Shown here in pieces: positions 1-64,000 of a stretch of 64,000 bases of DNA. The notes beneath the pieces are model-generated. The model made no database searches. It saw only the letters and a list, made by a program, of their open reading frames with translations, and was not told the DNA's origin. This DNA is from Lama glama (taxonomy: Eukaryota), in contig CM052816.1 in the NCBI GenBank assembly GCA_028534125.1, forward strand, positions 12,154,001 to 12,218,000, given 5' to 3'. Made by a program: the position numbers and the translations under genes. Position 1 is the stretch's first letter. Each line of letters starts with the position of its first letter.

Positions 1-128
1 TGTGCACTATGTAGCTGTGGGTTTGGGGTGGCCACAGGAAGAAGGGAGTTCAGGATCTTCCTACACCAACATCTTGGATGGCCTCCCTGACACTTTAACT
101 CTTAATTATCATATTTGATGATCTAGTC

Positions 129-300
129 CAGTTTACTGCATATCAGAATCACCTAAAGGGGCTGTTAAAACATGAACTGCTGAGCCTACCCAGAGTTTGC
201 TATAGTAGGCATGGGGTATGCTGTGAAAACCTGCATTTCAGACAAGTTCCCAGGTGGTGCTGAGGCTGCCTATCTGAGCTCCATAGTTTGAGAACTACTG
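129..300 (-). mobile_element. MER5A-like hAT-Charlie DNA transposon
   Basis: Contains 'atcagaatcacct...aagttcccaggtggtgctgaggctg...tttgagaactactg', the reverse complement of MER5A. Degenerate 8-bp TSD atctagtc/aactggtc. Confidence 0.8.
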
Positions 301-302
301 AA

Positions 303-436
303 CTGGTCCAACTGCCTCACTTTAGAACTATAAAATCAAAACTCAACAAAGGAAAGGATCTGATCAAGATCACAGCATGGATTGATGCCAAGCAAAATAT
401 GAATCTAGGTCTCTTGGTGCCCAAGTAAATGTCTTC
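303..436 (-). mobile_element. MIR SINE fragment
   Basis: 'gatcaagatcacagc...gaatctaggtctcttggtgcccaag' resembles the reversed MIR core. Confidence 0.55.
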
Positions 437-559
437 TTAAATATGAGGAAGCACCTATCCTCTCTCCTTTTTACACCTACAATAAAGGGATATAATATTT
501 GGCTGAAGTTACAAATAACAACTCCTCTGACATGTCCTGATACCCCTAGTTGACAGGTG

Positions 560-845
560 TTCCTAGATTAAAATTAATTAACCTTCTTGAGTTTTAAATT
601 CCTATAAATTTGGGGTAACCAACTCCTACTTTGCAACTTTGTCAGAAGGACTGGATGTACTTAGGAATTTCCCCCACGGGAATACAAGCTCCATGAGGGC
701 CAGCATTTTTCTACTCTTTACTTCCTGTCCATTACCACATTCAGGAATACTTTCTCACACAAATTAGTTACAATGTTTGAATGAATAAAAACAAATGCTC
801 AGTACATTGTAGGAACTCAATAAATGGTGGCTTTATTGCTATTTT
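560..845 (+). mobile_element. MIR fragment interrupted by an L2 3' end (~670-790)
   Basis: MIR body, then L2 'aagctccatgagggcc...tgaatgaat', then the MIR tail 'gtaggaactcaataaatggtggc'. Confidence 0.55.
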
Positions 846-3005
846 AACATCATCACCACCACCACCATCCTCACCATCATTGGTTTATGGTTTCCTGATT
901 CATTTCCTATCCTATTCTCTCCCTTTCAGATTTTTGTTTTTTTTTTTTTACACTCTCTTCACCTGCCAAGCTCCACTGTATTTTCTTGTAATGATGTTTC
1001 CATTTTATGGCTTTTGAAAAACAGGCCAGATGTTAATTTTGTTGTTGTGTTATTCTTTCAGCAAATTCACAGCAGCGCCATTGATATCCTGTTTTCAAAG
1101 GAGGGGCTTTAAATTACTGCAAACATCCTGCCTCAGCTGCCTTTTAAATCTTTTCCAGCTTTGAAGGGAGGATGATCTTTAGTCATCTGGGACTTATTTT
1201 AACTCTTAGGATAACAGCGAGACATCTTCTGTTGCAGTGTTGGAAGCAGATCTCCCACTGCCCCACAAAGTTCTCTCTCACCTCAATAAACAATCAAGTA
1301 GATAGGAAAGAGACTGCGCTGAATTTATTTTATAGTCCATTCTTCATGCCTAGGATGGTCTGGCACTGAGTAACCACGCTCCTTGTGAAAGGAAGCATCC
1401 AGGTGCACTGATATAAAATACAGCTTTGAGCAGAGAACAGTTTTTGTAGGAAAACAGTGACAGAGTGGAGAAATCATCTTGCTAGATGCAGACCCTAGAT
1501 TCATTAAGAGAGCATTTAAAAAATCCTGAGCCACAGATACCTTTCACAACTATTCAAATCAGACTCTCTGAGGTTTGGATTTCCCTCCAGTTCTAAAAAG
1601 CTCACGGACCAGTGCAGAGTGTTTCAGAAGTGTTTCATGGATCCTCAACATAGTGAAAAAAATAAGCTCAAAGTAGCAGGATTTTCATAATGTAAATTCG
1701 ATCCTTTAATAAAGACTGTCTTCTATGCCAAGAGCAGCCATTTTCCCTTGCAGGGCTTAAAAAAATCATTAACCACCATTAAATAAATAAAATGTTACTA
1801 CAACTCAACTTGGGGCAGGCTACATAACCTGAGAAGAAGCAAGATGGTAATCAAAGTCTCTGATTTAGAATATCTGCCCTTATGGCTTCAATCTGGGGCT
1901 CACATTTTGGTATCAGTGCTGTTTCCCATTTGTAACAGAGGCACATGACAATCTCAGCATGTACTGCCTGTGTCTCCCTGTCAGCCATCAGGAGGGCGTC
2001 TCCTCCAGTCTGTGTCAGCTGCTCTACAGGAAGGGTGTCTGTTGCTCTGGGGGCGTGGGAGGAGGGCATCCAAGGTTCCCAACATGAATTTCATGTATAA
2101 CACTCACCCTGTACTTCAAATCAGATTGTCCTAGACATAAAATGTTAATATTATGAAAATCCATGTAATAACTGGCTTGAAATGCATTGAAACATATAAA
2201 GAACAACTTAATTTTGTTTACATAGATTATGTTCTTCCTGCTTGTTTCAGCTTCAGACATGCTTTTAAAAATGACAGTAATTCCAGCTTCAAAAAATTAT
2301 ACATTTATGCGATAAAAATAAAATAAAATGTTGGTAATGCTCCTTGCGGGAGACACTAATTTATTTATTTTTTGTTGTACTGGTTTATGTCATCTCTAAG
2401 TCTGGGGATACCATACTCTGTGATAGAAAGTATGCAGTACCTGGTAACCCTCGATCATTATTGTCTTGCCAGTAATCAGTGATGACAGTTTAATATTCAT
2501 TCCTGAGAAGCAAAACCAGCCCTCACACAACCAGCTTCCATTTTATGCAATTCTGAGGACTCAAACCAGTTCCATTATAACTGACTTCGGGTATCAAAAA
2601 ACAGAAAAATTATGTGCTTTGTGAGAAGGACATTTTTGCTATAGCCTTGAATAGCTCCTTAAAATGAAATCTTTTCCCCTGTAACTTCCTGCAGCACCTG
2701 ATCAGTTCTCTTGGCTGGCATTCATCACTTGCTTTCTTGGGTTATACGTAATTATACACAAGCAGATCCCTGACATCCTTGTGAATTTAACATTTCCAGT
2801 TCAACTTTTCATATGTGACCCTGAGGGTTCCACAATTTCTACAATTTGTCATATTGTCATGGTATGAATTTAAATCACACTCACTTTGAGCTGGTGTAAA
2901 AAAGTGAATGACTTAGCCAGTGCAATACCCTGCATAATCTCCCAGCCTCTCACCTCAATCTAGCTCTGCTGTTCTTGTTTTCCATTTGTGTAAGATCAAA
3001 TTTTT

Positions 3006-3505
3006 NNNNNNNNNNNNNNNNNNNNNNNNNNNNNNNNNNNNNNNNNNNNNNNNNNNNNNNNNNNNNNNNNNNNNNNNNNNNNNNNNNNNNNNNNNNNNNN
3101 NNNNNNNNNNNNNNNNNNNNNNNNNNNNNNNNNNNNNNNNNNNNNNNNNNNNNNNNNNNNNNNNNNNNNNNNNNNNNNNNNNNNNNNNNNNNNNNNNNNN
3201 NNNNNNNNNNNNNNNNNNNNNNNNNNNNNNNNNNNNNNNNNNNNNNNNNNNNNNNNNNNNNNNNNNNNNNNNNNNNNNNNNNNNNNNNNNNNNNNNNNNN
3301 NNNNNNNNNNNNNNNNNNNNNNNNNNNNNNNNNNNNNNNNNNNNNNNNNNNNNNNNNNNNNNNNNNNNNNNNNNNNNNNNNNNNNNNNNNNNNNNNNNNN
3401 NNNNNNNNNNNNNNNNNNNNNNNNNNNNNNNNNNNNNNNNNNNNNNNNNNNNNNNNNNNNNNNNNNNNNNNNNNNNNNNNNNNNNNNNNNNNNNNNNNNN
3501 NNNNN
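3006..3505. other. Assembly gap (500 N)
   Basis: Run of N from 3006 to 3505. Confidence 1.
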
Positions 3506-3654
3506 CCTACAGTCTAGTTATATTATTAAATCCATTCAGCAGAAGAAGAAAATAAAGCTTAGAGGGTTTGGTTGAAAGTCACATAGGCAGAGCTAAGATA
3601 TGTAAAATGTTATGTCTGACTCATTAACTTGTACACTTTTCCCCTTAAAAAGAC

Positions 3655-4350
3655 TTCAGATATATCTGATGTATATTAGTTTCAGTGTAGAAAATAAGGA
3701 ATTGAAATTTGTATGCATTGCAAAATGACCACTACAGTAAGTCTAGTTAACACCTATCTCTGCACATAGTTACAAAATTCTTTTTCTTGTACTGAAATCT
3801 TTTAAGGTCTACCCTCTCATCAACTTAAAGACAAATGAACTTATTTACAAAACAGAAACAGACTCACATAGAAAACAAACTTGAGGTTACAGGGGAAAAG
3901 GGAGAAGGAAGGGATAAATTGGGAGTTCAAGATCTGCAGATACTAACTACTACATACAAAATAGATAAACAAGTTCATGCTGTACAGCACAGGGAACAAC
4001 ATTCAATATCTTACAGTAATTTATGGTGAAAAAGAAAATGAAAACGAACATATGTATGTTCACGTACGACTTAAGCATTGTGCTGTACACCAGAAATTGA
4101 CACATTGTAAACTGACTATATTTCAATAAAAATGTATATATACAAAAAAACAACTCTTAGAAAAAACAAATATACAATAAATGATTATTAACTATAGCTG
4201 CCATGCTGTACATCACTTAACTTATAGAGGGAAGTTTATGCTTTTTAACGCCCTTCACTCATTTCAATTCACTTCATTCGCCTACTCCGACCTCACCTTC
4301 CCCACCTCTGGAAACCACCTATCTGTTCTCTCTATCCATCAGCTTGCATG
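3655..4350 (-). mobile_element. L1 3' UTR fragment split by a younger L1 insertion
   Basis: 'agtctagttaacacc...ttttaaggtctaccctctc' resumes at ~4167 as 'caaatatacaata...attaactatagctgccatgctgtacat'. Confidence 0.7.
3828..4150 (+). mobile_element. Young artiodactyl/camelid-type L1 3' end
   Basis: 'aatgaacttatttacaaaacagaaacagactcac...gctgtacaccagaaattgacacattgtaaactgactatatttcaataaaa' plus A tail. Similar to 60180-60494. Confidence 0.85.
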
Positions 4351-4359
4351 TTTGTTCAT

Positions 4360-4520
4360 TTTTATTGAGATATAATTGAATATAATATATCAGTTTCAAG
4401 TGTACAAGATAATGATTAGGTACTTGCATGTACTATAAAATGAAAACCACAGTAAGTTATACCACATAAGTCACCACATAAAGTTACAAACTTTTTTCTT
4501 ATAATAAAAACTTTTAAACA
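4360..4520 (-). mobile_element. Second L1 3' terminal fragment
   Basis: 'tttttattgagatataattg...accacagtaagt...agttacaaacttttttctt' parallels 3655-3800. Confidence 0.65.
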
Positions 4521-5118
4521 TGCACTTCTTAATTTCTATTGATGTCTATTCTACTTACCTCCTCTCCGTCACTCCACATAATTTTCCATATTCTTTCTAT
4601 GCTATAAGTGCTATCTGGGCATGAGTTTAACTATCTCTTCCTTGGAGGAACTAAACCAGAACTCTTGCTGTATGAAGATTTGTTAAATACAGATGGCTGA
4701 GTGAATACAGGGATGGATGATGCATTTGCTAATTACATTCACTTGCTATCTCTTAAAAACTGAATGAGAACAAATATCTTTCCATGTGCATTTATTCCAT
4801 ATTATCTAGTGTAATGCTACAGAAATTCTGAATGTTGAATAAAAAGGAATTTACCTGTACTTAAGAGGCTCCCAAGTCAAATAAAGCAGTAAAACATTTC
4901 CTTTACTAAGAACATTAAACATTGTGAGTCAACCTCTACACCCCATCCAATGGTGTCCCAGTGTCATCTACAGATTTTTAATGAAGTGCTGGCTTGAATC
5001 CAGAAAGTACCAGGGAGGCCCTGCCTGCTTTACTTTGAGAGAAATAGAACAAAACGTCTTATTCTTTCATGATAAACTGGAAGACCTTGAAATAATGCAT
5101 GTTTATTTTCTCCATCTC

Positions 5119-5630
5119 TGTATTAGTCAGGGTCCTCCAGAGGAAAGAACCAACAGTATAGGTACAGATGTATGTAAGAGGAGGTTTATTACAGGGGTTG
5201 GCTTACCTAATTATGAAGGCTGGGAAGTCCGGTGATCTGCTGTCTGCAAGCTGAAGACCCAGGAAAGCCAGTGGTGTCATTCAGTCTGGGTCTGTACCCT
5301 CAAGACCAGAGGAGCTGGTGATGTAAGTCCAAGTCCAAAGGCCAGAGAACAGGAGCACTGATGTCTAAGGGAAGAAGAAGACAGATGTCTCAGTTCAAGC
5401 AGAGCAAGCACATTCACACTTCCTCTGACTTTCTGTCCTGCTCAGGCCCTCAGTGCACTGGATGATGCCTCACCCACATTGCTGAGGAGGACCGTCTTTA
5501 CTCAGTCAACTGATTCAAATGCTGATCTCTTCCAAAGACAACCTCATGGACACACACAGAAGTAATGCGTTCCCTGCTATCTGAGCATCCCTTAGCCCAG
5601 GCAAGTGGACACACAAAATTCATCATCACC
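5119..5630 (-). mobile_element. MLT2-type (ERVL) solo LTR
   Basis: Starts 'tgtattagtcagggtcctccagag' and ends 'gacacacaaaattcatcatcac'. Has the internal MLT2 hallmark 'ctttactcagtcaactgattcaaatgctgatctcttcca'. Confidence 0.85.
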
Positions 5631-5689
5631 GTCCTCACACATTACCATGAAACTTATTAGTTATTTGTTTTTAACTATAATTAATGCAA

Positions 5690-5940
5690 GAAGGAGAAGG
5701 ACAGAGGCTATGAGAGTACACATAAGGCAGAAATACCCTATTTGGGGGCAGGGGCACCTCGAAGGCCTCCCTTAGGAAATGACATATGAACTAGAACTGA
5801 AAGAGGAGGCAGATAGCTAAATCAGAATGTGCATTCAATAGGCATGAGAGTTGAGTTACTGAAACAGGGATAAGTGCCCAGGGCAGATGGAACAGCGTGT
5901 GTAAAGCAGAAAGGATCAGGAAGCATGTAAAAACTGAAAA
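5690..5940 (-). mobile_element. L2 fragment
   Basis: 'gaaggcctcccttaggaaatgacatatgaactagaactgaaag' and 'ccagggcagatggaacagcgtgtgtaaag' are typical of antisense L2. Confidence 0.6.
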
Positions 5941-5964
5941 AAATGTAGATGAATTTTGATGATT

Positions 5965-6400
5965 GAAGTCCTGACTAAATATGAGTAAGATCTGCAGTTT
6001 AGTTAACAGTGTTGTAGCAACTCCAACTGTATATTAAATAGATAAACAACAAGGTCCTACTGTACAGCACAGGGAACTATATTCAATACTTTGTAATAGC
6101 CTGTAATAAAAAAGAATTTGAAAAGGAAAATTTATGTATACATATATACATGTGTATAACTGAATCACTATGCTGTATACCAGAAATAAACACAACGTTG
6201 CACACTGACTATATTTCAATAAGCCTTTTTTAAAAAGTAGTGTTATAGGAACATCAGTTTTCTGGTTTTGATAAAGCATTATAATTATGAAATATGTTAC
6301 CAGCAGAGGAACCTGGGGGAAGGGTTCATGGAACGTTCTATACTATTTTTTCAACTTGTGAGTCTAAAATGATTTCAAAATAAAAAGGATTTTTTAAAAA
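5965..6400 (+). mobile_element. Old L1M (MC/MD-like) 3' end with a young L1 3' end inserted (6022-6238)
   Basis: Insert 'atagataaacaacaaggtcctactgtacagcacagggaactatattcaata...' is flanked by the TSD agtgttgtagcaac (6008-6021) / agtgttataggaac (6239-6252). Confidence 0.8.
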
Positions 6401-7029
6401 AAGGACATTTGTAAAATGTCCCTTGGGTGTCAGCTTGAAATTGGGACTTCAAGATCATGGGTCTCAATAAAACTATATGTATGTCATGACATTCTTAAAC
6501 GTGTCCACTGTGTTCTTCTGACACGTAGAGTGCTATACTGCCCTAATTTATTAGTGATGCTTAGCATCTGACATATCTTCCCAGGCATTGGTGATGGTCA
6601 TCTTAAAAGCAAACTGTAATCAGGATTCTGGGCAGGACAAGGTGAGAATTAGCTGTCTCCTTCTCTGTTTATCTCTACATATCAGCACTCTGCTCTGGAA
6701 TGTATGATGGGTAGGCAGCCGTGATTCCATGTACAGGCATTGGCTGAGAATTGTCTCAGGGAAAGTCTAACTGAATCACACTGCATGACAACGTAAGTAG
6801 AATGTGCTCATGGAGGTCAAAAGAAGTAACACAGAATATTGTGTAACAGCTACAATGACAGTCATGCTCACCTCTAAATAAGACTTTTCATCAGCCTAGT
6901 GCTGGTTACAGCAAATAAGACATGGAACCAGGGAAAACCAGACAGCAATCTCACAAATCACTGGAGCTGAGCTAGGATTGACTCACTGTCAATAGCACAA
7001 TTGTTATCCCCCTGAAATAAATGTGGCAT

Positions 7030-7535
7030 TGAGCACTCACATCTGATTATGTCATTCTTCTGCTCAAAATTCTGCCCCTCTTCCCCACTGCTCATTGGAC
7101 TAAATATAAATTCTTCTGAAAAATAGTCAAGTCCTCAGTGATTTGGCCCTTGTCCACTTTTCTCACCTCATTGCTTTTTCTTACATTCTAGTATTACCAA
7201 ATTCTTTTACTGATTTTCAAAGATCCTGGGCTCCTTTATGCCTCTAAGCAACTGACTGTGTTTTCTTAAACTTCTTATTTTAATGCACCCTACTGTTTCC
7301 GCGAAACTTTTTTTAGCTTGTCCAAACTTAGGTACATCTTCCTTGTCGTCTCACTCATCCTGTAAGTAGCTATATTGCAGCAACTGTTCATTTTGTATTG
7401 TAATGTGTTTCTTCATATGTCTGTCTCCCGACTAAGCTCCTTAAGGATGAAGTTCCTCCCCTCTGGTGTCTTCAACACCTACAAGACTGCCTGACCTAGT
7501 GTAGGTATTGTTTAAAAATTTGATGAACGAATATA
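7030..7535 (+). mobile_element. L2 3' fragment
   Basis: 'tctgattatgtcattcttctgctcaaaa...gtctgtctcccgactaagctccttaagg...gtaggtattg...tgaacgaat'. Confidence 0.7.
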
Positions 7536-8479
7536 AACAAAATTTATTGAGTGATACTTGCCTTAATTAGAAGGAGACAATGTTATAATGGTTTCCAATA
7601 AGAATTATCAATGTTAGTATGAAAGAATTTATGTCTGTGGCTTTGAGGCATCAATAAGAGATCAGACTGCAGTTAGTAAAAATGCACCTGCCTATCATAT
7701 CCCATGCATGCTGGTTAGGGAACCCACATGGTTAGAAAAAATGTATCTACCTCAAAATGCAGAAAACACAATCAGAATTTTATGATACCTATATAACACA
7801 ACATTATTATTTAACAACATAGATTGTTCCTTTTTAACTTGGCCTACTTGAGACTATGGATTTTGTTTTCCATTTTAATAAACGTACTTTTGATGATAAT
7901 GATTTTCTCATCACTTATGAAGTCTTTTGGTAAAAGGACAATGATTCCATGTGAAAAAGGCCAATGCTTAAACTCCTTTAATGGACACTCTTGGGTAAAT
8001 CTGTCTCCTTTCTCAGGTCAAAAGTGCAATATATTACAATTTTAGAAAAGAACTAAGAACAAATAAATATATGAAGGTTACATAAAAATAAGCTTTAACC
8101 TTATATGATCTGAGGTTTGAGAAAATATTCCAAGTAATGCAAAATAATTAGTTCTTCCAATATATTCCAAAATAAATATGTATTCAAAACATTCCAACAT
8201 ATTCCAAAATATTCCATGGAAAACAAAAAAGGCAAAGGGAGATTAAAGAATTTAGACAAAGATCTGTAAATTGAACACTGATAATACTGAAGGGTTCAAC
8301 TGAATTCACTGACAAACATTTTTCATATAAAATAGGATATGAATGGATATTTTTTGGAATTTATAGTCCTACTTAGTGAAATATATGTTTGCGCCAATTA
8401 CACAGCAGATACTTTATTAATCATTGGGATACCATGATCAATGAAACAGACCTTGCCTTTGAGAGGCTCAGTCTGGGAG

Positions 8480-8735
8480 ATGGCAGAATAGTACATGGAG
8501 CAAAGCCAGCATCATGGCGTTCTATGGACTTGAATTTGGATGCCAAATGTGATGCCATAATGTCAGATTATTAGCCACGTGACTCAGGCTAGTTAAGCTC
8601 CCTCGATCTTAGTTCATTTGCTTGTAGAGAGTAAATAATAAATCACAAGGTTGCTGTGAAGATTATATAAGAAAATTCCTGTAATGTGCTTGGAAATGCA
8701 TGGCTGAAAGTAAAAATACACATACATTTTAGCTG
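8480..8735 (+). mobile_element. MIR SINE
   Basis: Core 'ttagccacgtgactcaggctagttaagctccctc...ggttgctgtgaagatta'. Confidence 0.65.
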
Positions 8736-8934
8736 AGAAAGTTAAACAGTCATTTTCTTAAATTTATATCTGTGTAAGCCCTAGGTCTAAAAGGAATAAT
8801 GGGAGTCTGTAGTAATATAAGAAATTACAAGTCAGCATATCCTCAATTTCAAAGATAACTTAAAAGAAAGTCACTGAAAAATTCTAACTCATTTCTGAGG
8901 GAGAAAAGGTGAAGTGACGACTCTATAAGGTCCC

Positions 8935-9095
8935 CACGAGAGGCAGATACAAAGAAACAGCTTTCAGTTCAATTTCAGGAAAACTCCACATTCATCAGAA
9001 TTATTTATCCACAAATGGTGTGAGCTGCTTTATGAGTTAATATGACATCTGCAATCCAATATGCCGAACACCACTGAAGAATAATTTGAGATTGT
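8935..9095 (+). mobile_element. L3/CR1 3' fragment
   Basis: 'ctttcagttcaatttcaggaaaac...aaatggtgtgagctgctttatgagttaat' resembles the L3 3' end. Confidence 0.5.
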
Positions 9096-9889
9096 AGAGA
9101 GATTAAGGTAAGTCATAATTTAGGAATAATTAGAAATAAGCAGCTGATCCAACCAGATGCTAAGAAAAGCCGCCAACAACATATCTATGGCCTGTCTCCC
9201 CGTTTATTTTGCCACAGAGAGAAGGCCATAATCAAGTTTTGGCTGTCGCTTTACCAATCAAACTGACTGTGTTCTGGTTGATTATGAGCAAATTTTAGAG
9301 TGACTTACTAACCATGCTGTGAAACTATTGATTTCCCAATGGTTGGCCATCATTTTGTTCTTCTCGTTCCCCAAAATGGAATCAACAAAATCAAAGTAAT
9401 TACAAATCATTGGTGAAAAGGCTGTGCACTATTATTCCATACGGAGTTTTCTCTTTATTTAATTTTTTTCATGAAGCTCTGAAAACTACTCCGATTAGTA
9501 AGGCCACTCATCAGTATCTACTTTTACTTTTGCCAGAATAAGACAACTGGTTAAAAGGATCTTCTTTCCTAATTATGCCTAAAGGTAGTCATTGAAAGGT
9601 ATCACTTGGTATTGAAGAGGATGGAGTTTGGAAACAGAATGACCAAGAGGAACTCCAGCTTTACCCAGTATGGGCCTGGGGACGGGTAACCTCTCTGACT
9701 CTGCTCCTTATTGGCTGAAATGCATATTGCACAGGGAACATATAGGCTCAAAAAGAAATGATATTCAACACCTTTAACATTAAGCAATAAAAAGACTCAA
9801 TTACCTGTTATTAATTGTCCCTTGAATTCCATACGTAGGTGTCTCCTAGCATCTACTAACCCTTATACACCACTGAGAGGACTGGAGAC

Positions 9890-10065
9890 ACAGAAATCAG
9901 AGCTGGAATAAATTAAGACATTACTTTAAGTCTCTCCTTTTATAGAGAAGAAAATGGATGCCCAGATTCCCACAGCTAAGTAAAAGCAGCACTGAGTGAG
10001 AGAGAAAAGAGTGCATTCCCATCTCCTACCTCCAGTCCAAAGCTGATTCCACAAAACACATTATC
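9890..10065 (-). mobile_element. MIR fragment
   Basis: 'ttttatagagaagaaaatggatgcccaga...cacagctaagtaaaagcag'. Confidence 0.55.
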
Positions 10066-10119
10066 CCTGGTAATACCACATTTTTGAAAGAGACACTTAA
10101 CCTGTCTTAAGAAAATTAA

Positions 10120-10390
10120 GTACAGCATAACAGAGTAGAAAGGATATGAGCTTTGGAGTCAGATCATTCTGTGTTTGACTCTGAGATTTGCCCCTTGCTA
10201 GTTGGGTGCCCTGAGCAAATCACAACCTTCATGATCCTTCATTTTCTCTCCGAAAGTTGTGGGTAATCACAGGTACCATATGAGGCTCGTGTAAATTTTT
10301 GAAATAAAGGATATAGAGTCCTTAGAACAGCATTTACCACATTAAGAACTCTTGCCAAATATTAGCTAGTGATAATCATAAAAATAACAG
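10120..10390 (+). mobile_element. MIR SINE (near full length)
   Basis: 'cagcataacagagtagaaagg...gagctttggagtcaga...ttgctagttgggtgccctgagcaaatcac'. Confidence 0.75.
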
Positions 10391-11419
10391 GTAAGAGGTT
10401 TAGGTATCCTAACACGTTCAAGAAGGAGGAAGTCCTCTTGGTTTTCCCCAAGTGTCACCAACGTGGTGGTCACTCTCGGAACACGAATTCACTACTACAA
10501 TAGGAAAACTCCACTGTATTGTGTTTTTCTCCTCCTCTGACAGTTATAGAAACACATACACACACACACACATTTTTGTAACTTCTCCCTTCAGCCTCTC
10601 CAATTTCTGGTTTTTTCTCGCTCCTAATACATACTCTTCTCAGGGAACGCCCATGCAGTGCCTGCAATGTGCACCGTTCCTGGCCTGACTCTGTCTCTGG
10701 GGCGCATGGGCACTACAGAGCACTGTGCACCCAGCGCTGAGACATTCATCCATCAAAATCCTGTCTTCAGTGACTGTCACTGTCTCCCAGGTCTGTTCGC
10801 TGTTCTGGTGAATTAACTTACACCCACAGCTAAGCCTAATCCTGCCACGTTCTTCAAGGAATTCAGAGCTCCATGAGTTTAGCTCTCTAATGTCCACACA
10901 GCATGATGCTGCGTGCAAGCAGGTACAGTGTGTACCATTTTACAGTATATTCCATCCGACTGCTTCTTCTTCCTTTGCTTTGCTATTCTTCACTTCCACA
11001 AGGATGCTCTGACCTGTGGTTTTAGTTCATGCAGGTATTGCCTTGTTTGCTAAATATTTCTGTTGGACAAGTTGGCTATAGAGGGATTTCTTTATAGGAA
11101 AATAATTCTTGAGTTTTATGATACATGCAAAGATAAATTTCCACAGGGATTTTTTTTAATGCCTCCAAAAGGAAGTTTAAACCTTTAGTGTGGGTATTAG
11201 AAACAACTTACTCATTTGTATTGTGCCTCTAACACCATGCTTACCAAGAATATTCATAGCAATTTCATAAAGTTCCTTAACTCTGATAGCTTGTGTCTGC
11301 TCCTTTCTCTTTCCATCCTTCTCTCATTTGTGAATTGTCTAATTTCACTTCTTCTTGTCCACCCCTGATACACACTGAAGTATGCAGACAATTTATGTTC
11401 AAGGCCATGATTAGTTCTG

Positions 11420-11635
11420 TTTTACATTCAGACAGATTTGGTTTGAATTTCAATTCCTCCATTTACCTTGAGACCTTGTGCAAATGGCTTAGTCTGGCCT
11501 CAGTTTGCTTAGCTGTGATATGGTACTATAATAATAGTACCTTCTTCTAAACTTATGAGGATTAAATTATGCATATAAAATGCACATAAAAAGACTCTGC
11601 ATGGTGCCTTTCATGGAGTAATCTCCACTAGTGTT
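11420..11635 (+). mobile_element. MIR SINE
   Basis: 'tcagacagatttggtttgaatttcaattcctccattta...gaccttgtgcaaatggctta...gcctcagttt'. Confidence 0.75.
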
Positions 11636-11724
11636 TTTTTCAGAAGACTAAAACACTCAGCCTACATGACATGTGATGGGACTCTAGGAATCTGAGGTGT
11701 AAGAAGTTTTGGGGTTACTTTTGT

Positions 11725-11945
11725 TAATCATCATTATCATCATTGTCCCCTATTTATGCACTTTACATGTATTATCTCAATTTTAGCAACAACTCTGAAA
11801 GTTTGATATTCCATTCTTTTTACAATTGAGGTTACTGAGAACCAGAAACTTTTAGTGACTCCAAGATCACTCAGTTAATAGACAGAGGGAGATTTCAACT
11901 AGGCTCTGTTAAAAGTTTAGGTTTCTAATCATTACTCTATATTAC
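11725..11945 (-). mobile_element. MIR SINE
   Basis: 'gcactttacatgtattatctca...tttacaattgaggttactgaga...ccaagatcactcag'. Confidence 0.7.
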
Positions 11946-11971
11946 CTTTTATAGTTTAAAAATTTATACAC

Positions 11972-12225
11972 ATGTCAAAATGGTAGTCCATGGATGTGTT
12001 TTGTTGGTCTGATATGGATTATTTTTAATAGTCTTACATTGAAAATTTAAGAAAAAATCAGAACATCTAGCCTCTTTGGTTATAGTCTTACTTGGAGACT
12101 ACTGCCTAAAACCCATAGTCACTGCATTTTTCAACTAGACATGCATCTCCAGTTCATACTACCCCCTACTGCTTCACTTATTTCCATCATGTGCTTGGCC
12201 TCCACTGTCGTGTAACTCTTAGTCT
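11972..12225. mobile_element. hAT-Charlie remnant (MER102-like)
   Basis: 'ggatgtgttttgttggtc...tagacatgcatctccagttcatactaccccc' resembles MER102. Confidence 0.4.
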
Positions 12226-13629
12226 CACTCGAGGATATGCAAGGTACACAACTTGTCCTACTTAGTTTATCAGAGCAACAATCTTAGCTTTATGTACACT
12301 GAATAAATATTAAACCAGGCACACTACAGGCACCACTGCCTTCCCATAACAAGTAAGATTACCATTATTTCATTTACTAATGAAATGCTCATATACTGCC
12401 CTTTTCAACCTCTCATGAGATGCTCTAATTCTGGTTCACACAGTAATAGGTAAAATGCATTGCCTCATGGATATTGCTATTTCACTGTTCTAATCCATTG
12501 CCTGGATGGATCCAACTCTCCTGAGGGCTGGAAACGTCAAGGAGTGCAATCAAAGACTGGGATGTCTGGGTTGCTTTCTCTCAGCAGAAATTACACAGGT
12601 CACCAGAAAGCAGTGCATGACACCGATTCACACACTTGCTTGGTTTAGACAGAATGGAAAAGAGGATTAGAACAATTCTCTCTCCTTACTTCTTATCTTC
12701 AAAGATCCATAACTCCAGGAGATCTGAAAAGTGCGACGCCCAAACTAGAATATAGCTGAAACTTAATCTGCTAAACTTCTCCCCCTACCCCCGCCCCAGG
12801 TCTGTTTTGGAAAGGCACGCCATTCATTGTATCCTGGGAGATCTTTCGTCCAAAGCTAAGTGCTTAATGGCTCATTTTTCCTTCCACTGTGAAATGAAAA
12901 CTAAAATAAATCAAAGTAGCAGCCTAACAGTCCAGAACAACCGTAGACAGAACGTGTAAATGGATGTACTCAGTGATAAAAGAAAAAAAAAAAACTCAGG
13001 GTAGAGAGACATTTCAATTCCTGGTTCCTAGAGATTTTGTGTAAGCAAAACCAGAGCAAGTTTTAGTCAGGTCTTACTTCAAGATGCTCCTTTATTTGTT
13101 ACTCATAACTGCCAAAAAGTTAAATAAGCATTTATCAAACTTTGTCAGAGCTGAAGAATAAACTCTATATTTATTTGTTTTCATTCAATAACATGTCAAA
13201 AAAGTCAAGACAGCAGCAATAAACAAGTAAAGTTTAGACACAGAGCAGTGTATCCCAGACTGCCTTCTGGCTTTTTCCACGCTGCCTGGGACCAGAGAGC
13301 AGTCATGAACAAGGCCCTCTTCAATAAATGTAATGGTGTTTGAAAGAATTAACAGATGCTCTCTTGCATTACGCCACAAGTGACTATGCGTGCTATTTGC
13401 TTTTCTATATGCATTGGCTTTGTGTAAACTGGGACTTTTTTGTAGCTGTGAATACCAGGATGCCCTCTTCCATGTTAATGTATCACCAGGTCACCAGACG
13501 CTCAGTGTCTCTTTTATGAAACCCAGTCACTGTCCTTAGGATGTCCGCATCCAGTGAAATGCATGAGGAAGTTGAATGGAGTTGTGAGTCCCCTAGGTTG
13601 GTGACTCTCGTGGACGCTTGCTATGCTTT

Positions 13630-14210
13630 GCCCCCCCAGCTTCCACACCTCCTCTTCTGCTGGGGTACTCCTTGGGGAAATAGGTCTCCTCCTTCAGTGT
13701 GGATTTGATAGCTTCATCACCCAAGATGCAATGCTTGGACTTTACCTTCTGGGGCTTTGAATCCTATGTACAATTATAATACTGCAACTTAAGGATTTTG
13801 AGTTGTGCAGGCACCAACCTGAGCCCTTGAAGTGCCCCTCAACAGGCCAATAAACTAGATGCTGCTATTTTTCCACTTATAACTGAGGCAACTATCCAAG
13901 ACCAAGAAGCCAGTCACTGAGTCGTGACTCAGAACTCAGACCCAGATCTGCAGTGAGGCTGCACTGTGCCTTGGTGTACGGGGACTCAAGAGCAGAAACA
14001 CTGGTTACAGCACATCTGCCCCAGCAGCTGCTTCCTGATGAGATGCTTTTCTCCTTTCTGCTACAAAGACCCCTGGGGCCACCTGGGTTTCATTTTTCTT
14101 CAGATATTCTTTTATTTGTATGACTGTACCAGAGCCACCGAAGAAGTCAACTTTTTATTAAGATACATGAAATCAGTTTTTGTTTCTTGATATCAGTGAA
14201 TCTTAACACT
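13630..14210 (+). mobile_element. Ancient ERVL-class LTR (LTR16/33-like) with a MIR inside (~13835-13960)
   Basis: LTR-like 3' end 'aatcagtttttgtttcttgatatcagtgaatcttaac'. Internal MIR 'ccacttataactgaggcaact...gaactcagacccagatctg'. Confidence 0.4.
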
Positions 14211-14764
14211 TTTTTTTCATAGCTTCTATCTGCATGTGACTCTTCCAAGTGAATATTGCTGTGAAGGTCTGAAAGCATGTTGGTTTGTTTTCTAAAATCT
14301 ATTTTAAAGGGTACTTCAGGCAGGGCTCTGTATTTAACGGGATGAGCCTCTGTGGATGCCTGGTACGTGAAGTCCCACTGTTCAGGGCAGGGTCAGAGCT
14401 CGGCGACACAATGCAAAAGGAGTCAATACTTTAGTTCTCTCCATGAATGCCTTTCTAGGTCAGAGGGATTGTTTGATTTCTCTAACTTCAAAACCGGGAG
14501 TTTGTTTCAGCTTTGACCTCGCTGTAAAATCCCAGCAGAAGCCCACATCTCATCAGTTCATGGGCTGCTATCAGCGTACTCTGACATCCCAGCTTGAGTA
14601 TCACAGTTCAAGAGTGGTCACCTTGACTAAGGAATGCAAGTTTACCAGTGCCACCATTGAAGGGAGCCTGTTTCTTCTCTCAGTATTCATGCCTCTAAAA
14701 TATATCAAGAATAAACTCATTAAAAGAACCAATAGTGGGCGAGTGTTCTTATTATTACTTTAAT

Positions 14765-15272
14765 GGCCTCTGTCCTTTCAAGAATCACCCCTCCCCTCCG
14801 TTCCATGTGCTAATGCTATCAATCCTACTTCCCAGCCATAGGGATGGGCATCTAATCCAGACTGACCAATTAGAACACCCAATGTAGAATACTTAGGGGG
14901 AAAAAAAAAAGAGGACTGGTCCTCTAAACAGGTCCAATCAGTGTTTGTTTCAAAATAACTGATGGAGCCACTGTGGAGAGGGTTCTGGGGATTATGACAT
15001 GTAGGACTATAAACTGGAGCAGTTTATAATGTCTGTGCTGTGGTGAGGAGAGATCTAAAGACTAGAATAGCCTGGGGGAAGCGGGGAAAGGAACACAAGA
15101 CTGATGGCATCACCTGAACCTCCATGTCCTGTATCGCTTAAAGCCAGAACTCCTGCCTTGATTTCCCTATCATGTCCATTAGTTCCTCCACCTCCCTCAC
15201 TTTATTTTTTTTGGATAAAGAAGTTTGAACTGGGCTTCTGTCACACGTGACTGACCAAGTCCTGATTAATCT
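14765..15272 (+). mobile_element. Old MaLR/ERVL solo LTR (MLT1K/L-like)
   Basis: 'gggatgggcatctaatccagactgaccaattaga' and the 3' end 'gtttgaactgggcttctgtcacacgtgactgaccaagtcctgattaat'. Confidence 0.6.
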
Positions 15273-17339
15273 TTGTGTGCCAATAAACTAGAATATATAT
15301 TTAGAATTTTAAGCATTTTTTGTTTTTCCTTATGTCAACACATTTTATAATATTTATTTATCATCTATCTGCACACACAAAGACACATTTTATTTTTACA
15401 AGACCCTAAACATCTAAAAAAAAAAAAGGGAAAAACCCAGCTATTTAAAAGTATGATCCAAATATCTATTTGTCATCATTTGGTGTAATCATATTTTTTA
15501 ATGATTAAAATTGATGTCTTTTGGATTCTTAGCATGAAAGTCTTCAGTATCTCCTCTTACTTAGTTGGTCCCTTTCGTCATCACTTACTTGCTTACAGAT
15601 GTTTGAGATTATTCTCTTCCTCCATGATCAAAATCTGCTTTTCCAAAAATTCAGTGGGGCTATCCAATATTTTAGTTAATGTTGGATCTCTCCTTTTTAA
15701 AAGACTTGTAAGAAGATAGTCGTGAAGTAAGCTGTAAGCTGAAGCTGGCCTACCTCATTCACTGAACATGGAACAGATGATTAGGACAATTTCCAGTAGG
15801 AAGAACTTCCTATAATTCTACGGCAAAATTTTTGTGTGTATGTGTAATGCTATCACATTCATTATCTTATTTAATTTCAATATGCCTACCCTGCAATAGG
15901 TAAGTACATTGAGATTACCACTACAGAGGAAATGCACAATGAGAAATGCAGGTTGCCTCCCCCTAACTTACTCTGCTTTCCAGACCCACAGTCTGGATTC
16001 AAATCCAAATCTTCTGGCTCTGAATCCAGTGATATCTTCACTCAAAGCCTTTATTCTTTCATCTGATCCATACAGAAGGGTTATGATTATATATTTTTTT
16101 AGGAAATTAGTTTCTGTTGCATTAAAAAATTGAAAATGACTGTATAATTTATACATTCTTTTTTCCCAAAATTTGAAGAGTCAATGTCATGATGATGTCC
16201 TAGTGACCAGGATCATAAAAGATTAATTTCTTGCCTGAGATTCAACTTAGAAAATACAAAATTCAGGTATTAATTCTTGGGAGTTGGGAGAAGAGAGAAA
16301 GCTTCTCTTTTTTTCCAGCACATGAAACTTGGTGTAGATCTTCTTCATGTATCTTTGGTTATGATATTTAATTCTTTCTATGTAACCCTTGTCAGTTGGG
16401 TTATTCACACTGACCTTTGTATTAGAAGCCACTTTGATTCCCAGCCATACCTCTACACTATGGCTGTTGTTGAAAAATATATGAATTAGCTCTGAAACTA
16501 TAAATACACTTCTCCTCTCCCTGGTTAAATCCATTGATCTTCAACTCTGCGAGCAGGCTTGATCTAACTTTATCTTTTATTATTTATTAATATCTATGTT
16601 CTGTGATCTCAAGTCACCTCCCGTGCCTGTGTGTTCATGCTACACAGTGGTGTTCTGGGCCACAGCTGAGCTCCCCAGGTAGTCTATGGCCTGACAACAG
16701 CTTCAAAGTCTCCTGCCTCTCCAAGAAAAGGAAGGAAATCTATCACAGGCTACATTCTTTTCAGGTGAACAGGATGGAAAAAAACCTTCCTGCCATTTGT
16801 CATTTCCAGCCTCTTCCATGTTATACATTAAATAAATCTGTTTGAACGTCTCTGGCTTGTGGCCTTCTGTTATCTGTTGTAGAAGAAGGTGGTTTGGGGG
16901 GAGTTTGATTGATCTTATGGCAGGAAGAGGTCAGATCAATCTCAGTGGGGATCATCACCAACCCGATTCCTTTCCAAAAGACTCAGAAATGATGATCGAT
17001 TATCTGTAGTAAATTGCTATGTATTTATTATGTAAGGGTATTTGTCATGAGTTGTAAAAGTCTGATGTAATTTGTCCTTCAAATTACTTTACAGTGGCAT
17101 TTTAATTTGAATTTTGAATGTAATACTCTTGCTTTAGGTTCCTTCCCAGGTTCTAGGGTAAAGAAAAATAAGTATAAATGCCTGGTTTTGAATTATATCA
17201 CAAACTACAATGATTTAAAATCCTCTTGACATTATTACATCAAAACACTATTTTTATTTTTTTCTTTTACATAAAGGTAGAAAAATTTAAGACCCCATTT
17301 AACAGCCACCCTATATATTTTGTCAATTCAACATCCATT

Positions 17340-17868
17340 TAGTTTTCTTAAGCTCACAGCACCTGCATCATCATTTTGGGGACCACCACTTCACTCTGAA
17401 TCTGCTTGGTTCAATTCAGGATGACTCTATCTCCTGGTCCTAGAAGAGGAAAATGATCGAGGTGTGGCCTATCAGAGCACTGTACCTACCCCAGCCCCCA
17501 CGACTAGCTCTGGGGAGGGCAAGTGATCAAAGTTGGCCAATGGCATTCTATCCCAGGACATCGTATGGAACGTCAGGTGATGGCCGTTTCCCACTGGGAT
17601 TACTAAATTGGTAGGATGCAGACCTCCAGATGATGCTATTTATCCTACCATCCCAAAGGGAATGCCTACATGAGAATGAGCAAGCATGAAGGGGAGCAAA
17701 ACTGAGACTGAGAATGCACTGACTGTATCCCTTCACCTAGCCTTGCCTAAAGGCTTGAACTTCTCAATTATGTAAGCCTATAACTAACCAGCTCTCTCAC
17801 CCTCTCCTCTAAGCCAGTTTCAGTTGAGTTTCTGTCACCTGAAATTGAAACTCTCCCAACTAATGTAA
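17340..17868 (+). mobile_element. Old MaLR solo LTR (MLT1K/L-like)
   Basis: 'ggcctatcagagcac' and the 3' end 'taagccagtttcagttgagtttctgtcacctg...ccaactaat'. Confidence 0.65.
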
Positions 17869-18369
17869 TAGCTGAATACAATTGTGGTAACATCATTTGC
17901 CATAGTAGTTCAGCAACTTTTTAAATTGTCTTTTGTTAATACACAATGGAGAAATGTTTTTGAGAAGGAATGACAGTCATGGTGAAAGCTGATTTGTGAA
18001 ACAAATGCAGTTTTCCTTAATGTAACAGTGAGAATTATGAGTGGTCTATGCAAAGCAATAAATTTTAAAATACAAAGTTTCTGAGTCGAGAAAAGTTTTT
18101 TTAAAATAGGGGAACTGGAAGACAGAAATTTATTCATAAAATGTATTCAGCATTCTACCCTTATCAAATCAGTTTGTGTTATAGATACAGACTGACTGAA
18201 TTGTGGGGAAATTCGGCTGACTTCAGCAGTAAGACACAAACAGGTGAGTCTGCGGTGTTGCATGCATATGTATCTGCAGTGCTAAATAACCAGTTCTACT
18301 GGAACTTTCCTGAAATACGTATCAATACTTTTCCAGCACTGTTCCATGGGCCATGGGATAATCTATACC

Positions 18370-18590
18370 AATAATGGCCACCATTTATTGCACATTTCCT
18401 ATGTGCCATAAAGCCTGCTTTGACTCTGTACACAGCATTTCAATTTCTCCTAAATAGCCCTCAAAAGTACATACATCTGCCTCCCTTTTATAGATAAGAG
18501 AATTAAGGCCCCAAAGAGCTTTAGCCACTTGACCAAGGACATATCGAAACAGAAGGCAGATCTGACACTTATATCAGGTCTATCTATATG
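18370..18590 (-). mobile_element. MIR SINE
   Basis: 'ccatttattgcacatttcctatgtgcca...ttttatagataagagaattaaggccc...cacttgaccaaggacat'. Confidence 0.7.
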
Positions 18591-18840
18591 TGATACACAC
18601 AGGTTTGAAATATAACTTTTACTCTCATGGAAACAGAAATGTTTTAATTTTGTTTTTTTCTAAGCATAGTGAGGAATGTTTACCAAAATATCCTAGGCAT
18701 TAGGAATGTAGAGTCAAACAAAGCAAATAAAAAAAAAGCTCAGGATATTCATAGTCAAGGAGCTAACTTTGAGGCCAAACACAAGAAGATGATCAGGTGC
18801 TTAATACTGGAATACTACTGCGTTGGATTTTACTGAAGGA

Positions 18841-18882
18841 TGCCAAAATTCTGCCAAAATTCTGCAAAAATTCTGCAAAATC
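18841..18882. repeat. 11-bp tandem repeat (tgccaaaattc)x~4
   Basis: tgccaaaattc tgccaaaattc tgcaaaaattc tgcaaaatc. Confidence 0.9.
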
Positions 18883-19029
18883 AGCAAAGCTTGATTTCAA
18901 GCAGGACGGAACGAGCAGAATGAAGGACTAGAAGGCAAAGGTGCTCTGACCTGAACCTGTACAGAAAAGCTGAGGCTGAAGAGGAGATGTGGAACATTTG
19001 GCTCCACCTCTGTTCACCGGTTACTGATA

Positions 19030-19935
19030 TGAAACAGAAGAACAACAAGATGCCACTACACACGTTAGAATGGCCAATTCCAAAACGCTAACAATACTAA
19101 ATGCTGGCAAAGACAGAGAGCTACAGAAACTCTCCTTCATGGCTGGCGGGGAAGCAAAATGGTACATTCCCTTTGTAAGACAGTTTGACACTTTCAAAAC
19201 TAAACATACTCTTACCATATGATTTAGCAATCACACTCCTTGGTATTTACCCAAAGGAGGTGAAAACTTATGTCCACACAAAAACCTGCACATGGATGGT
19301 TATAGCAGCTTTATTCACAACTGCCAAAACTTGTAAGCAACCAAGATGTCCTTCAGCAGATGAATGAATAAATGGTACATACAGACAATGGAACTTATTT
19401 AGTACTAAAAAGAAACAAGTTATCAAACCATAAAAAGACATGGAGGAAGCTTCAGTGCATATTACTAAATGAAAAAAGCCAATCTGAAAAAGGTATATAG
19501 TGTATGATTCCAACAACATGACATTCTGAAAAAGACAAAACTATGGAGGCAGTACAAAGATCATTGGTTCCCAAGGTTTAGGAGGGAAGGAGGGATGAAT
19601 ATGAGGAACACAGGATTTTTAGGGCAAAGAAACTACTTGGTATGATGCTATAATGGTGGACACATGTCATTATGGACCTGTTAAAACCCACTGAAGGCAA
19701 AGCACCAGAATGAATCCTAATGTAAATAATGGCCTTTCAGTGATAGTAAAGTGTCAATGTAGGTTCATCAATTTTAACAAGTCAACCACTCTGTTGGAGG
19801 ATACTGATAATGGGAGAGGCTATACATATGTAAAGTGGGGGTATATGTAAAATCTCTGTGCCTTCTTCTCAATTTTGCTGTGAACCTAGTATCATGCTAA
19901 AAAAAATAAGATCTATTTTAAAAATAAGTAAAAAT
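19030..19935 (+). mobile_element. L1MC-like 3' end (ORF2 C-terminus plus 3' UTR)
   Basis: ORF 19185-19367 'KLNILLPYDLAITLLGIYPKE...CTWMVIAALFTTAK' is the L1 ORF2 C-terminus. L1MC-type UTR 'tgtcaatgtaggttcatca...caattttgctgtgaaccta'. Confidence 0.9.
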
Positions 19936-19944
19936 AAATGTAAT

Positions 19945-20140
19945 GGGAGCAATGTCATACAGCATTTAAGGCACAGACTATAAAATCAAACAATTTGAAT
20001 CTCTTATTCACAACCTATTGGTGTTAAAGCTTTGTGAAAGGGATTTGCCATCTTCGACTATCAGTTTATCTCTAAGTAGAGAAAATAATTATTATCTCAG
20101 AGGGTGGTGGCAAGGATAAAATGAGTTAATATATAGTAGA
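19945..20140 (+). mobile_element. MIR SINE
   Basis: 'gagcaatgtcatacagcatttaaggcacagact...tctcagagggtggtggcaaggataaaatgagttaatata'. Confidence 0.65.
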
Positions 20141-20194
20141 AGACTCAAAATCCATTCTCTCTTTCCTGTTATTAAGAGTAATTTATTCCATAGT

Positions 20195-20665
20195 GAACAC
20201 CCTCCTCTCAGCATCCAACTGTGGTTTACATTAAAGTGATTAACCTTTAAGTTATAATGACTGACCTTGATCCAAACCAGGCAAATCATTCATATTAATT
20301 GGATCAATGTTAAATACACCACCCAAGCGGGGCAGAAAGTGCAATTCCATGACTTCTGCTAAAACTATTGGGGAAAAGAAGCTATCTTTTTTCTGGACTT
20401 ATCATTGCCATACATGTGGTAGAATATAAGCCATAAGTTACTGGTAGCTGTTTACCACCATGTGGAAAGAGTTTGCCTGAGGTTGAGTTTAAAAATGGGG
20501 ACACATTGAGCCCAAAATGGAGAGACACAGGTCCCTGAAGACACTGACTGTGCATGCAGGTCCATCCATACTTAAAGATGGATACAGCTCTGGATTTCCT
20601 TGGTCTGTGAACAGATTTGAATATGATTTATCTTCTTAGCCAATGAAAAACTGTTGATGAGTACT
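20195..20665 (+). mobile_element. Old MaLR solo LTR (MLT1K-like); contains arm A of the 54-bp inverted repeat
   Basis: 'acccaagcggggc...gacttctgctaaaactattggggaaaagaagct...accatgtggaaagagtttgcctgag'. Confidence 0.6.
20241..20294 (+). repeat. Arm A of a perfect 54-bp inverted repeat
   Basis: taacctttaagttataatgactgaccttgatccaaaccaggcaaatcattcata is the exact reverse complement of 22397-22450. Confidence 0.97.
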
Positions 20666-21569
20666 CTGTATAAACCACTTACTATAGTGAGTGTGTACTT
20701 ATCACATATCTTTCAATATTTTCTAAAACTGTTAGATGATCTATTCTTCATATTTTTAATTCTTACATGATTATAATATACCTTGCCAATTCATTGTGAA
20801 TTTTTTTGAAGACAAGAACCAATATTTCTGTGTATTTTTCCAGTTGCCTAGTACTTAGGTGTCAAATAAATATCTATAGATTATATTCACTCTCTATTAT
20901 AATTAACACATTGCTATTCCTGAAACGACAGTTTCTGATTTTTGTATTGACTCCATGAAATAAATATTAGGGCACTTAGGCTTTAAAATGGCATCTAATG
21001 AATCTAAAAGAGTATCTGCAAAACAGGACTCAGTCATTGAAAGATTTCTTCATGTTTAGGATTGTGGAAAAAAATTTAAGGGATCAAATGCAACAATATT
21101 GATTTTATAGTTAGGAACTAGCACTGAAAAATAGGATTCATCATTACAGATGATTGTTTTCCTTTGGATTTGAAATTTAAATTTGTATTATATGGCCATT
21201 CCAGGACAAAATCCATTTATACAAACATTGGGCTCAGTGTAAAATGTAAAGACCCAAATTTTTTTACATTTGAAGGCAAATTCCCATTGGCACCCTAGAC
21301 AGAGAATATGAGGACTATATCTAGTTACAATCCTGAGTAGGGAGTAATTTTAAAACATGAAATATGCAGAATCCTTAAATTGCTATTCTCCCCTTCCAAG
21401 TTGTTGGTGACCTGCCAAAGAAGATGTCCTTATCTTCTTGCTTCTTATCAGAACATAATGCAACAGAATTACACCATCTCCTGACACAAATATGAGATAT
21501 GGCCTAGGGTATGTTCAGAAGTGACATGCCATGTTTACTAATCAGGAAATTTTATAAGACCAGAGTCTG

Positions 21570-21690
21570 AAAACACCTCCATGACAGCAAGAACTTTTAT
21601 ATTTTTTCTTCACTGATACGTTCCAAATGCTTAAAAGAATGGCTATAATATCATAAGCAATAAATAACTAGTTGAATGAATGAATGGATA
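21570..21690 (+). mobile_element. L2 3' end
   Basis: 'ctccatgacagcaaga...ttcactgat...aataaataactagttgaatgaatgaatg'. Confidence 0.7.
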
Positions 21691-21879
21691 CAGGAATAAA
21701 CATTTTTATTAGAAGAAATGTAGCTAAACATGGATAAATGAAAGAACGAAGTCTAAGTTTTAACTCTATTTTACGAAGACCTAGGCATCTTATCCTTCCA
21801 TACTGTTCTGTATTACAGTTCTGACATCAGAGATTAAAAAAAAGACTCAGAGAAGGAATGAAAATGTATACTTGATAAT

Positions 21880-22110
21880 CCACTTTGTTTCACTGCAGGA
21901 TAATTTATGGTAACAAAGTACTGGAAAATATCCAAATGCAGAGGAATAGGATATTGGTTGGATAAATTATGCTACATACATATAACAGAATATTCTGGAG
22001 TCATTAAAATGGTCTTCAAGATGCTTAATAAAATTAAAAACTATCATTATATAAAAAGTGGAAAAGCGAATTGAGAAACTTTTCACGTATATTATGCCAT
22101 ATGTTTTAAA
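21880..22110 (+). mobile_element. L1ME-like fragment
   Basis: 'actggaaaatatccaaatg...ttggttggataaattatgctacatacatataacagaatatt'. Confidence 0.55.
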
Positions 22111-22396
22111 CCACATTGTCTGTACTGTTGCAAATCAACACTGAACATTTTTATGGTTTCTAATTTACATAGTAAACATATTTTTAAAATACTTAAATCC
22201 TTGGTAAGTGAAGTTTTATGAGCACAATGTTAGTGATTTGGGTTGTGGAAGGCACTTATGAAGAACCTGGGGAATAGAAGCCTACCAAATATATTTCAAG
22301 AAAACACTATTGGTTCAAACTCTCTTTTCTTCCAGTCCAAAGATTGAGAGGAATTTATACATGAAGCATGAACAGAAAGAACATATGAACAAATCG

Positions 22397-22450
22397 TATG
22401 AATGATTTGCCTGGTTTGGATCAAGGTCAGTCATTATAACTTAAAGGTTA
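22397..22450 (-). repeat. Arm B of the perfect 54-bp inverted repeat
   Basis: tatgaatgatttgcctggtttggatcaaggtcagtcattataacttaaaggtta. Confidence 0.97.
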
Positions 22451-23718
22451 TCTCCCATGGAACAGAGGACAGGAATGATGAGAAATATGCTGCCCCAGTC
22501 TTTTCTTCCTCCCATAAAGAAACAGAAAGGTACAATGCATGTCCTTCCTAGTGCAGATGCTCAAACTCATTTCTGTTCATTTAGATAAGTAATGAGGAGG
22601 ACGATAACCACTGGGTTTGTGGAACTGTGAAGTTTCCGCTGTGAGGATGTCACAGTCAAGAATATTAATATTCTCTGAGATGCTTTTGTTGCCATAAAAT
22701 CACTACCAACACCATGAATAGCGATACCCCCTTCAATTTCCTGTATTAAAACTCTAGTCTGCCATTCAACAGTCATTCACACACTGGTCATATCATGCTA
22801 ACAAAAGGGAAGCATGCTGTAACTTTGTTTTTCATCAATATTTGCTTAAATGTTTCATCAATATTCATCTTCTATCAGAAATCTATAAATAATCAAGAAA
22901 TTGACCTCTGATATAGATGTGTAAATTGTCTCTTTTTAAGGAAATATTATAATTGTCACTATTAATATTTCAACGGTCATATCCAGGTTTTGTGAAGCTA
23001 GGGACTTTTGAAAATATCCTCCAATGTGAAAATTTTATCCTAGGTCTGCAAATGTGTTCATTATTTCTACCTTATTACCCATCTTATATCATTTTATGTG
23101 TTCATTACAAAAGCTTTGACTATCCTAATAACTCTTGTAATGTGTCACATATAAAATAATGACTGCATTGAAAATGGTATTTTAAAAGTTAACTTACAAA
23201 GTGTCACTTTCAGATCATATTAGCATCCACTCCTAACATATTTAATACTTCATTCCATGACAATAAACAAAATTCACATTCCTATGAAGTTGTAGCCTAT
23301 CTACCCATAAAATCCTTAAGTAGTATAGGTATTCAATACCACTGCATTTAAACAGTTAAGAAATAAGCTTATCTATCATTAAGTCATTTATTCATTTATC
23401 CCTTTTCACTTGTAGCAAAAATATCAGGTGAATAAACTCAACCAGTATGGTTCTTGCCTATAATCAATAGCTAGGTTAATTCTATCATTAGAGCTTGTCG
23501 AGCTGCATATATGTAAGTCAGGTCTTAAAAAAATTAGTTTGAAAACTAACACAGGAATGATCTAGGGCAGTTTTCTCACCAAAACTGAATTTTTGAAGGT
23601 CGTGACTATAGCATGCTTGCTTTCACATTTCTGGCATCCAATTAATTACTCAGAAAATTTTTACTAAATTTAGTCCAGCCGTCAAATAGTCCCATTTATT
23701 GTGTAGCTAGAGGATGCA

Positions 23719-23739
23719 TTCAGGACCACGGACAACAAA
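23719..23739 (+). promoter_or_regulatory. RE1/NRSE (REST)-like motif
   Basis: TTCAGGACCACGGACAACAAA versus consensus TTCAGCACCACGGACAGCGCC; 16 of the first 18 positions match. Confidence 0.4.
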
Positions 23740-25599
23740 TGGTCCAGTCCTTCTCAGTTATGACTTCAGCACACTACCAATTAGCTTATCATCTCTTTTT
23801 AGATACACTGAAAAGAAACTCCATCTTAATATCATTAAAGGAAACTTTTGTTATTTGGAAACCAGTGGGCTCACTGCTCAGGGAAAATAATCATTACTTG
23901 TCAGATGTCTTTTTTCCCCTACAAACATGTAAGTTTCACAACTGCAAGGACTTTATCATATTTGTTGTTGTCTCTTCATTGCTCAACCAATAGTCTGAGA
24001 CACAACAGGTTATTGAATAAATCATCCATATGGTGTCCCTCTGGAAAAACTCTCATTATTGAGTACAACAAACAAACAGCAACAGTAACAAACACATTGT
24101 TAAGACTCGTTCATAAGAAAGCCAGTGATGGGACTTTGAGAATTGATGAGGCTGTGTAGTCAGCTTCATTCAGATTAAAGCTCAACAAAGAGCTCATGAA
24201 TTCTACATCACCCACAGTCTACAGTGCTCTTAATTCACAAATTCACTGAGACCACTATGTGTAGTTAACATGCTTCTACAGAAGAACACCATTAAAAATA
24301 CATATTCTCGAAGATGTATATCTGTGCACAGAGTAAAAACATTATTCAGAGACTACGACAGTACAAATGTAAGAGATAAGTAAGATGCATGGCAATGTAT
24401 CATATCATGAAATGTTTAAACCTCCACATGGTGCAGGGATGGGGTAGGATTTCTGTGCTGGCAGAACGGTTCTCATGCTGTTGGCATGCATCAATGGAGA
24501 ATGACTGCAACTAGAAAATCGGTACTGATGACTACAACAACATGGTGAATTTCAGCATAAAGTGGAAAAAAAATCAAAACAATGTTGTCACAAGACATAT
24601 CTTTGAACACGCAGGGGGGAAAATACTCTGGTTGACGCCTAGCTGACTGAAAACATTACACATGGCTAAAGGCCAGCACCACTTGGACATAACTAGTCAC
24701 CCTGAGCTAAGTTCACAGTAATTATAGACTGAATACTAGTCCACTGTACCTTGAATATAAAAGTGAAAGAGATGATTAATATGTATAGTCTTCTTCTATT
24801 AATATTCATGGCATTATTTAACTGTGATCTACAGAATTTCAAAGTGGATCTAAGCAAGCAAATATAAAATGGTTTTATTTTTTCTGATTTAAAACCGATG
24901 TGATCTGGGATGATGGGGAGATTGATAGTCTGCCTGCCTTCAAGACAGTAGCTTCAACTATCTCTGCAAACTCTGATGAAATACAACTTTGCAAATGCTG
25001 ACTGTAGCAATTCTGGATGAGGGCAGTCACCGTATACCCTCCTTCCAATACACAAACATATACATCTCTCTTGCAATACTGTGTCTGTTTCTCAAACTTT
25101 TCATAAAATAAATATATAGTCTATATGGAACAACCTCTGGTGGAAAGTTTAAAAACTCAGCTGGTCATTTACTGGCACAATGCCAAGCAACTGATTTCAT
25201 TGATTTTTTTTTCATCACTGAGGTATATATACAAAACCCAAAACGTATTTTATAAAAAAGAAAACATTTAAAGCCAAACAAATTGCCAGTTAGATTATGT
25301 ACAACAGATTTAACTGTTCAAATAACTTGTACTTTTTGAAAGGACTTCATCAGATTTTTGTTCCAAACAGACCACTATGTAAGAAGACCGCTGGAATTAA
25401 CTGGCTGACTCAAACTCCAGTGGATAAAGACTGCCTTAGTAATCATGCCTACAGGTAGTACTCATCTGGGGCTAAAAGAGCATTAACTCATAGAAGGAGG
25501 AAGGAAATAAAAGCACTACTTCTCTCACGAAGAAATGACATCACTGATCAGTTAACAGAGCCAACATTTCATTCCCCACCATTAACATATATTTGCAAG

Positions 25600-25860
25600 G
25601 GAGCAGGATGGCATCCAAGAAAGAGCATAGAACTAGCAGACGGGAGAGGAACTGATTAAAACACTGTGAAGTTAACCAGACGAATCTGTATTCTGATTCT
25701 TCCACTTAATTTCTGGGTACAGGCCCTATGTTTCCATTTTGGTATCTGTAAACTGGATAATGACACTAACTCCTAAGTTTTAGCATCAAATGAGATAATA
25801 TATAAAAAGTGTTATTTCACATGGTGCATTTATAGTGACCACTCATAAATGATAGCTCCT
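25600..25860 (+). mobile_element. MIR SINE
   Basis: 'ggagcaggatggcatccaagaaagagcatagaact...atctgtaaactggataatgacac...caaatgagataat...cactcataaatgatagc'. Confidence 0.65.
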
Positions 25861-26489
25861 AGTCTTAGTAGACTTAATTGTGTCATTAACCAGCAATGTG
25901 ATCTCTGCCCATTGGTAACAGTAACAGATTAATAAATTCTTAATTTGGGCCAGTGTCTATACTGAAATGTTTATCTGGGTTAAATCAACATAAAATTAAA
26001 ATTTTCAGTATAAACACAATTCCTCTCCTTGTTCAGGTGGAGAAAAATCAAGGCTAAAAATTAAGCAGCTGAAGCTAGGTGACAGGTCAAGTTTGACTGA
26101 CATCAAAATCTTTAATCCAGGCTACATGTTAGAGCCTATGTATTTATCCCTGTACTTCCCACTTATAAAAACAGAGAGAAGAGAAAAACTGCAGCAGACA
26201 GTGAGTCCTCCCTGTAAGACGAACAGGAAAGAGGAGGAGTCTGGAACTTAATGTCTATTCCACATGTGTCTAACACAGTGCTAAACTGTTTTACATGTAC
26301 AATGCAATTAATTCTCACTAAAATCCTTAAGTCATTACATCTATTTTAAACGATAAGATAGTATTCACATCCACTTCAAGAAAAAATCTACTGACAACAG
26401 AATTAAGATCTGCTGAAAACTCCAGGAATGAAGTCATTTTCTTCAACTCTTTGTCACAGAATTTAATGATTAATATCTCCATTATTTTT

Positions 26490-27560
26490 AACACTTTTAT
26501 ATGTACTTATTCCCCAAAATATAAAGCAGTATTTAGTATATTTTAACTTCCACACATGGCATTATATTTCATTCTTCAAAAAATTTTTCACTGACGTATA
26601 CTATGATATTCACCCATTTTGATATTCTAGTTCCTTCAGTTTCACTAGTGTGTTATTCGATTTTAATAAAACATCACATTTATCTAATCAATTTTAAGAA
26701 AACACCACAGTTTATTTAACTACTTTTTCCCTGTTGAGGCTTTTATCTACACTACTACACACAGCATCTCTCTCTTCATGTTATCTATATACTGCACAAG
26801 TGCCCATGTGTAAATCTGCAGGACTTTCTTTAGAATCTATACCTAAGAACTGAATAGCCATGTGGGCAATGTATATTTTCAACCATTCTAGGTATTGCCA
26901 AATGTTTCACTCCTTCAACTTTTCTAGTATTGCCAAATTGTTTCCACAATAGGTATACTAATGGATTAAGGTTTCTTTTGCTCTAAATTGACATTATCAA
27001 ACTTTGACATTTTTGCAAATCTGATGCGTATACAATAGAATTTAACTGTATTTAAATGTCATTTCACTTGTTACTGGTGAAGTGGAGTACATTTTCTCAT
27101 GTTTATTAGGTAGCCAAGGTTTTTCCTCCTCTACACTTCTGTTCTTACATTTGTCCTTCTTGTCATCAGGCTATCACATTTTTTCCTATCAATATGTTGG
27201 GGTTGTTTTTATCCTGGACATCTATATCTTTTGTTAGTCATTTGTATTGTTAATATCTTCTCCCAGTCTTTGGATTTCTTTCTTCCTCTCTTTTTAAAAC
27301 TAATTGTTTAGTAAACTTTTTTGGTAACATTGAAATTTATAAAACTTTACATTATGGTTTGTGCTTCCTGTATGTATTTTAAAGTTATTTTCTATCTAAA
27401 GGTCATAAAGATTATTTCCCATATTTTCTTCCTAAAAATACTAAAGTATGATTTTCATACTTAGGTCTACAATCACCACAGAAATAATCTGGGGATATAA
27501 TATGGGTCAGTAATCCTATATTATTTACTTTCACGTGGGTTTTAAATTCTCACACTACCA
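26490..27560 (-). mobile_element. L1ME-like fragment (~1.1 kb)
   Basis: Antisense L1 motifs 'ctaggtattgccaaa', 'ttttgcaaatctgatg', 'aatatcttctcccagtct', 'ttcatacttaggtct'. Confidence 0.75.
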
Positions 27561-27564
27561 ATTT

Positions 27565-27730
27565 ACACCTATTATCCTCAGAGCAAACTTATGAGGTAGA
27601 TACTAATATAGTTTCAAATTAATTGATACAGAAACAAACTTGGAGGCTCAGTAGCCCAAACAATGTCCACAGCTAGTAAATGATGGGGCATGATTTTCAC
27701 GTGGTAATCTGGCTCCTGGAGCCATGCACA
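27565..27730 (-). mobile_element. MIR SINE
   Basis: 'cctcagagcaaacttatgaggtagatact...cacagctagtaaatgatgggg...tctggctcctggagcc'. Confidence 0.7.
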
Positions 27731-28039
27731 ATGGAAAAACTCCTATCTGGCCCAGGATTTCCACAACAAAGGAAATAGAAGCTGAGTATGGACTGAAAGA
27801 GCATCAAAGAAGTGAAACTCCCTGCTTCACAACAGAGCTGTTGGAGAATGCTTTCCGTTTTAGTGCCTGACGTGTTGCCCTCTACTCAGACTGCTTTGTA
27901 TTTGGTGAGATTAGACAGTTGAAAGCAATGGATTCAATTAATTAATTCAATTAGTCAATGAGTTAACTCATCTATTAACTATAACAAGTAGTCCACTGAA
28001 TAATTCAATTAATCAGTTGATTCAATTAAAGACTAATGA

Positions 28040-28620
28040 TCTAGGCCCTGACGTTGTTTAATGTACCTGGCTGGCGCTTGTATTCACTGACTTGCAACGT
28101 AAGGAATGCCTAACTAGATAAGCACAGTTCAGTCTGTCAGATGTAAAGAACAGTGAGTACACTGGGTGCTACAGATCATAGTCAAAGGGCATCTGTGTTA
28201 GGTGAGGTAGGAGGGTAGCGGAAGGCACTTTCAGACAGGTCCTCCTGAAGGAGATGTTTTGTGAGCTACGATTATGTGATGAGGAAAAATTCATCAGACA
28301 GGCTGGAGCTCAATTCCAGGCAAAGGAAACAGCAGAAGCAAAGACACATGGATGATGATCAGCAGAAAGTATTCCTGGGACTTCACCAGCCTTTCAGTAC
28401 TGTTGAATTGCTAAAAATATGAGTGAGGGTTCAAGGTGAGGCCAGGGCCGTAAACAAGAGCAAAATGTAGAAGAACACCGTATTTATCATGACAAGGACA
28501 TCATATTTTATCTCAAGGCCAATGAGAAACATCACTGCATGATGTAAACAGAAGGGTGGTTTTTATCACATGGCAGCAGAGAGAGCAATTGGGACGCTGT
28601 TGCAATGCTGCATGTGAGAC
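28040..28620 (-). mobile_element. L2 fragment
   Basis: 'cctcctgaaggagatg', 'attccaggcaaaggaaacagcagaagcaaagac', 'ttttatctcaaggccaatgagaa'. Confidence 0.65.
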
Positions 28621-28884
28621 AGCAGGCATCTGACCCCTGTTTGCAGGGTTGCAAAAATCATCATTATCACAGTTTACACAAGCGAGTTACAGGCTGCTGG
28701 GCCCTCTGTGTAGCCCCAACTTTGGAGCCTGTCAGGATCTTTTGGAAATGTTTATTTGTATACCTGACTTTCCCCTCAAAGAAGTGAGTGCCTAGAAGAC
28801 AGAGAAATATCTCAACTACCTTTGGACCTAACTTACACCATTCAACTCCCCTCTCCCGTTATCTCCATTTATCCTCCCTGCGCA

Positions 28885-29375
28885 GGTAGCAAAAACCAAA
28901 ACCAAAACCAAAACAAAAAAAAATCACAAGGAGGTAATTTGAGGGATCTGATACAGGGCTGATTGACAGAGTGTAAGAAAGCCACAAATCACAGTACAGT
29001 ACCTCAGGGTCAGCAACATCGAGGACAGTCACCACTTCCAGTCCTGAAGGGACAAGAAGAGGATGTGTAACAGAACCCAGGGAGAGAGGGAGAGTTGGGT
29101 GGAGAGGGTGCCTCTTTGGACTTGTGACACTGGTCAGGAAGTAAGCCAGACTCCACGGGCTCTGCCAGAGGGAATCTAGCATAGGAACATCCCCATTGCA
29201 CTCATCTCCCTCCCTCCAGTACACCGTCAGCGCCCACTCCTGTCAAAGCCAACACAAAGCTGAAGTGCCAGGGAGCTTAACGCCACCTACACGGGTCAGC
29301 CTCGGCCTCAGAGGCACAGGCACCGGGGAAGAGAGGAGGGTCAGTCTGGATGTGCTGGGAGGTATGCCCTCCACA
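28885..29375 (-). mobile_element. Ancient ERV-class solo LTR (subfamily uncertain)
   Basis: GC-richer block 'cagtacctcagggtcagcaac...cctgaagggacaagaagagg...ggtcagcctc...' resembling old eutherian LTRs. Confidence 0.55.
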
Positions 29376-31442
29376 AACATACTTTGATGCAAGTGAAAAC
29401 TGTTTATAATACAAATGCAACTCAAGCCCAAGTCCTGCTCTCTTCCAGCCAGAGTCCAACCCCTGAGCACCTGTTCATACAGAAATTCTGGATCCAGCAC
29501 TGCTGGTAGTCCCAACATTCAATACGGAGAGAGTTCATTAAACATATGCTTAGGCAATTTTTATATTACAGGGACACAGAAATATAATTTGCCTTCTTTC
29601 ATAATAAGACATCTGTATTCTTCATTTGCCTTCTTCTCTTTGCATTCTTTCTTCTTAATAATCTACCTTCTAAGGTTGTTTTTTGTTTTTTTTTTAATAT
29701 TTTACAGATGAGGAAACTGTAAGAAGAGGGAGGCTACTGGGGAGAGTTAAGGAAACCAAAGAGAGGTTTAGTGACTTGGGAATGCCACTAATCCTCATCT
29801 TGGGGTCAGGGATATACTCCAGGTCTTTAGACCCCAAATGAGCAACATTCTGTATTTCTACTGCACTGATACTGGCAATTCAGAGCAGTTGCCTGAGAGG
29901 GGAAAAAATATTTGGGGCCCATATGATTTCTGATTTAGTCTTAACTCTCAGGGTCCACTTTGGATGATACTGGGATCCACTGTGGAGCTAACTTTCAAAG
30001 CAGAAATAATGCCCTTCCTTTGAGGAATTGGCTATTCCGAAAGAAGAATGATGAATAAAGAGGTTGGTGCTAATTAAATTCTGAAAATATGGTAAATTTC
30101 CTTAACCTAAATAAATAACAGGCATTTTTTATCCTGATTTACTAAAAAAGGTCTATCATCCAAATAAATGATAGATGACTATGATGCAGCACTTTCAAGA
30201 TTCTTTTCTCATGTTTGAAAGATTAGGGTCATCACAGATAACAAATGCTACAAACAAGCCAATGAAGAAAAAGATCAATATTAAGGTTGCAAATTGAGAA
30301 AATTAAAATTCTGTATTAAGAGAAATAAAACAATGGAGTCTCTTTCCCCACTCCCCGCTCCCGATTAAGTGACTGTGTAATATGAAAACTGGAGCGGGGT
30401 ATGATGTGCAATTAGGCAATAAAAGGAAAATGAGTAATTCTGGGCAAGGAAGGGGTGATGTAGTATAGCTGGGCCAATAAAATTAGGGCTTATAGACAAA
30501 ACAATTATAAGTAATTATTTGCAGGCTAGAAGTATTTTTTTAATAATATGCTTTCCATGAAAAATTAGCATACCATAATGATAAGGCATTTTAGCAATGG
30601 TTCTACTAAGGAATAATCCAAAAATAAGAACCAGGAAGCTTAGTAACAAGTATGTCAAAGAGATAAGGTTAATGGAATTTCCAGTACTGGCTTAAAAGCA
30701 AAATGTCTATGTTGTATTTCTGCATTATTGGTAGCAGGTTCTGTTAGGCTAGGATAAAAGTACCAATAGAATGCTCATGACTTCCTTCACTGGTTAGGTA
30801 TTTGTTTCAGGAAATATTTTGTTTTGTATAACCCTTGTTTTCATTATCCTTTGTCAAACACAGTCACTAAATTTTCCCTATTTTTCCATCTTGCTTAATC
30901 CCTGTGTTTCCACACAGATAAATCTCATATAATTAGCTTGGGCTTTGGAAAACAGTGTTGCCTGGTGCACATGAAATGAAGTTTTATGCCGTGCCAGAGG
31001 AAGTTACAACCTGTTGTGGGAATAGAAATGCTTTATTGGGCGTTCCTTGCCCATGGCTAGACATGAAATGAAGAGAGAACAGAGGAAATTATTCAGTTCT
31101 GAAAATCCTTCTTCCTTATTGATAACAATAAGACTGATTATAATAATTTTCTTTTTAAAAATCAGACAAAATTTGCAATTCAGCTATGTCTCCTAAGGGT
31201 CTAGCACAGGGCTTGGCACTCATGGCTAATTGTTTTATGAAAAATCAAATATAATAGTGTCAACTCTCTGACAGCATTCAGTGATAATTTTTCTTCTTTC
31301 CTGCTGATCCAGTATCCGAATGCTATATTTTTTTGTCCTTGTTGTAAAAAAATTGGTCAGCTGCATAGATTTATTGTCCTATGGCATAAACTGAATTTTT
31401 GAGGAGCAAAATAACAAGTTAAAAAAATTAGGCACTAGTAAC

Positions 31443-32142
31443 TATGATGGTTAATTTCATGTGTTAACTTGACTGGTAATGGTGTGCCCAGATTAAACAA
31501 TATTTCTGGATGTGTCTGTAAAGGTGTTTCCAGATGAGATCAGTATTTGAATCTGTGGACTCAGTAAAGTAGATTGCTCTCCCCAGTGTGGGAGAGTACC
31601 ATTGAATCCACTGAGGGCCTGAATAAAACACAAAGTGGAAGGAAAATTTTCCCCCTTTTCCTTCCAGGCTGTCTGTCTGAGCTGGGACAAGATCTCCCTC
31701 CTCGAACTGAGATATGTGTCATTGGCTCTCCTGGTTCTCAGGCCTTCAGACTTGGGCTAGAATTACAACACCTGCTTTCCTGGGTCCCCAGCTTGCCAAT
31801 GGCTGGAGATTATGGATCTTAGCCTCCATAACTGTATAAGCCAATTTCTCAAAATAAATCTCTCAATCTCTCTTTCAATCAATATAGCTATATATTTCTG
31901 GAGAGAGAAGAGAAAGAGAATTATATATAAATAGATAACTATGCACATACAGAGTGATATTATTATATATAGATCTATATATCTAAACAGATATATATAT
32001 ATATAGGGTAAACCTATATTATAATATATATAATAGAAATACAGATTATATTTGGAGAGATATTGGCAGATATCTTTACTTATTTATACATCTGTATCTC
32101 AGTGTTATTGGCGTAGTTGCTCTGGAGAACCCTGAATAATCA
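31443..32142 (+). mobile_element. MLT2-type (ERVL) solo LTR with a TA-rich internal expansion
   Basis: Starts 'tatgatggttaatttcatgtgttaacttgactgg' and ends 'tctggagaaccctgaataatca'. TSD gtaac/ttaac. Confidence 0.9.
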
Positions 32143-32404
32143 TTAACAACCCCCACACACACATACACACAATGCAGAATGAAAAAAAAAAAGACACGAC
32201 TCAATCAATTTTTCAGCTCTTCCAAATCATGCAGAAAAAAAATATTAGTTAACAGGCTGGAGTATGTACATTTTTATCATCTGGAAATTTGGTATTAAAA
32301 AATGTATATTATGAGGTTAAAACAGAATAAATTTCAGGAAACAAGAAAGGATCTTGGCCTCAGTTATTTGACTACTACTGCTCTTTAGTGTTGATTATCT
32401 AGAT

Positions 32405-32590
32405 CAGTCACTCTCAAAGGGTGGTCCCCACCCCGGCAGCGTCAGCATCATCTTGGAACTTGTTAGAAAAGCAAACTCTTGGGCTACCTCAGGTCTCCTG
32501 AATTAGAAACTCTGGGCATGTTCCCAGCAATCTGTGTTTCACTAAGTCCTCTAGGTGATTCTAATGTGGGCTTGAGGTTGAGAACCTTTA
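32405..32590 (+). mobile_element. MER5A hAT DNA transposon, full length
   Basis: 'cagtcactctcaaagggtggtcccc...aggtgattctaatg...ttgagaacc'. TSD atctagat/atctacac fits the NTCTAGAN hAT target preference. Confidence 0.9.
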
Positions 32591-32779
32591 ATCTACACAA
32601 TCTCTCAAATTACTTGGTCTCTGTCACAATCACAGATTGTTATTTAGTAAAGCATTCGTTATTTGAAAATGTAGGGAATATAGTATTTTTGGAGGGGGTG
32701 TTCTTATGGAAATAGCAGGTATAAATGTGAGGCAAAGCATGCTTTAACCACTGGGTTATTTTACATTTCGCATTGGAGT

Positions 32780-34310
32780 GTAGACATAAATGCTGTGTCT
32801 GTTCTACTCCATCTTCTCTTAACTATCTCAGCCGGACCAATAAGAGTCCCTGCCTAAGAGTCTCCTAACGGAAACTGCAAGCAGAGAAGCTCTTTCTTCA
32901 CCGATTTCCTGAGCAAAGGGATGTGAGTTAAGAATTGCCCTCAGTCACGTTCTGTGCTATGAGGTTCTATTTATAACACTGATGTTCCCAAATCTCTCCC
33001 CAGTGCAGACTCCTTCATTGGACATTAGACTGATGGCTGCAATCCACTCATCACATCCCCCTTTATGGGTGATAGACATTGCACTCAACACATCCAACAC
33101 TGGACTCGATTTCTCCCAGCCATTTTCCTCAATCCTGCCCCTCCCTCTTCCCCATCCCTGTAAATGGCACAACCAATTACCCTCCTCATCACCCACATGC
33201 TCAGGAAAAAGCTTGTGAATCGCATAGTTTATTTCTGTCTGCGTTACCACATACAATCCATGAAGCCCTTTTCACTTTATTTTTAAAATATATCCTGAAC
33301 TGAGTAATTTCTTGCCAGGTTTACAGCTTTCACCTTAATCCAAGCCATGATAACTTCTCACTAGGCCTGAAGTGTCTACCAGCTCTCTGGTTCCTCTGCT
33401 TCCACTCTTGACCTCTTAAAGCCTGTTCTTCACTAGAGACTTTTTTTTTTTAATTAAAACTGATCCTTTCATTTTCTCCTTAAAATCTTCCAATGACTTT
33501 CTACTGAAACTAAAATAAAATCCAGACTCTACCATGGACTACTAGGCCTTGTCTATTCAACATTTACCTACTTTCCCCATGGACCTCTTTGTTCCACTCA
33601 CATCCACGCTGTCTGCCTCCACTTCCTACGCATTCTAAGGACACTTTCATTTCAGGGTCTTTACAGGTGCTGAGACTTCTTCCTGGAGTTTCCTTGCCCA
33701 GAGCTCCGAATGACTGCTTCTGTTTAGCCCTCCAGGCCTTAACTCAAACTCTAAAGAGGTCATCACTTCTTCAGAGAAGCCTCCCCTATTGAAAGTAAAT
33801 CATTCTCTTCTCCCAGTCACAGGCTATTACTTTATTCTGCATTGATTTCTTTTATACATGTATTACTCTTTGAAATTCGACTATGTATGGGTTTTCTTTA
33901 ATTTAAAATTTGCCTTGACTCCCTATAAAATGGTGTGTAGGGCATGGAGCTCTACACACACACGTACAGAGTGGATCTGAGGACTATTCTATTTCCATGC
34001 CCAGAGGTTAACCCAACATGGCACACGTATTCAGGTACTCACTACATTTTCATGCGATTAATTAAAGAAATCAATATGGGACAAGTTCAGATGCAGCAGG
34101 AAGAATTAAATTTACACGCAGACAGAGAGTAAGAGAGGAACTTGATGGTGTTCAACCTCTTGGATCCACCCTACACAAGACCTTTACTTTTCTTCCCCAT
34201 TCCACAGTTTGGCCATATAAACCAGTTAAAATAGTAAGTAAACAAAAAAGGCATAACTTAGTTGGAAATGGGTTCCTACATCTTACAACAGAAAGTTAAG
34301 AGTGACATAA
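32780..34310 (+). mobile_element. Old LTR (MLT1/LTR16-like) split by the L2 below
   Basis: 5' part 'ggaccaataagagtccc...gcagagaagctctttctt...ggatgtgagtt'. 3' part 34080-34310 ends 'gttggaaatgggttcctacatcttacaacagaaag'. Confidence 0.5.
32975..34075 (+). mobile_element. L2 (~1.1 kb 3' portion)
   Basis: Collinear L2 motifs 'cactcaacacatccaa', 'taaatggcacaacc', 'aaaatcttccaatgacttt', 'aataaaatccagactc', and the tail 'ggcacacg...aggtactca'. Confidence 0.8.
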
Positions 34311-34889
34311 TTACTTATCCATACGAGTGTTTTAGCAGTAAAGATACCTAAATTCATTCTAAATTAGTTCCTTCTTACATGAGAAAATTTATTGGGGTCC
34401 TTACAATCTTGGAGCGTGATTAACAGAAATCATTACTGCACATGATTAGAAAGGACTTAGCCAAAGCAGTGTAGAAACACCCAGCCCTAGTTTTTCCTTT
34501 GTGATGAAAAATGGAAGATTAGCTGTAGCTGCTCATCTTGGCCAATAACTACAGGCTACATTCAGCTTATTATGCAGGAACTGGTTATTGAGATTGCCAG
34601 AAGAACATTTTCTCAAACAATTAGACTGAATAAATATTCACTTCAAGTGACCACACATTGGCAGGGTCGTGGTGGCCTTTTCAAAACTAATATATTTTGC
34701 TGTCATAAAAATATTGGATTTGTTGAATTAGCAGTAATTTTTTCTGTCTAAATGGAATTATAGAAGCAAAGCAATATCCAAGTCATTCTGCACTAGTTTC
34801 TTCCATATTCTTATACTCTACTGCAAAGAGGGGGGGCTTTATTCACTAACTTCCCTCCAAACACAACGACTGAGCTATTCCAAATACCA

Positions 34890-35265
34890 AAGCTTGCTAA
34901 AGTCTTTGACCTCTTGTTGACTTCACTGTGTGGAATACCCTTCCCCCTAATTTTTCATGAATGTTTGCTGCTCATCCCTCAGGTACTGACCCAAATACTA
35001 CCTCTATTGAAAGACTTTCCTATGTATGCTAACTGTATCTTCCTGTTACTATCTGCTTTAGCTGCTTCATTCTTTTCTTTACAGAACTTGTCACAATTTG
35101 TGATTATTCTATTTATTTGTTTGCATACTTGTCCATGATCTCTTACTTTCTACTGGAAGGAAAACTTGTCCAGTAGAGCAGAGACCATTTCTATTTTATT
35201 CATCATTCTATCTCCAATAATTATCTCATAATAGGCACATCAGAAACATGTGTCTAATGAATGAT
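34890..35265 (+). mobile_element. L2 3' fragment
   Basis: 'ggaatacccttccccc...gagcagagaccatttctattttattcatc...taatgaatga'. Confidence 0.7.
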
Positions 35266-35340
35266 CCCATCCCAACTAAACCGGAAACTGAGATCAGAGA
35301 ATGAGTCCTGCAGACGACAGGGTCTGAGTCCATAACGGTC

Positions 35341-36180
35341 CCAAAATATCTGCAAATGATGCAACCGACAAGGGACTGATTTACAAAATATACAAACAGC
35401 TCATACACCTTAATTTAAAAAAAAAACCCAATCAAAAAATGGGCAGAAGACCTAAAGAGACACCTCTCCAAACAAGATAGATGGCCAACAAGCATGTGAA
35501 AAGATGCTCAATATCACTAATTATCAGAGAAATGCAAATCAAAACTACAATGAGATATCACCTCACACCAGTCAGAATGGCCATGATTAAAACATTTACA
35601 AACGATAAATGCTAGAGAAGGTATGAAGAAAAAGCAACCCTCCTACACTGTTGGTGGGAATGTAAATTGCTGCAGCCACTATGGAGGACAGTATGGAGGT
35701 TCCTTAAAAAACTAAAAATAGAGTTACCATATGATCCAGCAACCCCACCTGGGCATATGCCCGGAGAAAAATATAATTCAAAAAGACACATGCACCTCAA
35801 TGTTCACAACAGCCCTATTTACAATAGCCAAGACATGGAAACAACCCAAATGTTCATCAACAGATGACTGGATAAAGAAGATGTGGGCGGGGGGTGATTG
35901 CGCACACACACACATGATGGAATACTACTCAGCCATAAAAAAGAATAAAATAATGCCATTTGCGGCAACATAGATGGATGGACTTGGACATTGTCAATTT
36001 TGTGAAGTAAGCCAGAAAGAGAAAGAAATATGTCATATGATATCGCTTATATGTGAACTCTAAAAAAAAGGACACAAATGAACTTATCTATAAGACAGAA
36101 ATAAACTCAGACAGAGAACAAACTTATGGTTCCCAGTGGGTAAACTGGGTATGAAGGGATAAATTGGGAGTTTGAAAACT
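35341..36180 (+). mobile_element. Young L1 (ORF2 C-terminus plus partial 3' UTR)
   Basis: ORFs '[23 protein letters not shown]' and '[23 protein letters not shown]...WIKKMW...EYYSAIKKNKIMPFAAT' are L1 ORF2. Confidence 0.95.
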
Positions 36181-36335
36181 GCACCTCTTGGGGAGTGATG
36201 CAAATGAAAGCCATCTTGATTGTGGTAGTGGTTTCATTGGTGTATACATATATCAAATTCATCAAACTGTACATTTGAAATATGTGTAGTTCATTGTATA
36301 GGAACCATGCCACAATAAAGGTGTTAAAAAAAATT
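36181..36335 (+). mobile_element. Older L1M (MB/ME-like) terminal fragment
   Basis: 'tcttgattgtggtagtggtttc...atcaaattcatcaaactgtacatttgaaatatgtg...caataaag' plus A tail. Confidence 0.75.
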
Positions 36336-36699
36336 ATCTGTACGAAGGATTGGCCACCAAGTGGCATCAAAACAAAGAAGAGCCACTGTTGAGCCAGGAA
36401 CATGCAGGGTATACAGCTCTATACACTTCTCTGCAGAGAGGATCTGACTTCAGCACTACTGTACATCCAGTCCCCAGTACTACTGTATGGGGACAGTAAC
36501 CTGTGCTGTGCTTCACTGAGGATGGCTAACACTGATGAGAGGACTAGGGTCACATACTGTAGGGTTTTCTTTTCAGGAGATAAACTCTTCCCTGGGCAAA
36601 TCTTGCTGTTCTTAAAACTGCTCCAATTAGTCATTTTCAGCTAGGTAGCCATTTAAGTCAGTTCCTTATCTCTTCCTAAGAATTTCAAGCTTGATCAAT

Positions 36700-36910
36700 A
36701 AAGGACAGTGATTAAAAGTAAACTCTTGATAGCCAAAATGACTTTGGAGGCAATCCTGGCTGTGTCACTTTGGGCAAGTTATGTAAATTCTGAATTTCAA
36801 TATTCACATTTAAACGTAGGAGCAAAGAATTGTTCCTACCTTACAGGGTTACTGTGAGGATTAAATGAACAACTGAATTTAGAACTTTGCTTGGATCACG
36901 GTAAGTACTT
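36700..36910 (+). mobile_element. MIR SINE
   Basis: 'aatcctggctgtgtcactttgggcaagtta...cctaccttacagggttactgtgaggattaaatga'. Confidence 0.75.
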
Positions 36911-36959
36911 TTCTCTGCATCTAAAGCCTCTCCCTGGCTCCCCTCATCTAGTCCCAAGC

Positions 36960-37945
36960 CCTAAAATGTCAGCTCTGTGCTGGCAATGCACAGACTGCTC
37001 TCCTGAACTCCAGATTCACATAGCCACCTGGTAGGACACATCATAGCCATCTCAGGCTTACACCGTTCAAAAATGCGCTGCTGATTCCCCCACATTTCCC
37101 CCCTCCATTACCAATCTTTACAGCCTTCCTCAACTCAATAAATGACAATTTCACCTTCTAAATTGCTCAGGCCAAAAACCCTGCATTCCTACCTATCTCA
37201 CCGTCCATGTACACTCAATAGGGAAATCAGGTGATTCTTCCCCTGAAATACCCAGAATTTGACTCCTTTCCTCCACTCCACCTTCACTGCTGCAAACTAT
37301 TGTGTGAGCCTCCATCAACTTTCCTTTGCATTATCATTAAGTTTTTAACTGATTTTCTGTTTTCACCCTGGTCCTCTCTAGCCAACTCTCCAGAGAGAGA
37401 ACATTGAGATATTTCTAATTTATGAGTTAAATCGCATAGATTATTGTCTTAAATCCTCCCGATGGCTTCTCAGATCACTCGGTAAAATCCTGACTTGTCA
37501 TTATGGCTTACTAAACCACACAGGGCCCTCAGCTCCTACCAGAGCCCCCATCCGTCACCACACTCCAATCACACTGGCCTCCCTGCGGTTCTGAGGACAT
37601 GCCAAGCATGCTTCTGACCCAGGACTTTATACTTGCTCTCCCCTTGGCCTGAGATGCTTTTCACAATGCTTGTCACAGCTTCCTCTCAGCTGCACACGAC
37701 ACGCCCCGAGAAAGACCTTCTCTCACCACTTCGTATGAACTTGCTCCCGTCTCCACTCTGCCCACTTCAGTTCTCTTATAGCAATTATTGCCACCTTCTG
37801 GGCTTTATAATTCATTGTTTATTTCCTGATTTCTTCTACTAAGGTAGAAAATTCATGACAGCAAAGACATAGGAATTTTGCTTACTACAACGTCCCCAGT
37901 ACCTACAACAGTGTCTGGCGTGCAAATATTTGTTAAATAGGTATA
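36960..37945 (+). mobile_element. L2 (~1 kb 3' portion)
   Basis: 'ctctcctgaactccagattcaca', 'ttgctcaggccaaaaacc', 'cacactggcctccctgc', 'gtccccagtacctacaacagtgtctggc'. Confidence 0.85.
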
Positions 37946-38499
37946 TAAAAATCTATTCCAACATGTGCTGTTGCTTTATCCATTCACCAAAGCATACCAG
38001 ACATGATACAATCAACAGTCTGAGGAAGTTATTTAAAGGAACTGTAGGATCTTTTGAGCACTTTGGGAATTACACTAAAAAAATTTTTTTTAAATCTGTC
38101 TTTAAAAAATTAAGATCCACAATTTGTCCCAGTTCTGTCTTATCAGAACTTTCCAAGTTCAAATTCTTAAAAAAAAAATTCAAGGCATCAGGGAACTACA
38201 CCCCCAAGCACACACACATCTACACATAAAACTGGTGAAATCTTCATAGTGTTTGTGGAATTAACAGAGAAGGGAGTCATGGAAGGTTGTGTCAGAAGAA
38301 AGAGTTTTTGTTTTGGTTTTGCTTTTTAATATGTAATTCTCTTATTATTCTGTAAAAGTTAACAAGATACACAGAATGAAACTTTCCCTTTTTTAAACTA
38401 AAGTTACAAACCCTATTATCACTTACATATAAATACTATACTCTATAGCTGATCATTATTTAGGTGTATAACTCCAAGAGTTAGCTCTCTAATGGTTAA

Positions 38500-38650
38500 G
38501 AAGGGAAGGAGACGGGAGGGGAGGGGAGGGAAGGAAAAAGGGAAGGGAAGGAAAAGGGGAGGCGAGGGGAGGGAAGGGGAGAAAAGAAAAGAAGAGGAGA
38601 GGAGAGGAGAGAGGAGGAGAGAGGAGGGGAGGGGAGGGGAGGGGAGAGAA
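38500..38650. repeat. Polypurine (GGA/GAGG-rich) low-complexity tract
   Basis: About 150 bp almost entirely G/A. Confidence 0.95.
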
Positions 38651-39875
38651 AACTACCTCCAGCACTGTTTATCCTGAATGATCACAGGATTTTGTCAACT
38701 GGAGGAAGGAAATTGTGTGTGTGTGTGCATGTGCAGGTAAGTGTGCTTTAGACCCAATCTTCAAAATTTTCACTCTTCAAAAAACAAATGTACAAAGATG
38801 GCCTAGCATGGCCATGAGAGTATCAGGCTGCAGAGATGGTTGACAGTGCTTGTAATTTTGAAAGTGACTGGGGCTCACAGGAATGTGACACGTGCTAGGA
38901 TTAACTGCCTGTAAATTTTCACACAGAGCTCTCCACTTGGGCTTCTTGAATTCCATCTTCTAATACTACTTGTGACTGCAATGTATTTTCCAAATGATCT
39001 ATGGGAGTGAAATCGTTGAAATCAAGGCCAAGTCTTTCAAACAAAAGAGCAAATTCTCTCAGCTGCTCATAAGGCCAAATAAACTTTTGTAAAACTTACC
39101 ATGTGAGAGCAAAGAACAGATTTTTATATTATTAAAGGAAACACTTTGAAACTTAAAAAAATATATGTGTACTTACTTATTCACACGATCCTATTGGAAC
39201 ATTCACAAATGCTCAGGCTGCCTACTCTGTCCTTAATTAAAATGGTTTGTTTCCCACCATGAACTCAACATGTAACTCATTGCAAAATACTTCCTGGAAA
39301 CTGATAGCCCTGTATCTAAAAGAATTCCACCTCCTCCTTAACACAGGGGATAGGCCTATGGTGACTGGAGCAGGTGTCCCACAAGAGCTTCCACAGCCTC
39401 CTGACAACGTCAGCCTCAGAGAACGGAGCTGGCATGGTAGAGGCCGCATTCCCTGGCCGCATGGGAAGGAGCCAGTGGTGTTAGGATCAGAGGACAGCAG
39501 GGGCCACAGAAGCTTCCACAAGAGTATTTTAGACTTTTGCTACTCGTCACAGCCTAGAAAAGGAGGACAAATGGAAGAGAAAGGAGGGTGAAAAGTACCT
39601 AAATAATAAGAACAAAACACCAAAAGCAAACAATACAAATAATACTTACATATGGGAGGACATGCGGAGGAGAATTCAAGTAGCTGAAACTGTCACTGAT
39701 CACGGAGGAAGAGACTGAAGAAGCAGAGACCCAAGCAAGAGGCAGAGAGCCTGAGTCAGGAAAAGAGGAACAGGGCAAAGCAGGGTCTGGGCAAGCGAGA
39801 ACCAAGTGAGGGCAGACGGCAGTGAGGAATGTCAAGTAGGTGTCTGGGTTCTAAACTCAGTGCAAGGGCAAATTC

Positions 39876-39916
39876 ATACACACATACACACACATACACA
39901 TACACACACACACACA
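39876..39916. repeat. (CA)n/(CATA) microsatellite
   Basis: catacacacatacacacacatacacatacacacacacacaca. Confidence 0.9.
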
Positions 39917-41664
39917 GTGCTGACTATATTCAACCCTACAGAATAAACTGTATGTAGACTGTAGAGAATAACATTTAAGATATAATAAAGTATACATACA
40001 AAAGTATCATTTTATAATATTTTTATACTATGAAACAGAGGTCTGAGTACATTGTTTTAATACATGTTGAATACTTATGTGGTGAACTACTGTATTTATT
40101 TAGAGTGTCTCTGGAAAACTCAAAATACTAACATTTAATGTACTCCCATTTGAAAACACTAGTGTCCCCAGAAACATAGCTCTTGGGAAGGGAGACAAGC
40201 TCCACAATATTTGCTTAAACCGTGCTCCACTCTTCACTCACTGGGTAGGAGTTTTGCCACCGGTTGCAGAATTAACATGCTGTTTAGGCCTCTGACTGCG
40301 GTAAGGTGGTGCATCAATGCAAAGGAACACGAATGCTCATCGGGGCCCTGGATGCCATGGAGTTTGTATCCAGAAGTGTTCAGCTCTGAGGTTCATAAGC
40401 TTTGACTTTGATACTGTTCAGCACTCAGAGTGTGTACTCAATTTCAAAAAATATATACTAGTAGTATTATTTGATTTTTTTTTTGCAAACCTCTTTCAAT
40501 ATCAGCTTGTTTACTGAAAATTCCTTGAAGCTACAAAGTGCCATCTGTTTCCTTATCACATTTCGCCCCCACAATCACAGGCAAATATCATTGCTTTTTT
40601 TATACGTGAGGTTGCTTGGAAACAATGTGGTCGAATTCACAGGTCAGCTATCATTGAGCCTCTGATGATGGGCCCGATGCAAGAGAAAAATTAAAAAAAA
40701 AAGAGAAAGCTTGCCCAAATTCTTAAAACATCCTGAAAACCAACTTCCAATCCTGAAACACATCCAACAGCAAACTTCCCCAGGCAGCTTCTCACACACA
40801 CTCGCCCACATTTAGAAAAATGTCTTCTCTGGAATCTACTATCGACAGCCATGTGACCTGATGGGGCATTTTCCTGTCCATGAGAAAATTTAGTACTGAG
40901 CTGCCTTTGTAGATTATTTTCCAAAACTATGAGCAGTGTACAGTGTGCTTCTTCAGCCCCAGAAGATTGAGCTGACTACAAAGAGGGCCTCTAAAATGGA
41001 TTTCTTAAGCTGAAGATGGTCAGAGCATCCCTCTGCCTGCCCACCAGGGAAGAGTCAGCATTCCAATTCCGTTAGCCTCAGCGGAACAGAGAGAGACAGG
41101 ACCAAACAGTGCAGAGAGTATCGGAACATATCCTAGGAGAAAAGTGGCCTCTCTGGGGGAAAAGGAAGAGTGGAAAAGAAAGAAAAAAGCAACATTAAGA
41201 ACAACAGAACAAAATACTGTGACTACTATGACTGTTTATTCAGAGAAAAATACCAGTTTGAAAAAAAAGTCACCCCAATGATTTCCTTGCAGCATTATTT
41301 TGCCAAATTGTTCACCACACGAACCCGTTCCATTTCAAATGGCCAACAAAATCTCCTGCAGCTTCCAAAATATAAAATAGTTTCATGCATAGTTTTAAAA
41401 TTATACTGGACCTATGTTGACATAAACATTATTCCAAATATCTGGCAAAGAACTGAAGTATCAACAACAAGCATGGTACTTAATCAGTTCCGGACAATTG
41501 GATACGTTATGCCTCATGCTACAATTCTGATTCACATACAAACATCTTGCTAACCAATTACGTTCTTTAAAAAATCAACTCTACATGGTTGAGTCATGCT
41601 TTCCGCAAACCCCAGAGAGCCTCTGGCAATGTGTGACTTTCTATTTGAATTTATTTACTTCTCA

Positions 41665-41880
41665 AAGCCACTTCGGGCACCTGCTACATGCCTGACATTG
41701 CAACAGATACTTCACATAAGTTCAGTCTTCCTAACTGCTTCATGGTACAGTTCTTATTAGCCTTTCCATTTGCTAATAAGGAAACTGACACTCCAGAGCT
41801 CAATAGTTTTCTCCACATTTGTTTGATTACAAAATAAGACGGTCTTTCCACCACATTACAGAACAATCCATTCATTAAGA
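41665..41880 (-). mobile_element. MIR SINE
   Basis: 'gcacctgctacatgcctgacattg...ccatttgctaataaggaaactgacactccagag'. Confidence 0.7.
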
Positions 41881-43389
41881 TGCCTGGTAGCAAACAAAAG
41901 GGAGTCCTGTGCTCTATGCCCTTGAAAGCATCAGGCTCAGGAGTTACGGACTGAGCAGCACAAGCAGAGTGAGTCAACCACAGCGGAATGCAGACAGCCC
42001 AGGCGAAAACACACACCCTAAGCTACCACACCCTCACAGTGCTCTAGACATGGGACACATTGTTAAGTGGGATTCAAACCAGATCAAAGTCAGCCAGAAA
42101 AGTAGACTCAAGGGCGATTAACAGAAACAGGTAAAGGGATCTTTGATACCTGTCTAACCCTAACGGAGCTGCTCTGTATGATGCTAGTCCCCACTCTATC
42201 TCCTCTGCCCGTACCTCTGGCAGGCGATCCAACGGGAGAAAGCAGAAGCAGGGAAATTAGCCTTCACACACCGAAAGTGTGTGTTTGCACCCAGAATTGC
42301 TTAATGTTCATGTCAAAGTAACAGGATGCCAGCATGCGTTGTTAGGAATACAAGAAACAAAGGACACAACTTCAATATCACAGTGCTATCTAAAATGCCC
42401 GACTGACAAAGACCTTATCTCAACTGCACTGTTTTGATTTTTTTTCTCCTTTATCTGCTCTTGATGGGCCCAAGTGGTAGGGAAGCACCTATTTTTTAGC
42501 TATAGGCACTGCATTTTTAGATGCCAGCATTTGAGGGGCCTTTTATTTGTATTTTAATTGCCTTGTTTCTCCAAGAAACAAAACATATTTTGCTTTCCCC
42601 AAAGGATCTCAAACAATAGGCATGGTCAAAAGCATCCTGCAGCTTTCTTTATGCCTACCCAATTCCAGAGATTGTTAGCTGCAGACTGCCTATTCTCAGT
42701 GTTTAAGTGTGTTATCCCTTTGACAGTCAGAGATCACAAAGAAGGTATGGCTGTGTAACCCTTTGTAGCCCTGCCACTGTGATCTGTAGTATCTGAAAGG
42801 ATCTGAAAAGGGAGCTTCTTACTAGAGACAGACCAATTGTACCTCTCCTTGATTAAACACATACTGTAGTGTCCTTTGAGTCATGCCAAGATTTGACTCT
42901 TCCCACTAGGTCATATGTTAGTGTGGGCAAAGTTCACTTTAGATGACATATCCCCTCACCTTTCCATCTTCCCTTCAACCTCATTTTTACCCTCTGCCAT
43001 TTCCTCCACAGTTTTACTTTAATCTTCCTACTGTCCCTTCTGTCTGAGACTTCAAAATTGTATTAAAGTTGAGCCCTCCCATTCTTCACAGTGGAGTATC
43101 TCCAAGACACCAATTCTTCTGCTCCTGAAAATGATTCTCTCTCATCTTTTATAATAAGTGAACCACTCTCTTCAAGAAGGGAGAAGAAAGAAGGATTAAG
43201 GAGGACTAGGCACAGAGATTTATGCCCTAAGTCTTGGAGTTGCATCACTGAGAAGAGTATGAAGCCGGAAGGGGGGGGGGGGCTCCTCGATCAGGAGTCC
43301 ACAGCCACATTAGGAAATCAATCTGCCCTCTGGTAGCTACCAGCTATACTGAATTGCATGGTAGCAAAGTAAGTCGAGGGTCGTATGTA

Positions 43390-43515
43390 GTCATTCTCTT
43401 ATGCATTCATTCATTCTTTCATATACGCATTCAGTATCTATTTATCATGTGTCGACAGTCTGCAAGATAGTAGGCCAAGTGCCAGAGAAATAATAATGAA
43501 CAAGAACAAAGAAGC
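43390..43515 (-). mobile_element. L2 3' tail
   Basis: 'cattcattcattc...tatttatcatgtgtc...aatgaacaaga'. Confidence 0.65.
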
Positions 43516-43519
43516 AAAA

Positions 43520-44262
43520 GTAAAAAGCTAAACAAACTAGATAATCAACAAGCTTCTTATATCCATAGGTCACAGGGCAAAGTGTTCCCCTAAAAACTGG
43601 AGAGATATACAGATACAGAGAATCACAAATTACCAGAGCAGGAGACCACAAGCAGAAACCTCTGCGGGGGTCGGGTAGGACAACTTAAACTGTAATTAGT
43701 GAATTGCTACATGCTTAGTGTGGCCACATCCAAGAGACAAAAACTTCAGGGGGATCCAGTCACACTTCTGTGAGTTTTTACCCCAGGGATCTCTACCAAG
43801 TCCTCAATCACAGTGATTGAAGAAAAGTTCCCTCCTGCTTCCAGCAGGGGGAAGGAAAAAGAAGCTTTTTGAAACACATGAGAGTATTCTGTTCTTGTAA
43901 ACAAAGCCTGCCCTTGAGAAAACTATTGTACGGAGCCTAATCTGGTATCTTTTTTCAAAGCCTAATCTACCTGGGAGAAGGGAACTACTTAACTCGAGCC
44001 TCCTGTAGTCACCTTGTTCCACCTAAGAGAGAGAAAAGCAAGAAAAACACTGAGAAGCACTGGTGAAGTTCACAGTCCAAGGTCCCAGGCTGACCAAAAG
44101 ACTAATACCTAACCATAGGGTCATGGAACGTTTTCCTCTTCCACATTACCACCACATTCCTTAAGTCCTAGTTACTACAATTTTTTTCTTGTTAACCCAG
44201 TATATCATGTACACCTTTCAGCAAACAATTGCAAGGCAAAAACACAGGTTAAAGATACTGAA
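43520..44262 (+). mobile_element. Old L1M (MC-like) 5' region
   Basis: 'aaaagctaaacaaact...ggtcacagggcaaa...gagaagcactggtgaagttcacagtcca...aacccagtatatcatgt' resembles old L1 5' sequence. Confidence 0.55.
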
Positions 44263-44264
44263 CA

Positions 44265-46665
44265 GGAGAGAGCTCAAGCTGGCAGAGTATCAGGATGCTG
44301 GGCTCACTCCGTCATGAACATATCAAAACCACAACCACGTACAGAGCGACTCTACAGAAACTGACCTGGGGACTAGCAGGACTGCTCTTCTACAACCAAG
44401 GCTGTCAAGAAAGATTCACAGGGAGTCTGGAAGGGAGGGAGGAGATATGATCTGGCCAGGATGCAGAAAAGTCGGGGGACATAACAGGCTCAGGGATCCG
44501 GCCTAGCGAGCAAGGCGCTTGAGCCGTAAATTAAGACACCCCAGCCCCGGGGTCCAACATCAGCTGGTTTCAAAACCACTGCAGCTCACTGAAAGGCAGT
44601 AGGAAAATAAGACTCTGTTCCTGAAGAGCTTGTACAAGCAAGGGCTTGCAAATATTGCTATCAGCTGATTTTTTAGCAGAAATTTTGCAGACCAGAAGGG
44701 AGTGTAATGATAGATTTAAAGCGCTGAAAGGAAAAAACCTACAACCTAAGATATTTCACCTAGCAAGGTCATCATTCAGAATTGAAAAACAGATAACTTC
44801 TCAGACAAGCAAAAACTAAGAGTTCAATGCTTAAAAGAAGTGATAAAGGGTCTTCTTTACTGCCAAAGAAAAGGCTACAAGAATTAAGAAATTATAGAAA
44901 GAGAAAAAACACCAGTAAAGGCAAATATACTGTAAAATAAACTAACGATAATAAACAGCAAAAGAATAGTCATGAAGGTATGAAATATGACATCAAACAC
45001 ACAAAACGTGGAGGGGGAAAAATGTGCAACTTCTAAAATGTGTTTTAACTTAAATGACTTTCAGTTTAAAACCCATAGATATAGCTCCAGATCAACATAT
45101 CTGAACTCCATGGTAAACACAAACCAAACACCTACAGTAGATACTCAAAAACTAGAAAGGAACACTAACACAACACTAAAGAAAATCATCAAACCACAGG
45201 GGAGAGATTTAAAGGAAAAGAACAAAGATACAAAAAAATCAGAAAACAACAAAGGGGCAATAAGAACATACGTATCAATAATCACTTTAAATGCCAATGG
45301 GCTAAATGCTTCAATTAAGAGTAATAAAGTGGCTGACTGGATAAAAATAAGACCCATCTACATGCTGCCTACAAGAGAAACATTTCAGAGCTAAAGAAAC
45401 ACAAAGACTGAAGGCAAGAGGATGAAAAATGATATTCCACGCAAGTGGAAACAAAAAGAAGCTAGAGTAGCAATGCTCATTTCAAATTAGCCTTTAAAAC
45501 AAGGGTCACCTCAGCCTTTAAAACAAAATCAACAACAAAAGACAAAGAAGAGCATTATATAATGATAAAGGTCTCAACACAAGAAGAATACGTAAGATTC
45601 ATAAATTTATATGTACCTAATATTGGAGCATCTAAATACATAAAGAAATATTAACAGACAAAAAGGGAGAAGTTGACAACAATACAATAGCAGGGGACTT
45701 CAATACTCCACTTACATCAATGGACAGATCATCCAGAAAGACAATCAATAAAGAAAGAATAGCTTTAAATGACACATTAGACTTGCTGGACGTAAGAAAT
45801 ATCTACAGGACACTGCATCTAAAAACAGCAGAATACACATTTTTTTCAAGTAGCCATGGACCATTCTCTGGGATAGATCACACACCAGGCCACAAAACAA
45901 GTTTTAATTTAAGCACTTTTAAGAGGATAGAAATTATATCAAGTATCTTTTCTAATGAGAAAAGTATGACACTAGAAATCAATTACAGACAGAAAAATGG
46001 GAAAAACACAAACACATGGAGACTAAACGTGCTACGAAAAAAATCAATGGGTCAATAAAGAAATCAAAGAGGAAACTAGAAAATACTTTGAGACAAATGA
46101 AAATAAAAACACAACCTTCCACAAGCTATAGAATACAGTGAAAGGAGTTCTAAGAGGGAAATTTATAGTGATACAGGCCTACCTCAAGGAACAAGAGAAA
46201 ACTTAAACAATGCAACCAACCATCTAAAAGAATTAAATAAAGAAGAACAAACAAAACCCAAGCAGCAGAATGAAGGAGATTTTAAAAAGTCACAGTGGAA
46301 ATTAAAAAAAAAAAAAAGTAGAGACCAAAAATAATAAAAATGATCAATGAAATCAAGAACTGGTTGTTTTTTTTTTGAAAAGATGAACAATGTTAATAAG
46401 CTTTAGACAAGCTTACTAAGAAAAAAAGGACCCAAATAAACAAAATACAAGAGGAGAAATTACAACCAATATCACAGAAATACAACAAAATGAATAGAAT
46501 ATTACTAAAGTTATATACCAACAAACTGGACAACTTAAATAAATGCATAAATTCCTAGAAATATAAAATGTTTCAAGACTTCATCAGGAAGAAAAAGATA
46601 ATCTGAATAATTACTAGTATTAAAAGAAGCAGTCAAAAAATAACTTACAACAAACAAAAGCACAA
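44265..46665 (+). mobile_element. Decayed L1: 5' UTR start, ORF1 C-terminus, ORF2 endonuclease region
   Basis: 5' 'caagctggcagagta'. ORF1-like 'atcagctgattttttagcagaaattttgcagaccagaagggagtg'. ORF2 peptides 'SIITLNANGLNASIK', 'MDRSSRKTINKE...IYRTLHLKTAEYTFFSSSHG..S.IDH'. Many frameshifts. Confidence 0.95.
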
Positions 46666-46667
46666 GA

Positions 46668-46990
46668 AATTGAATACAGTTCCCTGTTCTACATAATAGG
46701 TCCTTGTTGTTTATCTATTTTATATATAGTAATGTGTGTCTGAAAATCCCCACCCCTTCATTTATCCCTCACTGCCTTGTCCTCTTTGGTAACCATAGTT
46801 TGTTTTCTATGTCCGTAAGTGTTTTTGATTTGTAAATAGAATTTGTATCTTTTTTTTTATGTTTCATATAGAAGTGATATCATATGATATTTGTCTTTCT
46901 CTGACTTACTTCACTCAATATGATAAACTCTAGGTCCATCATGTTGCTGCAAGTGGCATTATTTCATTCTTTATGGCTAAGTAATATTCC

Positions 46991-47033
<43 letters not shown>

Positions 47034-47045
47034 CACATCTTCTTG
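46668..47045 (-). mobile_element. Young L1 3' UTR piece, inverted, containing (TG)n at ~46994-47030
   Basis: 'ttgaatacagttccctgt...ggtccttgttgtttatctattttatata...ccatcatgttgctgcaagtggcattatttcattc' is the reverse complement of the young L1 end. Confidence 0.9.
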
Positions 47046-47818
47046 AAGAGATACCTGTACTCCCATGTTCATTTCAGCATTATTCACAATAGCCAAGATA
47101 TGGGAACAACCTAAACGTTCACCATCAACAACTAGGTAAAGAAAATGTAGCATATATATACTATGGAATATTATTCAGCCAAGAGAAAGAAGGAAATCCT
47201 GCCATTTGCAAAAAATGTGGATGAAACTGGAGGGGACATACTAAGTGAAATAAGCCAGATACAGAAAGAGAGACACTGCATGATCCCACTTTTATGTAGT
47301 ATCAAAATCATCAAATTCACAAAAGCAGAGTAGAATGGTAGATGCCAGAAATTGGGGGGAGGAGGAAATGAGGAGATGTTGGTCAAGGGATACCTGGTGC
47401 CAGTTATGTAGGATGAGTAAATTCTGGAGCTCTAATGTACAACACAGCTGTAGTTAACAATAGTGCACTGTATAGTTGAAATTTGCTAAGAAAGTAGATC
47501 TTGAGTGTTCTTAACACAGGAGGAGGGGGGAAGAGGAAGGAAGGAAGGAAGGAAGGAAGGAAGGAAGGAAGGAAGGAAGGAAGGAAGGAAGGAAGGAAGG
47601 GAAAGAAAGAAAAGAAGGAAAAGGAAAGGTTAAGAGGGAGGTAGGGAGGGAGAAAGGAAGGGAAAGAAAGAAAAGAAAACCTGACAAAGTGAGATGATGG
47701 GTATATTAATTACCTTGATTACAGTATTTCATATGTATGTGTATACCAAAACATCAAGTGATACACAATATATACATTTCAAAATTTTCAGTTATACCTC
47801 CATAAAGCTGGGGAAAAT
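47046..47818 (+). mobile_element. L1MA-like 3' end with a GGAA expansion
   Basis: 'tactcccatgttcatttcagcattattcacaatagccaagata...gaaatttgctaagaaagtagatctt...ttatacctccataaagctggggaaaa'. Confidence 0.85.
47535..47598. repeat. (GGAA)16 microsatellite within a longer purine tract (47519-47680)
   Basis: Direct count of GGAA units. Confidence 0.95.
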
Positions 47819-48345
47819 ACAGTGAGATATTATTTCACACTCATCTAATTCCCCACTCCCCCCACAACTCCATGCCATTTGCTCACCCCACCCAAAAAAG
47901 TCAAGTCAAATAATATCAGGTATTGGTAAGGTCAGAGAAATTAAGATTCTCATACGCTGAAAGTGGGGAAATGTCATTTGTTCCAACTATTTTGACAATA
48001 ATTTTGGCATCGAGCAGTAGACATGACTTAGTAATTCTACTACTAAGTATACCTTAGAGAAAGTCTTGCCCAAACAACTGGAGACATACACATACAATCT
48101 ATATATCAATATGAAGGAAAATCATAAAGGAAAGCAAGGCAATGTTCAAAATTCAGATTATTCATCATCTGTGAAAGGGGAAGGCAAGCTATGATTAGAG
48201 AGGGACACAGAAAGAGATTATATACTGGTATGCTCTAATTCTTAATCTTATTGATGGAGTACAATTGCTCGTTTTATTAATATTCACTTACACACACATA
48301 CAATGCATTTCATACATTTTTTAAGTATGATACATTTTATAATAA
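47819..48345 (+). mobile_element. L1ME-like fragments
   Basis: 'tacagtgagatattatttcacactc', 'tgacttagtaattctactactaagtataccttagagaaa'. Confidence 0.55.
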
Positions 48346-48519
48346 GAGAGTTCAGTGGAAGAAATGAGATTCAGATTCAAGGAAAATTACTCCAGAGCCC
48401 ACGGTCTTAATAAATATATACTGAATCAGTAAATGGATGGAATTCTTGCTAATATTTACTTTCCTTTAAAACCTGGGGTTTTGTTTGTTTGTTTGAGTTT
48501 CGTTATGACTTTCTTAAAT

Positions 48520-48690
48520 ATCTTTATTGAGGTGTAACTTATATACAAAGAGCTGCAGATGCACGTTTAGTGTGTGTAATTTGATAAGTTTGGACATGTG
48601 GAAACATCTGTGATACTAGTACCATCATCTAGGTAACAGACATTCCCATTATTTCCCGAGATTCCTGTGTCCCTGGTTTTTGTTCTGTGC
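48520..48690 (-). mobile_element. L1 3' terminal fragment
   Basis: 'ctttattgaggtgtaactta...aatttgataagtttggacatg...accatcatctaggtaacagacatt'. Confidence 0.7.
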
Positions 48691-48779
48691 TATGAATAAT
48701 TTTGAACTAATAGTTCACAATCACAAAGATATGATTTCACTTCTTAGTTCAGTGTTTAACTCAGGGTTTGAATGAACTG

Positions 48780-48950
48780 TCTCTGTTAATCCTCACTACA
48801 GATCCATGTGGGAAATATCATTTTTATTTACGATTTACAGATGGCAAAAGACTGGAGAGGTCACAAAGATGAGAAATACAGGAGTCGGGATTCAAGCCCT
48901 ACTTATCTGTCTCCAAAATGTGTGTTTCTAAGCACCACCAGATATTGCCT
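48780..48950 (-). mobile_element. MIR SINE
   Basis: 'ttaatcctcactaca...tttacagatggcaaagactggagagg...cgggattcaagccc...tctgtctccaaa'. Confidence 0.7.
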
Positions 48951-51339
48951 TTCAAAAAATTTTAATTTTATTCGTGTCCTGTCTCTTCACACACAAAACT
49001 ACTGATCCACACATACAATGCACTACTAGTGACTACCTTAGTTCCCACATTTCCAGAGGTGCCCTATTTTGTACAGCTGGCCAGTGTACAAAATGTAGAA
49101 GTACTGATCTCCATCAGGGCATGGCCTTTGCTTATTTATGTTTTGACAAATTTTGCTTTTGCCATTTAAGCAACAACTTGTAAAACTGAAATAGGAGTAT
49201 ATTTAATAAGTTAAATTAATCTGTACAATTTTTTGTTTGATGTACAGATGAAGCCAAAATGACTGCAACATCCTGAGGGAACACTGCCTATCGTGGCCAA
49301 ATGTGCTGTATCTCATTCACGACTTCCTCTCCTAGGCCCTTTCAATGCATTTCAAATTGAGCTCATTTGTGTATTTGTATATACACTTCCATTTTATTCT
49401 TTGTGTGTATCTTTTTTTCTAAAGAGGTCACAGAAGAAAGAGAATGACACCTTTAAAAATCTCATTTTTATCATTTTACTTAGTGGAAAATTTTGGGAAC
49501 AATTTTACGCAGTTGACTCTTCAAACACCCTGAAGTTCTATTTCTGAGACACCAATGAATATTAATAAGACTTCAAATGATTTTCTGGAAAAAACTAGGG
49601 AAAAAAGGCAACAGACTGCAGCATGGTGAAGATACAGTTCAAAATAAAGAAACAGTTATTTCAGTTTCATGTTACAGCATAAGCTGGACTGAAGCTCTAT
49701 CTCCTATACTGCCTTTTTGTTCTGACACAAAACCTGAGAGTTTTAAGTAAAACCCACAAGCTTCCTTTAATAGGGTTTTGGGCTTTAAGTTTTTGGACTA
49801 GACACACACAACACACACAACATACACACACGTACATGCAATTGGTATAAATTACTGACGATTTTAGGGGTTAAGATAGCTTCTATGTGGCTTTACCAAG
49901 GACTCATGTTGTGACCTCGGATTCATCTTCTTCTTCTTTTAGTCTTTTTTTTTTTTCTTTTAGCAAGACTTTCTACTTTCTCAGGTTAACTCATTTTCTC
50001 TTTTCTACTCCCCAATCCTTTCTTAGAATCAGCTCCTTACTCAGTAGGGCTATTTCCACATGCTCTCAATACGGGTAATAGTGTATCAGCAGTACCATAC
50101 TTTTCAGTCCGTGTTCACTTGGACAAGAATCAATTTGCTTTTTCATAGCTTAACTAAACACTTTTAACTGAGCCTCATTGACTTATTGACCCATTTTGGG
50201 TCTTATGTCTATGCCTCAATCTATGGCTGTGGCCAGGAAGATAACACATGCTGACTGACTTAAGAAAATCCGACCTAATCACAGAACTGGGAGTGAGATG
50301 GATTCCATTCATTTGCTTGGCTGGGAAATCTGGAGTGCTGCTAAGAAAAGGGAAAGATGAAATGGATATTAAAGAGGAAAACATCACATGCCCCTCATGA
50401 TACTCATGTGGAAATTCAAGTCAAGCATGAGGAACTAAGAGCTACTGCCCTGGGTCAACCCAAACTAGACAAAATCAAGATTTCGTCTGTGAAGATGGCA
50501 CAAAGGGATAGTGCTGGGACCCGTGAGTGCTAATCACAATGTTTTCCTCACAGATCAAGGTGGTCCCCTATCTGCATGCTTGTCAACTTTGTATCAATTG
50601 TTAAGATTTTAATTGAATTCAACTATATGTAAGTAATTTATCACCATTGAGCTTATTTGCAATGAAACATAATTTTCTTACTTCTAGAAATCTTGGCTAG
50701 ACTCTGGTTAAAAGCCTAGTGATTGCATAAAAATTGACTCAGCATGTTGAACTGCTTGCATCAGATGACTACATGGAAAAAAAATTCCTCATTTAACCCG
50801 CATTAGTTCTGGGTGTGTGCCTCAGAGTAAAGAGAAAAATCAGATCTCTCATATTTGTATGTGAAAATGTCCCTTGTATGATCTCCCAGTGACCTTAACT
50901 GACCCCTTATAATCTGATGAAGGGGGCAGATTTACATACCTGTAGTACTAAATATAAGCATCTTTTGACAGTGCTTTTGAAACTAAGAGAACCAAGTACA
51001 TCACTCTATAGAAAATCTCTTGCAATTTTGGCAGAGATGATACAAAACTCATTTGCTGTGACTGAAAAACATGCAGGCAAAGATGTCTATTTGGGCAAGA
51101 GTGGGTCTCAAAAATGTCTCATCTTTAGCTTCTTCATTCACTTGGTTACTCACTCTATTAATTCCGACACTACCCTGGGTGCTTCCTTGTGCTGGGTACT
51201 GGGAATAGAGAAAAGAATCAGAAAAGATACCCATCCTCCATTGGAGCTAGACGACTGTCTTTCAAAATAATTCTAACTTATTAGGCAACTAATATTTCTC
51301 AAGACTGGTAATTGTACACCCAGTTCAATTTTCTGCTGA

Positions 51340-51600
51340 AAGCTGTTTATGGTAGACTCATTCATATTAAGCCTACAGACTTTGCCCTCAAACAGTTTGA
51401 TGCTGCATTTCTTCTCACCCCACTTACGACATAAGACTCAGCATAAGTTTCTTAATCTTCTCAATCACCAGTTTTCCCCTTTGAAAAGAAATACTTCATT
51501 GAGGTTTTTTTTTTGTAAAAATTAAGATATAATGTAGGTAGAGCCAAACAGTTTATGGCATAGAATAACTGTTCAGTAGATGTGAGATATTATTACAACT
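51340..51600 (+). mobile_element. MIR SINE
   Basis: 'cttaatcttctcaatcaccagttttcccctttgaaaa...aaaattaagatataatgtaggtagagc'. Confidence 0.6.
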
Positions 51601-52929
51601 TTATTTTATATATATCTTGTTCTTCACAATTATCTGACCATACAGAACATCATAAACCCACTTTATGCACTTGTTCTCTTTCACTAAATATAACACTGAG
51701 CTTGTAGTAGCAAAATACTAAGCTTATGCATCAAAAGATTATCTGGGAGAAAGAATTTTCATGGAAGCCTGCTTGAAGTACATTCAGTTTGTCAATCAAT
51801 TCCTCTGTATATTTTTAGAATCTACCTAGATGGATAGAAAACAGCCTACCTAGACTACATTAACATACTGGCCATGCCAAGGTTTATTTTCGATGAACTG
51901 TGCAATTTAAAATCCCTCTTGACTTTATTTAGGGTCAGTGTAAGAAATCACAATGATCACAACAGCAGTAACTCTTGTCATTGTACGCCCTTTCAGAACA
52001 TTGTCAGATAAGATGTTCGTTATACATAACTGTCCACTTGACAACAACTGTCAGAAAAGATTCCATCTCACTGACTACCAAGAAAAACTGTGCTTCCCCT
52101 AAACTGTATGTATAGTTTGATATTATGGGGCCTGAAATTTGTGTAACTGATCACTTTTTTTTTTTGCCAAAAAGTTTAGATCGATCCAAAATTTTCACTT
52201 ACCTGTAAACAAATACATAGATCAAGGATAGCAAATTACGGTGAATTATGTATCGTAAACCTCCCTTTCTGCCTCCATTGCAGATACCACTAATCAGACA
52301 TGGCACTGTTCTCCATGAAATGTGGACTCAGAATCCATCTCAACATAGTTCTTCAGGCCATGTTGGAACAAGAGGTGAAACTCAACTTGGCATTCTTAGA
52401 ACAAAGCACTGAGGTTTGCATTGTAAGCCTCATTTCTGGAAGTATCTTCTGTCTTACAGTTTCTCTTTACCATCACTTTGGGCTTCTCTGATATCTTTTA
52501 TTCATATTTATTTTGTATTCCACTTAGAACAATACTGTGCAAATTAATCAACACATTCTGCACCCTCACACATATTCTACACCCTCAATGAGCTCCCAAT
52601 TTTTTTGAGTACTGAGATATGTGAACAGGCAAATTACTCAAAGTATGAAAATTAATCTGACAAAATAAAGCATTAGGTACTTACACAGGTTTTAGGAGAG
52701 GAATGAAACCCTTCTTTATTTGATAGGGGTAGAGTTGAAGAACGCTTAGTTAAGGAATCAGTGATGTGATTCTAGATGAACAAGCAGGTATTAAAAAGTG
52801 GGCAACAGGAATTGTGATACCACTGGTAGGTTGTGAAGTCTACTGCAGGGTGTGTGGTCATTGCAATTATTCAAGTTATGTCCTTTTGCTTCAAAGCAGT
52901 GTTTCCTAAGATGTAACACATGTATAAAA

Positions 52930-53085
52930 GTGAAGTGGGATTTTAGGAGTCACTGTTAGAGATAGTTTAGTTTCAAATAGCAGAAAAGTCCAACTTAAAA
53001 TAGATCAAAGATCAACGTAAGTAATGGTTCACATTTCCGACAAGTCCAGGGCTAGTCAGTCTTTACATACAGCTGGCTTAGTAAT
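52930..53085 (-). mobile_element. MLT1-like LTR fragment
   Basis: 'tttagtttcaaatagcagaaaagtccaactta...ggttcaca...aagtccaggg'. Confidence 0.5.
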
Positions 53086-53844
53086 TTCTTTTTCTGAGCA
53101 TGCTGATATCTTCAGGGGAAGTTGAGGACAGGGTGGCACTCACTAAACAGATCAAGGAGAGTCAGAATCAACAGAGACTGGCCTGGCAGAACTGACAAAA
53201 TGCAAGGGATTCCTTGGTTCCCCAGTCAGGTCTCCTTCCTGACTCACTCTCTCCTTACTCCCTCTAAAACTCACAGTACTGGCTTTTTATGTCCTTAAAA
53301 AATAAAGAAAACAATAACCTCTAATTTGGGTTTTATCTGGCCTTTATAGTTGTAAGACATAATTCAGAATGGATCAAAAATATACCCTGGATAGAGCTTA
53401 TAATATTGCACAAGCTCCCACTAAAACTTTGTTGCTGCTCTGAGACATTTCAAAAATAGGAGAATTTGATGCGATGGCCAGGTCCCCAGTGTCTGATTGC
53501 CAATCATGTCAGAGTCCAGAGCCAGGAAATAAATAGCAAGCATCTGCCTTTCTGTGTGGTTCTGCAGTGAGATATAGCAAGTTCCCCTTTGCTTATTTTT
53601 AGGGATTTTGTATATGATACAAAGGAAGAAATTGCTCTACTGAAGCATAACCGAGTAATATACTACATATGTGCAGAGCTTCAGTTTGCTTTTTAATATG
53701 CAGTTTCCAACATAAATCTCATGGGAATGCAAGATCCCAAAGGGAGGTTGTGGCCTGAATGATAAACTGCTGTGTCTCCTCTCTTTAGAATGGGTCCTGA
53801 CTGATGACACTGACTCAAAAGCATTTGGTAATAAATACTACTAG

Positions 53845-54640
53845 TTGGGTAATTTGGGCTGAAAATTAGAGAAAGCTCAACTAAGACTGGCTTAAAATCT
53901 GTGTAAACTGACTGGTTCAGAAGGCTAGCAATCCAAAGGTAGGATGGGCTTCAAGACTGACTTCATCTGTGGTCTCTGGACCACTTCTCCTTCCAGTCTC
54001 TTGGCAATGCTCGTCTCTGTGTCATGGTGTTCTACTCTCTCCATGAGCAAGACAAAAAATGGTACTCAGAGTGAAAGCTATATTCATTAGTATTTTCCAG
54101 CAGACATCCCTGGTTTCTTCCCTGGCACGTGTAGATTTGTACATCCCTGCTCTCTTGACGTTAGATGTGTTCATGTGACTTACCTTCACTAGTGAAACGT
54201 GATCGGAAGTTTTATAAGACACTACCAGGTGTGGGCTCCATGAGCCAGTTTCCTCTGCTACAGTGATCTGCTATGTTCTGGAGAGTGGCTGCTCTGCCAG
54301 CCCATGTCCCAGAGAGAGGATGGCGCAGAGGAGAACCCCCATCCCACTTGTGACAGAAATTAATGTAAAAAGCAAATAAACCTTTGTTATTCTAACCCAC
54401 CAATAACCGAACCTATCCAGACCAATACCAACAGAAAGCCATTCCTGGATGGCTTCCAAGAACAAACAAGAAAGACCTTAATATGAATCCCCCAGATGCT
54501 CTCCTTATAACTCATTGGTGTCAATTCCCACGCCCAAGGCAATCATCATCAAGGGAAGTCGCTGCTGTAAGCCTACCCTAGACCTTCTATCCCTAATTCA
54601 AATTCCCTTCAGTCTCCTGGGTTGTAGAGGAGTATATGAA
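53845..54640 (-). mobile_element. Old MLT1 LTR interrupted by an opposite-strand MLT1
   Basis: 'agagaaagctcaactaagactggcttaaa...ggatgggcttcaagac' resumes after 54430 ('ctcattgg...cccaaggcaatcatc'). Confidence 0.5.
54085..54430 (+). mobile_element. MLT1I/J-like solo LTR
   Basis: 'cttgacgttagatgtgttcatgtgactt...gtggctgctctgccagcc...aataaacctttgtt...cctatccagaccaatac'. Confidence 0.7.
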
Positions 54641-56204
54641 ATCCTGAATAAAATATGATTTTGTTAGGTAAGATGAAAAAATCTCCATGAGAAAGTTAAT
54701 GTAATTTTTTTTCTTCCTTTACTGGGTTTAAGAGGGTGCTTAGTAGTGTGTCTTTTTCAGAATGGACAGGAGAAACCTCTTTCCGCACATTTCCTATAAT
54801 CTCAGCTGGACTATTCACAATAGAAAGCCACTGTCACAATGTGTTTATGTGATCCCCTCTTTCTTTTTTGGAATAAGAGATAGGGTGGAAAGGGTAAAAG
54901 AGTAATGATAAATTCACTTTTTATTCATATGCTTTTATCTAACTTACCGTTTTATCTGTATAAGGCAGAGGTAGGCAATATCCACATAATTAATTCCAAG
55001 TAACTGGGAAAACCCAGTGGGCTTTATTGGATTCACTACTATTATGCTTAGCACAGAGTATTAGCTAATGATGAAGGTAATTTCCGCAATTATTATTTAT
55101 ATACTTTTAATCATAATGTATCTTATATGATCATCCTCTCAAACATTCCCTAACAACAGAACATATTTCCTACATGTAAAAGATTACTTTAAATCCAAAA
55201 ACTTTCTTTAGAATAAGAAGTATAATAGAACTATTTAGTCCTTTGAGCATAATATATGTTAACTCATCCCAAATTTCAACATTAGAGCGAGTTATATGGG
55301 GAGAAAGTAACTGTGTATTTGATTCTTAAAGTCTTATCCTAAAATCTTCATCAAGTTGGTTTATAACCTCTGTGTTTACTGTTCTACAGGCCAAAAGGAA
55401 TTAATACCACAGCAAACTATGAAAACATCCTAGGATGTAAAAACCTTTTAAAATACAATTATATAGCACGATACAGCTAGAAGTCAAGTTACCCTAACTC
55501 ATGTTACCGTGAATCTGACCGATGGCAAGTAGCACCTTTAGTTTGCATACTGAATTTCCAACAACTAAAAGGCACAGAATTAAAACAAGACTGAAGTTCT
55601 AAATACCAGTGAAAATTTAGAGATTGCTAAACTTTTGCTCCCTATATCTTCCATTTAGCACAAGTAAAATCGTCCAAATTTGTCTAATACATCAACCATG
55701 AATCTCCAGTGTGTTTGTTCATTTATTCATATGTGAATGCATTTTGGAGGAGTGAGAGAAAAAAAGAGGGGAGAGATTCTTGGCTGTAGCGGTAGTTCAT
55801 TGGATAAGCACTCCTGTGTCCAAATGTGTATAATAAGACCTTTGGAAATATTATGTCCGGCATTATATCTTTGAGTAATGTTGCTCATTTCATTTCTCCA
55901 AGATGTTTTCAAAATGGAGCAGCAATTTTGAGAGATGTAACTACCTGGAGCCAAGAAAATAATCCCGTGCCAGGCATCAAGGTTTATAAAAATTCAGGGC
56001 AGCTCACAAACAAATTCATTTCCTAATGCATTTCATTGCACATCCTGCAACAAGCAATACAGAGTCTTAACATCTGAAAAAACTTGCCCTCTCTGCCTAG
56101 AAAGGAAGGCTACAAATGATTCAAAAATTTAAGACATTACAACAATCCAAAATTATATTAGAACCTTGGCTAACTAGAATTCAAGCAAATAGAACCCTAA
56201 AATA

Positions 56205-56430
56205 AGCTAAGAACTACAAGAAACTCTAAGGGTCATTGAGTTCAACCTCCTGAAAACACAGTGATCTCTTCTTCAATATCCTTTTATCAATAGTCACTAA
56301 CCTCTGCAAACATATTTCCAGGAATGGAGACTTACTTCTCAAGAAAATCTATTCCATTCTCAAACAGTTATAATCATTAGATCATCATTTATCATAATTG
56401 ATGTGAAATATTTCTTCCTCTAACTTGGCT
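56205..56430 (-). mobile_element. L3/CR1 3' end
   Basis: 'ggtcattgagttcaacctcc...aacctctgcaaacatatttccaggaatggagact...ttccattctcaaacagttataatcattag'. Confidence 0.6.
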
Positions 56431-56490
56431 GTAGTTTTCCATTTGAAAAGGACAAAGAATGTCTTATTTTTCTTAAATCAGTATGTCACT

Positions 56491-56612
56491 CTAGTTTCAT
56501 TTTTTATTTTTAATTATTTTTTTCTTTATTTTTTAATGGAGGTACCGGGGACTGAACCCAGGACCTCATGCATGCTAAGCACATGCTCTCCCACTGAGCT
56601 ATACCCTCCTGC
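56491..56612 (-). mobile_element. tRNA-Ala-derived SINE (camelid Vic-type)
   Basis: Reverse complement ggagggtatagctcagtgggagagcatgtgcttagcatgcatgaggtcctgggttcagtccccggtacctcca plus A-rich tail. A/B boxes present. TSD tatgtcact (56482-56490 / 56613-56621). Confidence 0.85.
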
Positions 56613-56784
56613 TATGTCACTTTCATTTTGGATTGAGGCAAAGATAGGGAAAAGCAGCATAAAAAACCAAATAGAAAGCAATTTTAACTTAAATAATCAA
56701 CATCTTTGAGTACATTTTGTGACATGTCCATATTTCCTCCTAAATCCTCACCCTTGTATATACAGCAAGAATGATACACATACT

Positions 56785-57330
56785 CATGCCACTCTCTGTA
56801 TAAAATCTTTCAAAGGATTTTATCTTATCTGAGGATAATGTCTAACCTTCCTTCTATGATTTTTAAGGCCCACCGTGCTCCAGACTTTGCTACCTCCCTA
56901 GGCTTCCCAACTCTCACACTTACCTGGAACACAATGATCCATTCCTGCTAAATAAATTTCAATACTTAAAAATCACCTCCCTCTGTCTCTTTTGTTTTTA
57001 CCTCCTGAAGTTCTCCTTGTTCAGTCAAAAACATTTTTTTCATAACTCTTGCTCTGCATAACTAATTCTCATCCCATAGAAGACACTTCTCAGACAGCCT
57101 TCACTGACCATCTAAATTTGGGTTGGATGCCTCTCCCACAAGGTTTCATGGCATCCTACAGTCTCATTAACATACCCGTTCATATATTACATGTTAGTCA
57201 CCAAAACTGTAATATACAAGACACCAGCAGCTGCACCTAACTCATTCACTACTTCAGCCCTTCACTCTATTATGCCTGAAACACAGTCGATGGCTTCATC
57301 AATCCTTGTTAAATATATAAATGATCAAAT
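56785..57330 (+). mobile_element. L2 fragment
   Basis: 'taaaatctttcaaagg...gaggataatgtctaacc...cagccttcactgacca...tgcctgaaacacagt'. Confidence 0.6.
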
Positions 57331-57620
57331 ATGAGTAATATAAGTCAGTGCAATGCCACTTTATCCAAGAACAATAGAATTATTTTTAGTATATTCTACC
57401 TATTAAAGCTGAGAATAAGCTCATTTATTTTGGAAAGTTTCCAACAACCAAAGATGCTAACAGAAGAAATTTCAGCTAATTACATGGTAAGATTATTATG
57501 GTTAGTCTCTACATTTTATGGTTAATTTTGTCAGTTCATCACTCAGGGGTAGTTGTTCAATTACATCTTCGCTGGTGAACTTCTTTAAGTCTTGTTTTGT
57601 GATTAAATTATGGGACGTCT

Positions 57621-57739
57621 TTTTTTTTTTTTAATTTTATTTATTTAATGGAAGTACTGGGGATTGAACCCAGGACTTCGTGCAAGCTAGGCATGCGCTC
57701 TACCATTGAGCTATTCCTGCCATACCCCCCACCCTCAAC
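57621..57739 (-). mobile_element. tRNA-Ala-derived SINE (camelid Vic-type)
   Basis: Reverse complement ...tagctcaatggtagagcgcatgcctagcttgcacgaagtcctgggttcaatccccagtacttcca plus A tail. TSD tgggacgtct / tgggacatgtct. Confidence 0.85.
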
Positions 57740-59149
57740 TGGGACATGTCTTTATAAAATGATACAGCTCTGTGACAATATTTTTTAAATAATAATTTTA
57801 AAGGGCATACGCAGAAACAACTATTACTCTCAACACTAGAAGGACGCAATGACTCTAAATCGATGTTTCTCTTCCTTTGGCACTGAGTGAATTGGGTGAT
57901 GACAAAGAAGACTCTCTCTGACTCTCCTACCTAGGAGAGGTCATTAAATCACTACATGCTACCTTTTATAGGATAAAATTATAAAAAGGGAACTGACAGA
58001 AGGCGTAGATACATGATCAAGAGATGAACAATTTGCCTTGTAAATCTTATGCACATATCCACCTTTCCTTATTACCTACCCAGTGTGGACCTACAAAACA
58101 GTGAGCCAGGAAAGAAGCCTGGAGCTGTATTTTATGTAATCAATGCCATAAGTTACTGCCTGGCTCCACTGCACAAGGGCTGCTTCAACCTTGAATGTGG
58201 CCTTTTGTTTGAATGTATCACCATATGTTCCCAAATTGCTGTGCAAAGACTGATTGTTCCACAGTCTCCTATTAATATTTTGTTTGGGCATAATGTTCAC
58301 TTTCTATTTGTCTAAAATGTTCCAAAATGCCAAGCGATTTTTTAAGTAATTGTTAAATTTTGCAAGTAGAAGCTGCTATTCTATGACTGACTTGCACAGT
58401 TGAAATCTATGAAAACACTGTGATTTGAGTTAGGATGCTACAGTAAGACACAGATGACAATTGTCACTTTATAGCTGAAGGAGTTGGGGCTGAAATCCAG
58501 GAAGACTTCAAAAGGTTTTTTTTTTTCTTTCTGCTGCCCTACTCATCATATTCAGCTCATTAGTCTTGAAATAACACAGTAGAATGATCATTCAGGGAAT
58601 TTAAATCACTTGAACAATATTCATTCCAGAATTTCTGGAAAGGGTAGCATATGTCCCTATGAAAATTTTTAAAATTAAATGCTTCCATTCTTTGTTTTCT
58701 TCCAGGACACAACCAGTGTGATTCCAGAACTCAAAATGTAGGGAGGGTCCAAACTGGAGAGGAAGAGTGTATCTCCCTCCTCCCCACCCCAGCCTGCCTG
58801 ACCCCTTCATGCTATTCTTCATCAAAAAGTAGGATGAATTCATCTAAGGCAAATGTAATTTTGTGATCCAGGAAATTCATCAAACAGCATACTATGAGAA
58901 GCAACAACAGAAGATGGTGTTCTTTCTCATTCTCTCTCACACACACACAATATGCAATTTTACAATATTCTTTTGTCAAAACGTGATATTGGGGACATAT
59001 GAGACAGCAAACTGGCACCCCATTAATATTGCATTTTCTGATCACAGTGTTGAAAATACTGTTTCCACATTAGTCTCTCTCTGGAGACTCTCCTCAGGGA
59101 ATAGGAAATTTGTCTGGTTATTACTTATGTTTCTAGTGCTTTCTGGGGA

Positions 59150-59790
59150 CAGAAAGGCATAGTGATTAAAAACATGAACTTTGGAATCAGACATACTTGA
59201 ACATGAACCTTGACTGTACTGATTAATAGCTGTGTGACTGCGATTTTCCACATTTGCAAAAGGGACTGAATATATCAGAGAATGCTACAGGATATTTTTA
59301 TATTTTCTCTACCCTAAGCAAGAAGATACACCCCAGCCTGTGTACATGCTGAGAGTTAGAGAAGTTCATTATATTACCCGAGATTACACAACTAATAAGT
59401 GAAAGAGCTTAGATTTAAACTAAGATCTATCTGATGTAGCCCACGAGCTTGACTGATCTGCCATATTCCTGCCACGGAAAATGAGTGAACCTCTTACAGT
59501 AAGATGAAAAGCCTTCATCCTATGTCTTTGCCTCATATCCTGGCACTTTTGCTTATGGTAAGAATATTTTACTGTCCAATGTTAACCATGTAACCTTAAG
59601 CATACTTAACCTTTGTTTCTTAAAAGGTATATGGGCATCGTGATAACACTAATAACTGTTCTATAGGGTTAAGGGGTTAAACAAGTTACTACGCCTGAAG
59701 TACCTGAAGCCCGGCTGTCATATGGTAAGCAAGCACTATATGCATTAGTTTATTCTTACTAGTGTTTTTGCTGTTATTTTGTTGCTGTTG
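59150..59790. mobile_element. Cluster of three MIR fragments (+, -, +)
   Basis: 'gaactttggaatcagac...tagctgtgtgact'; 'gagattacacaactaataagt...gatttaaactaagatctatctga'; 'gtaaccttaagcatacttaacc...tatggtaagcaagcact'. Confidence 0.65.
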
Positions 59791-59930
59791 TTGTTACTTA
59801 AAGCACATACTAAGTAACAGAGACTCAACTACAAGTGACTCAAGAAAACAGTGATAGTTTTTCCTCACGTAATTAGAAGCTTGGATATGACAGCTCTGAG
59901 CCTTGGCCCAATGACACCCCCAAAGACTAG

Positions 59931-60494
59931 CACTATATACAATAGCCAAGACATGGAAACAACCTGAACGTCCATCCACAGATGACTGGATAAAGAAGTT
60001 GTGATATATTTATACAATGGAATACTACTCAGCTATACAAAGAATAAAATAATGCCATTTGCAGCAACATGGATGTCCCTGGAGGATGTCATTGTAAGTG
60101 GAGTAAGCCAGAAAGAGAAAGAAAACTACCGTATGATATCACTCATATGTGGAATATAAAAAAAGAAAAAAAGAGGACACTAATGAACTCCTCTACAAAA
60201 CCAAAACAAACTCACAGACATAGTAAACAATCTTATGGTTACCAGGGGAAAGGGTTGGGAAGAGATAAATTTGGGAGTCTGAGATTTGCAAATTGTTAGC
60301 CACTATATATAAAAATAGATTTAAAGAATATTTTTCTTTTGTATAGCACAGGAAACCATATTCAGTACCTTAAAATAACCTTTAATGAAAAAGAATATGA
60401 AAACGAATATATGTATGTATATGCATGACTGGGACATTGTGCTGTACACCAGAAATTGACACACTGTAACTGATTGTACTTCAATAAAAAAAAA
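59931..60494 (+). mobile_element. Young camelid-type L1 3' end with poly(A)
   Basis: 'acaatagccaagacatggaaacaacct...gaatactactcagc...ctgtacaccagaaattgacacactgtaactgattgtacttcaataaaaaaaaa'. Confidence 0.95.
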
Positions 60495-62010
60495 TGGAAA
60501 GTTAAAGATACAGAGGCAATTTTAAAGGCATCAAGAGAAAAAAGACAAGTCATATACAAGGGAACTCCCATAAGACTGCTAGCTGATTTTTCAGCAAAAA
60601 CTATGCAGGACAGAAGGGAATGGCATACTATATTCAAAGTGCTGGAAGGAAAACACAACCAAGGTTACGCTCCCTGAACAAGGTTACCAATCAGAAGTGA
60701 AAGAGAGATAAAGGATACCCAAGACAAGACAAACTAAAGGAGTCTCACCACTAAACCACCCTTACGAGTAATGTTAAAGAGCCTTATTTAAGCAGAAATC
60801 AAAAGGCGGTAACCAGAAATTATATATATATAATATATTATATATATACATGGAAAAATTCCTTTGGTAAAGACAATACAGTAAGGGCAGTGGATCAGTC
60901 ATTTAAAAAATTAGTATGAAGATTAAAATGCAAAAGTAGTAAAATCAACTATGACTACAATAAATGTTAAGGGATACGGAAAATGAAAAGATGTAAAATA
61001 TGATGTCAAAACTTAAAACACAATGGGAGGAGGTATAAGAAAGTAGTGCTTTTAGAATCTGTTTAAACTTAAACAGTTATCAGCTTAAAATAACTGATAC
61101 ACACACACACACACACCCCTCATGGTAACTACAAACTAAAACTTAAAGTAGATACACAGAAAATAAAGAAAAAAAAAATCCAAACTCAGTACCAAGGAAA
61201 ATCAAACCAAAGGAAGAAAACAAAAGAAGAAAAAAGGACCACAGAAGAACTACAAAAACAGTTAGTAAACATTTAAAAATGTCAATAGGTGCATACTTAT
61301 CAAAAATTATTTCAAATGTCAATAAGCTGAATGATTCAATCAAAAGATCATCAAAAGGGTGACTGAATGGATAAAAAAAATCAAGGTCCATCTATATTGC
61401 TGCCCACAAGAGGCTCACTTCAGAGCTAAAGACACTCACAGGCTGAAAGTAAAGGAAGGGAAAATATATTACACGAAAATGAAAATTTAAAAAAAAAAGC
61501 TAGGTAGCAACATTCATATCAGACAAAATGGACTTTAAAACAAAACTATAATAAAAGACAAGAAAAGCCATTACATCAAAGAGGTCAATCCAAAAATAGG
61601 ATATACCATTTAATATTTACACACACAACATAGGGATACCTAAATATATGAAGCAAATATTAATTGACCTAAAGACAGATGCAAATGGAAACATAACTTT
61701 CCACAATCTATGGAACACAACAAAAGGAGTTGTAAGTGGGAAGTTCACAGGGACAGTGGCCTACCGAAAATATACAAACAAAACAAAAACAAGAAAAACC
61801 TCAAATAAACCATCTAACTTTGCACCTTGAGGAACTGGCAAAAGAACAAAGCCCAAAGTGAGTAAAAGAAAGGAAATAACAGAGGTCAGAGTAGAAATAA
61901 ACTTTAAAAGACTAAGAAAAGATCAATGAAAAGCTGGTTCTTTGAAAAGATCAACAAAATTGATAAACCGTTAGCCAGACTTGGGAAGAAAAAGCAAGAG
62001 TCCAAATAAC
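60495..62010 (+). mobile_element. Decayed L1: ORF1 C-terminus, spacer, ORF2 N-terminus with an internal deletion
   Basis: 'KVKDTEAILKASREKRQVIYKGTPIRLLADFSAKTMQDRREW..IFKVL' is ORF1. 'KQILIDLK|TDANGNITFHNLWNTTKGV' is ORF2 across a deletion. Confidence 0.92.
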
Positions 62011-62017
62011 CACAATC

Positions 62018-62319
62018 GAGAGCCTGGAAAGTCCAGGATCATGATGCCAGCAGATTCAGCGTGGCGGCTGCTAAGGGACCGTTTCCTGACTCATAGATGG
62101 CGCCTCTTCACTGTGTCCTCACACGGTGGAAGTGGCACAGGATTTCCCTGGATGCTCTTTTATAAAGGCATTAATCCCACTCATGAAGGTTTCACCCTCA
62201 TAATCTAATCACTTCTTAAAATCTCCACCTCCAAATACCATCACAGTGGGCATTAAGATTTCAACATACGAATTTGGTGGGGGGGGGAGGCCGGGGACAC
62301 AAACATTCAGACCATGGTA
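62018..62319 (-). mobile_element. MLT1A-like MaLR LTR (truncated)
   Basis: 'aagtccaggatcatgatgccagcagattc...cattaatcccactcatga...aaataccatcac...ggacacaaacattcagaccat'. Confidence 0.85.
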
Positions 62320-63438
62320 GTATATATTTACTAATTATGTTTATCTTTCCTTTCTCTCAATCCTATACTCTCCAACATAAGCATATCAGTAAAGTTTCAC
62401 CCTGTATCTCAGTATTTAACAGAATATCTCAGCCGGGAAAGGAACAAGTATTGTCAGACATGGACTGAATCCAGGAAACCTGTATTTCCTCATTTAGAAA
62501 GATTAGTATGTTTTCAGTTTTGTATTGAATACATACATGTCTGGGGGGGGTGGTTAGTGGCATCATATATTAAGCAGAAGCAGGATGTTATTTTTATTGG
62601 AGCTTAAATACAGGTACAGGAGGATGGATTTAGCCACTGAGTTGACAAAAGGCACTGTGCCAGAATGAATGCTCTCAATGTGGTACCATCTCCAGCAACC
62701 CCTTTTAAGACTGAAAAGTAGGTTTCCCAGAATCCCCTTTGTCATGCAGTCCCAGTTTTAGAATTTTCCAATAAGAGGAATTCACGTGCTCTTTAGAAGG
62801 CAAAGTGGAGCAGAAGCTAGCATTCTTTGGGAGGCTAAGGCAGCCAGAATGGTGCTGTACAGATTTATTCATGATTGGGACTGCATTCCCCAAATCCAGT
62901 GCTTTAGGCTGTATAATGAACGTATTTCCAACCCTCCAGATGTAGGCTTCCACACCTTCACTCCCTCAGACCTGTACACATTTATATGCGTCTTAATTCA
63001 CATACTAAGATCCTTAGTCACCTAATACTTGTAGTGTGTCTTTTCTGCTGGTCAAGTTCAGAGGGATGCAGTAGGTAAAACGTAGCAGATGCAGCACAGC
63101 GTTAATTTTTACTATTTCCATGTTGAATATTTATGAATAAATGTATCTCATCTTAAATTTGTCCTAAGAACACTCTTCCTTTATTCAATAAGACACCAAA
63201 CCACATATAAACAATGGGATTCCTTTTCTGTTAGAGACCAAATCATTAAAGAAAGCCATGATTTGACTGCAATGCTCTTGCTGACATTTTTTGGGCTTGA
63301 GTATAATGGAATGTCATCTACAGAGACTCAAGCAGACACTTTGAGTGATGGCTGAAGATTTGTCAAACTGAAGTTTCTGTTCTGTGACAAATCACTTTGG
63401 AGCATGAGAAACGTTAGCGCTTATTTATTTTATTCAAG

Positions 63439-63534
63439 ACAAGTTGACTCAAAAGAAGGAAAGATTAGATCCAGAAAGCCAATCTCCAATTGGTAAAATA
63501 CATCAAGGGCCCCTGGGAAGTTCTTCCTCAGCAG
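63439..63534 (+). other. Candidate 96-bp exon (unverified)
   Basis: ttatttattttattcaag|...tcctcagcag|gtaagg. One frame is open (KLTQKKERLDPESQSPIGKIHQGPLGSSSSA). No protein recognised. Confidence 0.2.
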
Positions 63535-64000
63535 GTAAGGCCTTTTATATTTGTCACAGGACAGTGTTTCCTCCACTTACTTATAGGTGGCCTCAGTGAG
63601 TTGTTCCTTGGAGAGCAGGATGTTGTAAGAATTGCACAATTTTATTGCCACACAATAATTTAAATTTGCTACAAAATGGGAATGGGAAGAAACTATGAGC
63701 TGTCTCTATATCTTGCTTTCTATCTTGAAAACTTTTTGCAATTGGTAGTATTACTATTGCCACTTGTTAATACTGCTGTTAGAAAATAAAAGTTACCTAT
63801 TTCTGAGTACAAACTAGAGAAGGAAATTTGAATTTGAATGTCACTATTGAATCATCTTGGACTTAAAGATGAAATAGCAGTCTTCACACTAAAAATACAG
63901 TGAGCAGATCATGTCCACAGAGCTTAGCACTAAAATACAACTATTTTTGTCCCGCTCTCCTATGATAGAAAAAATCCACTTGCTCAAATTTCTGCAGCAA

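What the first reader, a model, noticed from the sequence alone, without database searches (positions are those of the whole stretch)
20241..22450. Perfect 54-bp inverted repeat 2.1 kb apart: recent templated inverted copy from an ancient LTR
Seen: 20241-20294 and 22397-22450 are exact reverse complements, with mismatches immediately outside both ends. Arm A appears collinear with the heavily diverged MLT1-like LTR on both sides, so it is the likely donor. Arm B sits in unrelated sequence, just after short repeats (catgaagcatgaac...catatgaacaaatcg|tatgaatg) that share TATGAA with the insert start. Inference: 100% identity inside a very old element means a recent event, such as template switching or polymerase-theta-type templated insertion at a repaired break, or ongoing conversion. 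If transcribed, the arms could form a 54-bp RNA duplex looping out ~2.1 kb (possible ADAR substrate or splicing effect). They could also seed inversion of the intervening DNA.
Basis: partly seen in the sequence, partly recalled or inferred. Interest (0 to 1): 0.75.

Follow-up and report, generated by a model that had tools for sequence, protein, structure and literature searches.

The report
Ordinary inverted DNA-repair copy, camelid
A 54-base piece of non-coding DNA was copied back-to-front about 2 kb from its source, most likely during repair of a chromosome break; it is real and inherited, but it looks like an ordinary repair scar of a kind already catalogued by the hundreds in mammalian genomes.

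Summary
The 54-bp exact inverted match (20241-20294 / 22397-22450) is real and far beyond chance. It is not an assembly artefact: contigs of two DNA runs with different organism labels and studies carry arm B, at depths fitting two full copies. In one run arm A has a substitution (20287 C>T) that arm B lacks, so the arms are not kept identical there. A contig of a ~2.2%-diverged relative runs collinearly through arm A, which favours arm A as donor and argues against an inversion breakpoint. That relative does not cover arm B's site, so the empty site, filler and microhomology are unseen. 'Recent' is loose: identity over 54 bp still has probability 0.35 if the copy is as old as that relative's split. 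Best reading (0.75): a germline repair-mediated proximal duplication (Pace et al. 2009; 202 listed in cow), here inverted. The repair pathway is not identifiable. A 54-bp RNA helix is predicted, but editing, splicing effects and inversion polymorphism were not shown. The MLT1 label could not be tested. Ordinary; low interest.

The parts
20241..20294 (+). Arm A, probable donor (54 bp)
   Evidence: Exact match to arm B; present in place in the 2.2%-diverged run X17, contig 20110-20455; carries C>T at 20287 in X13 and C>T at 20266 in X17 (one contig, depth 4.1)
22397..22450 (-). Arm B, probable inserted inverted copy (54 bp)
   Evidence: Both junctions lie in contigs of X1 and X13; collapsed repeat contig at twice single-copy depth in both
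20295..22396 (.). 2,102-nt spacer; no sign of inversion at arm A's inner edge
   Evidence: X17 contig holds 131 nt left and 161 nt right of arm A in window order
22383..22396 (+). Possible junction scar: ATATGAA (matches the donor edge) then CAAATC (inverted match to the start of the copy)
   Evidence: Against random local 20-mers P 0.03 and 0.10, both together 0.002, chosen after seeing them; unproven without the empty site
20130..20650 (+). Old interspersed repeat around arm A, MLT1-like by recall; limits approximate
   Evidence: Weak pairwise match of 20417-20577 to 17609-17752; family name recalled, not tested
22336..22395 (+). Exon-like 60-nt segment ending at a GT whose T is the first base of arm B; weak
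   Evidence: Acceptor ranks 110 of 4,239 AG sites, donor only 991 of 2,950 GT sites on a crude matrix with recalled weights; no Pfam match for its frame

Best explanation
A one-off germline repair-mediated duplication. A break near 22396/22451 was repaired; one 3' end primed on the nearby template at 20241-20294 in the opposite orientation (same chromatid, sister or homologue), copied about 50 nt, released and rejoined the other end, perhaps with a few filler bases. The allele spread, and the two copies now mutate independently with no known function. Shown: two copies, in two animals, at two-copy depth; one independent arm substitution; arm A in place in a relative. Inferred: that arm B is an insertion, the break, the priming and the filler. 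The pathway (ectopic SDSA, microhomology template switching or polymerase theta) is undetermined.
For: Exact 54-bp match, chance about 2e-22. X13 contig ends (20257-22434, 22405-22450, 22421 onward) are exactly those expected of a 31-mer graph with two copies differing at 20287. Collapsed depth 69.7 against 68.0 expected for two full copies and about 51 for a heterozygote; X1 20.4 against 20.1 and about 15. X17 collinear through arm A. Size, 2.1-kb distance and absence of a poly(A) tail fit Pace et al. 2009 (PMC2671141): 824 of 1,136 human duplicons within 5 kb, 0 of 39 inspected proximal cases with poly(A/T), 202 RDs in cow. Inverted templated insertions occur as human germline variants (PMC8421209).
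Against: No empty site seen: X17 and X18 have no contig between 22310 and 22813, so insertion, deletion, filler and microhomology are all unverified. The apparent extension of the match to 71 bp is not significant (P 0.25), and the right junction has no notable microhomology outside the match (3 nt, null near 1.0). X1's junction contigs reach only 29 and 30 nt into arm B, and X13's right one 30 nt, under the tool's 31-letter bridging rule; only X13's left junction (38 nt) meets it. The part of Pace's Table S1 that I read has no orientation column, so how common inverted cases are is not established here.
Confidence: 0.75

Rival explanations
1. Same origin, but as an inverted replacement patch: a template switch overwrote a pre-existing stretch at 22397-22450 rather than inserting into a break.
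For: Cannot be told from an insertion without the empty site. MMB-TI events with replacement are described (PMC8421209).
Against: No significant homeology beyond the 54 bp that would have guided a return switch.
Confidence: 0.1
2. The arms are the duplicated ends of a 2.1-kb inversion made by staggered breaks.
For: Inverted duplications at inversion ends are a known outcome (recalled). If the event predates the split from X17's lineage (probability about 0.27-0.35), X17's collinearity is not informative.
Against: X17 contig crosses arm A in window order. The old repeat continues right of arm A (weak). The flank inside arm B shows no minus-strand match to that repeat family (P 0.45).
Confidence: 0.05
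3. The pair is kept identical by selection for an RNA duplex or by recurrent conversion.
For: Arms identical in the window and X1; predicted duplex -91.4 kcal/mol, mean pair probability 0.99 in the 2.3-kb plus-strand fold. RNA-labelled runs have contigs in the spacer.
Against: X13 has an uncorrected arm A substitution; under neutral decay at least one difference on that branch has probability 0.15 and zero shared differences 0.35 or more, so neutrality suffices. Any perfect 54-mer pair folds this way. No coding exon found among 69 of 1,356 open frames scanned.
Confidence: 0.05
4. Assembly or library chimera.
For: Short-read type assembly with an N gap in the window; X1 may be the source animal and so not independent.
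Against: X13, from another study and organism label and 9 substitutions away in 3,058 nt, has both junctions, two-copy depth and its own arm mismatch.
Confidence: 0.02

Closest known systems
Repair-mediated duplications (RDs), Pace, Sen, Batzer & Feschotte 2009, PMC2671141 (read parts 1-5 of 8 of the text, passages, part 1 of 15 of Table S1)
   Same: Two-copy insertion of 50 bp or more, donor within 5 kb (paper: mean 1.2 kb apart, mean length 162 bp), no poly(A) tail, found in non-primate mammals; at least one listed case (ACSBG2) is in opposite orientation.
   Different: At the short end of the size range; acceptor not shown to interrupt an annotated transposon (their detection criterion); breakpoint hallmarks not verified against an empty site.
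Doublets, Thomas et al. 2004 PNAS (not held; seen only as described by Pace et al.; other details recalled)
   Same: Short (<100 bp) identical pair in close proximity.
   Different: By recall most doublets are on the same strand; this one is inverted.
MMBIR templated insertions (MMB-TI), PMC8421209 (passages and part 1 of 2 of section 10)
   Same: [quoted passage not shown]
   Different: Flanking microhomology, their defining sign, cannot be read here; I did not see their template-distance range.
Polymerase-theta templated insertions (as described in SIQ, PMC9442499, passages)
   Same: Insert copied from nearby DNA in either orientation; possible short filler.
   Different: That tool's default search is 100 bp around the junction; this donor is 2.1 kb away. 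The paper itself says pathway assignment needs genetic support.
Inverted Alu pairs as intronic dsRNA (review PMC11263572, passages)
   Same: Nearby inverted arms could pair if co-transcribed.
   Different: One 54-bp pair rather than about 300-bp repeats (recalled length); no transcript across both arms shown.

Membership tests
Repair-mediated duplication (Pace 2009) | Duplicated segment of 50 bp or more | tested here: met
   54-bp exact match; a few edge bases could be pre-existing microhomology
Repair-mediated duplication (Pace 2009) | Only one other copy in the genome | tested here: met
   Collapsed contig depth equals the sum of two single-copy flanks in X13 and X1; no whole genome held
Repair-mediated duplication (Pace 2009) | Donor more than 50 bp and less than 5 kb from acceptor | tested here: met
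   2,102 nt between arms
Repair-mediated duplication (Pace 2009) | No poly(A/T) tail of 5 or more at the insert ends | tested here: met
   Flanks of arm B read directly
Repair-mediated duplication (Pace 2009) | Empty orthologous site showing microhomology, filler or short deletion | tested here: inconclusive
   X17 and X18 do not cover 22310-22813; metagenome scan gave one chance hit
Repair-mediated duplication (Pace 2009) | Acceptor interrupts an annotated transposon (detection criterion) | not testable with these tools
   No repeat library; arm B flanks have no significant second copy in the window
Polymerase-theta templated insertion | Template close to the junction (100 bp default search in SIQ) | tested here: not met
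   Main donor 2.1 kb away; only the possible 6-7 nt filler would be local
Polymerase-theta templated insertion | Dependence on POLQ | not testable with these tools
   Needs genetics
MMB-TI | Inverted relative to a proximal template | tested here: met
   definition
MMB-TI | Microhomology at both junctions | tested here: inconclusive
   Left motifs suggestive, right none outside the match; needs the empty site
Inversion with duplicated breakpoints | Spacer reversed relative to outgroup | tested here: not met
   X17 contig collinear across arm A, valid if the event postdates that split
Conversion-homogenised inverted repeat | New mutations shared by both arms | tested here: not met
   20287 C>T in arm A only in X13; a single site
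ADAR-edited intronic duplex | Both arms on one transcript with A-to-G clusters | not testable with these tools
   Only contigs were laid; RNA runs are from the diverged relative, miss arm B, and 15 difference rows were not shown
MLT1 (MaLR) LTR as host of arm A | Alignment to the family consensus across arm A | not testable with these tools
   No library; pairwise tests with other old copies in the window not significant for arm A

The most novel reading that the evidence does not exclude
One repair event created a perfect 54-bp long-range RNA duplex in a plus-strand transcript, whose second arm begins on the GT after an exon-like 60-nt segment (22336-22395), so that pairing or editing controls inclusion of that segment in this lineage only. 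This would be a datable birth of an RNA-structure regulator from a repair scar.
Probability: 0.03. Interest if true: 0.55.

Novelty: new member of a known kind. Interest (0 to 1): 0.14.

Why it matters
Little on its own. It is a clean camelid example of a short proximal duplication in inverted orientation. Extrapolating the non-primate densities of Pace et al. (0.18-0.26 per Mb of transposon DNA) gives roughly 1-2 per hundred 64-kb windows and several hundred per genome, so a scan should meet them regularly. The useful lesson is that identity over 54 bp dates a copy only loosely. It would matter more only if the duplex proved to be transcribed and edited, or if the spacer were found in both orientations in living animals.

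Tried and rejected
Whole genome: none held. Outgroup state of arm B: X17 and X18 have no contig over 22310-22813; a hole in contigs proves nothing. X1 and X13 have no contig left of 20241 in the laid stretch; the tool filters some records, so no finding. One metagenome scan with a 22-mer from the right flank gave 1 hit, L001, matching only 23 nt: chance. Extension of the match to 71-72 bp seen with relaxed BLAST: rejected, P 0.25. Confirming LTR collinearity from other copies in the window: not significant in the 4 tests involving the arm A region. Host gene: Pfam on 69 of 1,356 open frames of 28 aa or more, chosen by composition, length or closeness, gave only a below-cutoff endonuclease match at 45636; Rfam gave 2 tRNA-like hits far away; no host gene identified. 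Exon idea: donor weak. Inversion polymorphism: contigs break at the repeat, so orientation cannot be read. Earlier notes near this place or on look-alike sequence: none. Thomas 2004 and Min 2023 are not held. I make no claim that this locus is absent from print; I did not search for it. bioRxiv supplements were not consulted.

Full report
Observation. Window 20241-20294 and 22397-22450 are exact reverse complements with a mismatch directly outside each end. It is the longest of 109 inverted exact matches of 14 nt or more in the window; the next are 26 nt (a TA-rich self-palindrome) and 19 nt. The chance expectation is about 2e-22. The only gap in the window is 17 kb away. Earlier notes on this genome call it a camelid (not checked beyond two tRNA-like hits that may be SINE heads).

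Is it real? No genome is held, so I searched public runs (24 listed, 16 hold half or more of the words, five organism labels among them) and laid 4 of them. X1 gives contigs 20266-22425 and 22421-23300 and a collapsed 55-bp contig at depth 20.4, against 10.9 and 9.18 for the flanks. X13, with a different organism label and study, gives 20257-22434, 22421-23300 and a collapsed 46-bp contig 22405-22450 at depth 69.7, against 33.4 and 34.6. X13's ends are exactly what a 31-mer graph predicts for two copies differing at 20287; X1's interior contig is one base shorter at each end than predicted for identical arms. Both collapsed depths fit two full copies rather than a heterozygote. No joint for an empty allele was listed. 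Caveat: three of the four junction contigs reach 29-30 nt into arm B, just under the tool's 31-letter bridging rule, and X1 may be the source animal. X13 alone still makes an artefact very unlikely.

Which arm is the donor, and is the spacer inverted? X17 and X18 are RNA-labelled runs about 2.2% diverged from the window (38 differences in 1,783 nt over 8 contigs; 36 in 1,555 nt over 6). X17's contig 20110-20455 runs through arm A in window order, 131 nt to its left and 161 nt to its right, with 8 substitutions and a 2-nt gap at 20338. So arm A sits in its context in that lineage, with no breakpoint at its inner edge. Neither run covers arm B's site. The part right of arm A aligns weakly to another old repeat at 17609-17752; arm A itself does not align significantly.

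Age and conversion. X13 has T at 20287 in arm A, while its arm B keeps the partner base, and X17 has the window's C, so this is a derived change that was not copied across. One site is thin evidence, but neutral decay predicts such a change with probability 0.15. The copy is older than the divergence of the window's and X13's haplotypes (9 substitutions in 3,058 nt). Zero shared differences has probability 0.35 if the copy is as old as the split from the 2.2% relative, and the 95% upper bound is 2.6 times that split. With a flat prior the chance that it is younger than that split is 0.65-0.73. If that relative is an Old World camel, an assumption, and the split is 16.3 Ma (PMC12337305, passage), the window is about 2 to 43 Ma. 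That is young beside the old repeat around arm A, but not demonstrably recent.

Junctions. Left of arm B, ATATGAA (22383-22389) matches the donor edge and CAAATC (22390-22395) is an inverted match to the start of the copy. Against random local 20-mers these have P 0.03 and 0.10, jointly 0.002, but I chose them after seeing them. They hint at priming and a 7-nt filler. The right junction shows nothing outside the match, and the longer 71-bp homeology is chance-level. Without the empty site none of this is established.

Mechanism. Most likely (0.75) a break end invaded or annealed to a template 2.1 kb away in the opposite orientation, copied about 50 nt and rejoined. Shown: two germline copies, independent decay at one site, arm A in place in a relative. 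Inferred: insertion, break, priming, filler. Rivals: replacement patch (0.10), duplicated inversion ends (0.05), selection or conversion (0.05), artefact (0.02).

Comparison with the known. Pace et al. 2009 (PMC2671141; parts 1-5 of 8, passages and the first part of Table S1) describe repair-mediated duplications: 824 of 1,136 human duplicons lie within 5 kb, mean length 162 bp, 202 were found in cow, 7 human-specific pairs are identical, one listed case is in opposite orientation, and the authors already note that such pairs could seed inversion or deletion of the spacer. This finding meets the size, distance, two-copy and no-tail criteria; the empty-site criterion is untested. Inverted germline templated insertions are also reported in PMC8421209. 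A polymerase-theta assignment is not supported by distance (SIQ searches 100 bp by default) and needs genetics. Earlier agents read similar inverted copies in other genomes the same way; these are unchecked notes and not support.

RNA consequences. The arms form a -91.4 kcal/mol duplex and pair with mean probability 0.99 in the plus-strand fold, as any perfect 54-mer pair would. Evidence for transcription is weak: RNA-labelled contigs cover parts of the spacer in the relative, the tool warns that DNA may be present, and one X18 contig has a loose end at 21640 that by recall is a cDNA template-switch adapter, hinting at a plus-strand RNA. No host gene was found. Chen et al. 2017 (PMC5398296, parts 1-2 of 6) limited their hairpin survey to spacers of 1 kb or less as longer ones were judged less likely to fold. 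A 60-nt exon-like segment ends where arm B starts, but its donor scores poorly. Editing, splicing and inversion polymorphism remain untested.

Verdict. Real, inherited, probably neutral; a new member of a known kind. Interest 0.14.

Noticed in passing
window 21640-22045 (run X18): A contig of depth 22.5 starts with a 23-nt loose end that by recall is a cDNA template-switch adapter, and ends near an A-rich stretch; a weak hint of plus-strand transcription in the diverged relative.
   Followed up: no
window 22316-22402: Pyrimidine tract plus CAG, a 60-nt segment with an open frame, then a GT overlapping the first base of arm B; acceptor fair, donor poor, no Pfam match.
   Followed up: partly
window 15075-15270, 17350-17900, 20130-20650: Three old, same-strand copies of what looks like one LTR-type repeat family; 15k and 17k align clearly (0 of 300 shuffles as high), 20k only weakly.
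   Followed up: partly
window 18841-18888: Short tandem array of an 11-bp unit, about 4 copies, 90% matched, in otherwise unique-looking DNA.
   Followed up: no
window 26660-26719: Two-copy 31-bp tandem duplication, 86% matched.
   Followed up: no
window 56537-56608 and 57649-57720: Two tRNA-like Rfam hits on the minus strand about 1.1 kb apart, within a pair of stretches 81% alike; probably heads of a tRNA-derived SINE.
   Followed up: no
window 44660-46450 and 59930-62020: LINE-1-like remnants matching each other at 64-73%; a below-cutoff endonuclease match at 45636-46055.
   Followed up: no
window 3006-3505: A 500-N assembly gap, the only one in the window.
   Followed up: no
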